From the NCBI GenBank assembly GCA_034433615.1, contig DAOUAJ010000382.1, positions 1-14,292 on the forward strand: a DNA stretch of 14,292 nt, in the 5' to 3' direction. Made by a program: the position numbers and the translations under genes. This DNA is from Anaerolineae bacterium. Its GTDB lineage: Bacteria; Chloroflexota; Anaerolineae; DUEN01. The notes beneath the pieces were generated by a model. It ran no database searches and had not been told where the DNA came from. It saw nothing but the letters and a program-made list of their open reading frames with translations. Positions 1 to 14,292 of the stretch are shown here, one piece after another (the stretch's first letter is position 1; each line of letters starts with the position of its first letter).

Positions 1-2480
1 GCTGCCGTGTGAGACGCCGTGCCGGATGCAGTATCTCGATCAGCACGCACTTCCAGGTAGACAGGCGCTTCTTCTCCGGCTTCCAACCGGATTTCTCCTG
101 CCTGGCTATCTGCGGGTGGAAAGGGAGGTTCCAGATAAGAGATCACTCCCACAGCCGTGGCCGAGAAGCCGGGCAGATCGTACAAGGTAAACGATTGTCC
201 TGGCGTCAACGCCACACGCCCCTGTAAGTCGTAGTACACGCCGTCCACCCAGGCGTCTCGTACCTTGTCCGTGATGACGTAACGCACCCCTGCCAAGTCA
301 AGTATACGACTGGCGGGGATCTCTTGCAATTGTTCGCGCAGCCGGCCGTCGGGAAGCAGGCGATCAGGGGTGATGAACAGGGTCTGGAACCAGGTATATC
401 GAGCCAGTGGCAGGATACCGCCGTCGTAGCCATCAATGCTGGGCAAGTGCAGCAGCAATGGCAGATTAGGAGCGATGATCTCCTTCAGTTTGGCTGCGAC
501 CACATAATCCCGCAAGCCAGCTTCATCCAGGTCATCGGCCAGGAGCTGGCGTATCTCTGGCAAATCGCCAGGATCGTAGTGAATGCCTGACATGGAGAGG
601 AAACGGCCAGGGGCAGCCAGCAGGTGAGCCGGCGCCGTGCGCAATGAGGTCACCGCCTGGGGAGCGGAAGGGTGGTTGAAATCCAGCGGTAGCGCTGCCG
701 CCAATAATTCACCGTAGAGTAGAAAGAGGACCAGCGGGCCGACCAGCGGGCGTAGCCGGACGGGCCACCGCTCCTGCACCAACAGACCAGCCGTGACGAC
801 CGCCAGCCCTGCCCACGCAGTGAGGGTAGCCCGGCCAGGCCACTGTTGAAGCACCAACAACGTGACCAGCAGCACACTTCCCACTCCGGCCAGGATTTGG
901 CGCCAGCGGTAAGCCATGATCCAGTCCCAGACGATGGCCATGCGAGCCCGCAGTTGCAGAGCATCAGGCATGATCAGCCGATCCAGCCCTATCCCGGCCA
1001 ACAGGGCGATGGCCAGCGCGTACCAGGCCAGCCAGCGCGGGGGCACACGAAACAGCCCGAATCCGGGGATCACTTTGTAGAACAAGGGATAGAGGGGTGT
1101 GTAGCCGCCTAAGGCCAGGAGCAGCCCGCCCGTGGCCAGCGTCGCCAGAGGCACCTGCAACGGGTGGTGCTCCGATCGCGGGGAGCCTGTCCCTGGTGTC
1201 TGTCCTGAAACTCGCCCCCCCGCGATGGGCGAAGGTCTCCTGACCGAGCCCTTTTTCGCCTCGGTCGGGAGACCTTCAGCGATCAAGGGGACGAGGGACG
1301 AAGGACGAGGGACGAGGGAGTGGGTTTTCATCGGCCGTGGCGCCGCCCGCGGCGGCATGGGGAACTGTCCTGAAAAAGGGACGAGGGACGAGGGACGAGG
1401 GACGAGGAAGCGGGTGTTCATCGGCCATGGTGCCGCCTCCGGCATGGACATCTGTCCTGCATTTTGGCCTGACGGCCAGCCTGTCTTGGCTGTCAGGCCG
1501 GGGAGCAACCCTAGCCCGGCCAGAGTGAGGCCCAGGATGCCCACGTAAGCCAGGTACTCGGAGAAAACAGGGGTGCCGAACGCGGCTTCGGGCTGCATCG
1601 CGTAAGGGGGCAGCAACGCCAGGAGCAGCATGTTCGGTTTCAATGAGAAGGCTATCGTCTCCAGGAAGCCCAGCCCGCCTGCGCGAATCGAGAGCCTGGC
1701 CAGTTCCATCGTCGGCAGAATCTGGACCGCCGAGATCGCGACAGCCAGAACCACGGCCACAGCCAGCGATCCCCATCGGGTGAGTAGTACGCCGGCCAAT
1801 GATCGAGCCCTTTGCCGCTGGCGAACAGCTTCCCAGAGCGGCCCGGCCAGCGCGTACACCCCTAATCCGGCCGTGGAGATATACGTAGCCTGAGTGTGTC
1901 CGGCCAGCAGTTGCAGCGCCAGCACCAGCGCCAGTCCCGCCAGTGGCAGCAGCCTGGCCCGTATGGTCGAGCCACACGCGACGTGATCCAGCAGAAGTAA
2001 AGCCAGAGGAAACCAGGCTAACGCGTTAATTTGGTTGATCTGGCCGGCATGCCCGGCCAGGTGCCCGCCCAGCGCATAGATCAACGCCGCCGCCAGCGCG
2101 CCGGTGCGGCTCAGACCCAGGTGGCGTGCCAACGCGTAAGTGAAGCAGCCGGCCAGCCAGATGTGCAAGACCAGTGACCAGATGAGCGCACGTTCTGGAC
2201 GCAGCCAGATCAATGGCCAATGTAGTGGGTAGAAGACGGCGGCCTGAGGGTTGGCCAGAAAAGGGACACCCAGGAAGAGATACGGGTTCCACAACGGCAA
2301 ATGACCTGCCCGCAGCGCCTCCGCGCGATAGGCCCAGTAGGGCGTGAAATAGGTGAAGGCGTCGCCCCGGGCCAGCACCTTATTCGTCAGAGCTGCGTGG
2401 CGAAAAGCCCATACGCTAAGCGCCAATAGCCCCAGCATGACCAGCAATGGTCCGACGCCCTGGCGTACTCTAGCGGCCAT
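1..2480 (-). CDS. Large polytopic membrane protein, YfhO-like (GT-C-type glycosyltransferase family); partial, 3' end lies beyond the window start (826 or more codons)
   Basis: Hand translation of the minus strand from ATG 2480-2478 runs to position 1 with no stop in frame (checked in 60-nt blocks). It is not in the ORF track because it has no stop inside the window. Listed ORFs 2026..2292 and 1276..1977 are out-of-frame shadows of it. The N-terminus (MAARVRQGVGPLLVMLGLLALSVWAF...GDAFTYFTPYWAYRAEALRAGHLPLWNPYLFLGVPFLANPQAAVFYPL) recalls the YfhO-family N-terminal motif from memory. Many TM helices are followed by a soluble C-terminal domain of roughly 230 aa (nt 1-700), which is the YfhO architecture. 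The ATG overlaps the stop of the upstream PMT_2 gene (ATGGCCGCTAG). The family call needs HMM confirmation. Confidence 0.65.
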   Translation of the reverse strand, partial: MAARVRQGVGPLLVMLGLLALSVWAFRHAALTNKVLARGDAFTYFTPYWAYRAEALRAGHLPLWNPYLFLGVPFLANPQAAVFYPLHWPLIWLRPERALIWSLVLHIWLAGCFTYALARHLGLSRTGALAAALIYALGGHLAGHAGQINQINALAWFPLALLLLDHVACGSTIRARLLPLAGLALVLALQLLAGHTQATYISTAGLGVYALAGPLWEAVRQRQRARSLAGVLLTRWGSLAVAVVLAVAISAVQILPTMELARLSIRAGGLGFLETIAFSLKPNMLLLALLPPYAMQPEAAFGTPVFSEYLAYVGILGLTLAGLGLLPGLTAKTGWPSGQNAGQMSMPEAAPWPMNTRFLVPRPSSLVPFSGQFPMPPRAAPRPMKTHSLVPRPSSLVPLIAEGLPTEAKKGSVRRPSPIAGGRVSGQTPGTGSPRSEHHPLQVPLATLATGGLLLALGGYTPLYPLFYKVIPGFGLFRVPPRWLAWYALAIALLAGIGLDRLIMPDALQLRARMAIVWDWIMAYRWRQILAGVGSVLLVTLLVLQQWPGRATLTAWAGLAVVTAGLLVQERWPVRLRPLVGPLVLFLLYGELLAAALPLDFNHPSAPQAVTSLRTAPAHLLAAPGRFLSMSGIHYDPGDLPEIRQLLADDLDEAGLRDYVVAAKLKEIIAPNLPLLLHLPSIDGYDGGILPLARYTWFQTLFITPDRLLPDGRLREQLQEIPASRILDLAGVRYVITDKVRDAWVDGVYYDLQGRVALTPGQSFTLYDLPGFSATAVGVISYLEPPFPPADSQAGEIRLEAGEEAPVYLEVRADRDTASGTASHTA
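1287..1440. repeat. Two ~60-bp direct repeat copies (1287-1347 and 1378-1440) inside the YfhO-like CDS. Each begins with tandem heptamers GGGACGA: four copies with one mismatch at 1288-1315, and three perfect copies at 1378-1398
   Basis: Seen directly: gggacgagggacgaaggacgagggacgagggagtgggttttcatcggccgtggcgccgcc versus gggacgagggacgagggacgaggaagcgggtgttcatcggccatggtgccgcctcc. On the coding (minus) strand the heptamer reads CTCGTCC, and each repeat copy encodes the peptide (N/K)T(R/H)(F/S)LVPRPSSLVP. Confidence 0.8.
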
Positions 2481-4182
2481 CAAGTTTCGTTCGCTCAATA
2501 CGATACACGACGAATGAAAGGCTGCCGTCCCCCCGATGCGTCTCGAAGCGGGGGATCATGACGATCCCGCGAGCAGCCAGCGCCGCCTGGGCCGCGTCGC
2601 GCTCAGCCAGGCGCCAACCAGGAAAAACGATGTAACGTACGATCTGAGGAGGACCGTCGGCATCGGCCACCAGCGCCTCCGTGGAGTCGTAATAACGAAA
2701 GTGGAAAGGCACATCATAGAGGTAGTAACGCCAGTGCCAGCCCAGCCAGCGATGGTATAACACCGCGCCTGAAGGCAGTTCCGATCTGAGGAAAGTGGCC
2801 ACCAGGTCAATGCCATCATACGCGCCATGGTCGGAGCCGACCGGGAAACCGCTTTTCGCTGCCGTCACGGCCGGGCTGGCCAGCATCAAGGTGAACAGGG
2901 CTGTCATCGCCAGGACGCCGGCGCGCCGCGCTGCCGGACCGAACCGCTGTTCCCAGCCGCGCAGGGTCGCTTCTGCCAGAGTCAGGACAACCCGCGCCCC
3001 CAGAAGCGCAACGATCGGCGCCAGGGGAAGTAAGTAACGATCCCAAATCTGGAAGTTGACCACGATGTGCAGCGCCATGTAGACCAGCCCGTATCCCAGT
3101 AGAATCAGATCGGTTCTCCAGGCCGTGGGCAGTACCACGGGGGAAGAAGGCCTGTTTTCAGCCTGCGGAGGCAGGCTTCGCAAAGGTAGTAGCCGCGACT
3201 TCCAGTCGCCCAGCTTCTGTCGCCATGCCTGCCACGCCAGCCCCGGCAGCCCGATGGCCAGTAGCGCGTTCAGCCAGGGCGAGCCGGTCAGATAACTCAG
3301 CCACGGCAGCCACTTGATCGCGCGGGCGGGCCACTCAGCGAGAGATGTCAGCCAAAGCCCGCCGTACGAGATGGCACTCTGCGCCAGGAACCCAGGGCGG
3401 TCAGGCGGCAGATAGCGCCAACTGTCCCACTGGATTGCCTTCCAGATCGGATAGCCCACACCCAGAACGAAGAGGCTGGCGGCAATCGGCGCACTCCAAC
3501 GCCCAGGCAACGTTGGTCCCAGGGCAGCAAGCCGGGCGATAACCGACAACCGGTAACCGAAGAGCAGATGTCTCCGCGTCTCCGTATCCTCGCGTCCTCG
3601 CGTCCCCGCGTCTCCCCTTCCTGAGATCACCCATCCCAGCCCCAAAACCAGCGGCAGGAAGAAGATCCCCTGCTGCTTGGTGATGGCGGCCATTCCGATT
3701 CCCAGCCCGGCCAGACCCCAGCCCCCGTACGCCGCCGCCAGGCAGCCAGCCAGCCCGAAGAAAATCATGAGGGGATCGGTGAAGGCGGTGGGACTGAACA
3801 GGATCGCCATAGGCGATGCGGTGAAGAGGGTCGTCGCTACCCAGGCGGTGTGCTCCCCATACAGCCGGCGGGCCAGCGCGTAGACGAGCGGGATGCTGAG
3901 AAGGCCGGCCAGCAGCCCCGGCAACCGGGCCACTACCTCACTGGGACCGAGCCAGGTGAAAAAGTGGGCCAGGACGTACAGGAAAAGGGGCGGCTTGTCT
4001 ACCGGCACCGTGCGCAGCATGACATCGCGCTGGGTACTGATCAGCAGCCCCCAGGATGCATAGAGGGCCTCATCTTGGTGAAATCGGTGCGCCCACAGTG
4101 GTGGCAGGCGTAGTAACAGCCCGGCCAGCATCATGCTGGCCAGCACCAACTTGTCGCGGAGAATCAACCCAGGCGTAGCCAT
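2470..4182 (-). CDS. PMT_2 / ArnT-like GT-C membrane glycosyltransferase (GT39/GT83-type). Start assigned to ATG 4182; the ORF-track TTG start at 4275 is the alternative
   Basis: Family hallmarks: a DE motif in the first extracytoplasmic loop (RFHQDEALYASWG), the KPPLFLYVLAHFF motif (KPPL-Y-W in ArnT/PMT_2), ARLPGLLAGLLSIPLVYALARRLYG, roughly 11-13 TM helices, and a C-terminal soluble domain of about 130 aa. ATG 4182 places TM1 (LVLASMMLAGLLL) about 12 residues in. TTG 4275 directly abuts the GT2 stop. Neither start has a strong SD. Confidence 0.75.
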   Translation of the reverse strand: MATPGLILRDKLVLASMMLAGLLLRLPPLWAHRFHQDEALYASWGLLISTQRDVMLRTVPVDKPPLFLYVLAHFFTWLGPSEVVARLPGLLAGLLSIPLVYALARRLYGEHTAWVATTLFTASPMAILFSPTAFTDPLMIFFGLAGCLAAAYGGWGLAGLGIGMAAITKQQGIFFLPLVLGLGWVISGRGDAGTRGREDTETRRHLLFGYRLSVIARLAALGPTLPGRWSAPIAASLFVLGVGYPIWKAIQWDSWRYLPPDRPGFLAQSAISYGGLWLTSLAEWPARAIKWLPWLSYLTGSPWLNALLAIGLPGLAWQAWRQKLGDWKSRLLPLRSLPPQAENRPSSPVVLPTAWRTDLILLGYGLVYMALHIVVNFQIWDRYLLPLAPIVALLGARVVLTLAEATLRGWEQRFGPAARRAGVLAMTALFTLMLASPAVTAAKSGFPVGSDHGAYDGIDLVATFLRSELPSGAVLYHRWLGWHWRYYLYDVPFHFRYYDSTEALVADADGPPQIVRYIVFPGWRLAERDAAQAALAARGIVMIPRFETHRGDGSLSFVVYRIERTKLDGR

Positions 4183-4275
4183 TGGCTCGATACTGTCCAG
4201 CACAAATCGCGTGCCGGGCCAGGTGCCGATTTCAATATGGAAGCCCGGCTCAGCACGGCAAATCCGCCAAAGCAA

Positions 4276-5040
4276 CTAATCCACAAAGCGATACTTCAGC
4301 AACGTCCATAGAGCAATCAGGCCATCCTTGAACCCGATCTTCTTCCCCTCGATGTACTCCCGCCCGGTGTACGAGATGGGTACCTCGTAGATGCGGTAGC
4401 CGCGTTTTAACACCTTGGCGGTCACCTCCGGCTCGAAGTCAAAGCGGCGGGAGCGCAACGGGATGTTGCGGATGACATCAGCCCGAAACGCCTTGTAACC
4501 TGTCTCCATATCAGAGAGGATGCTATCGTATAGCAGATTGGTGAGCAAAGTCAGCGCTTTGTTGGCAACCATGTGCCAGAAGAGCATGGCGGTGTGAGGA
4601 CCGCCCAGAAAGCGGGAACCATACACGACGGCCGCCCGCCCCTCGATGATCGGCTTAAGGAGCACAGGGTAATCGCGCGGGTCATACTCCAGGTCAGCAT
4701 CCTGGATGAGCATGATGTCACCGGTGGCATGCTGAATAGCCGTGCGCACGGCGGCACCTTTGCCTTGGTTGCGCTCGTGGTAAAAAACGCGGATATCGCC
4801 GGCTTTCTCTTCCTCTTGCAAAATCTCGCGGCTACCGTCAGTGGAGCCATCGTCCACGACCACAATCTCCTTTTCCAGGACGATAGGACCTGGCTGACGC
4901 AGGATAATCGAAATTCCACTATTGATCTCCAGCGGGACGGCACGTACTCTGGTCAGAATCTCCTGGATGGTGGTTCGCTCGTTGTAGACAGGGATCAGGA
5001 TCGAGAGCTTCAAAGGGGCCTCCAAGACGCTGATGGTCAC
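4276..5040 (-). CDS. GT2 polyprenyl/dolichyl-phosphate sugar synthase (DPM1/Ppm1/GtrB/CsbB-like), 254 aa, GTG start
   Basis: LSILIPVYNE...VVVDDGSTDGS...IQDADLEYDP is the classic GT-A DXD and ED architecture. It is short and lacks C-terminal TM helices, so it resembles Ppm1/DPM1. The SD GAGAAGG lies 7 nt upstream of GTG 5040. It is the first gene of a GT2 to PMT_2 to YfhO-like series with adjacent or overlapping junctions. Confidence 0.85.
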   Translation of the reverse strand: MTISVLEAPLKLSILIPVYNERTTIQEILTRVRAVPLEINSGISIILRQPGPIVLEKEIVVVDDGSTDGSREILQEEEKAGDIRVFYHERNQGKGAAVRTAIQHATGDIMLIQDADLEYDPRDYPVLLKPIIEGRAAVVYGSRFLGGPHTAMLFWHMVANKALTLLTNLLYDSILSDMETGYKAFRADVIRNIPLRSRRFDFEPEVTAKVLKRGYRIYEVPISYTGREYIEGKKIGFKDGLIALWTLLKYRFVD

Positions 5041-5234
5041 ATTATAGCCTTCTCGTTAACAAGGGACAACCCCGAAGGTTCAGGCCGGAGCCTCCATTTC
5101 GGCCTCCAAAGTCTTACATTTCATCATCAGATAGCAAGATCGTGGAAGCTGAAAACGACATCCTGGAGTCCCAAAGATCCTTCGGAGTTCGATGAAGCAA
5201 CGTATGAACTAACGTCTCGGTTCCAGGCGCGCAA

Positions 5235-5260
5235 ACGCCCCGCCATATCCGACGGGGCGT
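5235..5260. terminator. 8-bp GC-rich hairpin (ACGCCCCG, 10-nt loop, CGGGGCGT) 23 nt downstream of the response-regulator stop; weak U-tract
   Basis: Seen in sequence. On the minus-strand RNA it is followed by UUUGCG, only three U residues. On the plus strand it is followed by AGCUCUUAUUGG. It is the only obvious structure between the regulator gene and the GT2 gene. Confidence 0.3.
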
Positions 5261-5283
5261 AGCTCTTATTGGTCACGTCCAGG

Positions 5284-5868
5284 TCACCCTTCGCCCACCT
5301 GATGGGCCAGAATGATGGCCCAGGCGACCTCCTTCATAGGTTTACGGTTGTTCATGGACATCTTCTGAATTTTACGGAACGCCTCGGCCTCCGACAGCCC
5401 CTGGCGGTCCATGAGGATGCCTTTGGCACGATCCACTAACTTGCGCGTCTCCAGCGCCTCTTGCAGATCGTCTACCTGCTTTTGCATCTCCATGAACTCA
5501 CGAAAGCGGGCCAAAGCTACCTCGATAGCAGGAGCCAGGTCGGTCTCCCGGATTGGCTTCACCAAGTAGCCGGTCACACCAGCCTCGCGCGCGCGCGCCA
5601 CCAGGTCGTGCTGACTATAGGCGCTGAGCAGCAACACCGGAGCGATGCGCTCCTCCGTCAGAATCTTAGCCGCCTCGATGCCGTCCATATCAGGCATCTT
5701 GATGTCCATGATCACGATATCCGGCTTGAGCTCTCTGGCCAGATTCACGGCACTGCGTCCGTCGCCGACCTCCCCCACGACCAGGTAACCCAGGTTGGTT
5801 AACATCTCCCGTAGATCCAATCGGATCAATGCCTCATCGTCGGCAATCACGACCCGAGTCTTTTCCAC
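5284..5868 (-). CDS. ANTAR-domain response regulator (receiver plus ANTAR RNA-binding output; PdtaR/AmiR/NasT-like)
   Basis: Receiver motifs: VVIADDEALIRLDL, IVIMDIKMPDMDGIEAAK, VTGYLVKP. The C-terminus QEALETRKLVDRAKGILMDRQGLSEAEAFRKIQKMSMNNRKPMKEVAWAI is a typical ANTAR helix bundle. The SD GGGAGG lies 9 nt upstream of ATG 5868, 6 nt after the kinase stop. Confidence 0.85.
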   Translation of the reverse strand: MEKTRVVIADDEALIRLDLREMLTNLGYLVVGEVGDGRSAVNLARELKPDIVIMDIKMPDMDGIEAAKILTEERIAPVLLLSAYSQHDLVARAREAGVTGYLVKPIRETDLAPAIEVALARFREFMEMQKQVDDLQEALETRKLVDRAKGILMDRQGLSEAEAFRKIQKMSMNNRKPMKEVAWAIILAHQVGEG

Positions 5869-5874
5869 GGCTTA

Positions 5875-7452
5875 TCACCCTCCCAAAGGCAATTTTGGAA
5901 AAGAGACCTCAGCGACAACGCCATCCTTCTGATACAAAGAGAAGGTCCCTTTGAGATCGTCTCGAACCAAGGTTTGCACAATCTGCAGGCCCAAAGTTCG
6001 AGCCTGCTCCAACGAGAATCCCTCCGGCAGGCCGTGTCCATTGTCCACGATGCGGATCACGACCCTGTTCGCGATGTTGGTCAGATCGGCCTGAATGTGC
6101 CCCTCTTCCTCGCCATCAAATCCATGTTCCAGGGCGTTCAGGAGCAATTCGTTAAAAACCAGCGCGCAGGCAGTGGCCTGATCTTTGTGCAGATAAATGC
6201 TAGGGCCCCTCAACTCAATGCGGATGCGACAACCCGGCGCTAAAGTGACTTGCTCGGTCTGGCTGATGATGCGCTGAAACACGTCACGAATGTTGATGTG
6301 CTGCCCTCTGTCATGGGATAGATAATCATGGATGACGGCTACACTCAGGATGCGATTAATGGCCTCTTCCAGTTCGTGGCGGGCCTCCTCCGTCTGACAT
6401 CGCCTGGATTGCATACGCAGCACCGAAGCGATGTTTTGCAAGTTGTTCTTCACCCGATGATGAACTTCCTGCACCATCGCCCGTTGCACGTTCAGCTCTT
6501 GCTGCCTGTGCCGCGCTTCCGTGTCATCATGCACCAGGATCAATGCGCCCGCTTGGCGTCGGTAATTCGCCCGTCGGGATAGACGGTCACCGATGGCCGC
6601 AGGCAGCGGCCACGGAGGATCATAACGCAGCAGCGGGATCACCTGGCGAATCCAGTAGCGAGTTTGCTCTTCCCCTTCCCATTGCTGGCATAGCCCGGTT
6701 CGCAGCGCCGTGGCTACCAGCTCGTCGTCCCGAGTCTGCAGATCGCCTATCCACTTGCCGCGGAGATCTTCTAAATAACCCAGGTGACGGTACAGGTGGG
6801 TGGCAATCCCGCTTAGATAAGTGATGCGTCGTTGTAAGTCGGTGACGACGATCCCATCCCATTCGCCGAATGGTCCTAAAGCTTTTGCACCCCGCAGATC
6901 ACCCCGTATAGCCATCTGTTGAACCCAAGAAAGGGCCCGCTGGAAGACGCGAGAACGGCGGCGGTGACGCTCTCGTTCGATCAGGTTGGTCTCGATGGCT
7001 AACGCGGCAATGATCTGGCCGCGAGGGCCATAGATGGGGTAGACTTCTTGAATGACAGGGGCATCGCCCTCGACCACTCGTTGATGGTGGCCAGATACCC
7101 CATCGTTTAAAGCGCGCAAGACGAGAGGTTCGTCCGCCTGCTTGACTGTTTGCCCCAGCAACGAGTTGGGATGGAGGGGAGAGATAGAACGCGGCTGTGC
7201 CTGGGCGATGATAGCTGCCGAACGAGCGTTCAGGCGGCCGTAGAGAAGCACATCCGCCCGGCTGACTCCGGCCGTGATCGCCAAACCATCCTCCACCTGC
7301 TGGAGAAACTGAAGATCCGCATCACTCAAGCCCTGACAGCTTTTGACGATCGGGTGCATATGAGTCCATAGGCTACCAAGCCAGGCTCCCATGCCTGGGA
7401 TTCTCTTTATCAAGTGCAACATACAACAAAAGCCGACGGCATTGCAAGCCAT
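5875..7452 (-). CDS. Cytosolic sensor histidine kinase, HisKA_2 plus HATPase_c with N-terminal GAF/PAS-like sensor region (PdtaS-like). Start uncertain (7452, 7392 or 7359)
   Basis: The H-box EVHHRVKNNLQNIASVLRMQ is the HisKA_2 signature. The ATPase motifs NELLLNALEHG and DNGHGLP are present. No TM segments. The gene is immediately upstream of and cotranscribed with the ANTAR regulator. None of the three candidate ATGs has a convincing SD. Confidence 0.8.
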   Translation of the reverse strand: MACNAVGFCCMLHLIKRIPGMGAWLGSLWTHMHPIVKSCQGLSDADLQFLQQVEDGLAITAGVSRADVLLYGRLNARSAAIIAQAQPRSISPLHPNSLLGQTVKQADEPLVLRALNDGVSGHHQRVVEGDAPVIQEVYPIYGPRGQIIAALAIETNLIERERHRRRSRVFQRALSWVQQMAIRGDLRGAKALGPFGEWDGIVVTDLQRRITYLSGIATHLYRHLGYLEDLRGKWIGDLQTRDDELVATALRTGLCQQWEGEEQTRYWIRQVIPLLRYDPPWPLPAAIGDRLSRRANYRRQAGALILVHDDTEARHRQQELNVQRAMVQEVHHRVKNNLQNIASVLRMQSRRCQTEEARHELEEAINRILSVAVIHDYLSHDRGQHINIRDVFQRIISQTEQVTLAPGCRIRIELRGPSIYLHKDQATACALVFNELLLNALEHGFDGEEEGHIQADLTNIANRVVIRIVDNGHGLPEGFSLEQARTLGLQIVQTLVRDDLKGTFSLYQKDGVVAEVSFPKLPLGG

Positions 7453-7541
7453 CGGCCCGGAGTGGCTGGAGTGGTGTCTTAGCTACCTGAACGCGGATGC
7501 TCGCCCCCCTTCGCCAAACCCGGGGTGAGCGACTTTCGTGA

Positions 7542-7618
7542 TGGTCGGGGCGGGCGGATTTGAACCGCCGGCCACTTGAACCCCATTCAAGTGCGCTACC
7601 TGGCTGCGCTACGCCCCG
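7542..7618 (-). tRNA. tRNA-Pro (anticodon GGG), 77 nt including the encoded CCA
   Basis: Folded by hand: acceptor CGGGGCG/CGCCCCG (C1:G72, typical of bacterial tRNA-Pro), D-stem GCGC/GCGC, anticodon stem CTTGA/TCAAG with loop A-T-GGG-G-T (G37), T-stem GGCGG/CCGCC with T-loop TTCAAAT, discriminator A, CCA. Confidence 0.9.
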
Positions 7619-7629
7619 AAAGCAAAAAC

Positions 7630-7658
7630 ATTATATCAGAAGGCTCAGAAAAAGGCAA
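7630..7658 (-). promoter_or_regulatory. Putative sigma70 promoter for tRNA-Pro (minus strand): TTGCCT-N17-TGaTATAAT, with the -10 about 11 nt upstream of the tRNA 5' end
   Basis: Reverse complement of 7630-7635 is TATAAT, preceded by an extended -10 TG. Reverse complement of 7653-7658 is TTGCCT with a 17-nt spacer. Confidence 0.45.
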
Positions 7659-7769
7659 ATGACCCGGACGAAAGACGTCGTACAGCCTGCCCTCGCCAGA
7701 GGGGCCAGGGGACGGGCAATTACCGCAGATGCTGAAGTATCGAAAAGCTCTGGTAGCCACTATAGGTTA

Positions 7770-7807
7770 TTGACAAAATGGTTCTTTGGGGTTATACTGA
7801 GTATAAT
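7770..7807 (+). promoter_or_regulatory. Promoter P1: TTGACA (7770-7775), 17-nt spacer, TATACT (7793-7798), with a second TATAAT at 7802-7807
   Basis: Consensus -35 with exact 17-nt spacing to a 5/6 -10 element, seen directly. It sits in an AT-rich stretch upstream of the 84-codon ORF. Confidence 0.55.
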
Positions 7808-7822
7808 AGAACGGGTGTTCTA
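7807..7822. promoter_or_regulatory. Perfect 16-bp palindrome TAGAAC-GGGT-GTTCTA containing a GAAC-N4-GTTC core (Gram-positive/Chloroflexi-type LexA/DinR Cheo-box motif), overlapping the P1 -10 and transcription start region
   Basis: Seen directly. GAAC-N4-GTTC is the established LexA operator core in Bacillus-type and Chloroflexi-type SOS regulons. The symmetry extends beyond the core to a full 6-4-6 palindrome. Its position over the promoter core fits a repressor site. Confidence 0.4.
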
Positions 7823-7854
7823 TGCCAGCGCAGGGGAAGTCACCCATTGCGTCT

Positions 7855-7883
7855 TTGACCAACAAGGCCGTCTGTGCTAGAAT
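7855..7883 (+). promoter_or_regulatory. Promoter P2: TTGACC (7855-7860), 17-nt spacer, TGcTAGAAT extended -10 (7875-7883)
   Basis: Seen directly. A second near-consensus promoter about 80 nt upstream of the start codon. Confidence 0.5.
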
Positions 7884-7902
7884 CGTCCCAATTTGATCCC
7901 AT

Positions 7903-7942
7903 GGCCCATGCGGGCCACAAGCGGCCCATGCGGGCCACAAGG
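7903..7942 (+). repeat. Two tandem 20-bp direct repeats GGCCCATGCGGGCCACAAG(c/g). Each contains a short hairpin (GGCC-CAUGCG-GGCC or GGCCC-AUGC-GGGCC) and ends 5 nt before the SD
   Basis: Seen directly. 7903-7921 and 7923-7941 are identical 19-mers. They lie in the 5' leader between P2 and the AGGAGG at 7947-7952. Confidence 0.7.
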
Positions 7943-7964
7943 TTAGAGGAGGAGAAGAGAAACT

Positions 7965-8219
7965 ATGGCCTATCGCAATAACACCGGTCTCGATATTTGG
8001 TTCAAGGATGAGATTTTGCAGACATTACGGGCAGTGGACTCAGCAAATATGGACATTGCTGGCGAGATTGATTCGCTGGAAATGCGCTTCTACCGACGCG
8101 GTTTTGAAGCAGCTATCCGCTCCGTGGCCGAGGCATTTGGCCTGGACTATCACCCTCCAGTCTCCAGGCGCCACGGCTCTCCTCCTCCTGTTGACGTGAC
8201 TTCACGCCTTATCCATTAA
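7965..8219 (+). CDS. Small hypothetical protein (84 aa, soluble, predicted helical N-terminal half, Pro-rich C-terminal tail). No recognisable family
   Basis: ATG 7965 is preceded by AGGAGGAG. It is driven by two strong promoters. No TM segment. Third-position and overall G+C are visibly lower than in flanking genes. Confidence 0.6.
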   Translation: MAYRNNTGLDIWFKDEILQTLRAVDSANMDIAGEIDSLEMRFYRRGFEAAIRSVAEAFGLDYHPPVSRRHGSPPPVDVTSRLIH

Positions 8220-8298
8220 GTAGATGGCAGAAAGTTCCTTGCAGAAAGCCTGACGACTGGAAGTCGCGGGCAACGACTGCAAAGCTCACCTTCGTGGG

Positions 8299-9792
8299 CT
8301 AGGTTTCAGTCGCCTTAGTTTCTGGCGGCTCTCGGTGCTCGGACTGGACCATTGGGGGCTGGCCAATAAAGACCTGGGCGTGGGGATTTTCCATCAATTT
8401 TTCCATAGCGCTAATGTAGCGCATCCCTGCTGCGGTGTCTTCCGCGCAATGGGTCATGATCCAGCCTAGCACACGCTCGACACGTTGAGCCACGTCAGGC
8501 GGCAACTTGCGCCAGGCTTCCTCCAGGCTGTTAATGTATTCTGAGATCGCCTTCTGTCGGGCTGCCAACCGGACCTCTTCAAAGGTGCGTACTCGCTTGG
8601 CGTCCGCCTCTCCCTGGGAAATACTGAGTTGTTTCTGGCGATCAGCGATCCACACGGCCAAGACCCGATCTGCGACCTCTTCCGGCAGTGTCATCGTATT
8701 CACTGCCATCCCTATGATCTCCACACCCCATCCGCTTGTCAGCCGACGGCACTCTTCAGTCGCTTCACTTCCAATCAATTCCAGGATCGCGGCAGACGTT
8801 TCCTCAGTGATCGGGAATAGGCCCTCTAGTGTATGACGTCCGATCACACGCCGCAATGCGATCTCGGCAACACTGGTCACAGCCCGTGGCCACTCATTTG
8901 GAGCCAGCGTCACCTTTAGCATTTGTACGATGTCTTCACGGCGTGCGGGGCAGAGGCTATCTTTGATGACCCCGCTCATCTCGTCATCTCCTTCCTCACC
9001 GTCAGCCAGATCGGCTTGTGGAAACCGGTAGCCTACTGTGGCAGAGACATGAAGAAGAGAGACACCATCTGCCGTGAGTACGTCGCCTGGTTCCACTGGC
9101 AAGAACCGTGGGTTCAGCGGTACCACTCCGCGTACACGCTCAAACGGCTTCAGAGTCACGGTGCCTGGACCAACGATCCGTGTGATCTTACCACCGCGTT
9201 CGAGCACTACTGCCTGGCAAGGGCGTACCACCAGGATGCCAGGGCCTCCTAACAAGCGCAGGATGCCAGCCTTCTTCTCATCCTTGATCTCACCATCCTC
9301 CACGATGAGAAAAGGCCCTTGCAAGCCAGCGATCAAGGTTAGCAGTTGCCGCACAACTGCACTGCGACCTAAGTCGCGCAGCGGATGGGCAGCCAGTATC
9401 AGCTCACTGCTAAGGAAAGCCAGAACAAGAAGAAAGGTAACGAGCAGACTCATAGGGGTCAGGTAGCTCACTAACAGCAGGATGAAGGCCAGGGCTGCTT
9501 CCTGAATCGCCATCTCGCTGAATGGTTTGCCCAAGGAGAGGGGAATCAATGTGAGGGCTAGCCCGGTACCCGGAAATAGGATCAGCAATCCCAGGAAGGT
9601 AAATCGTCGGAAGTTCTGAGGTACGAGCAACAGGAAGCCGCTGCCCATTAATATGCTGATTATCACCAGATGGAGGAAAGCACCCGGGATGGGCACGAAA
9701 ATGGTTGCCATGCCCAACGCAATCAACACGATACCCAGAGCCAGACGAACTCCAGAGCGCTGAGGGGGCCTCACTGATAATAACGTTTCCAT
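8299..9792 (-). CDS. SPFH/band-7 (stomatin/flotillin/HflK-like) domain membrane protein with a 4-5 helix N-terminal membrane region and a C-terminal coiled-coil; 497 aa from ATG 9792
   Basis: SPFH core ILVVRPCQAVVLERGGKITRIVGPGTVTLKPFERVRGVVPLNPRFLPVEPGDVLTADGVSLLHVSATVGYRF. A coiled-coil-like stretch QGEADAKRVRTFEEVRLAARQKAISEYINSLEEAWRKL. The SD GGAGGTGA lies 4 nt upstream of ATG 9792. The track's GTG at 9816 adds 8 residues upstream of that SD. Confidence 0.85.
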   Translation of the reverse strand: METLLSVRPPQRSGVRLALGIVLIALGMATIFVPIPGAFLHLVIISILMGSGFLLLVPQNFRRFTFLGLLILFPGTGLALTLIPLSLGKPFSEMAIQEAALAFILLLVSYLTPMSLLVTFLLVLAFLSSELILAAHPLRDLGRSAVVRQLLTLIAGLQGPFLIVEDGEIKDEKKAGILRLLGGPGILVVRPCQAVVLERGGKITRIVGPGTVTLKPFERVRGVVPLNPRFLPVEPGDVLTADGVSLLHVSATVGYRFPQADLADGEEGDDEMSGVIKDSLCPARREDIVQMLKVTLAPNEWPRAVTSVAEIALRRVIGRHTLEGLFPITEETSAAILELIGSEATEECRRLTSGWGVEIIGMAVNTMTLPEEVADRVLAVWIADRQKQLSISQGEADAKRVRTFEEVRLAARQKAISEYINSLEEAWRKLPPDVAQRVERVLGWIMTHCAEDTAAGMRYISAMEKLMENPHAQVFIGQPPMVQSEHREPPETKATET

Positions 9793-9922
9793 CACTTCAC
9801 CTCCTGCAGAAGACACGAAGACCAGCTTCTAATGCGCACCCCACCTTTACGTCGCTCATCCGACATGCTAGCTTGCACAACTATATCATATTTTCTTTAT
9901 CTGGGAAAGTCTTTACCAGATT

Positions 9923-10864
9923 TTATCGAGAACGATCTTCTGGTAGAAAAGAGGCCCCCATCGCCTCCAATGCGGGGAGGCCGAACCCTTCGTAGGTGGG
10001 GATAAACAGGAAGACCTCGGCCAGCGCGTACAACGCCGGCTTGTCCTCCTCCGCGATCCAGCCGGGGAAGCGCACCCACGCCTCGATCCCGAGCTCACGG
10101 GCGAGGCGGCGAGGGTCCGGCATGAACGGGGTATCCCGAGCAGGCAAGCGGCCGGCGATGACCAGCGGCACATCACGATGTCGCCCCTGCCGCACGAGGA
10201 GGGCATACGCTGCCAGGGTGCGCTGCACGTTCTTGCGCACATCAAAGCCAGCAAAGTAGAGGATGAAACGCTGAGGAAGAGCGTAGCGCGTTCGCACCCG
10301 CTCCAGCTCCTCCACTGTGAGCGGTCGGCTATAGCGCTCGTCGGCTGCCAGGTACACTGTGTGCACCCGTTCCGGCGGGACACTCAGGTGACGGATGAGG
10401 TCCCGGCGCGAGGCCTCGGAATCGGTCAGAATCAGGTGAGCATGGCGGGCAGTGCGTGCCACCAGGGCTGTGTACAGCCGCTGTAAAAGGCCCCCGCGAT
10501 ACTCAGGCAACAGGAGCGGAATCAGGTCGTGCACGGTGACGACGAGGCGACACGGCCGCCACCACGGTGATCCCCAATAGGGCACGTGGGCTACGTCAAT
10601 GTGCAGGCGGCGGCAGGCCAGGGGGAAGGCGATCTGTTCAAACCATACCTTGGCCAGGTCCCCCTGCAGGAGGTCAAAAGGCGTAGCCGCGCACACGATT
10701 TGCCAGCCGGGTATATCAGCCACAGTCGGCACCTGCCGGGGCAATATCAGCCAACGCGCATCATCCGGCGAGACACGGGGTAGCCAGCGCACCAAGCCGT
10801 GCAAGACTTGCCCGCTGCCGGTGCCCGTCTGCCCCCAAAACCAGCCGTTTAACGCAATCCGCAT
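9923..10864 (-). CDS. GT4-family (GT-B fold) glycosyltransferase, truncated at the C-terminus. The ORF stops 4 residues after the conserved EAMA motif, so it is a probable gene remnant or pseudogene
   Basis: N-terminus MRIALNGWFWGQTGTGSGQ and C-terminus ...FIPTYEGFGLPALEAMGASFLPEDRSR* are typical of GT4. A normal GT4 continues about 70-90 aa past EAMA (xGxPVV... nucleotide-binding helices). Here the frame runs into AT-rich intergenic DNA that carries the SPFH promoter region. Confidence 0.7.
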   Translation of the reverse strand: MRIALNGWFWGQTGTGSGQVLHGLVRWLPRVSPDDARWLILPRQVPTVADIPGWQIVCAATPFDLLQGDLAKVWFEQIAFPLACRRLHIDVAHVPYWGSPWWRPCRLVVTVHDLIPLLLPEYRGGLLQRLYTALVARTARHAHLILTDSEASRRDLIRHLSVPPERVHTVYLAADERYSRPLTVEELERVRTRYALPQRFILYFAGFDVRKNVQRTLAAYALLVRQGRHRDVPLVIAGRLPARDTPFMPDPRRLARELGIEAWVRFPGWIAEEDKPALYALAEVFLFIPTYEGFGLPALEAMGASFLPEDRSR

Positions 10865-10883
10865 GTTGTCCCGAAAATAGCAC

Positions 10884-10932
10884 TCAGCGGTCAGCGATCA
10901 GCCGTCAGCGATTAGCGATCAACGATTCGCGA
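10884..10932. repeat. Degenerate tandem heptamer array, 7 copies on the plus strand: TCAGCGG TCAGCGA TCAGCCG TCAGCGA TTAGCGA TCAACGA TTCGCGA. On the downstream gene's (minus) strand this reads nnGCTGA x7
   Basis: Seen directly. It occupies the short intergenic gap between the epimerase stop (10919-10921) and the GT4 start (10864), and overlaps the last 4 codons of the epimerase. Confidence 0.75.
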
Positions 10933-11851
10933 TTAACTCGCGAAAGAACTCGACCGTGCGCGCGAGTCCTTCTTTCAGGCTGACCGTAACCTCCCATCCT
11001 AACTCCCTCTTGGCCCTGCTGGCATTCAGATAAATCCGGAAGACTTCCCCCTGTTTGGACGGACCATAATGAGCATCGCCGGAGTAGCCGGTAGCCGCCT
11101 TCAGCTCAGCGAAAATGGTATTAATGTCAGTCGGGACGCCCGAGCCGATATTGTAGACCCCTTCTCCTCGATCCAGGGCCAGCACATTGGCACGGGCGAT
11201 GTCACCCACATACACGAAGTCCCGCTGCTGCTCTCCGCTGCCGTTGATCGTGGGCTGCTTGCCCCGTAGCATCAGGCCGGTAAAGATGGCCACGACGCCG
11301 GCCTCACCAAGCGGATCCTGGCGCGGCCCGTAAACGTTGGGGTAACGCAAGCTGACGTAAGACAGTCCGTAATTATGCCGATACAGATACAGGTAATGCT
11401 CGACCGCGTGCTTACTCGCGCCATAGGGATCCAGCGGGTTGATAGGGTGATCTTCAGTGACCGGCAGAAATTCGGGTTCGCCGTACACTGCGCCTCCTGT
11501 CGAGGCGTAGATGAAACGCTGACACCCGTATTTGCGCGCCATTTCCAGCAGGAGAATGGAACCCAGGACGTTCACAGCGCCGTAGGCGATAGGCTCTTCC
11601 ATGGATTGGCGCACGTTAGCCAGCGCCGCTTGATGGCTGATCACTTCCGGACGTTCGGCAGCGAACACTTCTTCCACTTTCTCCTGCTGTCGGATGTCAA
11701 CTTTACAGAACTTTGCCTTCGGGTTCACATTCTCCCACTTGCCTGTGACCAGGTTGTCAATCACAACGACGTCGTGTCCAGCCGCAATGAACGCGTCCAC
11801 AACGTGGGAGCCGATGAACCCCGCGCCGCCTGTCACCAGAATCTTACTCAT
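10919..11851 (-). CDS. NAD-dependent nucleoside-diphosphate-sugar epimerase/dehydratase (GalE-like UDP-hexose 4-epimerase family), 310 aa from ATG 11851
   Basis: Rossmann motif MSKILVTGGAGFIGSH. Catalytic residues S in ASTGGAVYG and YxxxK in YGASKHAVEHY. The SD AGGAG lies 6 nt upstream of ATG 11851. The track's upstream extension (MRMDDSDD...) falls inside the predicted 5' UTR, downstream of the promoter. Confidence 0.85.
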   Translation of the reverse strand: MSKILVTGGAGFIGSHVVDAFIAAGHDVVVIDNLVTGKWENVNPKAKFCKVDIRQQEKVEEVFAAERPEVISHQAALANVRQSMEEPIAYGAVNVLGSILLLEMARKYGCQRFIYASTGGAVYGEPEFLPVTEDHPINPLDPYGASKHAVEHYLYLYRHNYGLSYVSLRYPNVYGPRQDPLGEAGVVAIFTGLMLRGKQPTINGSGEQQRDFVYVGDIARANVLALDRGEGVYNIGSGVPTDINTIFAELKAATGYSGDAHYGPSKQGEVFRIYLNASRAKRELGWEVTVSLKEGLARTVEFFRELIANR

Positions 11852-11910
11852 GGACACTCCTATTCTTTGATGTTTATCCGTGTCATCGGAATCGTCCATC
11901 CTCAAAAGTC

Positions 11911-11939
11911 AAGATACACAAAAGTGCACAAGCTGTCAA
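11911..11939 (-). promoter_or_regulatory. Putative promoter for the epimerase to GT4 operon (minus strand): TTGACA (reverse complement of 11934-11939), 17-nt spacer, TATCTT (reverse complement of 11911-11916)
   Basis: Consensus -35 with 17-nt spacing to a 4/6 -10 element. Gives a 5' UTR of about 53 nt. Confidence 0.4.
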
Positions 11940-12037
11940 TTGTGGCCCCTCATGCACGTGACCCGCATCTGGCAGCAGAGAGTGGCTCACCCTTCAAAGG
12001 TAGGTTTTTGTGTTGATGCGTTAACACCCAATCAGGT

Positions 12038-12160
12038 AGGCCCAGGGGGGCCTTCTGTGCAGAGGGGCTGAGGTGCAAGGGAGCTAGGGAGAATCTCTCC
12101 GCTGCTCCTCTGCCCCTCTGCTCCCTAGGGGGTGCCCTCCAAACCTCCCCTCTGGGGCTC
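12038..12160. repeat. GC-rich cluster of interleaved inverted repeats. Hairpin AGGCCC-AGGG-GGGCCT (12038-12053). IR A: GCAGAGGGGC (12059-12068) with GCCCCTCTGC (12112-12121). IR B: CTAGGGAG (12084-12091) with CTCCCTAG (12121-12128). A third CCCCTCTG copy in the palindrome CCCCTCTGGGG (12147-12157)
   Basis: Seen directly. It lies between the divergent epimerase and M50 promoters, outside both predicted transcripts. Confidence 0.5.
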
Positions 12161-12222
12161 CCATCGGGAAAAAACTGCCCCTGTGAGGAGTGGTTCACTC
12201 TTACGCGGTACGCGGTCGCCAC

Positions 12223-12251
12223 TTGGGTGAGCGAGTGAGCTGTGATATAAT
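12223..12251 (+). promoter_or_regulatory. Putative promoter for the M50 protease gene: TTGGGT (12223-12228), 17-nt spacer, TGaTATAAT (12243-12251)
   Basis: Extended -10 TG-N-TATAAT with 17-nt spacing to a 4/6 -35. The predicted transcription start falls near 12258, so ATG 12255 cannot be the start codon of the M50 gene. Confidence 0.5.
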
Positions 12252-12314
12252 CCTTTGGCAATCAGACAAGGAAGAACTAAACTCGACGAATATTGTAGAG
12301 TTACGGAGAGGAAC

Positions 12315-12959
12315 GTGTTGACTTCAGGAATATCGTTGCCAATATTGCTAGCCCGGCTGGTGATCCTGGTTATTGCGTTGAGCTTCCACGAATTCGCCCA
12401 TGCCTGGGTTGCTGTCCGCCTGGGCGATCCTACCCCCCGTTGGGAGGGACGCCTGACGCTGAACCCGCGCGCTCATCTGGATGTGTTGGGCTCGCTTATG
12501 TTCGTGATCGCTGGCTTTGGCTGGGCTAAACCGGTACGCTGGAATCCATGGAATATCCATGTGGATCAACGTTGGGGACGACTGTTGGTCGCTGCAGCGG
12601 GTCCGCTGTCTAACCTGCTGCTAGCATTCTTGATGGCGCTGATCGTCCAGGTGACCGGTCTGTCAATGACACCCCGTCGCGAGGGCATGTGGGCTGTCCT
12701 GCCGAATCCAGCGCTATTTGCCCTGCAGTTTATCTCTCTGAATGTCCTGCTCTGCTTCTTCAATCTCCTGCCCATCACGCCGCTGGACGGCTTCGAGGTT
12801 GCGACCGGGCTTTTGCCGCCGAACCTGGCATATTACTTCCGACGACTAGAACCCTATGGCCCCTTCATCTTGTTGGCTCTGATCATCCTGCCGATCAATT
12901 TGTTGGGGCTGATTTTGGGTCCACCAGTGACTGCTACGCTCCGTCTGCTGTTGGGATGA
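12315..12959 (+). CDS. M50-family (site-2-protease-like, M50B) membrane zinc metalloprotease, 214 aa from GTG 12315 (TTG 12318 is the alternative)
   Basis: HExxH motif in LSFHEFAHAWVAVRLGD. The second M50 signature FNLLPITPLDGFEV. At least four TM helices. The SD GGAGAGGA (12305-12312) lies just upstream of GTG/TTG. The track's ATG 12255 start sits inside the -10 box. Confidence 0.8.
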   Translation: MLTSGISLPILLARLVILVIALSFHEFAHAWVAVRLGDPTPRWEGRLTLNPRAHLDVLGSLMFVIAGFGWAKPVRWNPWNIHVDQRWGRLLVAAAGPLSNLLLAFLMALIVQVTGLSMTPRREGMWAVLPNPALFALQFISLNVLLCFFNLLPITPLDGFEVATGLLPPNLAYYFRRLEPYGPFILLALIILPINLLGLILGPPVTATLRLLLG

Positions 12960-12967
12960 TCTTTCCA

Positions 12968-12990
12968 GACCCTCCGCGACGAGGAGGGTC
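12968..12990 (+). other. 8-bp hairpin GACCCTCC-gcgacga-GGAGGGTC in the 53-nt gap between the M50 stop and the prephenate dehydrogenase start
   Basis: Seen directly. Followed by AAUCUAUCGUAAAG, which is not a clean U-tract. Possible attenuator or processing structure. Confidence 0.3.
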
Positions 12991-13012
12991 AATCTATCGT
13001 AAAGAAGGGAAA

Positions 13013-14017
13013 ATGGCGAAGGCAAAGATAACAATCGTAGGTCTGGGGCTTGTAGGTAGCTCCATCGGGATGGCTCTGCGTCGGGGCGAGCGCGATTTTG
13101 AGGTGACCGGCCACGACCGGGATCCGAAGGTGGCAGCAGCGGCTCATAAAGCCGGCGCGGTGGATCGCACAGAGTGGAACCTGATTCACGCGTGCGAAAA
13201 TGCATCTCTCATCATCCTGGCCTTGCCGATGATGGCGATTCGCGAGACAATGGAGGCTATCGCCAGTTATCTCAAGCCTGGCTGCGTCGTCACTGATACA
13301 GCCAGCATCAAAGTGCCCGTGCTGCAATGGGCTCAGGAGATTTTGCCGGATACGGTTCACTTCGTCGGCGGTAACCCGGTAATGAACAGCCCAGAAGGCC
13401 TCACAGGGGTCGAGGCGGCCTCGGCAGACCTGCTGCGCGGGGCCATCTACTGCCTGTGCCCTACGTCCACCACTGCCCCTGCAGCCGTACGGGTAGCCGC
13501 AGACCTGGTCAGCCGGCTCGAGGCGCAGCCACTCTTCCTGGACGCTGGAGAGCATGATGGCCTGGCAGCGGGCGTGGATCACCTGCCGGCCGTCCTGGCG
13601 GCTGTCCTCCTGGAAACGACGGCCCTGACTGCTCCGTGGCGGGAGATGCGCAAGCTGGCGGGGGGACAATACCAGGCCGTCACCCATTTCGTGTCCGGCG
13701 ATCCTGCCACCTATTGCGATGCTATCCTGGCCAACCGTGAGAACGTCGTCCGTTGGATCGACACCTTTATCGCCAACTTGCAACAGTGGCGTCAAAGAGT
13801 GGCAGATGGTCGGGGTGATGTCCTGGCAGAATCCTTCCAACGGGCGTTCGAGGCACGCGATCAGTGGCAACGGGAGAAGGCCGAGGGCCGCTGGGATGAA
13901 CGGGAGCGGATCAGCATGGAAGAAATCGGCGGTGGCTGGCGTGGGCTATTGGGCATCAGGGGGCGGCCTCACCAACCGGAAAGGACGGGAAGCAAGAGAG
14001 GTGAGAGCTATCGGTGA
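13013..14017 (+). CDS. tyrA: Prephenate/arogenate dehydrogenase (TyrA family), 334 aa
   Basis: N-terminal Rossmann motif KITIVGLGLVGSSIGMAL with HDRD. The TyrA-type core IILALPMMAIRETMEAI...GCVVTDTASIK. The SD GAAGGGA lies 3 nt upstream of ATG 13013. The track's 12689 start is an upstream extension that overlaps the M50 gene. Confidence 0.8.
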   Translation: MAKAKITIVGLGLVGSSIGMALRRGERDFEVTGHDRDPKVAAAAHKAGAVDRTEWNLIHACENASLIILALPMMAIRETMEAIASYLKPGCVVTDTASIKVPVLQWAQEILPDTVHFVGGNPVMNSPEGLTGVEAASADLLRGAIYCLCPTSTTAPAAVRVAADLVSRLEAQPLFLDAGEHDGLAAGVDHLPAVLAAVLLETTALTAPWREMRKLAGGQYQAVTHFVSGDPATYCDAILANRENVVRWIDTFIANLQQWRQRVADGRGDVLAESFQRAFEARDQWQREKAEGRWDERERISMEEIGGGWRGLLGIRGRPHQPERTGSKRGESYR

Positions 14018-14054
14018 TCAGCTTTCAGCCAGCCTGCTGATAGCTGAAAGCTGA
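14018..14054 (+). other. Perfect 12-bp stem hairpin TCAGCTTTCAGC, 13-nt loop, GCTGAAAGCTGA, immediately after the tyrA stop. No U-tract
   Basis: Seen directly. Its 3' arm forms the first units of the heptamer array at 14034-14077. Confidence 0.55.
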
Positions 14055-14077
14055 CCGCTAACTGCTGAAGGCTGACA
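14034..14077 (+). repeat. Tandem heptamer array nnGCTGA x6 (ctGCTGA taGCTGA aaGCTGA ccGCTaA ctGCTGA agGCTGA), ending 20 nt before ATG 14098
   Basis: Seen directly. It is the same motif, period and orientation relative to the downstream gene as the array at 10884-10932. Confidence 0.75.
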
Positions 14078-14097
14078 GTTAACAGGAGGAAAATCCC

Positions 14098-14292
14098 ATG
14101 CTTGAGTCTCTTTCTCACGCCCGGGTGGGACGTTCCCGGCGCATCTCCAGCTACGACGTCACCGGTCGCAACCGCGACGCCTGGCCGGTGGAGGCCGGCG
14201 AGACGAAGACGCTGGCCGACATCCAGGGTGCTGGCGTCATCCGGCATATCTGGTTCACCATCGCCTGCGATTCACCGCCGCCGGAGGACTCC
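14098..14292 (+). CDS. 5' end of a protein-coding gene (65 codons to the window edge), possibly DUF2961/GH172-like
   Basis: The SD AGGAGG lies 9 nt upstream of ATG 14098. The frame is open to the window edge and is missing from the ORF track because it has no stop. SSYDVTGRNRDAWPVEAGETKTLADIQGAGVIRHIWFT resembles the DUF2961 N-terminus from memory, with low certainty. Confidence 0.55.
   Translation, partial: MLESLSHARVGRSRRISSYDVTGRNRDAWPVEAGETKTLADIQGAGVIRHIWFTIACDSPPPEDS

Follow-up and report, generated by a model that had tools for sequence, protein, structure and literature searches.

A conserved Chloroflexota operon encoding a predicted lipid-sugar synthase and glycosyltransferases of two GT-C families

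Protein O-mannosylation in actinobacteria is carried out by Ppm1–Pmt, and DPM1 and Ppm1 are members of the polyprenyl-phosphate glycosyltransferase class without transmembrane (TM) helices. In CsbB–YfhO-type pairs, a GT2 enzyme that makes C55-P-sugar adjoins a GT-C of the YfhO family, which carries a large ectodomain and a last TM helix; transfer takes place outside the membrane (PMC8035078). The initial annotation of the locus described here held that known systems couple one synthase to one GT-C, which is wrong, as two systems show. The S. mutans pgf operon (PgfS, PgfE, PgfM1, PgfM2) encodes one GT-A (PgfS) and two YfhO-type GT-Cs, of which PgfM1 is essential, while deletion of PgfM2 merely shifts PrsA mobility (bioRxiv 10.1101/2024.05.05.592596). 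The second GT-C thus appears to elaborate an acceptor that it shares with the first, and for such a division of work these phenotypes set a precedent (bioRxiv 10.1101/2024.05.05.592596). In L. monocytogenes 4b, a single GT-A, GttA, is required for galactosylation of both LTA and WTA via two GT-Cs, GtlB and GttB: one lipid-sugar synthase and the same sugar on two acceptors, the logic that had been predicted for our locus. In the review table the two Listeria enzymes appear under separate systems, not as a translationally coupled pair, and neither has a YfhO domain there (GttB, PMT-2; 4b GtlB, none) (PMC8035078).

Here we analyse a Chloroflexota locus on a window that is an entire contig of 14,292 nt. 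Exact-sequence look-ups of its GT2 and PMT_2 proteins gave no encoding contig, and the PMT_2 protein's database copy lies on a contig of this same length, so the YfhO C-terminus missing from the window is not recoverable. [quoted passage not shown] As in Ppm1–Pmt and ArnC–ArnT, a DPM1-/ArnC-like GT2 accompanies a GT39/GT83-like GT-C with a first-loop Asp/Glu motif, but here there is a second GT-C, and the first is not an ArnT ortholog (15.2 bits against the cutoff of 567 for equivalog NF009784). As in CsbB–YfhO, a YfhO-type enzyme is present, but the GT2 lacks TM helices, no GtrA-type flippase lies nearby, and a GT-C of another family is inserted between GT2 and YfhO and translationally coupled to the latter; similarity to canonical YfhO hardly goes beyond the last ~60 residues of the Pfam model. 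The locus shares with pgf one GT-A synthase and two GT-Cs in a single operon, but the two GT-Cs of pgf are paralogs of the YfhO type, its acceptors are Ser/Thr-rich protein regions and an epimerase belongs to the operon, whereas the GT-C families here have no detectable sequence relation. The heteromeric GT-C pairs Pmt1–Pmt2 of yeast and EmbA–EmbB of mycobacteria are also paralogs of one family, unlike the pair here.

A three-gene operon conserved in Chloroflexota

The three open frames that the initial annotation had placed back to back on the minus strand, as one module, are present at the coordinates it gave, and both junctions read as described: the GT2 stop TAG (4278-4276) is followed at once by TTG 4275, and the PMT_2 stop and YfhO-like start overlap at 2480-2470 (ATGGCCGCTAG; Table 1). 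The grouping into a module is backed by a census of 80 species-level Chloroflexota loci, 63 of which had at least 2.6 kb upstream and were assessable for the triad. GT2, PMT_2 and YfhO genes are contiguous, with their order kept, in 32 of these 63, and YfhO is immediately preceded by PMT_2 in 53 of the 80. Sampled from the opposite side, all three PMT_2 homologs examined (3/3) have a YfhO gene next downstream. The triad is a real operon, widespread in Chloroflexota and conserved across Anaerolineae, Caldilineae and Thermoflexia; given its contiguity in half of the assessable loci, we reject chance juxtaposition. GT2 is the best conserved of the three (65–91% identity to orthologs), compared with 40–71% for PMT_2 and 47–76% for the YfhO-type protein. 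PMT_2 and YfhO form 59 adjacent pairs among 87 related loci, and 43 of these pairs have an available start codon that overlaps the PMT_2 stop, by 4 nt in 32 pairs and by 11 nt in six.

Table 1. Features of the Chloroflexota glycosylation locus and its upstream neighbours in the window.
Feature	Position	Strand	Remarks
YfhO-type GT-C glycosyltransferase, first 826 codons	1..2480	-	Final ~136 residues, last TM helix among them, fall past the contig end (gene runs off at position 1)
In-frame insertion in YfhO-like gene, lineage-specific	1182..1502	-	107 aa (residues 327-433); missing from 8/8 aligned homologs
PMT_2 stop / YfhO-like start overlap	2470..2480	-	11 nt (ATGGCCGCTAG); translational-coupling junction
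PMT_2-type GT-C glycosyltransferase	2470..4182	-	570 aa from probable ATG 4182; maximal ORF to TTG 4275
In-frame insertion in PMT_2 gene, lineage-specific	3124..3204	-	27 aa; from alignment
Second variable loop of PMT_2 gene	3537-3615	-	Encoded by 7-8-nt tandem repeats
GT2 glycosyltransferase, DPM1/Ppm1/ArnC type	4276..5013	-	245 aa from probable TTG 5013; maximal ORF to GTG 5040
Shine-Dalgarno GGAGG	5019..5023	-	5 nt upstream of TTG 5013; read directly in sequence
Sigma70-type operon promoter	5041..5069	-	TTGTCC, 17-nt spacer, TATAAT; consensus scan, 10/12 matches
Terminator-like hairpin	5231..5260	-	11-bp GC-rich stem, 4-nt loop, then UUUG; from fold; just 3' of pdtaR
PdtaR-like ANTAR response regulator	5284-5868	-	Pfam Response_reg, ANTAR
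PdtaS-like histidine kinase	5875-7452	-	Pfam GAF_PdtaS, HisKA_2

Pairing of YfhO with a CsbB/GtrB-like GT2 takes the form of a co-oriented cluster in the window and in the 32 contiguous triads, and GT2 directly adjoins YfhO without PMT_2 in five Chloroflexota loci (L063, L066, L076, L085 and L087), which ties the YfhO-type enzyme to GT2 as in CsbB–YfhO. In seven loci PMT_2–YfhO has no flanking GT2, and in a few YfhO stands by itself; linkage of the three genes is therefore not obligatory.

The GT2, its promoter and the upstream genes

The GT2 frame was correctly placed at 4276-5040, but not its start, which is most likely TTG 5013: this start has a Shine-Dalgarno sequence upstream and would yield MKLSILIPVYNE, shared with orthologs. 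The conserved TATAAT (5046-5041) immediately abuts GTG 5040, and TTGnCn-17-TATAAT precedes GT2 in at least eight loci (for example L001, L010, L018, L019, L022, L048 and L057).

An HMM search agreed with assignment to the DPM1/Ppm1-like family, matching PF00535 at E = 1.9e-33 (116.2 bits; gathering cutoff 23.3). The best solved matches were PfDPMS (5mlz, 4e-18) and ArnC (9bhc, 5e-15, with ArnC matches ranging to 2.5e-14), and the four best (E <= 2.5e-14) are all polyprenyl-phosphate glycosyltransferases; the first ordinary GT2 enzyme follows at E = 1.2e-7, and two such enzymes rank above GtrB (5ekp, 1.5e-6). The protein has a DxD-type motif, with QDADLEYDP invariant in six orthologs, and its YGSRF motif is likewise invariant in orthologs. 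No TM segment was found, no 19-residue window reaching a hydrophobicity of 1.5. The GT2 thus lacks the C-terminal TM helices of the GtrB/CsbB/ArnC subtype and resembles the TM-less DPM1/Ppm1/GacI subtype, in which GacI is a polyprenyl-phosphate-class enzyme with a partner, GacJ (PMC8035078).

Scores against NCBIfam equivalogs are far under every cutoff (the best, AglJ, 119.7 against 325 bits; ArnC, 61.9 against 529). The window GT2 is related to named enzymes but orthologous to none of them; its donor sugar, and even its lipid-acceptor activity, therefore rest on family resemblance. These low scores, the missing C-terminal TM helices and the seven PMT_2–YfhO loci without a flanking GT2 would also suit an ordinary glycan-extending GT2 that acts on a lipid-linked or soluble glycan, with the GT-C donors made elsewhere. 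We consider this improbable, since the four best solved matches are all polyprenyl-phosphate glycosyltransferases, TM-less enzymes of that class exist (DPM1, Ppm1 and GacI), and GT2 is the most conserved gene of the triad.

A pdtaS–pdtaR pair recurs upstream: L001 and L002 have it, and 13 of the 30 triads that could be assessed do. The hairpin separates the pair from the glycosylation operon in the window, and L001 and L002 carry equivalent hairpins 3' of pdtaR with compensating base changes. The window spacer between pdtaR and GT2 consists of this terminator and then a promoter only ~20 nt before the start codon, with no room for a leader; elsewhere the spacer varies from -31 to over 2400 nt, at times with nadE-glnA or a small reverse-strand ORF inside. 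A search of the region between pdtaR and GT2 against Rfam gave no RNA target at E <= 1. For these reasons we do not claim ANTAR control of the operon.

Two GT-Cs of different families

The middle gene was confirmed as a PMT_2 GT-C by PF13231 (E = 1.2e-12; 48.8 bits against a gathering cutoff of 26.1), and PF02366 passes too (25.1 against 22.7). Its start is most likely ATG 4182. Sequence-level PDB searches returned only noise for both GT-Cs, with no match of the PMT_2 protein to any solved GT-C, so fold searches were needed. The structural model of the PMT_2 protein has the GT-C fold, with ArnT and yeast PMTs among its best structural matches and an alpha/beta ectodomain of ~125 aa; the insertion and the variable loop have low pLDDT (62–75). 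FHQDEALY, in the first extracytoplasmic loop, follows the acidic motif pattern H-x-DEA-x-Y, and its D37/E38 (570-aa numbering) are invariant in 110 sequences.

Assignment of the third gene to YfhO stands for full-length orthologs, whereas the 826-codon frame itself has no significant Pfam match (YfhO, 7.1 bits, E = 2), the diagnostic C-terminal segment lying past the contig end. Orthologs of 962–967 aa, 72–76% identical to the frame, exceed the PF09586 cutoff via their C-terminal ~60 residues, and collinear homologs with 47–76% identity score 29.3–57.3 bits against the cutoff of 28.5. The model of an ortholog, used in place of the truncated, insertion-bearing window protein, has the GT-C fold: an N-terminal domain of several TM helices is followed by a large C-terminal domain outside the membrane, and a last TM helix is present; the ectodomain is beta-rich, ~430 aa, and gives weak carbohydrate-binding-module-like matches. 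D40, located where the first external loop starts, does not vary among 111 YfhO-type sequences and is the putative catalytic residue. The best NCBIfam matches of full-length orthologs are PgfM2 and PgfM1, with PgfS among those of the GT2. These matches are weak, however (12–33 bits for PgfM1/PgfM2 against cutoffs of 1400–1500), and with scores so far under the equivalog cutoffs the Chloroflexota proteins are not orthologs of the Pgf proteins. In relatives, the ~190-aa gene downstream has only sub-threshold matches to DUF6286/Asp23.

The apparent 107-aa insertion consists of two ~90-nt direct repeats, with runs of the heptamer GGGACGA and an inverted repeat of 31 nt. In the P0001 model its site is the loop of 3 residues that separates helix 315-326 from helix 330-350; the heptamer motif was not found in any of 87 related loci. 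This repeat-derived segment without a homolog, together with the fragment's lack of a significant Pfam match, could hint that an indel or an assembly error has joined two genes into the 826-codon frame, or that the genes of the triad are chance neighbours. Both halves of the frame, however, align collinearly and in the same frame with single ~960-aa proteins of many genomes, on which ground we reject a fusion of two genes, and the triad recurs in dozens of species. An artefact is accordingly very improbable.

The description of the two GT-Cs as unrelated is right in that they belong to different families, without a profile–profile sequence relation, but both models match the same GT-C structures. 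Could only one of them be catalytic, with the other an acceptor-recognition or scaffolding subunit? Their tight coupling hints at a 1:1 stoichiometry, and a second protein for acceptor binding has been proposed speculatively for some systems (PMC8035078). Both families nevertheless keep invariant acidic residues where GT-C catalytic residues sit, as the first external loop begins, along with many further invariant positions typical of active enzymes, and we judge this division of labour unlikely.

Adjacency of the two GT-C genes is almost universal, and the stop of one overlaps the start of the other, which argues for one functional unit in a single pathway. We therefore favour, with a probability of roughly 0.6, the reading that the operon, under its own sigma70-type promoter, would encode the GT2 and both GT-Cs as a unit of lipid-carrier glycosylation. 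The initial annotation had predicted instead that one synthase feeds two independent GT-Cs, which attach the same sugar to different acceptors, such as a protein in one case and a wall polymer in the other. The differing families and ectodomains of the GT-Cs are consistent with this, as are the five GT2–YfhO loci, where the YfhO-type enzyme would be able to work without PMT_2, and the Listeria 4b precedent, with galactose placed on LTA and WTA through GtlB and GttB (PMC8035078). However, independent branches do not need near-universal adjacency and stop/start overlap, and the GT-C genes of the Listeria precedent are not reported as a single coupled pair. Two independent branches are thus a possible arrangement but a less likely one than the single-pathway unit, which the overlap and reciprocal adjacency fit, as a stoichiometric unit, at least as well as they fit two acceptors.

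Translational coupling is evidence of co-expression, not of physical or sequential cooperation, and complex formation by the PMT_2-type and YfhO-type enzymes is a hypothesis drawn from it. To our knowledge, no heteromeric complex of two unrelated GT-C families has been described. A stronger version, in which the pair is an obligate heteromeric machine that builds or decorates a Chloroflexota-specific envelope polymer and whose expression is tied to the adjoining PdtaS/PdtaR (ANTAR) two-component system, found upstream in about a third of species, seems doubtful to us.

A predicted route to envelope glycosylation

[quoted passage not shown] The lipid-linked sugar would then be flipped by a protein encoded elsewhere: no GtrA- or Wzx-type flippase was found among the 13 window ORFs, where small ORFs were also searched for GtrA-like proteins, or in the called genes of L001–L006, and the flippase may lie at a distance like GtcA in Bacillus and Listeria (PMC8035078). 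Outside the membrane, both GT-Cs, predicted from their fold and invariant first-loop acidic residues to be catalytically competent, would use this donor, the YfhO-type enzyme with a large beta-rich C-terminal ectodomain that bears a likeness to carbohydrate-binding modules. The two may form a heteromeric complex, or they may work one after the other on a shared envelope glycopolymer or glycoprotein.

We know of no teichoic-acid acceptor in Chloroflexota. Chloroflexota cell envelope architecture is still under debate, and teichoic acids receive no mention in the envelope paper (PMC7332563). Our literature search found no paper naming YfhO along with Chloroflex*.

The operon is an uncharacterised form of the well-known multi-component transmembrane glycosylation systems and leaves the logic of lipid-carrier-dependent extracytoplasmic glycosylation unchanged: a lipid carrier in the membrane probably receives a sugar from the GT2, and two membrane enzymes probably pass this sugar to cell-surface targets. 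Conserved from promoter to end, it would mark a core envelope-glycosylation pathway of Chloroflexota that couples two GT-C families. With three genes, one promoter and a predicted catalytic Asp in each GT-C, it gives a concrete starting point in the search for the polymer or proteins that are modified, and the operon is a natural test case for whether GT-Cs of different families can work as a unit.

Gene layout and enzyme families

Inspection of open reading frames in the GC-rich window (55–65% GC) yielded three consecutive minus-strand frames within positions 1–5040 (5040–4276, 4275–2470 and 2480–1), the last of them open at the left end of a contig that is the whole 14,292-nt record. The junctions described in the initial annotation held: the TAG of the first gene (4278–4276) is followed without a gap by TTG 4275, and the ATG of the third gene opens an 11-nt overlap with the 3' end of the second (ATGGCCGCTAG at 2480–2470). 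The gene starts, however, needed correcting. GTG 5040, proposed as the start of the first gene, adjoins a TATAAT box; the orthologues begin with MKLSILIPVYNE, equivalent in the window to TTG 5013, which is preceded by GGAGG (5023–5019) and is the likely start. For the second gene, the orthologues' start aligns with M32 (ATG 4182).

The first gene encodes, as proposed, a GT2 protein (PF00535, E = 1.9e-33), a putative polyprenyl-phosphate sugar synthase. Its best NCBIfam relatives (AglJ, Dol-P-hexose transferase, ArnC, PpgS and PgfS) all fall far under their equivalog cutoffs. The nearest solved structures in a PDB sequence search are polyprenyl-phosphate glycosyltransferases: Pyrococcus DPMS (5mlz, 4e-18), three ArnC sequences in five entries (about 1e-14) and GtrB (1.5e-6). 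Orthologues retain the DAD motif (QDADLEYDP) and YGSRF without variation. We found no hydrophobic segment in the protein, which for this reason resembles the TM-less DPM1/Ppm1/GacI subtype, unlike GtrB, CsbB or ArnC. GT2 is the best conserved of the three genes, with identities of 65–91% versus 40–71% for PMT_2 and 47–76% for YfhO, ranges drawn from largely the same genome set.

The middle gene passes both PF13231 (PMT_2, E = 1.2e-12), as expected, and PF02366; a sequence search of its protein against the PDB gave no matches. Its AlphaFold model (110 homologues) is confident (pLDDT 91.8, pTM 0.91), except that a lineage-specific insertion of 27 aa and a repeat-encoded loop both have low pLDDT. 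The D and E of the first-loop motif FHQDEALY are invariant in 110/110 PMT_2 sequences.

Assignment of the third, 826-codon frame to YfhO stood only with the help of its orthologues. Alone, the frame has no significant Pfam or NCBIfam match (YfhO, E = 2), which at face value speaks against the assignment; the orthologues, however, pass the PF09586 gathering cutoff (29–57 bits versus 28.5) through their C-terminal ~60 residues, a part that in the window falls past the contig end. A database search returned thousands of homologues from Chloroflexota MAGs, ~950–1,000 aa in length, several of which carry the name 'YfhO family protein'. Orthologues of 72–76% identity are collinear with both halves of the frame, which rules out two separate genes. 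The model of P0001, the closest full-length orthologue, is very confident (pLDDT 93.4, pTM 0.91); in it, a membrane domain of multiple helices is followed by a beta-rich domain (490–920) and a final TM helix. All 111 YfhO-type sequences compared keep D40, which lies where the first external loop begins. From this collinearity, the PF09586 matches, the P0001 model and D40, we infer that the frame is one truncated YfhO-type GT-C gene. Among named proteins, PgfM2 and PgfM1 of Streptococcus mutans come closest to the full-length orthologues, with scores far under cutoff. The two GT-Cs do belong to different families, with a profile–profile probability of 0.3% and only the fold in common.

The YfhO-type gene also carries an in-frame insertion of 107 aa. 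At the DNA level it is built from a pair of direct repeats of ~90 nt with runs of the GGGACGA heptamer, together with a 31-nt inverted repeat. In the P0001 model, the insertion site is a positively charged loop of three residues. Because helix parity places this loop probably in the cytoplasm, the insertion, if not an assembly artefact, is probably tolerated.

Conservation and transcription

In a tblastn census of 80 loci, one genome per species (79 titled Chloroflexota and one only 'uncultured bacterium'; classes Anaerolineae, Caldilineae and Thermoflexia), PMT_2 lay directly upstream of YfhO in 53, and comparison of neighbourhoods revealed the contiguous triad in 32 of the 63 loci that have 2.6 kb or more of upstream sequence. 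The loci of the two closest relatives, L001 and L002, share the order PdtaS, PdtaR, GT2, PMT_2, YfhO, and genomes with 46–47% identical YfhO keep GT2–PMT_2–YfhO without pdtaSR. Other arrangements were PMT_2–YfhO without GT2 in the flank (seven loci), GT2 directly adjoining YfhO with PMT_2 absent (five) and pdtaSR directly adjoining YfhO (three). PMT_2 homologues at about 40% identity had a YfhO gene downstream in 3/3 sampled. Of 59 adjacent PMT_2/YfhO pairs, 43 offer a start codon that overlaps the stop of PMT_2 (4 nt in 32, 11 nt in 6). Taking the nearest start biases this count towards short distances; even so, the 4-nt overlap occurs far more often than chance would allow.

Right after YfhO, in a position past the contig end in the window, relatives encode a conserved membrane protein of ~190–215 aa, often followed by ScpB, with only sub-threshold DUF6286/Asp23 matches. 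Locus L088 (contig_60415, 2146–11479) is a variant cluster of sortase, GT2, 247-aa ORF, PMT_2, 225-aa ORF, YfhO and a PTPS_related (PF10131) membrane protein, in which a single GT2 precedes as many as three large genes resembling membrane transferases.

A near-consensus sigma70 promoter lies upstream of GT2. Since TTGnCn-17-TATAAT recurs ahead of GT2 in different species (L001, L010, L018, L019, L022, L048 and L057), this element is very likely the operon promoter, with GT2 as the first gene. A terminator-like hairpin follows pdtaR, with equivalents bearing compensating changes in L001 and L002, which indicates that pdtaSR and the glycosylation genes are separate transcription units in this clade.

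PdtaS/PdtaR are recurrent neighbours: of the 30 assessable triads, 13 have the pair upstream, as do 26 of all 80 loci; the PdtaS/ANTAR pair recurs at L001, L002, L010, L018, L019, L022, L024, L030, L050, L057, L061, L065, L069, L083 and L086. pdtaR overlaps GT2 in the Caldilineae-type loci L050, L065 and L086 and is 22 nt away in L083, and nadE-glnA intervene in L016 and L089. With the pdtaR–GT2 spacer so variable across loci, and nadE-glnA within some, a regulatory link to the triad is only a possibility; the window itself yielded no RNA target for the ANTAR protein.

In L010, L019, L048 and L057, a longer GT2 leader (about 60–130 nt) extends downstream of TATAAT; its first element is a GC-rich hairpin (GUGCGC..GGCC...GGCC..GCGC). 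A U-rich stretch comes next in some of these loci, so the leader could act as an attenuator; the hairpin is absent from the window and L001. A small hydrophobic opposite-strand ORF in the pdtaR–GT2 spacer is conserved in L019, L022, L048, L057 and L082 and absent from the window.

Repeats and other features of the contig

The intergenic heptamer/octamer arrays resemble those in the YfhO-type and PMT_2 genes, and almost none occur in L001 and L002. The first array is an inverted copy of the third. As a group, the arrays are reminiscent of cyanobacterial STRR repeats. The GT4 gene is probably truncated or frameshifted. A 20-nt tandem duplication and the neighbouring tRNA-Pro(GGG) are placed at 7903–7941 and 7542–7618, and promoter-like sites cluster at 7630–7883.

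Features in the window and, where a locus is named, in related loci
Feature	Position	Strand	Details
107-aa in-frame insertion, YfhO-type gene	1182–1502	minus	absent from homologues
27-aa lineage-specific insertion, PMT_2 gene	about 3124–3204	minus	from homologue alignment
Variable loop, PMT_2 gene	3537–3615	minus	7–8-nt tandem repeats (CGATAAC, GTCCCCGC)
Near-consensus sigma70 promoter	5041–5069	minus	TTGTCC, 17 nt, TATAAT at 5046–5041
Terminator-like hairpin	5260–5231	minus	11-bp GC-rich stem then UUUG, directly after pdtaR
PdtaS-like kinase and ANTAR response regulator	5284–7452	minus	upstream of triad
Perfect 20-nt tandem duplication	7903–7941		two copies of GGCCCATGCGGGCCACAAG; intergenic, beside tRNA-Pro(GGG)
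GT4 glycosyltransferase gene	9923–10864	minus	ends about 70 residues early (…FGLPALEAMGASFLPEDRSR, stop), inside Glycos_transf_1
GalE-like epimerase	10919–11905		next after GT4 gene
Heptamer/octamer tandem arrays	10884–10937, 12059–12124, 14036–14083		intergenic; units TCAGCGA, CTCCTCTG, GCTGAAA
Membrane protein after YfhO	L001 13110–13694, L004 10923–11510, L005 10975–11526, L089 9726–10379

Proposed mechanism and known systems

The triad is a conserved operon, and its products combine these domain families with GT-C folds and invariant acidic residues. Following the families, GT2 would charge polyprenyl phosphate with a sugar on the cytoplasmic side, the resulting lipid-sugar would be turned over by a flippase whose gene lies elsewhere, and both GT-Cs would transfer the sugar outside the membrane. 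Neither the window nor the relatives' neighbouring genes include a flippase; GtcA is encoded away from the operon in Bacillus and Listeria too, and TM-less GT-A enzymes can require a separate membrane partner (PMC8035078). Near-universal adjacency of the GT-C genes with stop/start overlap suggests that the two enzymes would be made in fixed proportion and serve one pathway, in which they could modify a single acceptor step by step or form a complex. We give this mechanism, with the two GT-Cs as one unit, a probability of roughly 0.6. The CBM-like ectodomain modelled for the YfhO-type protein hints at an acceptor bearing glycan.

The initial annotation had instead envisaged two independent acceptors receiving the same sugar, one through each GT-C. 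This has precedent in Listeria monocytogenes 4b, in which LTA and WTA both depend on the single GT-A GttA for their galactose, added via two GT-Cs (PMC8035078); given the coupling of the GT-C genes, we consider it the less likely reading here. That interpretation was partly supported overall, and its premise that known systems couple one synthase to one GT-C was inaccurate, being contradicted by GttA and by the S. mutans pgf operon, which comprises the GT-A PgfS, an epimerase and two YfhO-type GT-Cs, and in which PgfM2 loss only alters PrsA mobility (bioRxiv 10.1101/2024.05.05.592596). The present operon differs from both systems in its combination of a PMT_2-type with a YfhO-type GT-C, the translational coupling of the two GT-C genes, its TM-less synthase and its phylum, Chloroflexota. 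A literature search found no papers mentioning YfhO together with Chloroflex*, and the Chloroflexota envelope is poorly defined (PMC7332563). Overall, the triad is a well-supported Chloroflexota operon for glycosylation, conserved and as yet uncharacterised, whose logic is already known.

Follow-up and report, generated by a model that had tools for sequence, protein, structure and literature searches.

The control region in front of the 84-codon gene described here is best read as a standard LexA-controlled tandem promoter that precedes an undescribed, conserved gene of Chloroflexota. We propose that the upstream promoter, P1, is repressed by LexA, that the downstream promoter, P2, gives LexA-independent basal expression, and that the 84-aa product belongs to the SOS regulon, a reading that we consider quite probable. 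An operator on the upstream promoter of a tandem pair is a textbook architecture.

All five types of element listed for this region in the initial annotation were found again when the sequence was read directly and scanned (Table 1). In the window, by which we mean the whole 14.3-kb stretch of DNA analysed, P1 is the best σ70-like site by consensus scan, and only five sites have at least 10 of the 12 consensus matches. Because each of these five lies just 5' of a gene or tRNA, the σ70 consensus appears to be informative in this genome. Between 7300 and 8500, four promoter-like sites were seen, compared with 0.8 expected from shuffled sequences. P1 is 195 nt upstream of the ATG, and P2 is 85 bp downstream of P1. 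The palindrome starts 8 nt past the −10 element of P1 and thus covers the expected P1 start site. The core motif GAAC-N4-GTTC occurs three times in the window against an expectation of 0.2, and only the copy at 7809 is both intergenic and part of a full 16-bp palindrome. The spacing between the Shine-Dalgarno sequence and the ATG is rather long in the window (12 nt); the relatives carry GGAGG 6 nt before the ATG.

Table 1 Features around the small gene, with the positions of the control region that are invariant across four lineages
Feature	Position	Strand	Description	Invariant positions
ANTAR response regulator	5284-5868		Upstream, ~2 kb from the control region	
PdtaS-like histidine kinase	5875-7452		Beside the ANTAR regulator	
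tRNA-Pro(GGG)	7542-7618	-	Upstream of the control region	
P1	TTGACA 7770-7775, N17, TATACT 7793-7798	+	σ70-type promoter; 11/12 consensus matches	
P1 −35				6/6
P1 spacer				6/17
P1 −10				4/6
P1 predicted start	near 7805	+		
Extra TATAAT	7802-7807	+	Without a −35 partner	
Palindrome TAGAAC-GGGT-GTTCTA	7807-7822	.	Perfect 16-bp palindrome; putative LexA (SOS) operator of the Gram-positive/Chloroflexi type	
Box half-sites				12/12
Box spacer				0/4
Box-to-P2 interval				4/32
P2	TTGACC 7855-7860, N17, TGc-TAGAAT 7875-7883	+	10/12 consensus matches, extended −10; without an operator	
P2 −35				5/6
P2 spacer				4/17
P2 −10				5/6
P2 predicted start	near 7890	+		
5' UTR				9/81
Tandem repeat GGCCCATGCGGGCCACAAG	7903-7921 and 7923-7941	+	In the 5' UTR	
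Shine-Dalgarno AGGAGG	7947-7952	+	12 nt 5' of the ATG at 7965	
Small gene	7965-8219	+	84 codons plus stop; two-helix protein of an uncharacterised family	
SPFH/Band-7 membrane protein gene	8299-9816	-	505 aa; convergent; Pfam Band_7, E 9.8e-15	

The close homologues of the 84-aa protein fall into four clusters with 68-99% identity (loci L001-L009). We aligned their upstream regions and counted the positions that are invariant across four independent lineages with 68-71% protein identity. The hexamers of P1 and P2 together with the half-sites of the palindrome are invariant at 32 of 36 positions, compared with 35 of 210 in the remaining non-coding DNA. The two consensus promoters of the initial annotation both stand out as phylogenetic footprints in the four lineages, and their counterparts in L001, L003 and L007 score 11-12 of 12. 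A second promoter is also present in L012, ~107 nt downstream of the box-bearing one. Between the window and L009, ~20 substitutions are found in 570 nt (96% identical), and these fall in the box spacer and flanks, never in the half-sites.

At the position of the extra TATAAT, L009, a relative with 99% identity, has TTTGCT, and the extra hexamer is a chance occurrence. The alignment indicates selection on P1, the box and P2, but not on the extra TATAAT or the tandem hairpins. Conservation of the region in close relatives therefore holds in part, for P1, the box and P2, and only three elements of the elaborate five-element design described at first are retained by selection. In the intergenic region shared with the relatives, no minus-strand promoter was found for their divergent psuG gene.

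The reading of the palindrome as an SOS-type operator, which was already made in the initial annotation, is strongly backed by the comparative evidence. Firmicutes and Actinobacteria use GAAC-N4-GTTC as their LexA motif, and variants of it are reported for Chloroflexi (PMC4951493, which cites Fernandez de Henestrosa 2002 on Dehalococcoides). The window palindrome is likewise a GAAC/GTTC inverted repeat with a 4-nt gap, and in its dyad, spacing and A/T-rich flanks it is the same as the Gram-positive LexA operator (Cheo box) of Firmicutes, Actinobacteria and Dehalococcoides. In addition to the invariant half-sites in the close relatives, at least 13 distinct lineages have an exact or one-mismatch box at the promoter of their homologous small gene. 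In the wider comparison with more distant loci, which covered 202 kb of DNA in all, 20 of the 24 exact GAAC-N4-GTTC boxes are located within 300 nt upstream of the small gene, and the box density there is 94-fold above that elsewhere.

Among the family members that retain the SPFH neighbour, the box recurs at strong promoters, and its placement relative to the promoter varies. In the relatives, the box lies 7-11 nt past the −10 element, abuts it (as in L016, L027 and L028) or falls inside the −35/−10 spacer (as in L012). L013, L025 and L026 carry CGAACATATGTTCG just past the −10 element, followed by two degenerate boxes, and one-mismatch boxes are found in L015, L029, L030 and L032. In L033, L034 and L035, an exact box at +1 is accompanied by a further box over the spacer and the −10 element, with one mismatch (two in L035). 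Two boxes at one promoter occur in L033, L035 and L036. Positions over the spacer, the −10 element or the +1 site of the target promoter, as well as the presence at a lexA promoter, are shared with the Cheo box.

This lexA promoter was found in L036, where a canonical lexA gene (LexA_DNA_bind plus Peptidase_S24) contains AGAACAAATGTTCG between its own TTGACA and TATAAT, which corresponds to the hallmark of LexA autoregulation. Next to this lexA is an operon that consists of an FtsK-like gene and, behind it, a gene for a distant family member (E 1e-8). The promoter of this operon carries two TAGAAC-N4-GTTCT boxes, and apart from these two and the one at lexA, the 15.4 kb contain no exact box. 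Some members of the family lack the box: L011 has the SPFH partner and no canonical box, with a different palindrome at the +1 position, and the distant family members in L017-L024 and L031 have no box within 300 nt. A tblastn search of the loci collected at that stage, using approximate LexA and RecA queries, gave no match. In our literature search, we found no study of the LexA regulon in Anaerolineae, and the sole experimental LexA work that we found cited for the phylum, in the passages of PMC4951493, is that on Dehalococcoides.

The 5' UTR of the window contains the tandem GGCCCATGCGGGCCACAAG repeat, which had been described as two identical 20-bp units; 19 bases are indeed identical at a period of 20, and the twentieth differs (C7922 versus G7942). 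A 5-bp stem topped by a 4-nt AUGC loop can form in each unit, so that the stems occupy 7903-7916 and 7923-7936 with a 6-nt linker. In the predicted ensemble, however, one long hairpin between the two units (−23.6 kcal/mol, 84%) dominates over the two separate hairpins (−22.1 kcal/mol, 15%). L009 has one copy of the unit and L001-L008 have none. No further copy was found in the window or in the loci collected at that stage, and thus a dispersed repeat was not seen. This distribution points to a recent slipped-strand 20-bp duplication in this strain, which is outside the conserved control logic; at most, the hairpin units modulate mRNA stability or translation. We rejected an intrinsic terminator or attenuator, as the hairpins are followed by ACAAGGUUAGAGG with no U-tract and the terminator scan reports no site there. 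With Rfam 15, the window yields only the tRNA-Pro at gathering and permissive thresholds, and the best match in 7750-8000 is a microRNA model with 14 bits versus a 90-bit threshold.

Other explanations were weighed for the operator and for the leader. The palindrome could serve a regulator different from the housekeeping LexA, for example one of the mutually related S24-domain proteins of 365-372 aa, whose genes are found immediately 5' of the small gene in L027 and L029 or convergent to it in L033 and L034. Of these proteins, only the C-terminal domain matches LexA, with a score below the family cut-off. We regard this alternative as very unlikely, since the S24 proteins have no recognisable DNA-binding domain, and no S24 gene was found among the larger ORFs of the window (Pfam) or annotated less than 3 kb from the small gene of L001. 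Moreover, the motif is exactly the published LexA box and is also present in the canonical lexA promoter of L036. For the tandem hairpins, a role as the target of the nearby ANTAR regulator would add a post-transcriptional layer on top of SOS control. The locus shares with dual-hairpin ANTAR targets two adjacent stem-loops by the ribosome-binding site, ~10 nt upstream of the Shine-Dalgarno sequence and with a linker within the range of 2-25 nt, as well as an ANTAR two-component pair ~500 bp away, which is found in this lineage only. ANTAR targets in Actinobacteria are often located at the ribosome-binding site, and ANTAR targets in general have hexaloops that begin with A and carry G as the fourth base (PMC8164766). 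The loops of the window differ: the stable ones are AUGC tetraloops that miss the A1 signature, and opening them to the hexaloop CAUGCG, in which C is the first and G the fourth base, costs ~8 kcal/mol. The predicted dominance of the long hairpin between the units also argues against this assignment, and so does the lack of conservation of the dual hairpin, as the second hairpin is absent in L009 and both are absent in other relatives. In addition, the two copies are identical, which implies that there was no time for selection. We therefore rejected the ANTAR target RNA, which appears highly improbable.

The leader was also considered in relation to P1, which might produce a separate small RNA or a regulatory leader, as suggested in part by the initial annotation, and leave the expression of the protein to P2 alone. 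In favour of this, P1 is far from the ATG with a full promoter in between, and the window's long leader from P1 is predicted to fold better than shuffled sequences (z = −3.05). This score depends, however, on the strain-specific insert, and among the relatives, the leaders show no folding advantage over shuffled sequences (z = −0.7 to −0.8). There is no terminator between P1 and P2, the interval from the box to P2 is conserved neither in sequence nor in length (19 to about 120 nt among relatives), Rfam gives no match, and most of the distant relatives have a single, box-carrying promoter. We rejected this alternative, and a small RNA from P1 seems to us extremely improbable. Finally, SOS-induced transcription from P1 and P2 might, besides yielding the protein, also run antisense into the SPFH gene and lower its expression, which would be compatible with LexA control of P1. 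The convergent arrangement is widely conserved, the 3' ends of the small and SPFH genes overlap by 32-75 nt in L001, L003, L007, L027 and L029, and a scan that detects canonical terminators only found no such site on the + strand past 8219. The evidence is purely positional, the two genes are separated by a 79-nt gap in the window, and L003 and L007 have weak hairpins where the small gene ends; we consider such an antisense effect unlikely.

LexA control of P1 with basal expression from P2 leads to the following scheme. In the absence of DNA damage, a LexA dimer would occupy the palindrome, ~2 nt past the predicted P1 start (+3 to +18), and block initiation or escape at the near-consensus P1. 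The operator-free P2 would keep a basal level of mRNA with a leader of ~75 nt; we take P2 to be LexA-independent and basal because it lacks an operator and its phasing relative to the box is not fixed. Upon DNA damage, RecA-stimulated self-cleavage of LexA would free P1, which would then add transcripts with a ~160-nt leader. Both mRNAs would encode the same 84-aa helical-hairpin protein, whose function is most likely tied to the convergently encoded SPFH/Band-7 membrane protein. An operator-free P2 so close to the consensus would restrict the induction ratio, and it sits oddly with the perfect operator on P1. The tight repression that was suggested initially is thus doubtful, because LexA could not be expected to shut P2, which has no operator and lies at a variable distance from the box.

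A similar organisation is known from the uvrB cluster of E. coli (uvrBp1, p2 and p3), which also has tandem promoters with a LexA box on the upstream one (uvrBp2) and a downstream promoter without its own box, allowing basal and inducible expression (PMC6015884). The E. coli cluster differs in its type of motif, in its unrelated gene, in the distance between the promoters (~30 bp compared with 85 bp here) and in having DnaA sites as well (PMC6015884). In comparison with the known Cheo-box targets, the gene that would be regulated here is in no described SOS gene family.

The small gene is, as judged from its homologues, a real, conserved protein-coding gene. A profile search placed its product in a wider, unannotated family with 159 representatives (E ≤ 1e-3) or, at E ≤ 1e-5, 106 clusters; one member bears the name '[Chloroflexi bacterium]'. 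AlphaFold2 predicts a two-helix hairpin with helices at residues 6-34 and 38-57 (pLDDT 73.5). The conserved positions are W12, I17, A27, N28, Y43-R44, G46, A49-A50 and F58-G59, and the family members vary in their C-terminal tail. In some relatives (P0038, P0043 and P0050), the unit is repeated three or four times in tandem, which suggests that the single units may oligomerise. The protein has no match in Pfam, NCBIfam, PADLOC or a PDB sequence profile search, and a Foldseek search against the PDB returned only generic helical hairpins with a best E-value of 1.9. A scan of viral contigs for a phage origin gave no relative of the small protein. One distant family member (L031) sits in a phage-like gene cluster.

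Small SOS-induced proteins include DinI, SulA, division inhibitors of the YneA/SosA/ChiZ type and the TisB/DinQ toxins. The 84-aa protein is like them in being short and in its predicted direct control by LexA, and the L036 family member, which is two genes downstream of lexA with the FtsK-like gene in between, recalls the location of yneA and sosA beside lexA. In contrast to these proteins, it has no sequence or family match and no transmembrane or LysM segment, and it is predicted to be a soluble two-helix hairpin with a constant SPFH-gene partner.

This partner is the strongest functional clue for the small protein. A homologous, convergent SPFH gene (24-51% identity) accompanies the small gene in nearly all relatives, namely in L001-L008, L011-L014, L016, L025-L030, L032 and L033. 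Past the SPFH gene of the window, there is a GT4 glycosyltransferase gene and then an epimerase gene. The only match among 185,579 species genomes was to an Anaerolineae MAG (L010), whose GT4 and epimerase share 81-87% identity with their counterparts in the window; the window therefore belongs to an Anaerolineae-like member of the Chloroflexota. Three lineages additionally have SPFH-TIR proteins, STAND NTPases, CHAT proteases or S24/TPR proteins encoded near the small gene. The LexA-like S24 peptidase genes that flank the small gene in L027, L029, L033 and L034 provide a second, independent link to RecA-type damage signalling. Used as a query, the S24 domain from L033 matches LexA proteins.

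From these associations, we tentatively suggest that the small protein is an SOS-triggered switch of a conserved Chloroflexota membrane module built on the SPFH/Band-7 protein, which would connect DNA damage or prophage induction with a response at the membrane level (stress, division or anti-phage); we hold this to be possible, if unlikely. In some genomes, the module may also include a LexA-like S24 peptidase with TPR repeats, an SPFH-TIR fusion, STAND NTPases and CHAT proteases. The proposed module of SPFH and small protein is absent from current defence and SOS catalogues.

The LexA regulons of Proteobacteria, Firmicutes and Actinobacteria have been mapped in detail. This locus gives Chloroflexota a clean candidate SOS promoter together with a consensus box, TAGAAC-AnnY-GTTCTA. 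What is new is a widely conserved, previously unrecognised predicted SOS gene with a fixed SPFH genomic partner, and this pairing may point to a connection of DNA damage signalling with membrane scaffolds or, in certain genomes, with genes of defence islands.

The synteny between the window and the close lineages L001, L003 and L007 breaks ~30 nt upstream of the −35 element of P1, the distal predicted promoter of the small gene (window region 7745-7770). In these relatives, a divergent pseudouridine-5'-phosphate glycosidase (Indigoidine_A) gene starts here, with its start codon abutting the TTGACA (CAT-TTGACA), while the window retains partial similarity to the first Indigoidine_A codons and the gene itself is absent there. 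We found no minus-strand promoter for the Indigoidine_A gene in the relatives, so its promoter must overlap the region of P1, the putative LexA operator (box) and P2, the second predicted promoter. The Indigoidine_A gene takes the place of a PdtaS-like histidine kinase (GAF_PdtaS, HisKA_2, HATPase_c) and ANTAR response regulator pair, which lies beside the small gene in the window's lineage only.

Between this pair and the small gene, tRNA-Pro(GGG) is preceded by its own promoter-like site (TTGCCT-N17-TGn-TATAAT, 7658-7630, minus strand) and followed on its 3' side by a strong terminator-like hairpin with an 11-bp stem (7458-7430, minus strand). The predicted kinase ORF (start 7452) shares its first codons with this hairpin, so the true kinase start may be further downstream.

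Coordinates of the neighbouring genes and gene clusters
Feature	Locus	Position	Strand or placement
tRNA-Pro(GGG)	window	7542-7618	minus
PdtaS-like kinase and ANTAR regulator	window	5284-7452	minus
FtsK/SpoIIIE-like gene, 354 aa	L036	5994-7116	directly downstream of lexA
S24-domain protein gene	L027	3694-4791	
S24-domain protein gene	L029	3709-4806	
S24-domain protein gene	L033	10300-11418	
Defence-island-like neighbourhood	L033	10300-19710	
Defence-island-like neighbourhood	L032	10356-18968	
Defence-island-like neighbourhoods	L029	1-3307 and 7068-10330	

The box is not present at every family member. The distant member P0033 (83 aa) in L031 (1-6148) has no LexA box within 260 nt and lies in a run of short same-strand ORFs, alongside genes for a DNA methylase and for an HNH nuclease; this is a phage-like early-gene cluster. 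The relative L011 (206-275) still has the SPFH partner, together with a promoter of the form TTGACA-N17-TAAGAT, but carries no GAAC-N4-GTTC box. A perfect inverted repeat of another sequence, AGTACCAG-N8-CTGGTACT, immediately follows the −10 element, and a box-like remnant, TAGACATATTTCTA, lies ~50 nt upstream of the promoter, just after a TATAAT.

Two exact LexA boxes are located upstream of the FtsK/SpoIIIE-like gene of L036, at a consensus promoter. In L027, L029 and L033, the small gene adjoins a gene for a 365-372-aa protein with a C-terminal LexA-like S24 peptidase domain and an N-terminal region having no annotation or a faint TPR signal only, and in L027 a one-mismatch box, TAGAACATTTGTTTCTA, is found near 3444, ~250 nt upstream of the S24 gene.

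Around the pair of small gene and SPFH gene, some neighbourhoods resemble conflict or defence islands. Those in L029, L032 and L033 include an SPFH-TIR fusion, sharing 76% identity with the SPFH gene beside it, together with STAND NTPases (AAA_16/TPR, nSTAND), a radical SAM/SPASM gene, response-regulator-CHAT proteins, SLFN/AlbA_2 and a large RAMP protein; PADLOC recognised the TIR domain alone in them. In the wider family, P0038, P0043 and P0050 (257-284 aa) are built from the small protein's helical-hairpin unit, repeated three or four times in tandem, with the signature W-F-x-D-I ... Y-x-x-G-F-E-x-A ... F-G, indicating that this predicted unit is a repeatable module.

Follow-up and report, generated by a model that had tools for sequence, protein, structure and literature searches.

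On comparative sequence evidence, the palindrome upstream of a small gene in the window (the whole 14,292-nt stretch of Anaerolineae DNA analyzed here, a complete contig of an NCBI MAG) is a conserved operator for a dimeric repressor, with a conservation far beyond chance. The protein that binds it is, to judge from the motif and its distribution, most likely LexA. Promoter P1, whose start region the palindrome occupies, is probably damage-inducible, and the small gene probably represents a new damage-induced gene of Anaerolineae. The features of the window and of the related loci are collected in Table 1.

Table 1. Positions and descriptions of the features discussed, in the window and in related loci (regulatory assignments are putative).
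Feature	Locus	Position	Strand	Description
Palindromic operator TAGAAC-GGGT-GTTCTA	Window	7807..7822	.	Putative LexA (Cheo-type) box; core GAAC-N4-GTTC at 7809-7820
Promoter P1, TTGACA(7770)-17-TATACT(7798)	Window	7770..7798	+	11/12 consensus positions; putatively operator-controlled
Promoter P2, TTGACC-17-TAGAAT	Window	7855..7883	+	10/12 positions, TG extension; no operator or dyad; between palindrome and small gene
Two tandem copies of GGCCCATGCGGGCCACAAG, 5' UTR	Window	7903..7941	+	Repeat search; window-specific
Ribosome-binding site GAGGAGGAG	Window	7946..7954	+	Direct reading; 10 nt ahead of ATG 7965
Small gene, 84 aa	Window	7965..8219	+	ORF and translation; predicted two-helix hairpin and disordered tail
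SPFH/Band_7 protein gene, about 505 aa (putative start)	Window	8299..9816	-	Pfam Band_7 E = 9.8e-15; convergent with small gene
tRNA-Pro(GGG)	Window	7542-7618	-	Upstream of small gene
PdtaS (GAF-HisKA_2) kinase and PdtaR (receiver-ANTAR) regulator pair	Window	5284-7452	-	Upstream of tRNA-Pro gene
Small-gene site	L011			TAGAACATGAGTTCTA within 15+15 palindrome
Small-gene site	L012, L018, L034 (one lineage)			CGAACATATGTTCG, then two degenerate copies, 13-bp register
Small-gene site	L013, L016			TATAAT, 7 nt, GAACAAATGTTC, then ribosome-binding site
Small-gene site	L015			TTGACA-AATCA-GAACAAGTGTTC-TATAAT; within -35/-10 spacer
Small-gene site	L022			TAGAAT-A-GAACATGTGTTC
Small-gene site	L023			TAAAAT-A-GAACGAAGGTTC
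Small-gene site	L028			TAGAAT-A-GAACACGTGTTC
Small-gene site	L017, L025			Core with one mismatch
Small-gene site	L014			Degenerate site
LysM-gene site	L023	7427-7438		Exact GAACAGATGTTC, past a -10
LysM gene, 433 aa	L023	7466-8767		TM+LysM protein; heads LysM/TPR-S24 operon
TPR-S24 gene, 365-384 aa	L023	8805-9959		
TPR-S24 gene, 365-384 aa	L025	7481-8578		
TPR-S24 gene, 365-384 aa	L028	8694-9791		
TPR-S24 gene, 365-384 aa	L011	48-1007		

Direct reading of the window confirmed a perfect 6-4-6 palindrome, TAGAACGGGTGTTCTA, with exactly the sequence and coordinates given in an earlier note on this DNA. It begins 9 nt past the -10 element of P1 and hence spans roughly +2 to +17. The note had placed it directly on the -10 and start region; the start region holds, but the -10 element of P1 lies 9 nt upstream, and the palindrome reaches a -10 only through an overlapping TATAAT (7802-7807), a hexamer that has no proper -35. 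When up to two mismatches were allowed, the 16-mer TAGAAC-N4-GTTCTA occurred once in the window, compared with 0.17 occurrences expected from shuffles. The bare core is less exclusive. Contrary to the claim that no other GAAC-N4-GTTC is present in the window, exact copies were found at 2941-2952 (GAACCGCTGTTC, inside a PMT_2 glycosyltransferase gene) and at 7220-7231 (GAACGAGCGTTC, inside the PdtaS kinase gene), which shows that the eight-base core also occurs without an obvious role. Both intragenic copies lack the TA..TA flanks and any extended palindrome, and both are probably chance occurrences. By a hand estimate from base composition, roughly 0.2 exact cores would be expected in the 14-kb window, which holds three.

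We compared loci encoding homologues of the small gene from 17 chromosomal lineages, drawn from Anaerolineae and Chloroflexi MAGs and from metagenomes, down to about 40% protein identity; those of named source are Anaerolineae or Chloroflexi MAGs. MAGs that carry the gene include GCA_034432955.1, GCA_034434335.1, GCA_040960375.1 and HGW-Chloroflexi-1 (PHCA01). Of the 17 lineages, 12 (the window, L001, L003, L008, L011, L012, L013, L015, L016, L022, L023 and L028) have the exact core ahead of the orthologous small gene, at a distance of 35-254 nt, and two more have a core with one mismatch. Across 139.8 kb of non-redundant loci, 15 exact cores were observed versus 1.9 expected from base composition; 12 of them lie ahead of the small gene and one ahead of a LysM-S24 operon. 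No site was found in L019, which has little upstream sequence, or in the 1.5-kb contig of L021, and the mobile-element copies of the gene (L024, L031) lack it as well.

In L001, L003 and L008, the closest relatives (68-71% protein identity), three islands survive in an otherwise diverged intergenic region, namely P1, the palindrome and P2. TAGAAC-N4-GTTCTA is kept in all three, with the different spacers ATGC, ATTT and ATAC, and the spacers found across sites comprise GGGT, ATGC, ATTT, ATAC, ATGA, ATAT, AAAT, AAGT, ATGT, GAAG and ACGT. The arms are invariably GAAC and GTTC, while spacer and flanks vary and the gene differs at about half of its codons from one lineage to another. This invariance of the arms amid drifting spacers, flanks and codons points to recognition of the DNA by a protein. 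The position of the site also moves, always within the RNA polymerase footprint: in L015 the -35/-10 spacer holds it, L022, L023 and L028 have it directly against the -10, and elsewhere it follows the -10 by 7-13 nt. The sites of the relatives range from the -35/-10 spacer to about +20. Constant arms, a free spacer and flanks, and a position that slides within the polymerase footprint together argue for a DNA operator of a dimeric repressor. In L011, a perfect 15+15 inverted repeat (1098-1131), GAGGTCGATTAGAAC-ATGA-GTTCTAATCGACCTC, encloses the operator. The lineage of L012 carries an array at 1638-1675 (identical in L018 and L034) in which CGAACATATGTTCG, GAACACAGCTTCG and TAACAGAGGTTCG follow one another in a 13-bp register, resembling the tandem arrays described for some lexA promoters.

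The promoter picture proved richer than first described. P1 is a strong promoter. P2, implied in the earlier note by the numbering alone, had been given no role. Equivalents of P1, TTGACA(AA)-16/17-TAnnAT, occupy the same place in L001, L003 and L008, and promoters of the same kind were read from the upstream sequences of L011, L012, L013, L015, L016, L022, L023 and L028. P2 is retained as TTGACA-16-TACAAT in L001, L003 and L008 despite the divergence of its intergenic surroundings and is a probable basal promoter. Because P2 carries no operator, repression at P1 cannot silence the small gene, and LexA cannot be its sole control in the lineage of the window; most of the other lineages have one promoter only, which bears the box. 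The earlier proposal of a LexA-type operator on the small-gene promoter thus keeps its conserved core and its repressor geometry, but not the uniqueness of the site, and its promoter architecture was incomplete. A divergent minus-strand promoter across the palindrome, represented in the window by a weak promoter-like site (9/12 matches), was considered and rejected, as it is not conserved in the relatives.

Several features of the leader and its upstream border were recorded as well. The GGCCCATGCGGGCCACAAG repeats are not found in the aligned relatives and appear as an insertion in the alignment; each copy holds a GGCCC/GGGCC mini-palindrome, and the pair looks like an insertion or a duplication. 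The region of the ribosome-binding site, AGGAGGAGAAGAG (7947-7959), is 92% complementary to CTCTCCTCCTCCT (8177-8189) in the 3'-terminal part of the small-gene ORF, which could reflect chance purine/pyrimidine tracts or a long-range occlusion of the ribosome-binding site. In L001, L003, L008 and L012, the putative ATG of the divergent gene psuG (Indigoidine_A) abuts or overlaps the -35 of P1 (junctions at L001 4763-4771, L003 1283-1291 and L008 514-522), and no minus-strand promoter for psuG was detected in the three loci scanned, L001, L003 and L008.

We then have to ask which repressor would use this operator. In Firmicutes and Actinobacteria, LexA recognizes the motif GAAC-N4-GTTC, variants of which have been reported in Chloroflexi (PMC4951493); PMC4234289 likewise describes it as a LexA motif and accepts GTTT half-sites as LexA variants in clostridia. 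PMC3323433 mentions Chloroflexi in passing only. The site shares with the Cheo box or DinR box of Firmicutes and Actinobacteria (CGAAC-N4-GTTCG; extended, CGAACRNRYGTTYC) the 4-4-4 dyad core, the purine/pyrimidine pattern of the spacer, the overlap with the promoter or transcription start and, in one lineage, the tandem degenerate copies. The extended DinR consensus of B. subtilis is reportedly CGAACRNRYGTTYC, with an RNRY spacer. Nine of the 12 spacers fit RNRY, including GGGT of the window, compared with one in eight expected by chance, and the site of L012, L018 and L034 is exactly CGAACATATGTTCG, the B. subtilis Cheo-box consensus. The outer flanks differ: they are C and G in the Bacillus and Mycobacterium consensus but T-A/T-A in the window (TA..TA) and in most relatives, and the host here is an uncultured member of Anaerolineae, for which we infer LexA binding from sequence. 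Closer in phylogeny, the LexA of Dehalococcoides is said to bind exactly GAAC-N4-GTTC, its known targets being lexA and uvrA. That box belongs to the same phylum and has the same motif, although its class is Dehalococcoidia rather than Anaerolineae and its targets do not include this small gene.

The distribution of the motif points in the same direction. L023 has just one further exact core in 20 kb, and this core follows the -10 of the operon encoding the TM+LysM and TPR-S24 proteins. In L025 and L028, the TPR-S24 gene has near-sites, GAAC-N4-GTTT, past its -10. These LysM and TPR-S24 genes may be called SOS-like by their domain content only. The spread of the motif nevertheless looks like that of a regulon-type, SOS-like factor, and since it marks several unlinked SOS-like genes while no regulator gene is conserved beside it, LexA appears to be the best explanation. 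When the LexA proteins of B. subtilis and E. coli and the RecA of E. coli were run by tblastn against the collected loci, neither lexA nor recA turned up, and the sole matches were the S24 domains encoded by the TPR-S24 genes. In a protein search with B. subtilis LexA, the best 120 of the 8000 matches were all from Bacillus, a tblastn search of plasmids with LexA gave no Chloroflexi among the 60 matches listed, and literature searches combining LexA with Anaerolineae or Chloroflexus, or TPR-S24 with SPFH, found nothing relevant.

The operator could instead be real and serve another dimeric helix-turn-helix repressor (XRE/CI-like, possibly S24-fused, or lineage-specific), with the gene standing outside the SOS response. 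The TA..TA flanks of the window, which differ from the canonical C..G, would fit such a protein, P2 points to a more complex control, and GAAC/GTTC dyads are within reach of other helix-turn-helix families, as in the GTTCTYT half-sites of SinR. However, no regulator gene is conserved beside the site, the upstream neighbors including tRNA-Pro, psuG and TPR-S24, and the TPR-S24 neighbor has no detectable DNA-binding domain. Moreover, the motif at the LysM-S24 operon and the near-sites at S24 genes fit a global factor, the match to the Cheo-box consensus is exact in one lineage, and the spacers conform to RNRY. We consider a non-LexA repressor unlikely. Far less probable is a role of the palindrome as RNA, namely as a 6-bp hairpin with which the P1 transcript would begin and which would stabilize the mRNA or modulate its translation. 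Such a 5'-terminal fold is predicted, and the inverted repeat reaches 15+15 nt in L011, but the fold is weak (-4.3 kcal/mol) and the arms never covary, being always GAAC/GTTC. The site is not transcribed in L015, where it lies within the -35/-10 spacer, and is at most partly transcribed in L022, L023 and L028, where it abuts the -10. Rfam matched only the tRNA in the window, and the leader region gave no match even at E<=1. Finally, a functionless chance occurrence beside a promoter, for which the two further exact cores in the window might speak, has a negligible probability and is effectively refuted by the comparative data, given that the 16-mer is expected only 0.17 times even with two mismatches and that the core stands at the orthologous position in 12 lineages, compared with 1.9 cores expected in 140 kb.

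With these alternatives weighed, a LexA operator on P1 that would block this promoter until damage occurs, with P2 providing basal expression, is the explanation we favor, and we regard it as reasonably probable. In this putative mechanism, a dimeric repressor, most likely the host LexA, would recognize GAAC-N4-GTTC at P1, and the bound protein would cover the P1 transcription start (about +2 to +17) and obstruct RNA polymerase. RecA, activated upon DNA damage, would cause the self-cleavage of LexA, P1 would be freed, and the 84-aa protein would rise above the basal level set by the operator-free P2. Because P2 would sustain operator-free expression in the sub-lineage of the window, the box would act there as a booster rather than as an on/off switch.

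The small gene itself is, by its pattern of substitution, a real gene under purifying selection. Over codons 1-62, it differs from its counterpart in L001 by 33 synonymous codon differences and nine amino-acid changes, and third positions hold 38 of the 49 base differences. A word-indexed search retrieved four close homologues of the 84-aa protein, and an exhaustive HMMER search (E<=1e-3) retrieved a family of 102 cluster representatives, mostly of 60-110 aa, with the shared core G..VWF.D.I...L.AVD.AN.D.A..I.T.EM.LYR.GFEAA.RA.A.AFG. Four large multi-stretch "homologues" (P0046, P0083, P0105 and P0094) have unrelated domains, look like spurious repeat matches and were rejected. An exact copy of the protein was found elsewhere in one 1.8-kb Logan contig only. 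AlphaFold2, run with a 24-sequence alignment, predicted helices at 14-32 and 38-57 arranged as a hairpin, followed by a disordered tail (mean pLDDT 78). As the earlier note supposed, the protein had no match in Pfam, NCBIfam, PHROG or PADLOC. Likewise, no PDB entry matched by sequence or by fold (the best Foldseek hit against PDB had E = 3.9), and tblastn gave no match in GenBank phages or PLSDB plasmids.

Small genes under a LexA box that are expressed only after damage include YneA, ChiZ, SosA, SulA, SidA and DinI. By sequence and domain content, the 84-aa protein falls outside the known small SOS effectors SulA, YneA/LysM, DinI and SidA; these differ from it in that it has neither a TM segment nor a LysM domain and is instead a soluble two-helix hairpin, as modeled, that is linked to an SPFH gene. 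The LysM+TM protein of L023, which has the same box, is the one that resembles YneA and ChiZ in architecture.

The most constant neighbor of the small gene is the SPFH gene. Their tail-to-tail pairing was found at every chromosomal locus with enough downstream sequence (the window, L001, L003, L008, L011-L017, L019, L022, L023, L025, L028 and L034), with SPFH partners of 304-537 aa and 3' ends that lie up to 79 nt apart or overlap by up to 75 nt. No intrinsic terminator was found after the small gene in the window. The convergent pairing suggests functional or antisense coupling, and antisense interference with the SPFH gene by transcription from P1 is a possibility. Our best guess is that the 84-aa protein acts as a soluble helical hairpin that modulates the SPFH membrane scaffold encoded next to it. 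Beyond the SPFH gene, the window has glycosyltransferase and epimerase genes.

A second recurrent neighbor is the TPR-S24 gene, which lies directly upstream of the small gene in L011, L023 and L025-L029 (in L029 by tblastn only); the window itself encodes no such gene. The N-terminal half of its product consists of TPR repeats (LGN/Pins-like), and the C-terminal half is an S24 domain of the LexA/UmuD type that matches LexA C-terminal-domain structures and keeps the AAG cleavage motif, the G(D/K)SM serine and the TLKR lysine. The protein thus shares the AAG motif and the Ser/Lys dyad with the LexA/UmuD S24 proteins, but it has TPR repeats at the N-terminus where LexA has a winged helix-turn-helix, and a search for a DNA-binding domain in it detected none. 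In some lineages, the 84-aa protein may form a module with this self-cleaving protein. In L015, the gene for a weak homologue of the middle domain of the LysM protein (1011-1694) is divergent from the small gene. Other family members reside on mobile elements: L024 (JGI Ga0612063_01737, 10001-10252) has one in a phage-like block with DnaB_C, RecU, DNA methylase, HNH and M23 peptidase genes, and L031-L033 have them in an element with FtsK/SpoIIIE, HTH_36 and VRR_NUC genes; neither kind has the operator.

The links to SPFH, TPR-S24 and mobile elements suggest a damage-responsive module that acts on a membrane scaffold. We tentatively extend this to a Chloroflexi damage module, composed of the soluble two-helix protein and the flotillin-like SPFH protein, whose genes stand tail-to-tail and often overlap, and, in several lineages, of TPR-S24 and LysM proteins encoded ahead of them, which would all stand under GAAC-N4-GTTC control and re-wire the membrane scaffold, an idea that we consider possible but doubtful. 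Its outcome would be, for example, a cell-envelope or division checkpoint. The module could work by way of the small protein, by RecA-triggered cleavage of TPR-S24, by antisense transcription running into the SPFH gene, or by several of these routes at once.

Beyond Proteobacteria, Firmicutes and Actinobacteria, the SOS regulon is, to our knowledge, barely charted, and most Anaerolineae are uncultured. The operator described here is a known kind of site; the family that it regulates, with its SPFH and TPR-S24 context, is uncharacterized and is the more interesting part. The conserved LexA-type box provides a regulatory context for an unannotated family of about 100 sequence clusters that has no Pfam model, and links it both with an SPFH membrane scaffold and with an unusual fusion of TPR repeats with a LexA C-terminal domain. 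If confirmed, the motif would be a seed for reconstructing the SOS regulon of Anaerolineae, and the family would represent a new family of SOS effectors and a link between DNA damage and membrane organization.

Follow-up and report, generated by a model that had tools for sequence, protein, structure and literature searches.

A family of small, predicted helical-hairpin proteins in Chloroflexota, encoded tail-to-tail with SPFH membrane protein genes and often preceded by putative LexA operators

Background

In Bacillus subtilis, the SOS operon yneA-yneB-ynzC, divergent from lexA, encodes YnzC (DUF896/UPF0291), a LexA-regulated cytoplasmic protein of about 77 aa made of a helical hairpin followed by a disordered C-terminal tail, whose gene lies beside a LysM-type SOS gene. 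DinI, an SOS modulator of RecA in Gammaproteobacteria, is similarly small (about 80 aa), acidic and LexA-controlled, with an alpha/beta fold. The small LexA-repressed proteins SulA, YneA, SosA, ChiZ and SidA act on the envelope or on division during repair, and all of them except SulA are membrane-anchored.

Other small accessory proteins are genetically coupled to SPFH scaffolds, and the physiological roles of bacterial SPFH proteins are, to our knowledge, still largely unclear. NfeD, which is membrane-anchored and carries a beta-rich soluble domain, is co-transcribed with an SPFH gene, and HflK/HflC-FtsH, inhibited by the small helical protein CIII of phage lambda, shows that proteins of this kind can target a complex of scaffold and protease. 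The SPFH protein YdjI of B. subtilis is needed to bring PspA, a soluble, oligomerising helical stress protein, to the membrane (PMC8581546).

The locus described here recalls both groups. Within the window (the whole 14,292-nt stretch of Anaerolineae DNA that was analysed), an 84-aa reading frame (7965-8219, + strand, ATG start) lies downstream of a candidate LexA operator and runs towards an SPFH gene. This pairing hints that DNA damage and the membrane are linked in a way not studied so far. A small partner that is dedicated to the scaffold and induced by damage would give a handle on one SPFH subfamily, by supplying a signal that induces it, a candidate ligand and a phenotype to test.

Results and discussion

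The small gene

The reading frame opens at 7947, with no in-frame start between that point and the ATG at 7965, and its 84-aa product has the sequence first quoted for it. Four clusters of homologues, each 84 aa long, were found by a word-indexed search. When aligned, these close homologues hardly differ over residues 1-62 and vary in the tail, and substitution rates follow the same division: closer pairs give a dN/dS of 0.01-0.07 over residues 1-62 and of 0.2-0.7 over residues 63-84 (against more distant relatives synonymous sites are saturated, with a dN of about 0.08). Judged by these ratios, strong purifying selection acts on residues 1-62, the Pro/Arg/Ser tail is almost free to change, and the 84-residue ORF is a genuine gene.

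The protein is predicted to fold as a helical hairpin and to end in a disordered stretch. AlphaFold2 places helices at residues 6-34 and 38-57 (block-mean pLDDT 80-89; overall mean 73.5), within a conserved hairpin spanning approximately residues 6-60 (7980-8144, + strand), and leaves the variable Pro/Arg/Ser tail (residues 63-84; 8151-8216, + strand) disordered, with a pLDDT of about 50 or lower. The core is acidic and the tail basic (pI 4.5 for the helical core, 5.8 overall), and the protein has no hydrophobic or transmembrane (TM) segment (maximum 19-residue Kyte-Doolittle mean 0.46). The description of a soluble, acidic, helical protein given in the first-pass annotation of this DNA is borne out by these properties.

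The protein family

Far from being an orphan, as had been claimed, the protein is an uncharacterised member of a family of small helical proteins from Chloroflexota that had not been described before. When 1.84 billion representative proteins were searched with a profile, 159 clusters matched at E <= 1e-3 (25 of them at E <= 1e-10), which puts the family at no fewer than 159 clusters at 50% identity; where the sources name these proteins, the name is 'hypothetical protein'. All genome matches were to Chloroflexota MAGs, from Anaerolineae and Chloroflexia. Typical members are 60-100 aa long, and others carry the domain in tandem, twice in proteins of about 130-140 aa and three or four times in proteins of 240-285 aa. 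The family signature is G-l-x-(I/V)WFxD(D/E)I..L.A(V/I)D.AN.D.A...YRxG(F/Y)xAA...AxAFG, in which Y43, R44, G46, A50, A55, F58 and G59 are invariant or nearly so in an alignment of 60 members and are all present in the window protein. Helix 2 bears the nearly invariant small-residue motif YRxGFxAA...AxAFG. Many Chloroflexota MAGs, and their phages, would be better annotated once this family is defined.

The earlier statement that the protein has no recognisable family holds for curated libraries and fails for the profile search. Searches of Pfam, NCBIfam, PHROGs and PADLOC with the window protein gave nothing significant, and a Pfam scan of 60 family members nothing consistent. In the PDB, sequence searches with profiles of 5 and of 60 members found no match below E 0.5, and Foldseek against the whole PDB found only generic helical hairpins (E > 1), with no specific structural match. 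DinI, anti-sigma factors and NfeD had been proposed for comparison, and these searches lend no support to a resemblance to any of them. For DinI in particular there was no Pfam or NCBIfam match and no PDB sequence match at E <= 10, and the small protein is modelled as a pure helical hairpin, unlike the alpha/beta fold of DinI.

The likeness to YnzC is closer in outline, as both are small hairpins with a disordered tail and predicted or known SOS control, and a LysM gene lies beside a LexA-type box in one of our loci (L041, see below). However, no sequence or profile similarity between the two was detected: none of the 60 members matches YnzC/DUF896 at E <= 0.1, and YnzC is absent from the PDB profile search (E <= 10) and from the Foldseek results. 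YnzC moreover has no SPFH neighbour and belongs to a different phylum.

A hairpin of similar size is also found in WXG100/ESAT-6 proteins, and the small protein could be such a substrate of a FtsK/SpoIIIE-type (type VII-like) export ATPase. The top PDB sequence match of the 60-member profile, and the only one near threshold, is an ESAT-6-like protein (E 0.51, non-significant), Foldseek places ESAT-6/CFP-10 and EsxEF near the top of its non-significant matches, and some paralogues adjoin FtsK/SpoIIIE-family ATPases. We nevertheless find this very improbable, as the inter-helix loop (E-I-D-S-L-E) has neither the W-x-G motif nor any conserved W or G, the conserved Trp of the family preceding helix 1 instead, and none of the 60 members matches the WXG100 Pfam model at E <= 0.1, every match standing above E 0.5. 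The ATPases beside these paralogues have a single domain and a length of 350-460 aa, whereas EssC/EccC have several domains, and no such ATPase is encoded in the window.

AlphaFold2 models a four-copy member as four hairpins packed into a compact body (pTM 0.64), each I-W motif forming a short strand. This model and the small-residue motif of helix 2 suggest that single-domain members may form comparable multi-hairpin bundles, and the natural occurrence of two-, three- and four-copy tandem proteins also speaks in favour of oligomerisation.

Promoters and putative LexA control

Two near-consensus promoters had been described upstream of the gene, and both are found again in relatives. P1 (7770-7798, + strand, 11/12 match) consists of the -35 box TTGACA (7770-7775), a 17-nt spacer and the -10 box TATACT (7793-7798), and P2 (7855-7883, + strand, 10/12 match) of TTGACC, a 17-nt spacer and the TG-extended -10 box TAGAAT. 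The upstream region holds 4 promoter-like sites, against 0.6 +/- 0.9 in shuffled sequences. The P1 -35 box TTGACAAA and a TAnAAT-type -10 box are kept in the relatives L001, L003, L008 and L010, where the surrounding bases diverge, and P2 is kept as TTGACAAA..TACAAT in the first three of these; a P1-like architecture is also present in more distant loci. The ribosome binding site had been called ideal, which is right as far as its strong Shine-Dalgarno sequence is concerned (AGAGGAGGAG, 7944-7953, + strand) but overstated as to spacing, since it stands 11-13 nt from the ATG whereas relatives have GGAGGT 5 nt from it.

A LexA-type palindrome, ATAGAAC-GGGT-GTTCTAT (7806-7823), lies over the expected transcription start of P1, its core GAAC-N4-GTTC (GAACGGGTGTTC, 7809-7820) following the P1 -10 box by 10 nt. 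PMC4951493, citing Fernandez de Henestrosa 2002, names GAAC-N4-GTTC as the box for LexA in Firmicutes and Actinobacteria and reports variants of it in Chloroflexi. The window contains three LexA-type boxes for 0.20 expected.

When the upstream region of the window is aligned with those of the four relatives named above, the half-sites TAGAAC and GTTCTA do not vary at all, unlike the N4 spacer and the flanks. The upstream DNA of distant loci cannot be aligned, but exact copies of GAAC-N4-GTTC recur there. Of 19 distinct SPFH-type loci, 11 have an exact box at the small gene, in every case within or beside its TTGACA-17-TAnAAT promoter. Its place is either within the spacer, as in L020 (TTGACAaatcaGAACAAGTGTTCTATAAT), or just after the -10 box, as in L013, L014, L026 and L041. 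The 19 loci (150.5 kb) contain 14 such boxes altogether, these 11 included. The remaining eight loci are without an exact box, so SOS control would not be universal in the subfamily: L043 has a copy with one mismatch in an equivalent position, and the others keep a near-consensus promoter without a box.

The same motif is associated with lexA itself. The lexA gene of the window's own organism lies outside the window; in loci L028 and L033, a box (TTGACAcaGAACAAATGTTCgtgTATAAT) occupies the promoter spacer of a bona fide lexA gene with Pfam-verified LexA_DNA_bind and Peptidase_S24 domains. A second box in these two loci precedes an operon encoding a FtsK/SpoIIIE-like ATPase, a distant member of the family and a protein with two TM segments. 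L041 has a box ahead of a LysM gene, after which comes a TPR-Peptidase_S24 gene, and a further box ahead of the small gene.

The small gene of the window thus has the marks of a regulon member, namely a box of the type used in the lineage placed to block a promoter, a footprint of that box in orthologues, and the same box at lexA. The candidate SOS control of the first-pass annotation is in this way backed by comparative genomics, from which we infer LexA binding at 7806-7823 and induction by damage. P2 is probably constitutive, since it has no operator of its own; the box sits 33 nt upstream of its -35 box, so that P2 would escape repression. An Rfam scan matched tRNA-Pro alone, which leaves the long 5' UTR without any known riboswitch or sRNA.

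The convergent SPFH gene

The gene convergent with the small gene (8299-9816, - strand) encodes a polytopic SPFH/Band_7 membrane protein of 505 aa when read from its GTG, or 497 aa in the public gene call, which starts at Met9. It matches Pfam Band_7 (PF01145) with 55.5 bits for a gathering cutoff of 23.6, and hydropathy indicates 4 or 5 N-terminal TM segments followed by the SPFH domain, an ambiguity by which this domain might not face the cytoplasm. As an HflK equivalog it scores 22.8 bits, far below the cutoff of 159.4, and no FtsH gene lies nearby, unlike the situation in HflKC-FtsH. Neither does the small protein qualify as an NfeD-like partner, being soluble (no TM segment) and all-helical in its model, without a Pfam NfeD match, and encoded convergently with the SPFH gene rather than in an operon with it.

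A functional link between the two genes had been raised as a possibility, on the basis of a convergent SPFH gene ending 79 bp away. That arrangement is confirmed in the window and proves to be general. In tblastn searches with the SPFH protein of the window, every locus that extends far enough downstream has a homologue running towards the small gene. In 16 of 17 loci the two are immediate neighbours, at gaps of -95 to +219 bp; in the exception, L022, two genes stand between them and the distance is 2.2 kb. Two further adjacent pairs were found, 7 bp apart in L041 and 56 bp apart in L043. The linkage persists where SPFH identity has fallen to 24-31% and other neighbours have changed. It also appears from the SPFH side: a word-indexed search with the SPFH protein gave close relatives only, so that reverse co-occurrence was checked for three near homologues, and the small gene was present at the 3' end of each. 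Comparative genomics thus shows an obligate tail-to-tail linkage of the small gene and SPFH throughout the loci with enough sequence.

A spacer of 79 bp (8220-8298) separates the two genes in the window; close relatives have none, their coding regions overlapping by 32 bp. Such spacing (-95 to +60 bp in most loci), along with an orientation that is convergent in all loci, would suit an effect exerted at the RNA level, in which LexA-controlled transcription runs into the 3' end of the SPFH gene and lowers SPFH expression during SOS by interference or antisense action, the peptide being secondary. No canonical intrinsic terminator was detected in the 79-bp spacer, whose folding does not differ significantly from that of shuffled sequence (z-score -1.16). 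However, the peptide is under very strong purifying selection, the domain occurs in many other contexts and in tandem-repeat proteins, which makes a protein function certain, and the gaps reach about 200 bp in L012 and L015 besides the 2.2 kb of L022. As the main explanation we therefore give the RNA-level effect little probability; it could coexist with a protein function.

The adjacency has itself to be read with some care. Convergent genes are not co-transcribed, so it is weaker evidence of a partnership than an operon would be. Furthermore, psuG and/or a PfkB kinase gene (pseudouridine catabolism) is a frequent divergent neighbour upstream of the small gene (about 12 loci), and since these neighbours recur as well, part of the SPFH linkage could be inherited synteny. 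The psuG link is, however, broken in the window and in about half of the loci, whereas the SPFH link is unbroken.

Distant and phage-borne relatives

A distant subgroup of the family, with the N-terminal sequence MGLDIWFKDDI, is found on viral or phage-like contigs. Its neighbours are FtsK/SpoIIIE-like ATPases and small TM proteins, or a primase/DnaB module, and it has no SPFH gene, which means that the core activity of the domain need not involve SPFH. The locus of a four-repeat protein (L052) is too short to inform on its neighbourhood.

These contexts, with distant members beside FtsK/SpoIIIE-like ATPases, directly downstream of lexA, or in phage-like DnaB/primase modules, would fit a small SOS-induced protein with a target other than SPFH, in DNA metabolism (modulation of RecA or LexA, replication, or a FtsK-like translocase). 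The SPFH adjacency would then be inherited synteny, which the recurrent psuG/PfkB neighbours show to be generally sticky at the small gene, and the lack of co-transcription agrees with this. We think such a target rather unlikely, as the SPFH link is intact in every testable locus of the subfamily where the psuG link is lost in about half, and survives the drop in SPFH identity described above; the PDB sequence and fold searches also gave no similarity to DinI, RecX or other known modulators of RecA or LexA.

The viral members raise the question of a mobile origin. The small gene could be a domesticated gene of a phage or mobile element, forming with SPFH a toxin-antidote or anti-phage module switched on by LexA cleavage, SOS control being typical of prophage functions and small helical hairpins being common immunity or antitoxin folds (Tsi2 and Rip1 are among the non-significant Foldseek matches). 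But the scan of viral contigs with the SPFH-linked subfamily found nothing, viral members belonging to the MGLDIWF subgroup only, and the flanking genes in the window and in relatives are housekeeping ones (tRNA-Pro, PdtaS/PdtaR, a glycosyltransferase, an epimerase, psuG and ClpB). No PADLOC model matched the small protein or the SPFH protein, no PHROG matched the small protein below E 0.36, and the best antitoxin match of the small protein, to the MqsA type (TIGR03830), reached 12.1 bits for a cutoff of 61.8 (E 0.13). A phage-derived module of this kind is in our opinion quite improbable.

Proposed function

The SOS and SPFH ideas of the first-pass annotation emerge substantially strengthened, and they allow a hypothesis of molecular function to be framed. 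The reading that we favour, and to which we give about an even chance, is that of an SOS-inducible, oligomerising cytoplasmic hairpin protein acting with or on the SPFH scaffold. A small cytoplasmic protein, composed of a 55-residue acidic helical hairpin and a disordered basic tail, would be expressed from two tandem sigma-70-type promoters. P1 would be repressed by LexA on the GAAC-N4-GTTC operator over its start site and the operator-free P2 would supply a basal level, so that DNA damage, by relieving P1, would lift expression above that level. The hairpin would most likely assemble into multi-hairpin helical bundles, and would most likely work with or on the adjoining polytopic SPFH scaffold. 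The two-gene module would in this way relay the SOS signal to a membrane complex during DNA repair, for instance to restrain division or the growth of the envelope, or to control a protease associated with the scaffold. The conjectural parts of this scheme are oligomerisation, physical contact with the SPFH protein, and the process that is affected.

The closest functional analogy for such a mechanism is the YdjI-PspA pair. PspA differs from the small protein in its size (about 220 aa), in responding to envelope stress rather than to LexA, and in being encoded in one operon with ydjI, and no sequence similarity between the two was detected. On the SOS side, the family would be a lineage-specific one of small SOS proteins, and possibly a counterpart of the division inhibitors of other phyla, such as SulA, YneA, SosA, ChiZ and SidA. 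It differs from these in that none of them has this hairpin domain, most are membrane-anchored, and no homology was detected, and a role as division inhibitor is purely hypothetical.

A bolder version of the favoured reading, which we hold to be doubtful, would make the hairpin the effector of a new SOS checkpoint in Chloroflexota. LexA cleavage would lead to accumulation of the protein, to the formation of bundles and to binding of SPFH, by which division or septation, envelope synthesis or a scaffold-bound protease would be switched off or on; the phage paralogues would use the same domain on FtsK-like translocases. If true, this would be the first case in which the DNA-damage response connects directly, at the molecular level, with an SPFH microdomain protein of a bacterium.

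Other features of the locus

A tRNA-Pro(GGG) gene with its own promoter lies upstream of the small gene on the opposite strand (7542-7618). In loci L016-L018, an extra gene for a polytopic membrane protein of about 500 aa, with no Pfam match, is located directly upstream of the SPFH gene. The 5' UTR of the small gene in the window contains a perfect 20-bp tandem duplication (GGCCCATGCGGGCCACAAGC twice; 7903-7941, + strand; period 20, 2.0 copies, 100% match), each copy of which holds the hairpin GGCCC-ATGC-GGGCC. This 20-bp unit is single-copy in L010, a 99%-identical relative, and absent from L001, L003 and L008.

Genetic context of the small gene and its LexA boxes

The gene lying divergently upstream of the small gene is recurrently psuG, which codes for a pseudouridine-5'-phosphate glycosidase of the Indigoidine_A family, and/or a gene coding for a PfkB-family kinase (loci L001, L003, L008, L014, L016-L018, L024, L026, L043, L050 and L051). 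The family member with four repeats carried by L052 is likewise found downstream of a PfkB gene. The palindromic LexA box is located in the intergenic region common to the small gene and psuG, and it could also affect psuG. In the window, the place of the psuG/PfkB neighbour is taken by tRNA-Pro and, adjoining it in an apparent operon on the reverse strand (5284-7452), genes identified by their domain matches as coding for a PdtaS-type histidine kinase (GAF_PdtaS, HisKA_2 and HATPase_c domains) and a response regulator of the PdtaR type, whose RNA-binding output is of the ANTAR kind.

Downstream of the promoter of L014 (1638-1675), and in the same arrangement in L021, there are three box-like sites 13 nt apart (CGAACATATGTTCG, GGAACACAGCTTCG and GTAACAGAGGTTCG), which may form a cooperative tandem operator. 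L012 and L019 lack the GAAC-N4-GTTC box, and the place of the operator just after the -10 element of the small-gene promoter is occupied by other inverted repeats, AAATGG..CCATTT and AGTACCAG..CTGGTACT respectively. L043 carries GAACCTAGGTAC. A diverged operator is a possible reading of the sequences found in these three loci.

The 14.3 kb window contains three exact matches to GAAC-N4-GTTC as against 0.2 expected. It seems to be an entire public contig of 14,292 bp, the length listed for the longest contig in the cluster of its SPFH protein, and the lexA and recA genes of this organism lie outside it. Two of the three matches fall within coding regions, one (2941-2952) and the other (7220-7231) being carried by the genes coding for a 601-aa membrane protein and for the PdtaS-like kinase, respectively.

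Association with other SOS and membrane protein genes

Predicted LexA boxes and gene content define an SOS cluster in two loci, L028 (2080-4656) and L033 (119-2808). A first LexA box precedes lexA, and a second one precedes a gene coding for an FtsK/SpoIIIE-like ATPase (353-380 aa), followed by a distant member of the hairpin family (113-125 aa). Next in order come a 2-TM protein with a weak match to Phage_holin_2 and a protein of about 75 aa containing the motif GLLWFDDNP, which is found as well on the phage-like contig L042 (3331-3690).

Two LexA boxes are also present in L041 (5427-8258). The first is upstream of a LysM gene, with a product of 433 aa, and of a gene whose 384-aa product combines TPR and Peptidase_S24 domains; the second is upstream of the small gene, itself convergent with the SPFH gene. 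The presence of a LysM gene behind a LexA box is reminiscent of division inhibitors of the YneA type.

The lineage represented by L016, L017 and L018 has a shorter SPFH protein (425-478 aa) and, directly upstream of the SPFH gene and on the same strand, a gene coding for a polytopic membrane protein of about 500 aa (7601-9109, 7582-9111 and 4383-5897, respectively). This second polytopic membrane protein, which has no match in Pfam, may be a third component in that lineage.

Tandem duplications

Some proteins of the family consist of two, three or four tandem copies of the hairpin domain (P0038, P0043, P0050, P0058, P0064 and others in alignment A6), and P0044, P0068, P0071 and P0093 each contain two hairpin stretches. 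For one protein with four copies, AF2 predicts eight helices with a pTM of 0.64.

In the 5' UTR of the small gene in the window, a perfect 20 bp tandem repeat (two copies of GGCCCATGCGGGCCACAAGC, 7903-7941) lies between P2, the promoter nearer the gene, and the Shine-Dalgarno sequence. A GGCCC/GGGCC hairpin is possible in each copy. Comparison of upstream regions reveals a single copy of this unit in L010, a 99% identical relative, and none in other relatives, so the duplication took place very recently.

Elsewhere in the window, gene calling found no convincing gene in a GC-rich stretch that contains two arrays of 7-bp repeats (GGGACGA/AGGGACG, 4.4-4.6 copies each), located about 90 bp apart at 1288-1319 and 1377-1407.

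Follow-up and report, generated by a model that had tools for sequence, protein, structure and literature searches.

Two arrays of GCTGA-type heptads occupy gene junctions in the window, the whole 14,292-nt stretch of Anaerolineae DNA analysed here. Array 1 lies between an epimerase gene and a GT4 gene, and array 2 follows a prephenate dehydrogenase gene. Both arrays are read here, with moderate confidence, as copies of a dispersed, fast-turnover, non-coding family of RCTGA-heptad repeats, similar in kind to REPINs and STRRs, whose core would be read by a putative factor. They do not constitute a conserved leader of the genes downstream, and annotation as such a leader, or as a riboswitch-like regulator, is unwarranted for GT4 and for the gene starting at 14098 alike. 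The family is concentrated strongly in Acidobacteriota, Chloroflexota, Planctomycetota, Verrucomicrobiota, Cyanobacteriota and uncultured phages.

Anatomy of the two arrays

Array 1 is a solo arm, sense relative to the epimerase–GT4 transcript (Table 1). Its heptamer sequence is as the sequence-only reading had given it, and the period of 7 was confirmed with Tandem Repeats Finder (TRF), which places it at 10884-10926 with a substructure of period 14. The repeat is above chance: with at most one mismatch, GCTGANNGCTGA occurs 10 times in the window, every time within arrays 1 and 2, compared with 1.7 ± 1.3 occurrences in shuffled sequences (10 was reached in 0 of 200 shuffles). The 5' end of the array has a 14-nt substructure, tcGCGAAtcGCTGA in two copies, and the spacer dinucleotide is tc in five of the eight units. 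The distance from the end of the array to the GT4 ATG is 19 nt, or 12 nt when the degenerate eighth unit is counted. Units 1 and 2 are coding because the epimerase ORF ends at the TGA of unit 2, and the gap from the epimerase stop to the GT4 ATG is 54 nt, which corrects the 55-nt intergenic spacer described earlier. The element ttttcggg..ATGCGGAT upstream of GT4 is homologous to the corresponding junction of a relative (L008), and array 1 therefore sits upstream of a conserved ribosome-binding region. A structured leader was rejected, since array 1 folds no better than its shuffles (z = +0.19).

Array 2 starts 0 nt past a stop and ends 22 nt ahead of an ATG, its two arms separated by a 6-nt spacer. 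The right arm has seven units, five with a perfect core, and contains a 21-nt duplication (TRF period 7/21 at 14036-14083); downstream of it are AGGAGG (14084-14089) and the ATG at 14098. The core carries 1 change in 30 positions, and the spacers differ in nearly every unit. This array had been described as a second direct array, which is accurate for its direct heptads and period of 7 but incomplete, in that it also carries two inverted units, which pair with the units at 14043-14054 in a hairpin (-34.4 kcal/mol, z = -2.3). Relative to the gene that follows, each of the two window arrays is in sense orientation.

An intrinsic terminator, defined as a GC-rich stem-loop with a T tract, was rejected at both arrays after a scan found none at either. 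Rfam models matched no array, whether those of the window, of 12 array-rich loci or of phage L169; a tRNA at 7545-7618 was the sole Rfam hit of the window. No transposase is present within the 14.3-kb contig. The window also holds three further period-7/8 array families, and an identical 2.7-kb Logan contig was found for its sequence.

Table 1 Positions and composition of the two heptad arrays and the adjoining gene ends
Feature	Positions	Strand	Description
Array 1	10877..10932	-	eight GCTGANN-type heptads; units 4-7 perfect
Array 1, unit 1	10932-10926	-	tcGCgaA
Array 1, unit 2	10925-10919	-	tcGtTGA
Array 1, unit 3	10918-10912	-	tcGCTaA
Array 1, unit 4	10911-10905	-	tcGCTGA
Array 1, unit 5	10904-10898	-	cgGCTGA
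Array 1, unit 6	10897-10891	-	tcGCTGA
Array 1, unit 7	10890-10884	-	ccGCTGA
Array 1, unit 8	10883-10877	-	gtGCTat
Epimerase stop TGA	10919..10921	-	NAD-dependent epimerase ORF 10919-11905; stop supplied by array 1 unit 2
Region before GT4 and GT4 start	10862..10876	-	12 nt tttcgggacaac, then ATG (10864-10862); GT4 gene 9923-10864
Array 2, left inverted arm	14018..14029	+	TCAGCttTCAGC; two units, first base right after the prephenate dehydrogenase stop (14015-14017)
Array 2, right arm	14036..14082	+	GCTGAta GCTGAaa GCTGAcc GCTaAct GCTGAag GCTGAca GtTaA

A family set apart by its architecture

The criterion of the family scan was a four-unit motif. Four perfect GCTGA units were found in at least 120 reference-genome stretches and at least 120 viral contigs, and many loci hold several separate arrays within 8 kb, which bears out the earlier suggestion of a dispersed short tandem repeat family, STRR-like in general kind. 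Among the genome matches listed, 43 are from Acidobacteriota, 12 from Chloroflexota, 10 from Planctomycetota, 8 from Verrucomicrobiota, 8 from Cyanobacteriota and the rest from others; GCTGA arrays are spread over about 18 phyla. The control cores GTCGA and GGATC also yield more than 100 period-7 arrays, so that a naive chance expectation (about one hit for 20 fixed bases) is invalid as a null; this argument was dropped in favour of architecture comparisons, with ACTGA, TCTGA and CCTGA as further cores. It is by architecture, not by count, that GCTGA arrays are set apart.

The paired form is outward-facing, (TCAGCNN)n-spacer-(GCTGANN)n. An upstream inverted partner arm accompanies 34% of GCTGA arrays, 26% of those with an ACTGA core (the latter in the viral scan), 4-5% of TCTGA and CCTGA arrays, and 0% of the GTCGA and GGATC controls (0/120 and 0/94). 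Doublets make up 21-34% of arrays and their polarity is strict, with the partner upstream in 36 of 121 arrays and downstream in 2. Variable spacer dinucleotides distinguish both GCTGA and ACTGA arrays from the controls; all dinucleotides are identical in 20% of GCTGA arrays, compared with 56-80% of controls. Between the two arms of a pair, just 30% of spacer positions are complementary, about the chance level, and a continuous hairpin between arms was rejected on this ground. Exactly four units are present in 99 of 133 perfect runs, and the run ends in N-AGCT. Judged from internal variants, constraint within the unit is greatest at C2 and A5, and tolerance is greatest at position 1.

Arms are copied between loci. 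In Okeania, arms at two non-orthologous loci show 91-94% identity that extends to the spacer bases, and the sequences between and around the arms are unrelated; at locus L025, two pairs have a derived GCCGA unit in common. In some phages nearly all junctions within the structural gene module carry an array pair, and in L022 a pair lies between infC and rpmI. Array-dense phages include IMGVR_UViG_3300045936_000120, IMGVR_UViG_3300045944_000444 and IMGVR_UViG_3300005541_000016, and array-rich genomes include OY970205.1 (Acidobacteriaceae, 7.2 Mb) and CAVXCJ010000002.1. DNA matching returned no cultured relatives of the array-dense phages, whose capsid homologues are at most 37% identical, and a literature search for GCTGA arrays or phage tandem heptamers returned nothing specific.

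Orientation and gene boundaries

The gene calls behind the placement statistics are mechanical ORFs. A fixed orientation towards the downstream gene, proposed from the two window arrays, is weakly borne out. Solo arrays between co-directional genes lean sense in genomes (19 sense, 8 antisense; p = 0.05), and viral contigs show no significant preference (26 sense vs 22 antisense). About a third of arrays form one arm of an inverted pair, which is without orientation. Sense arms stop a median of 22-25 nt ahead of the next start, and antisense arms start a median of 12 nt past the previous stop. Forty-seven arrays lie in frame inside ORFs of 250-2110 aa, every one of them antisense, the stop-free orientation.

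Turnover among relatives

No counterpart of the array is present at any of seven orthologous epimerase–GT4 junctions (protein identity 69-82%), and array 1 was rejected as a conserved GT4 leader for this reason. At four of the seven, unrelated GC hairpins replace the array, and the orthologous epimerases end in unrelated short tails. The window PMT_2 ORF and the PMT_2 gene of L002 were considered as orthologues and rejected on comparison. Period-7 arrays of at least three copies number at least seven in the window vs none in 56 kb of relatives.

The strain comparison comprises one contig (L823) that is 97% identical to the window. There, array 1 keeps its eight units with three substitutions, and array 2 is lost in a 234-nt deletion (14021-14254, with TCA microhomology) that starts at the left arm. 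Related phages differ by one unit, (GCTGAcg)5 vs (GCTGAcg)6, and between related phages blocks of homology stop at arrays.

Interpretation of the arrays

In the repeat-family reading, an arm typically consists of 4-5 heptads, each (G/A)CTGA with two free bases, and has N-AGCT at its end; arms are found solo or in outward-facing inverted pairs with a spacer of 5-140 nt. RCTGA arrays may act as small selfish or semi-domesticated DNA, much as REPINs do, their arms being copied across unrelated loci, gained and lost among close relatives, and altered in length by slippage in steps of 7, 14 or 21 nt. They would survive where they are harmless, which is to say between genes in both orientations and inside genes only when stop-free. 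The invariant core with free spacers, the narrow range of arm length and the fixed pair polarity point to a putative protein that reads heptads singly, and this protein may mobilise the arrays or use them. Array 1, a solo arm, would have taken the place of the hairpin seen at the relatives' junction; it provides the epimerase stop and leaves the GT4 ribosome-binding region intact. Array 2 forms a short foldback that takes up the gap from the prephenate dehydrogenase gene to the next gene. Neither array is likely to be a gene-specific regulator.

Some observations run against this reading. A pair at nearly every phage structural junction is dense for selfish DNA in a compact genome, which hints at a function, and the position rule (sense arms before starts, antisense arms after stops) hints at a role at gene boundaries. 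Array 1 could also have grown in place: its 5' units, AATCGCG and AATCGTT, resemble the CAATCG tail of the orthologues, and most of its spacers are tc. Neither a mobilising enzyme nor a target-site duplication nor an excision product came to light, with this contig as the part of the source genome searched.

A tentative possibility is that RCTGA-heptad foldbacks are recognition sites of an undescribed system common to bacteria and their phages in many phyla, with one heptad per subunit of a putative protein, and mark gene boundaries, serving as ends of mobile elements or as recombination junctions of cassettes and modules. Such a system would explain the bracketing of nearly all genes in some phages, the ends of homology blocks at arrays, the copying of arms and the strict pair polarity. 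A core read in either orientation, at a spacing of 7 nt, suggests a putative recogniser. Naming it would account for a repeat class puzzling since the STRR reports of 1990, and could also reveal how phage gene modules are delimited or exchanged.

It is unlikely that the arrays are cis-acting RNA elements of 5' leaders and intercistronic spacers, in which the GCUGA heptads would form an array for an RNA-binding protein or the ribosome and tune downstream translation or stability. Such elements would account for the position of the two window arrays, both sense and ending 19-22 nt before the downstream ATG, for the similar placement of sense arms family-wide, for the sense lean of genome solos and for pairs within co-transcribed units (infC–rpmI, phage structural modules); TAACTGA repeats of Beggiatoaceae, for which such a role has been proposed, are placed likewise (MacGregor 2015, PMC4679880). 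However, viral solos are divided between the two orientations, symmetric pairs make up a third of arrays, and antisense arrays exist inside ORFs. The array is also missing from all of the orthologous leaders, array 2 is dispensable in the 97% strain, the RNA of array 1 is without structure beyond chance, and no candidate binding protein came to light.

Less likely again are double-stranded DNA sites for a cooperative protein, one heptad per subunit, whether a nucleoid-associated or global regulator or a phage repressor resembling those that bind the stoperators of mycobacteriophages. A precedent is the omega repressor, whose binding sites are 7-bp heptads arrayed directly or in inversion. An invariant 5-bp core with two free bases, a constant arm size of 4-5 units, the use of both orientations with a fixed pair polarity and the presence of arrays in nearly every intergenic gap of some phages are all consistent with such sites, which have been proposed likewise for MTYCTGA pairs (Aklujkar 2009, PMC2700814). 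Bound arrays within operons and ORFs would nevertheless block transcription, and the spread over about 18 phyla would demand a very widely conserved binder. No binder is known, and the presence of arrays varies among close strains.

Ordinary local microsatellites, in which a chance heptamer slips in place and the motif is shared by coincidence, are an improbable explanation, and for the family as a whole one that is largely refuted by the architecture controls: control arrays have no inverted partners and mostly identical spacers. In addition, the core is found twice in 14 kb and at more than 240 other loci, arms are common to non-orthologous loci, and array 2 combines a nearly unchanged core with spacers that are nearly all different. 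Slippage is nonetheless in keeping with the mostly tc spacers and 14-nt internal duplication of array 1, the 21-nt duplication of array 2 and the one-unit change in related phages. Heptamer arrays are common whatever the core, and heptamers are the commonest long simple repeats, according to Mrazek 2007 as cited in PMC4679880.

Highly improbable is the translational insulator of the sequence-only reading, an array selected for UGA in all three frames that would stop read-through or frameshifted ribosomes between cistrons: although period 7 does give TGA in all three frames, unit 2 serves as the epimerase stop and several other upstream ORFs terminate inside a sense array, upstream genes have their own stops, orthologous junctions manage without an array, antisense arms, stop-free on the transcribed strand, are as common as sense arms, 47 arrays lie antisense within long ORFs, and selection for stop codons was rejected on the variant spectrum, in which GCCGA, the commonest internal variant (stop lost, 15), is about as common as GCTAA (stop kept, 13) and constraint is highest at C2 and A5.

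Comparison with known repeat systems

The STRR heptamers, reportedly described by Mazel in 1990, are said to be fully conserved 7-mers with the units CCCCAGT, TTGGTCA and CAACAGT. Together with the long simple sequence repeats, whose units are 5-11 nt (Mrazek 2007, as cited in PMC4679880 and PMC4692102), STRRs resemble the window arrays in being tandem heptanucleotides that are mostly intergenic, often co-transcribed and unevenly distributed among genomes. Unlike the window arrays, they have no five-base core with a free dinucleotide, and their hosts are heterocystous cyanobacteria. Membership of the STRR class was rejected on the unit, GCTGA plus two free bases, and on the host, a Caldilineae-like Chloroflexota MAG; the arrays are of the same general kind.

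The G-rich heptamer repeats GGGNATC and GGGGA(C/T)T of Xanthomonas and Nostoc (Rehm et al. 2015, PMC4692102) are, like RCTGA arrays, intergenic, near ORF ends and on either strand, with inverted pairs in Xanthomonas. They differ in forming G-quadruplexes, in their core, and in the conservation of their positions between Xanthomonas campestris pv. campestris and X. axonopodis pv. citri. These repeats have a bearing on the window's (GGGACGA)n arrays (1288-1407).

REPINs (Bertels and Rainey 2011, PMC3116915) are REP doublets mobilised by RAYT (Y1) transposases, and what defines the system is a RAYT gene with REPs on its flanks. Points in common with RCTGA arrays are short arms (about 30-35 nt), inverted pairing across variable spacers, the capacity to form hairpins, singlets beside doublets and extragenic dispersal, with copying within genomes a probable further one. 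REP arms are, however, imperfect palindromes, whereas RCTGA arms are direct tandem heptads, and array 1 folds like shuffled sequence.

The closest likenesses are to CTGA-core heptads, previously noted only in passing in Geobacter and Beggiatoaceae. TAACTGA direct repeats of marine Beggiatoaceae, some Cyanobacteria and Bacteroidetes (MacGregor 2015, PMC4679880) are ACTGA-core heptads in sets of 2-6 copies, mostly sense and a few nucleotides from start codons, sporadic across phyla and also present in ORFs and ribosomal protein operons, in all of which they resemble RCTGA arrays. Unlike GCTGA arrays, they have a fixed TA spacer and comprise 169 direct sets and one indirect (PMC4679880). The 'class 3 putative global regulator binding sites' of Geobacter metallireducens (Aklujkar et al. 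2009, PMC2700814, Additional file 9) are likewise composed of about five tandem heptads with a CTGA core, in outward-facing pairs on opposite strands (80-110 nt apart in Geobacter), and lie both between genes and inside operons, proB and proA being one such site. Their unit, (A/C)T(T/C)CTGA, differs from that of the GCTGA family in having a pyrimidine at position 1 and semi-conserved 'spacer' bases; only eight pairs were described, in one genome, and were read by the authors as IHF/HU-type DNA sites (PMC2700814). Arrays 1 and 2 have the period of 7, the CTGA at the 3' end of the unit and the gene-boundary placement of these CTGA-core heptads, and array 2 also has the outward-facing arms on opposite strands, array 1 being a solo arm. 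The CTGA-core heptad arrays form one coherent family, for which the free dinucleotide, the 4-5 units, the AGCT end and the outward-facing pairs are diagnostic.

Anatomy of the two arrays

Array 1 runs unit by unit as given by the sequence-only reading of the minus strand, and is followed after 12 nt by the ATG of the GT4 glycosyltransferase gene at 10864 (-). The site has a period of 7 nt with a period-14 substructure (Tandem Repeats Finder). The epimerase ORF ends at the TGA of unit 2, so that the array covers the final codons of the epimerase and provides its stop; the array had been placed in 55 nt between the two genes, but the gap is 54 nt and units 1 and 2 overlap the epimerase end. Array 2, upstream of the gene at 14098, comprises the direct heptads already described and, in addition, two inverted units, which pair with the direct ones (z = -2.3). 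Folding of array 1 is no better than chance (z = +0.19). With at most one mismatch, GCTGANNGCTGA occurs ten times in the window, always within arrays 1 and 2 (shuffles, 1.7 ± 1.3).

Repeat arrays and associated features of the window
Feature	Position	Strand	Content	Note
Array 1	10932-10877	-	tcGCgaA tcGtTGA tcGCTaA tcGCTGA cgGCTGA tcGCTGA ccGCTGA gtGCTat	sequence reading
Epimerase ORF	10919-11905			
Array 2, direct units	14036-14083	+	period 7/21	Tandem Repeats Finder
Array 2, two inverted units	14018-14029		TCAGCttTCAGC	first base directly 3' of prephenate dehydrogenase stop
Two (GGGACGA)4-5 arrays	1288-1319, 1377-1407			both within the 90-nt tandem duplication
90-nt tandem duplication	1285-1443			69-nt copies 87% identical
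Inverted 8-mer array pair	12059-12127		GCAGAGGG GCTGAGGT GCAAGGGA GCTAGGGA ... GCTCCTCT GCCCCTCT GC	divergent gap upstream of epimerase
Heptamer and octamer arrays	3537-3612		(CGNTAAC)3 + (GTCYCCGC)5	in frame in PMT_2-family ORF
PMT_2-family ORF	2470-4275	-		
Perfect 20-nt tandem duplication	7903-7941		GGCCCATGCGGGCCACAAGC x2	~300 nt from tRNA gene
tRNA gene	7545-7618	-		
PdtaS-like histidine kinase and ANTAR response regulator	5284-7452		GAF_PdtaS, HisKA_2	neighbouring genes; domains are those of the kinase

A dispersed family with paired architecture

In a collection with one genome per species, at least 120 stretches contain four perfect GCTGANN units; those listed included 43 from Acidobacteriota, 12 from Chloroflexota, 10 from Planctomycetota, 8 each from Verrucomicrobiota and Cyanobacteriota, 7 each from Bacteroidota and Pseudomonadota, only 2 from Actinomycetota and none from Bacillota, a distribution strongly skewed relative to the composition of GTDB. 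At least 120 stretches of viral contigs also carry four-unit arrays. The control cores GTCGA and GGATC, of the same base composition, gave more than 100 period-7 matches, so period-7 arrays are common per se and a naive chance estimate is unhelpful as a null.

GCTGA arrays are set apart by their architecture. Spacer dinucleotides are all alike in only 20-29% of them but in 56-80% of controls; of 133 perfect runs, 99 consist of just four units, and runs end in N-AGCT. An inverted arm lies within 300 nt in 21-34% of GCTGA arrays, compared with 0/120 and 0/94 for the controls, and 36 of the partner arms are upstream and 2 downstream, which yields the arrangement (TCAGCNN)n - 5-140 nt spacer - (GCTGANN)n. 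Inverted pairing is found in 26% of ACTGA arrays and rarely (4-5%) in TCTGA and CCTGA arrays. Between the two arms, only 30% of spacer positions are complementary; the paired fold therefore consists of 5-bp blocks with 2x2 loops between them, and is no copied palindrome. The genomic and viral stretches support the proposed STRR-like dispersed family, which can be defined more closely: the window arrays are GCTGA-type members of a family of CTGA-core heptads that has a paired architecture as its diagnostic feature and occurs in many phyla and in phages.

The two window arrays had been noted to share one orientation to their downstream genes, and both are indeed sense; the family as a whole follows no strict rule. 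With gene boundaries taken from crude mechanical ORF calls, solo arrays (arms without a partner) between co-directional genes are sense in 19 and antisense in 8 cases in genomes (p = 0.05), and 26 versus 22 in viral contigs, and position depends on orientation (solo arrays alone, Fisher p = 0.04): antisense arms start a median of 12 nt after the upstream stop, and the gap from the end of a sense arm to the next mechanical start has a median of 22-25 nt, the sense pattern that arrays 1 and 2 both match. All 47 arrays found within ORFs (250-2110 aa) are antisense and stop-free, translating as ..SA(I/L/V/F)SxQxSA...

Orthologous junctions and a strain variant

The window is the whole of a 14,292-nt contig from a Chloroflexota MAG, with its closest named homologues in Caldilineae and Anaerolineae. 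Among its gene products are prephenate dehydrogenase, a band-7 protein, enzymes related to polysaccharides and a PdtaS/PdtaR-like two-component pair. Relatives keep the epimerase and GT4 genes in synteny, and none of seven orthologous junctions (69-82% protein identity) holds a heptamer array: four have unrelated GC-rich hairpins, the remaining ones a 9-16 nt spacer, and homology is confined to the ~15 nt that lead up to the ATG. In 56 kb of sequence from these relatives no array of period 7 or 8 reaches three copies, against at least seven such arrays, of four families, in the window.

In L823, a metagenome contig 97.2% identical to window positions 8278-14020, array 1 keeps all eight units with three substitutions, and the comparison reveals a (tcGCGAAtcGCTGA)x2 duplication. 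Array 2 is missing through a 234-nt deletion (14021-14254; L823 5724) with TCA microhomology at the junction, one endpoint falling where the array begins; the gene at 14098 loses its first 52 codons as well. Judged by eye, the frame beyond resembles an unrelated oxidoreductase, so either the gene seems to be in decay in this strain or the contig is a chimera. Given the orthologous junctions that lack an array, the array-free 56 kb and the L823 differences, the window arrays are young, lineage-specific and variable. A conserved leader was rejected on the seven junctions and the loss of array 2.

Copying, slippage and phages

Copying of arms from one locus to another is seen in two Okeania species, whose arms are 91-94% identical, including spacer bases and a terminal GTAAGCAT/ATGCTTAC, at non-orthologous loci with unrelated spacers, and in a Planctomycetota contig (L025), where a derived GCCGA unit is common to two pairs. 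Arrays also alter by slippage, related phages having (GCTGAcg)5 versus (GCTGAcg)6. At a position shared by phages L184 (~1966-1991) and L191, 87% identical, one carries a GCTGA array and the other (TCTGGCA)3, so one site can hold different heptamer families. Related phages share blocks of homology whose ends lie at arrays. Two IMG/VR contigs of uncultured, bona fide tailed phages (60% GC), which encode terminase, portal, protease and major capsid proteins, have a GCTGA pair in nearly all structural-module gaps, at nearly all terminase-portal-head junctions (L169, 1500-7300; L177, 300-6320); between terminase and portal, several small ORFs each have an arm on either side. No cultured relative carries the arrays.

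Other repeats

Like the GGGNATC heptamers of Xanthomonas and Nostoc, the (GGGACGA) arrays, with G3 tracts and 4-nt loops, fit a G-quadruplex motif; (GTGACGA)n arrays adjoin GCTGA pairs in a Terriglobia locus. The 8-mer pair (fold -50.2 kcal/mol, z = -3.3), whose right arm in L823 has about two units fewer, has an architecture like Geobacter class 1/2 octamer pairs. The arrays within the PMT_2-family ORF encode a hydrophilic insert (..GRGDAGTRGREDTETRRHLLFGYRLSVIA..) flanked by hydrophobic stretches; their octamer is similar to TCTCCGTS, the class 2 unit of Geobacter. The heptad arrays look unlike the dual-hexaloop ANTAR targets, and no link to the window's ANTAR regulator was found. An Acido-Lenti-1 RNA (RF01687, 46.8 bits) at 53-98 of a Deltaproteobacteria contig (L106) lies 2 kb from a GCTGA pair and is probably unrelated to it.

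Explanations

The most likely account, with about an even chance of being right, is that the arrays are a REPIN-like dispersed repeat that would be read by a putative heptad-recognising factor, and have no gene-specific role at the window locus. A role at the RNA level at gene boundaries is unlikely, a putative DNA-binding array somewhat more so, and a purely local microsatellite improbable. A stop-codon insulator, as first suggested, is very improbable: period 7 does put TGA in all three frames, and array 1 uses one, but among units flanked by perfect units the stop-losing GCCGA (n = 15) is as frequent as the stop-keeping GCTAA (n = 13). Tolerance is highest at position 1 (23 changes) and lowest at C2 (2) and A5 (7), a pattern of constraint which suggests that N-C-Y-R-A is recognised rather than a stop preserved.

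Relation to known systems

The arrays match no Rfam family. Their two closest precedents are the TAACTGA repeats of Beggiatoaceae, cyanobacteria and Bacteroidetes (MacGregor 2015, PMC4679880), and the 'class 3' sites of Geobacter metallireducens. The latter comprise five (A/C)T(T/C)CTGA heptads and occur as pairs that face outward, 80-110 nt apart; their authors suggested that a global regulator, as yet unknown, binds there (PMC2700814). Among the long simple repeats of bacteria, heptamers are the most frequent (Mrazek 2007, as cited in PMC4679880, PMC4692102), and the G-rich heptamers of Xanthomonas and Nostoc are placed similarly to GCTGA arrays (PMC4692102). Nearest in behaviour are REPINs, with their inverted doublets, singlets and copying (PMC3116915); unlike REPINs, GCTGA arms are not palindromes.

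Follow-up and report, generated by a model that had tools for sequence, protein, structure and literature searches.

To our knowledge, intergenic heptamer arrays have been noted since the STRRs of cyanobacteria and their function has never been established. In Geobacter metallireducens, the "class 3 predicted global regulator binding sites" are 8 pairs of arrays with five tandem MTYCTGA units each (Aklujkar et al. 2009, PMC2700814, Fig. S5); as to function, the authors guessed at a global regulator (PMC2700814). Direct repeats of TAACTGA are found in Beggiatoaceae, cyanobacteria and some Bacteroidetes (MacGregor 2015, PMC4679880). Besides the cyanobacterial STRR heptamers, (GGGANTN)n and GGGGA(T/C)T arrays are described in Xanthomonas and Nostoc (Rehm et al. 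2015, PMC4692102).

The arrays described here can be assigned with high confidence to this known class of intergenic heptanucleotide arrays (STRR, TAACTGA, MTYCTGA of G. metallireducens). They have a strict 7-nt period and at least three to four copies of the unit, and they occur as many dispersed, mainly intergenic copies, two of them within 14 kb. Their unit is none of the described ones (TAACTGA, MTYCTGA, STRR1-3, GGGAATC); CTGA alone is common to it and to TAACTGA and MTYCTGA. The literature was searched for a GCTGA/TCAGC heptamer and no description of one was found.

The window is the whole stretch of DNA that was analysed, 14,292 nt from an Anaerolineae bacterium; all coordinates are those of the window and strands are given in brackets. 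The gene upstream of the element, tyrA (13013-14017, +), encodes a prephenate/arogenate dehydrogenase of 334 aa (Pfam PDH_N, 9e-28; PDH_C, 2e-15), and an identical 334-aa protein, P0121, is present in the sequence collection. Its stop codon, TGA (14015-14017, +), lies within tcGGTGA, a heptamer that resembles a unit but shares its phase with no other element. The stop-proximal 5' arm, TCAGCTTTCAGC (14018-14029, -), begins 0 nt after the stop and consists of two inverted cores (TCAGC tt TCAGC). The forward array (14034-14075, +) consists of six NNGCTGA units: ctGCTGA taGCTGA aaGCTGA ccGCTaA ctGCTGA agGCTGA. Its spacers are ct, ta, aa, cc, ct and ag, and it contains TGA or TAA in all three frames. 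Units 2-3 of this array form the 3' arm, GCTGAAAGCTGA (14043-14054, +), of a perfect 12-bp inverted repeat: TCAGCTTTCAGC and GCTGAAAGCTGA are complementary at all 12 positions (100%) and lie 13 nt apart. The array is separated from the next start codon by a spacer (14076-14097, +) that carries the Shine-Dalgarno (SD) sequence AGGAGG at 14084-14089 and that can itself be read in heptad phase as caGTTAA caGGAGG. The downstream gene (14098-14292, +; start codon ATG at 14098-14100) is represented by its 5' part, 65 codons in translation, and runs off the window; for this 65-aa start, Pfam gave no match and a homologue search returned just two weak matches.

Most of this anatomy had been recognized in an earlier, sequence-only reading of the locus. 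The perfect 12-bp hairpin after the tyrA stop, its 13-nt gap and its lack of a U-tract are all borne out by the coordinates and by a terminator scan: no T-run follows 14054 or 14075, and the scan finds no site at the junction. The hairpin is indeed made of inverted heptamer units, the two TCAGC cores of 14018-14029 facing GCTGA units, and the element does lie between two genes of the same strand, from the tyrA stop at 14015-14017 to the ATG at 14098. Alternative pairings are also possible as proposed, in two further registers: the 5' arm pairs at 92% with 14036-14047 (6-nt loop) and with 14064-14075 (34-nt loop). Two details need correction. The position of the ATG was right, but the array ends 22 nt before it and is 8 nt, not 20 nt, away from the RBS, AGGAGG. 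The 13-nt length of the loop (14030-14042, +) was also right, but the loop already holds the first forward unit (GCTGA at 14036-14040). When the RNA fold across the junction was predicted, as that reading had suggested, a stable stem was obtained (14005-14110: -37.7 kcal/mol, z = -2.68), with the SD and the AUG outside the 12-bp stem. An intrinsic terminator (GC-rich stem followed by a U-tract) was considered for the tyrA junction and rejected.

The sequence-only reading had called this element the second array of its kind in the window, correctly: besides the six units of 14034-14075, a seven-unit GCTGA array (10877-10925, -) fills the junction between an epimerase gene and a glycosyltransferase (GT1) gene, in sense orientation. 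Its units are tcGTTGA tcGCTAA tcGCTGA cgGCTGA tcGCTGA ccGCTGA gtGCTAt. The first unit supplies the stop codon of the epimerase gene (TGA, 10921-10919), and the array ends 12 nt before the ATG of the glycosyltransferase gene. A 7-bp hairpin, TTCGCGA gttaa TCGCGAA (10926-10944, -; from fold and sequence), covers the last epimerase codons and adjoins the array. The array itself has no significant RNA structure (z = -0.23).

Chance is excluded as the origin of the heptad arrays in the window. The two-unit pattern GCTGANNGCTGA, with at most 1 mismatch, has 10 matches in the window against 1.71 +/- 1.31 after shuffling, and 0 of 200 shuffles reach 10. Exact in-phase core pairs number 7 (0.08 expected), and TRF gives 7 period-7 rows for the window against 0.24 +/- 0.46 in shuffles. 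Other repeats are present as well: GGGACGA arrays lie in frame within a membrane-protein ORF of at least 832 aa, and heptamer and octamer arrays lie within the ORF of a PMT-family glycosyltransferase.

The host is Caldilineae-like, within the Chloroflexota. Relatives were compared at both loci; L009, L010 and L011 were obtained by exact-protein look-up. The tyrA junction of L011 (Logan assembly, run SRR11582170) is identical to that of the window. L009 has 97.2% nt identity to the window over 5.7 kb. At the epimerase junction it has the same seven units with 3 substitutions; at the tyrA junction its sequence jumps from window position 14020 to 14255, so that it has neither the array nor the initial 157 nt of the gene that follows, an absence to be read with the reservation that L009 may be a chimeric or degraded assembly, since its downstream sequence is a patchwork. 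L010 (92.6% nt identity) diverges at 13999, 16 nt before the tyrA stop, and has a HEPN gene downstream on the other strand. The best match among GTDB species representatives, L001 (a Caldilineae MAG), has a tyrA of 67% aa identity with a different neighbour, no synteny and no array. The comparison of orthologous tyrA loci that the sequence-only reading had proposed as a test therefore goes against that reading: of the loci of three relatives (L009, L010, L001), the element is absent from 3 of 3.

Elsewhere, the element is found beside unrelated genes, in phage and metagenome contigs that number in the hundreds. An exact scan with (GCTGANN)3GCTGA gave at least 120 matches in IMG/VR viral contigs and at least 120 in a metagenome collection. 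Two control patterns with permuted cores, for which the viral contigs were scanned to completion, gave 49 and 63 stretches, to be compared with about 500 GCTGA stretches, a rough estimate from the finding that 6 of 25 eight-unit GCTGA loci fall among the first 120 four-unit loci listed. The contigs that carry the arrays are mostly of 55-65% GC among the matches listed. Density can be high: in contigs of 9-12.5 kb, arrays of at least 2 units number 29 (L095), 22 (L047) and 20 (L099, 12.5 kb). L099 is a genuine siphovirus-like tailed phage (PHROGs tape measure, tail terminator, head-tail adaptor and methyltransferases). L047 encodes an HK97-type portal, whose relatives among named phages have at most 30% identity and are otherwise metagenome sequences.

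The tyrA element is thus very probably one copy of a dispersed intergenic GCTGA-heptad family and not specific to tyrA. The family can be defined with equally high confidence by a 5-nt core, GCTGA, with 2-nt spacers that are almost free, as a rule in four units, either solo or as a divergent pair, (TCAGCnn)k-loop-(GCTGAnn)m. It is highly likely that such heptads are abundant both in contigs of environmental bacteria and in those of tailed phages with a GC content of about 60%, the pair filling the gap from stop to start.

The positions of family members relative to genes are approximate, as genes were called with a home-made codon-usage log-odds caller that is not a validated gene finder. Pooled over both sets, 322 of 382 arrays among the matches listed are intergenic, in sequence of which about 84% is coding. 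Where two arrays lie within 80 nt (inverted pairs), the TCAGC array precedes the GCTGA array in 101 cases among the matches listed and follows it in 2 (viral set, 61:2; metagenome set, 40:0); the arrangement at 14018-14075 is the same. When both flanking genes of a pair were called, they are on the same strand in 50 of 59 cases, again among the matches listed, with a median of 11 nt between stop and pair and of 26 nt between pair and start (0 and 22 nt in the window). About half of the arrays among the matches listed lack a partner arm within 80 nt (solo arrays), and most of these have no partner core nearby. Between same-strand genes, 79 of the solo arrays listed are sense and 61 antisense (p = 0.15). 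The distance from array end to start codon differs strongly with orientation among the matches listed (median 13 nt for sense arrays, 62 nt for antisense arrays, p = 6e-6). In phages, the array itself often makes the start codon (GCTGAATGCTGA). The upstream ORF often stops on a TGA of the array, often that of unit 1-3.

Within the family, the core and the spacers behave differently. Adjacent spacers are identical in 31-35% of cases in GCTGA arrays (among the matches listed) versus 90-92% in arrays of the permuted-core controls. The low value is no artefact of ascertainment, since the control arrays come from the same kind of pattern, and it indicates that the core is held constant while the spacers drift. 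Spacer position 6 avoids G (0.10), and the dominant spacers are AA, TA, CC, CG and TC. Arrays of four units are the most frequent (88 of 163 in loci with at least 5 arrays, among the matches listed). Loops are heterogeneous and unrelated in sequence (2-76 nt, median 22 nt), and the number of units in one arm does not correlate with that in the other (rho = -0.05). When facing spacers were compared in 53 family hairpins (110 spacer pairs), 48 of 220 positions proved to be Watson-Crick pairs against 62.9 +/- 6.9 after shuffling, and 7 of the 110 pairs are fully complementary. Because family arms are not complementary outside their 5-nt cores and their lengths are uncorrelated, the continuous 12-bp stem at the tyrA junction is an accident of TT/AA spacers; what is conserved is the phased GCTGA core.

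The arrays also turn over. Spacers are more alike within an array (35%) than between arrays (8.8%) and show a 14-nt superperiod, which indicates that units duplicate. Two phages, L047 and L055, are related at about 74% nt identity. At their orthologous junctions, some arrays have been gained or lost and others are kept with different unit numbers, and one element occupies the 5' end of a gene in frame; any single copy is thus dispensable. The contigs that carry GCTGA arrays also contain non-GCTGA arrays, 462 of period 7 versus 137 of period 6 and 153 of period 8. These many heptamer arrays with unrelated cores point to a generic process that generates heptamers. CTGA is enriched among the period-7 arrays with other cores (63 versus about 25 expected).

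As a whole, these observations are best explained, tentatively, by a member of the GCTGA-heptad family that is probably a multi-site platform for a putative protein reading one GCTGA per 7 nt. A sequence-specific reader is argued for by the contrast between core and spacer, the four-unit mode, the polarity of the pairs and the recurrence in unrelated contigs. Each GCTGA would be one contact site for a putative sequence-specific nucleic-acid-binding protein, with one motif per 7 nt, and the array would be a multivalent landing pad for about four protomers.

Action on the transcript is proposed with slightly less assurance than the explanation as a whole. The arrays are necessarily part of mRNA, since they lie inside operon-like strings of genes, supply stop codons and abut or contain start codons; these features, together with a spacing that depends on gene direction, favour a role at the RNA level. 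The protein would then act on mRNA at cistron boundaries, and the bound element would be the start-proximal GCUGA array. In paired elements, the stop-proximal UCAGC arm could hide the GCUGA array through pairing of the 5-bp cores. The upstream gene mostly ends 0-15 nt ahead of this arm, and ribosomes that terminate there would melt it. Some observations pull the other way. The SD and AUG of the window are free of the hairpin, which counts against the platform explanation, as do the gain and loss of arrays between L047 and L055 and the many other heptamer arrays on the same contigs; the 79:61 orientation of the solo arrays fits a double-stranded DNA target, or no function, better than a strict RNA-level signal.

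A DNA target is the strongest rival, although it is rated as unlikely. The arrays would be operator-like: each 7-bp heptad would bind one small dimer, of the ribbon-helix-helix (RHH) or nucleoid-associated kind, and a short filament would form on intergenic DNA. The omega repressor of plasmid pSM19035 builds such a filament on contiguous WATCACW heptads, direct and inverted. The 5-nt core, the free 2-nt spacer, the strict 7-bp phase and the preference for four units have the look of a tandem RHH operator, and this grammar (7-bp phase, 5-nt core) would be compatible with omega-like operators of RHH type. The polarity of the pairs is strand-symmetric, and the paired heptads of Geobacter were annotated as putative global-regulator sites (PMC2700814). 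It is the roughly even split of solo arrays between the two orientations, with respect to the neighbouring genes, that keeps a double-stranded DNA target a serious rival. Against it stand the presence of elements at nearly all gene junctions of phage structural operons, places where an operator is unexpected, and the difference between sense and antisense arrays in their distance to the start codon, which demonstrates an awareness of gene direction. One contiguous filament is moreover impossible across arms that are 2-76 variable bases apart.

Somewhat less probable again is a non-adaptive by-product: heptamer-biased slippage or selfish expansion would seed arrays at GCTGA-like heptamers, and selection would remove those that damage genes. 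Seeds could be stop codons such as ...GC TGA or starts such as ATG CTG A, and the hairpin and the adjacency to stops and starts would be side effects, a corollary given the same low probability. A polymerase-footprint idea of heptamer-biased replication slippage is ascribed to Mrazek in a quotation (PMC4692102). It is the turnover data that keep a largely non-adaptive origin alive: unit duplication, presence or absence at orthologous junctions and the one in-frame intrusion into a gene. The general excess of period-7 arrays with many cores, both in the same contigs and in the window, points the same way, as do the heptamer arrays in frame inside two ORFs of the window, the lack of the tyrA array in L009 and the divergence of L010 from 13999 onwards. 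The difficulty lies in the arrays themselves. In ordinary heptamer arrays most adjacent spacers are identical, and in GCTGA arrays most are not; array lengths peak at four units and do not decay; the polarity of 101:2 (among the matches listed) is found although the arms are not copies of each other; the same core recurs across hundreds of unrelated contigs; and unit number at the epimerase junction is unchanged between strains 2.8% apart. An ordinary slippage microsatellite (SSR) was rejected for the GCTGA arrays, as their units are not near-identical and their lengths show a four-unit mode instead of decaying.

A purely structural RNA is improbable. Here the hairpin of the two arms would be an intercistronic processing or stability signal of RNase III type, as occurs in T7 early mRNAs, or a terminator or attenuator without a U-tract. 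The predicted stable stem at the tyrA junction and the frequent location of pairs between co-directional genes (50/59 among the matches listed) agree with this, and periodic 5-bp helices with 2x2 internal loops would resemble irregular RNase III substrates. About half of the arrays, however, have no partner arm within 80 nt with which to form a hairpin. Spacers are, if anything, less complementary than chance, and the lengths of the arms are uncorrelated. Opposite polarity would give a hairpin just as stable, but pairs arranged in that way are almost absent. At the tyrA junction there is neither a U-tract nor a terminator call, and the second array of the window is unstructured (z = -0.23).

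Mobilization in trans of a miniature element (MITE- or REPIN-like), with the two arrays as terminal inverted repeats, is very improbable. The inverted arms do have a fixed outward polarity, and the copies are dispersed, mostly intergenic, and present or absent between relatives; but no internal sequence is conserved (the loops of 2-76 nt are unrelated), the copies are not near-identical, unit numbers vary freely without correlation between arms (rho = -0.05), the arms are not reverse complements of each other and no target-site duplication was seen.

The least probable explanation, a locus-specific riboswitch-like switch controlling the gene downstream of tyrA, is already largely refuted by the comparative data: the alternative pairing registers and the position just upstream of the RBS are in its favour, but the element is absent from the tyrA loci of three relatives, the same element stands beside unrelated genes including phage genes, the arms show no covariation (48/220 Watson-Crick pairs against 62.9 expected), the SD and AUG are not in the stem, and Rfam gives no match at 14000-14100 or 10870-10945 even at E <= 1. 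The dedicated RNA switch or processing site that the sequence-only reading had thought plausible at the tyrA junction accordingly finds no support, given the relatives that lack the element, its unrelated neighbours elsewhere and arms that are not complementary; a general RNA-level role at cistron junctions, processing included, is possible. For annotation, it follows that such hairpins are not to be called riboswitches or terminators, and that care is called for where an array harbours the start or stop of a gene (GCTGAATG..., ...GCTGA). Four further ideas were set aside, as none predicts the polarity, the phase or the freedom of the spacers: a Chi-like recombination signal, a restriction or methylation site, pairing with the 16S 3' tail, and telomere-like addition.

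The platform explanation can be set beside the systems already described. Among these, the MTYCTGA pairs of G. metallireducens appear to be the closest to the GCTGA heptads. In both, units end in CTGA and arrays on opposite strands read outward from the centre; in Geobacter, the minus-strand array (A site) has the lower coordinate in all 8 pairs, which is the polarity of GCTGA pairs. In the annotation this array lies 3' of the upstream gene and its partner (B site) 5' of the gene that follows, as for GCTGA. The same layout, with outward arrays from the 3' end of one gene to the 5' end of the next, is found at 14018-14029 (-) and 14034-14075 (+). Between the same-strand neighbours moaA-I and mosC-I, the B site runs into AAGGAGAGGTTCAT (SD and ATG). 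One Geobacter unit is even CTGCTGA. Unlike GCTGA with its free spacers, the Geobacter units have a YCTGA core with a conserved T-rich prefix; they are known as 8 pairs in one deltaproteobacterial genome, with arms about 75-115 nt apart, and are not reported in phages.

The TAACTGA repeats (PMC4679880) are likewise intergenic, in 2-6 units, mostly a few nucleotides upstream of starts and often without an SD. They too contain stops in every frame when read forward, occur occasionally in frame in ORFs when reversed, and are mixed with other heptamers. They differ from GCTGA arrays in that all seven positions are fixed, in that 169 direct sets are known versus 1 indirect set, and in their hosts, which are of low GC and belong to different phyla. 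The STRR and G-rich heptamers (PMC4692102) share with GCTGA arrays heterogeneous units with fixed and free positions, mostly four in number and intergenic, some inverted pairs, and a length and sequence that vary between close relatives. Their cores, in contrast, are G-tracts with G-quadruplex potential, of which GCTGA has none, and the taxa are different.

Proteins that read heptads are known: HutP reads UAG every 7 nt on RNA, and omega reads WATCACW heptads on DNA. Both resemble what is proposed for GCTGA in the strict 7-nt phase, in a short core with free flanks and in several contiguous units, and omega also in a grammar of orientation. Their motifs are unrelated to GCTGA and their loci are few, against hundreds for GCTGA.

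A bolder reading, considered rather unlikely, would unite the heptads that end in CTGA (NNGCTGA, MTYCTGA, TAACTGA) as the recognition code of one widespread nucleic-acid-binding system that would punctuate operons where cistrons meet, a code that phages of the same hosts would copy at nearly every junction in order to plug into the system. If true, this shared code would be a new layer of gene-boundary control common to several phyla. What is new here is the GCTGA-core family, with a Chloroflexota-like host and many phages, within an already known kind of heptamer array. Its regularities are sharp: constant core, drifting spacers, four-unit mode, a polarity of 101:2 among the matches listed, placement from stop to start, and a very high density in some tailed phages. 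They argue for a specific reader protein, and they allow clean test designs.

At the tyrA locus (tyrA, 13013-14017), a relative with 97% nucleotide identity (L009) lacks 234 nt corresponding to the GCTGA array, made of tandem 7-nt units, together with the 5'-most 157 nt of the gene that follows it, which starts at ATG 14098 (L009 5720-5761 compared with window 14018-14257). The L009 junction shows tcaCC/tcaGC microhomology, and a patchwork of gene fragments is found past it. The gap is either a real deletion accompanied by pseudogenisation or the product of a chimeric assembly. Synteny with a second relative (L010, 92.6% identity) ends 16 nt upstream of the tyrA stop (L010 1627-2492 compared with the window from 13999 onward); where the window has the array and the downstream gene, L010 has a gene with a HEPN domain, accompanied by a small partner ORF, on the opposite strand.

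In two related phage contigs (L047 6317-6385 versus L055 6940-6965; about 74% nucleotide identity), a complete TCAGC/GCTGA pair (inverted TCAGC array, loop and GCTGA array) is present in one phage and absent from the orthologous gene of the other. The pair lies directly 3' of the ATG, in frame and devoid of stops; one 8-nt spacing within it puts TGA out of frame. In other viral loci, including L029 (about 6700-6870), GCTGA arrays are adjoined by different heptamer arrays. CTGACCA is the most frequent non-GCTGA heptamer in these viral contigs, and one of the non-GCTGA arrays is translated as SGVRGQG repeats.

Heptamer arrays are also found within two minus-strand ORFs of the window. The ORF 1..2498, which encodes a membrane protein of at least 832 aa with no match in Pfam, carries two GGGACGA arrays (1288-1319 and 1377-1407), each held by one of the two copies of a repeat of about 89 nt. 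The reading frame is kept through both arrays, which add ...LVPRPSSLVP... peptide segments. The ORF 2470-4275, which encodes a PMT-family glycosyltransferase, carries a CGATAAC-type heptamer array (3537-3560) and a period-8 array (GTCCCCGC; 3570-3615), which together encode the peptide ...GRGDAGTRGREDTETRRHLLFGYRLSVIA... and look like a repeat intrusion into a loop.

Two identical 20-nt units stand in tandem (GGCCCATGCGGGCCACAAGC; 7903-7941) about 300 nt from a minus-strand tRNA gene (7545-7618; Rfam, 63 bits). No connection to the arrays was seen for the ANTAR-type response regulator that adjoins a histidine kinase (5284-7452, minus strand), its ANTAR domain, an RNA-binding antiterminator domain, being assigned by reading the translation. 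The tyrA stop is surrounded by cGGTGATCa (14012-14020). GGTGATC, whose presence at this site may be a coincidence, is the exact complement of GAUCACC, the usual segment of the bacterial 16S 3' tail, which may differ in this organism.
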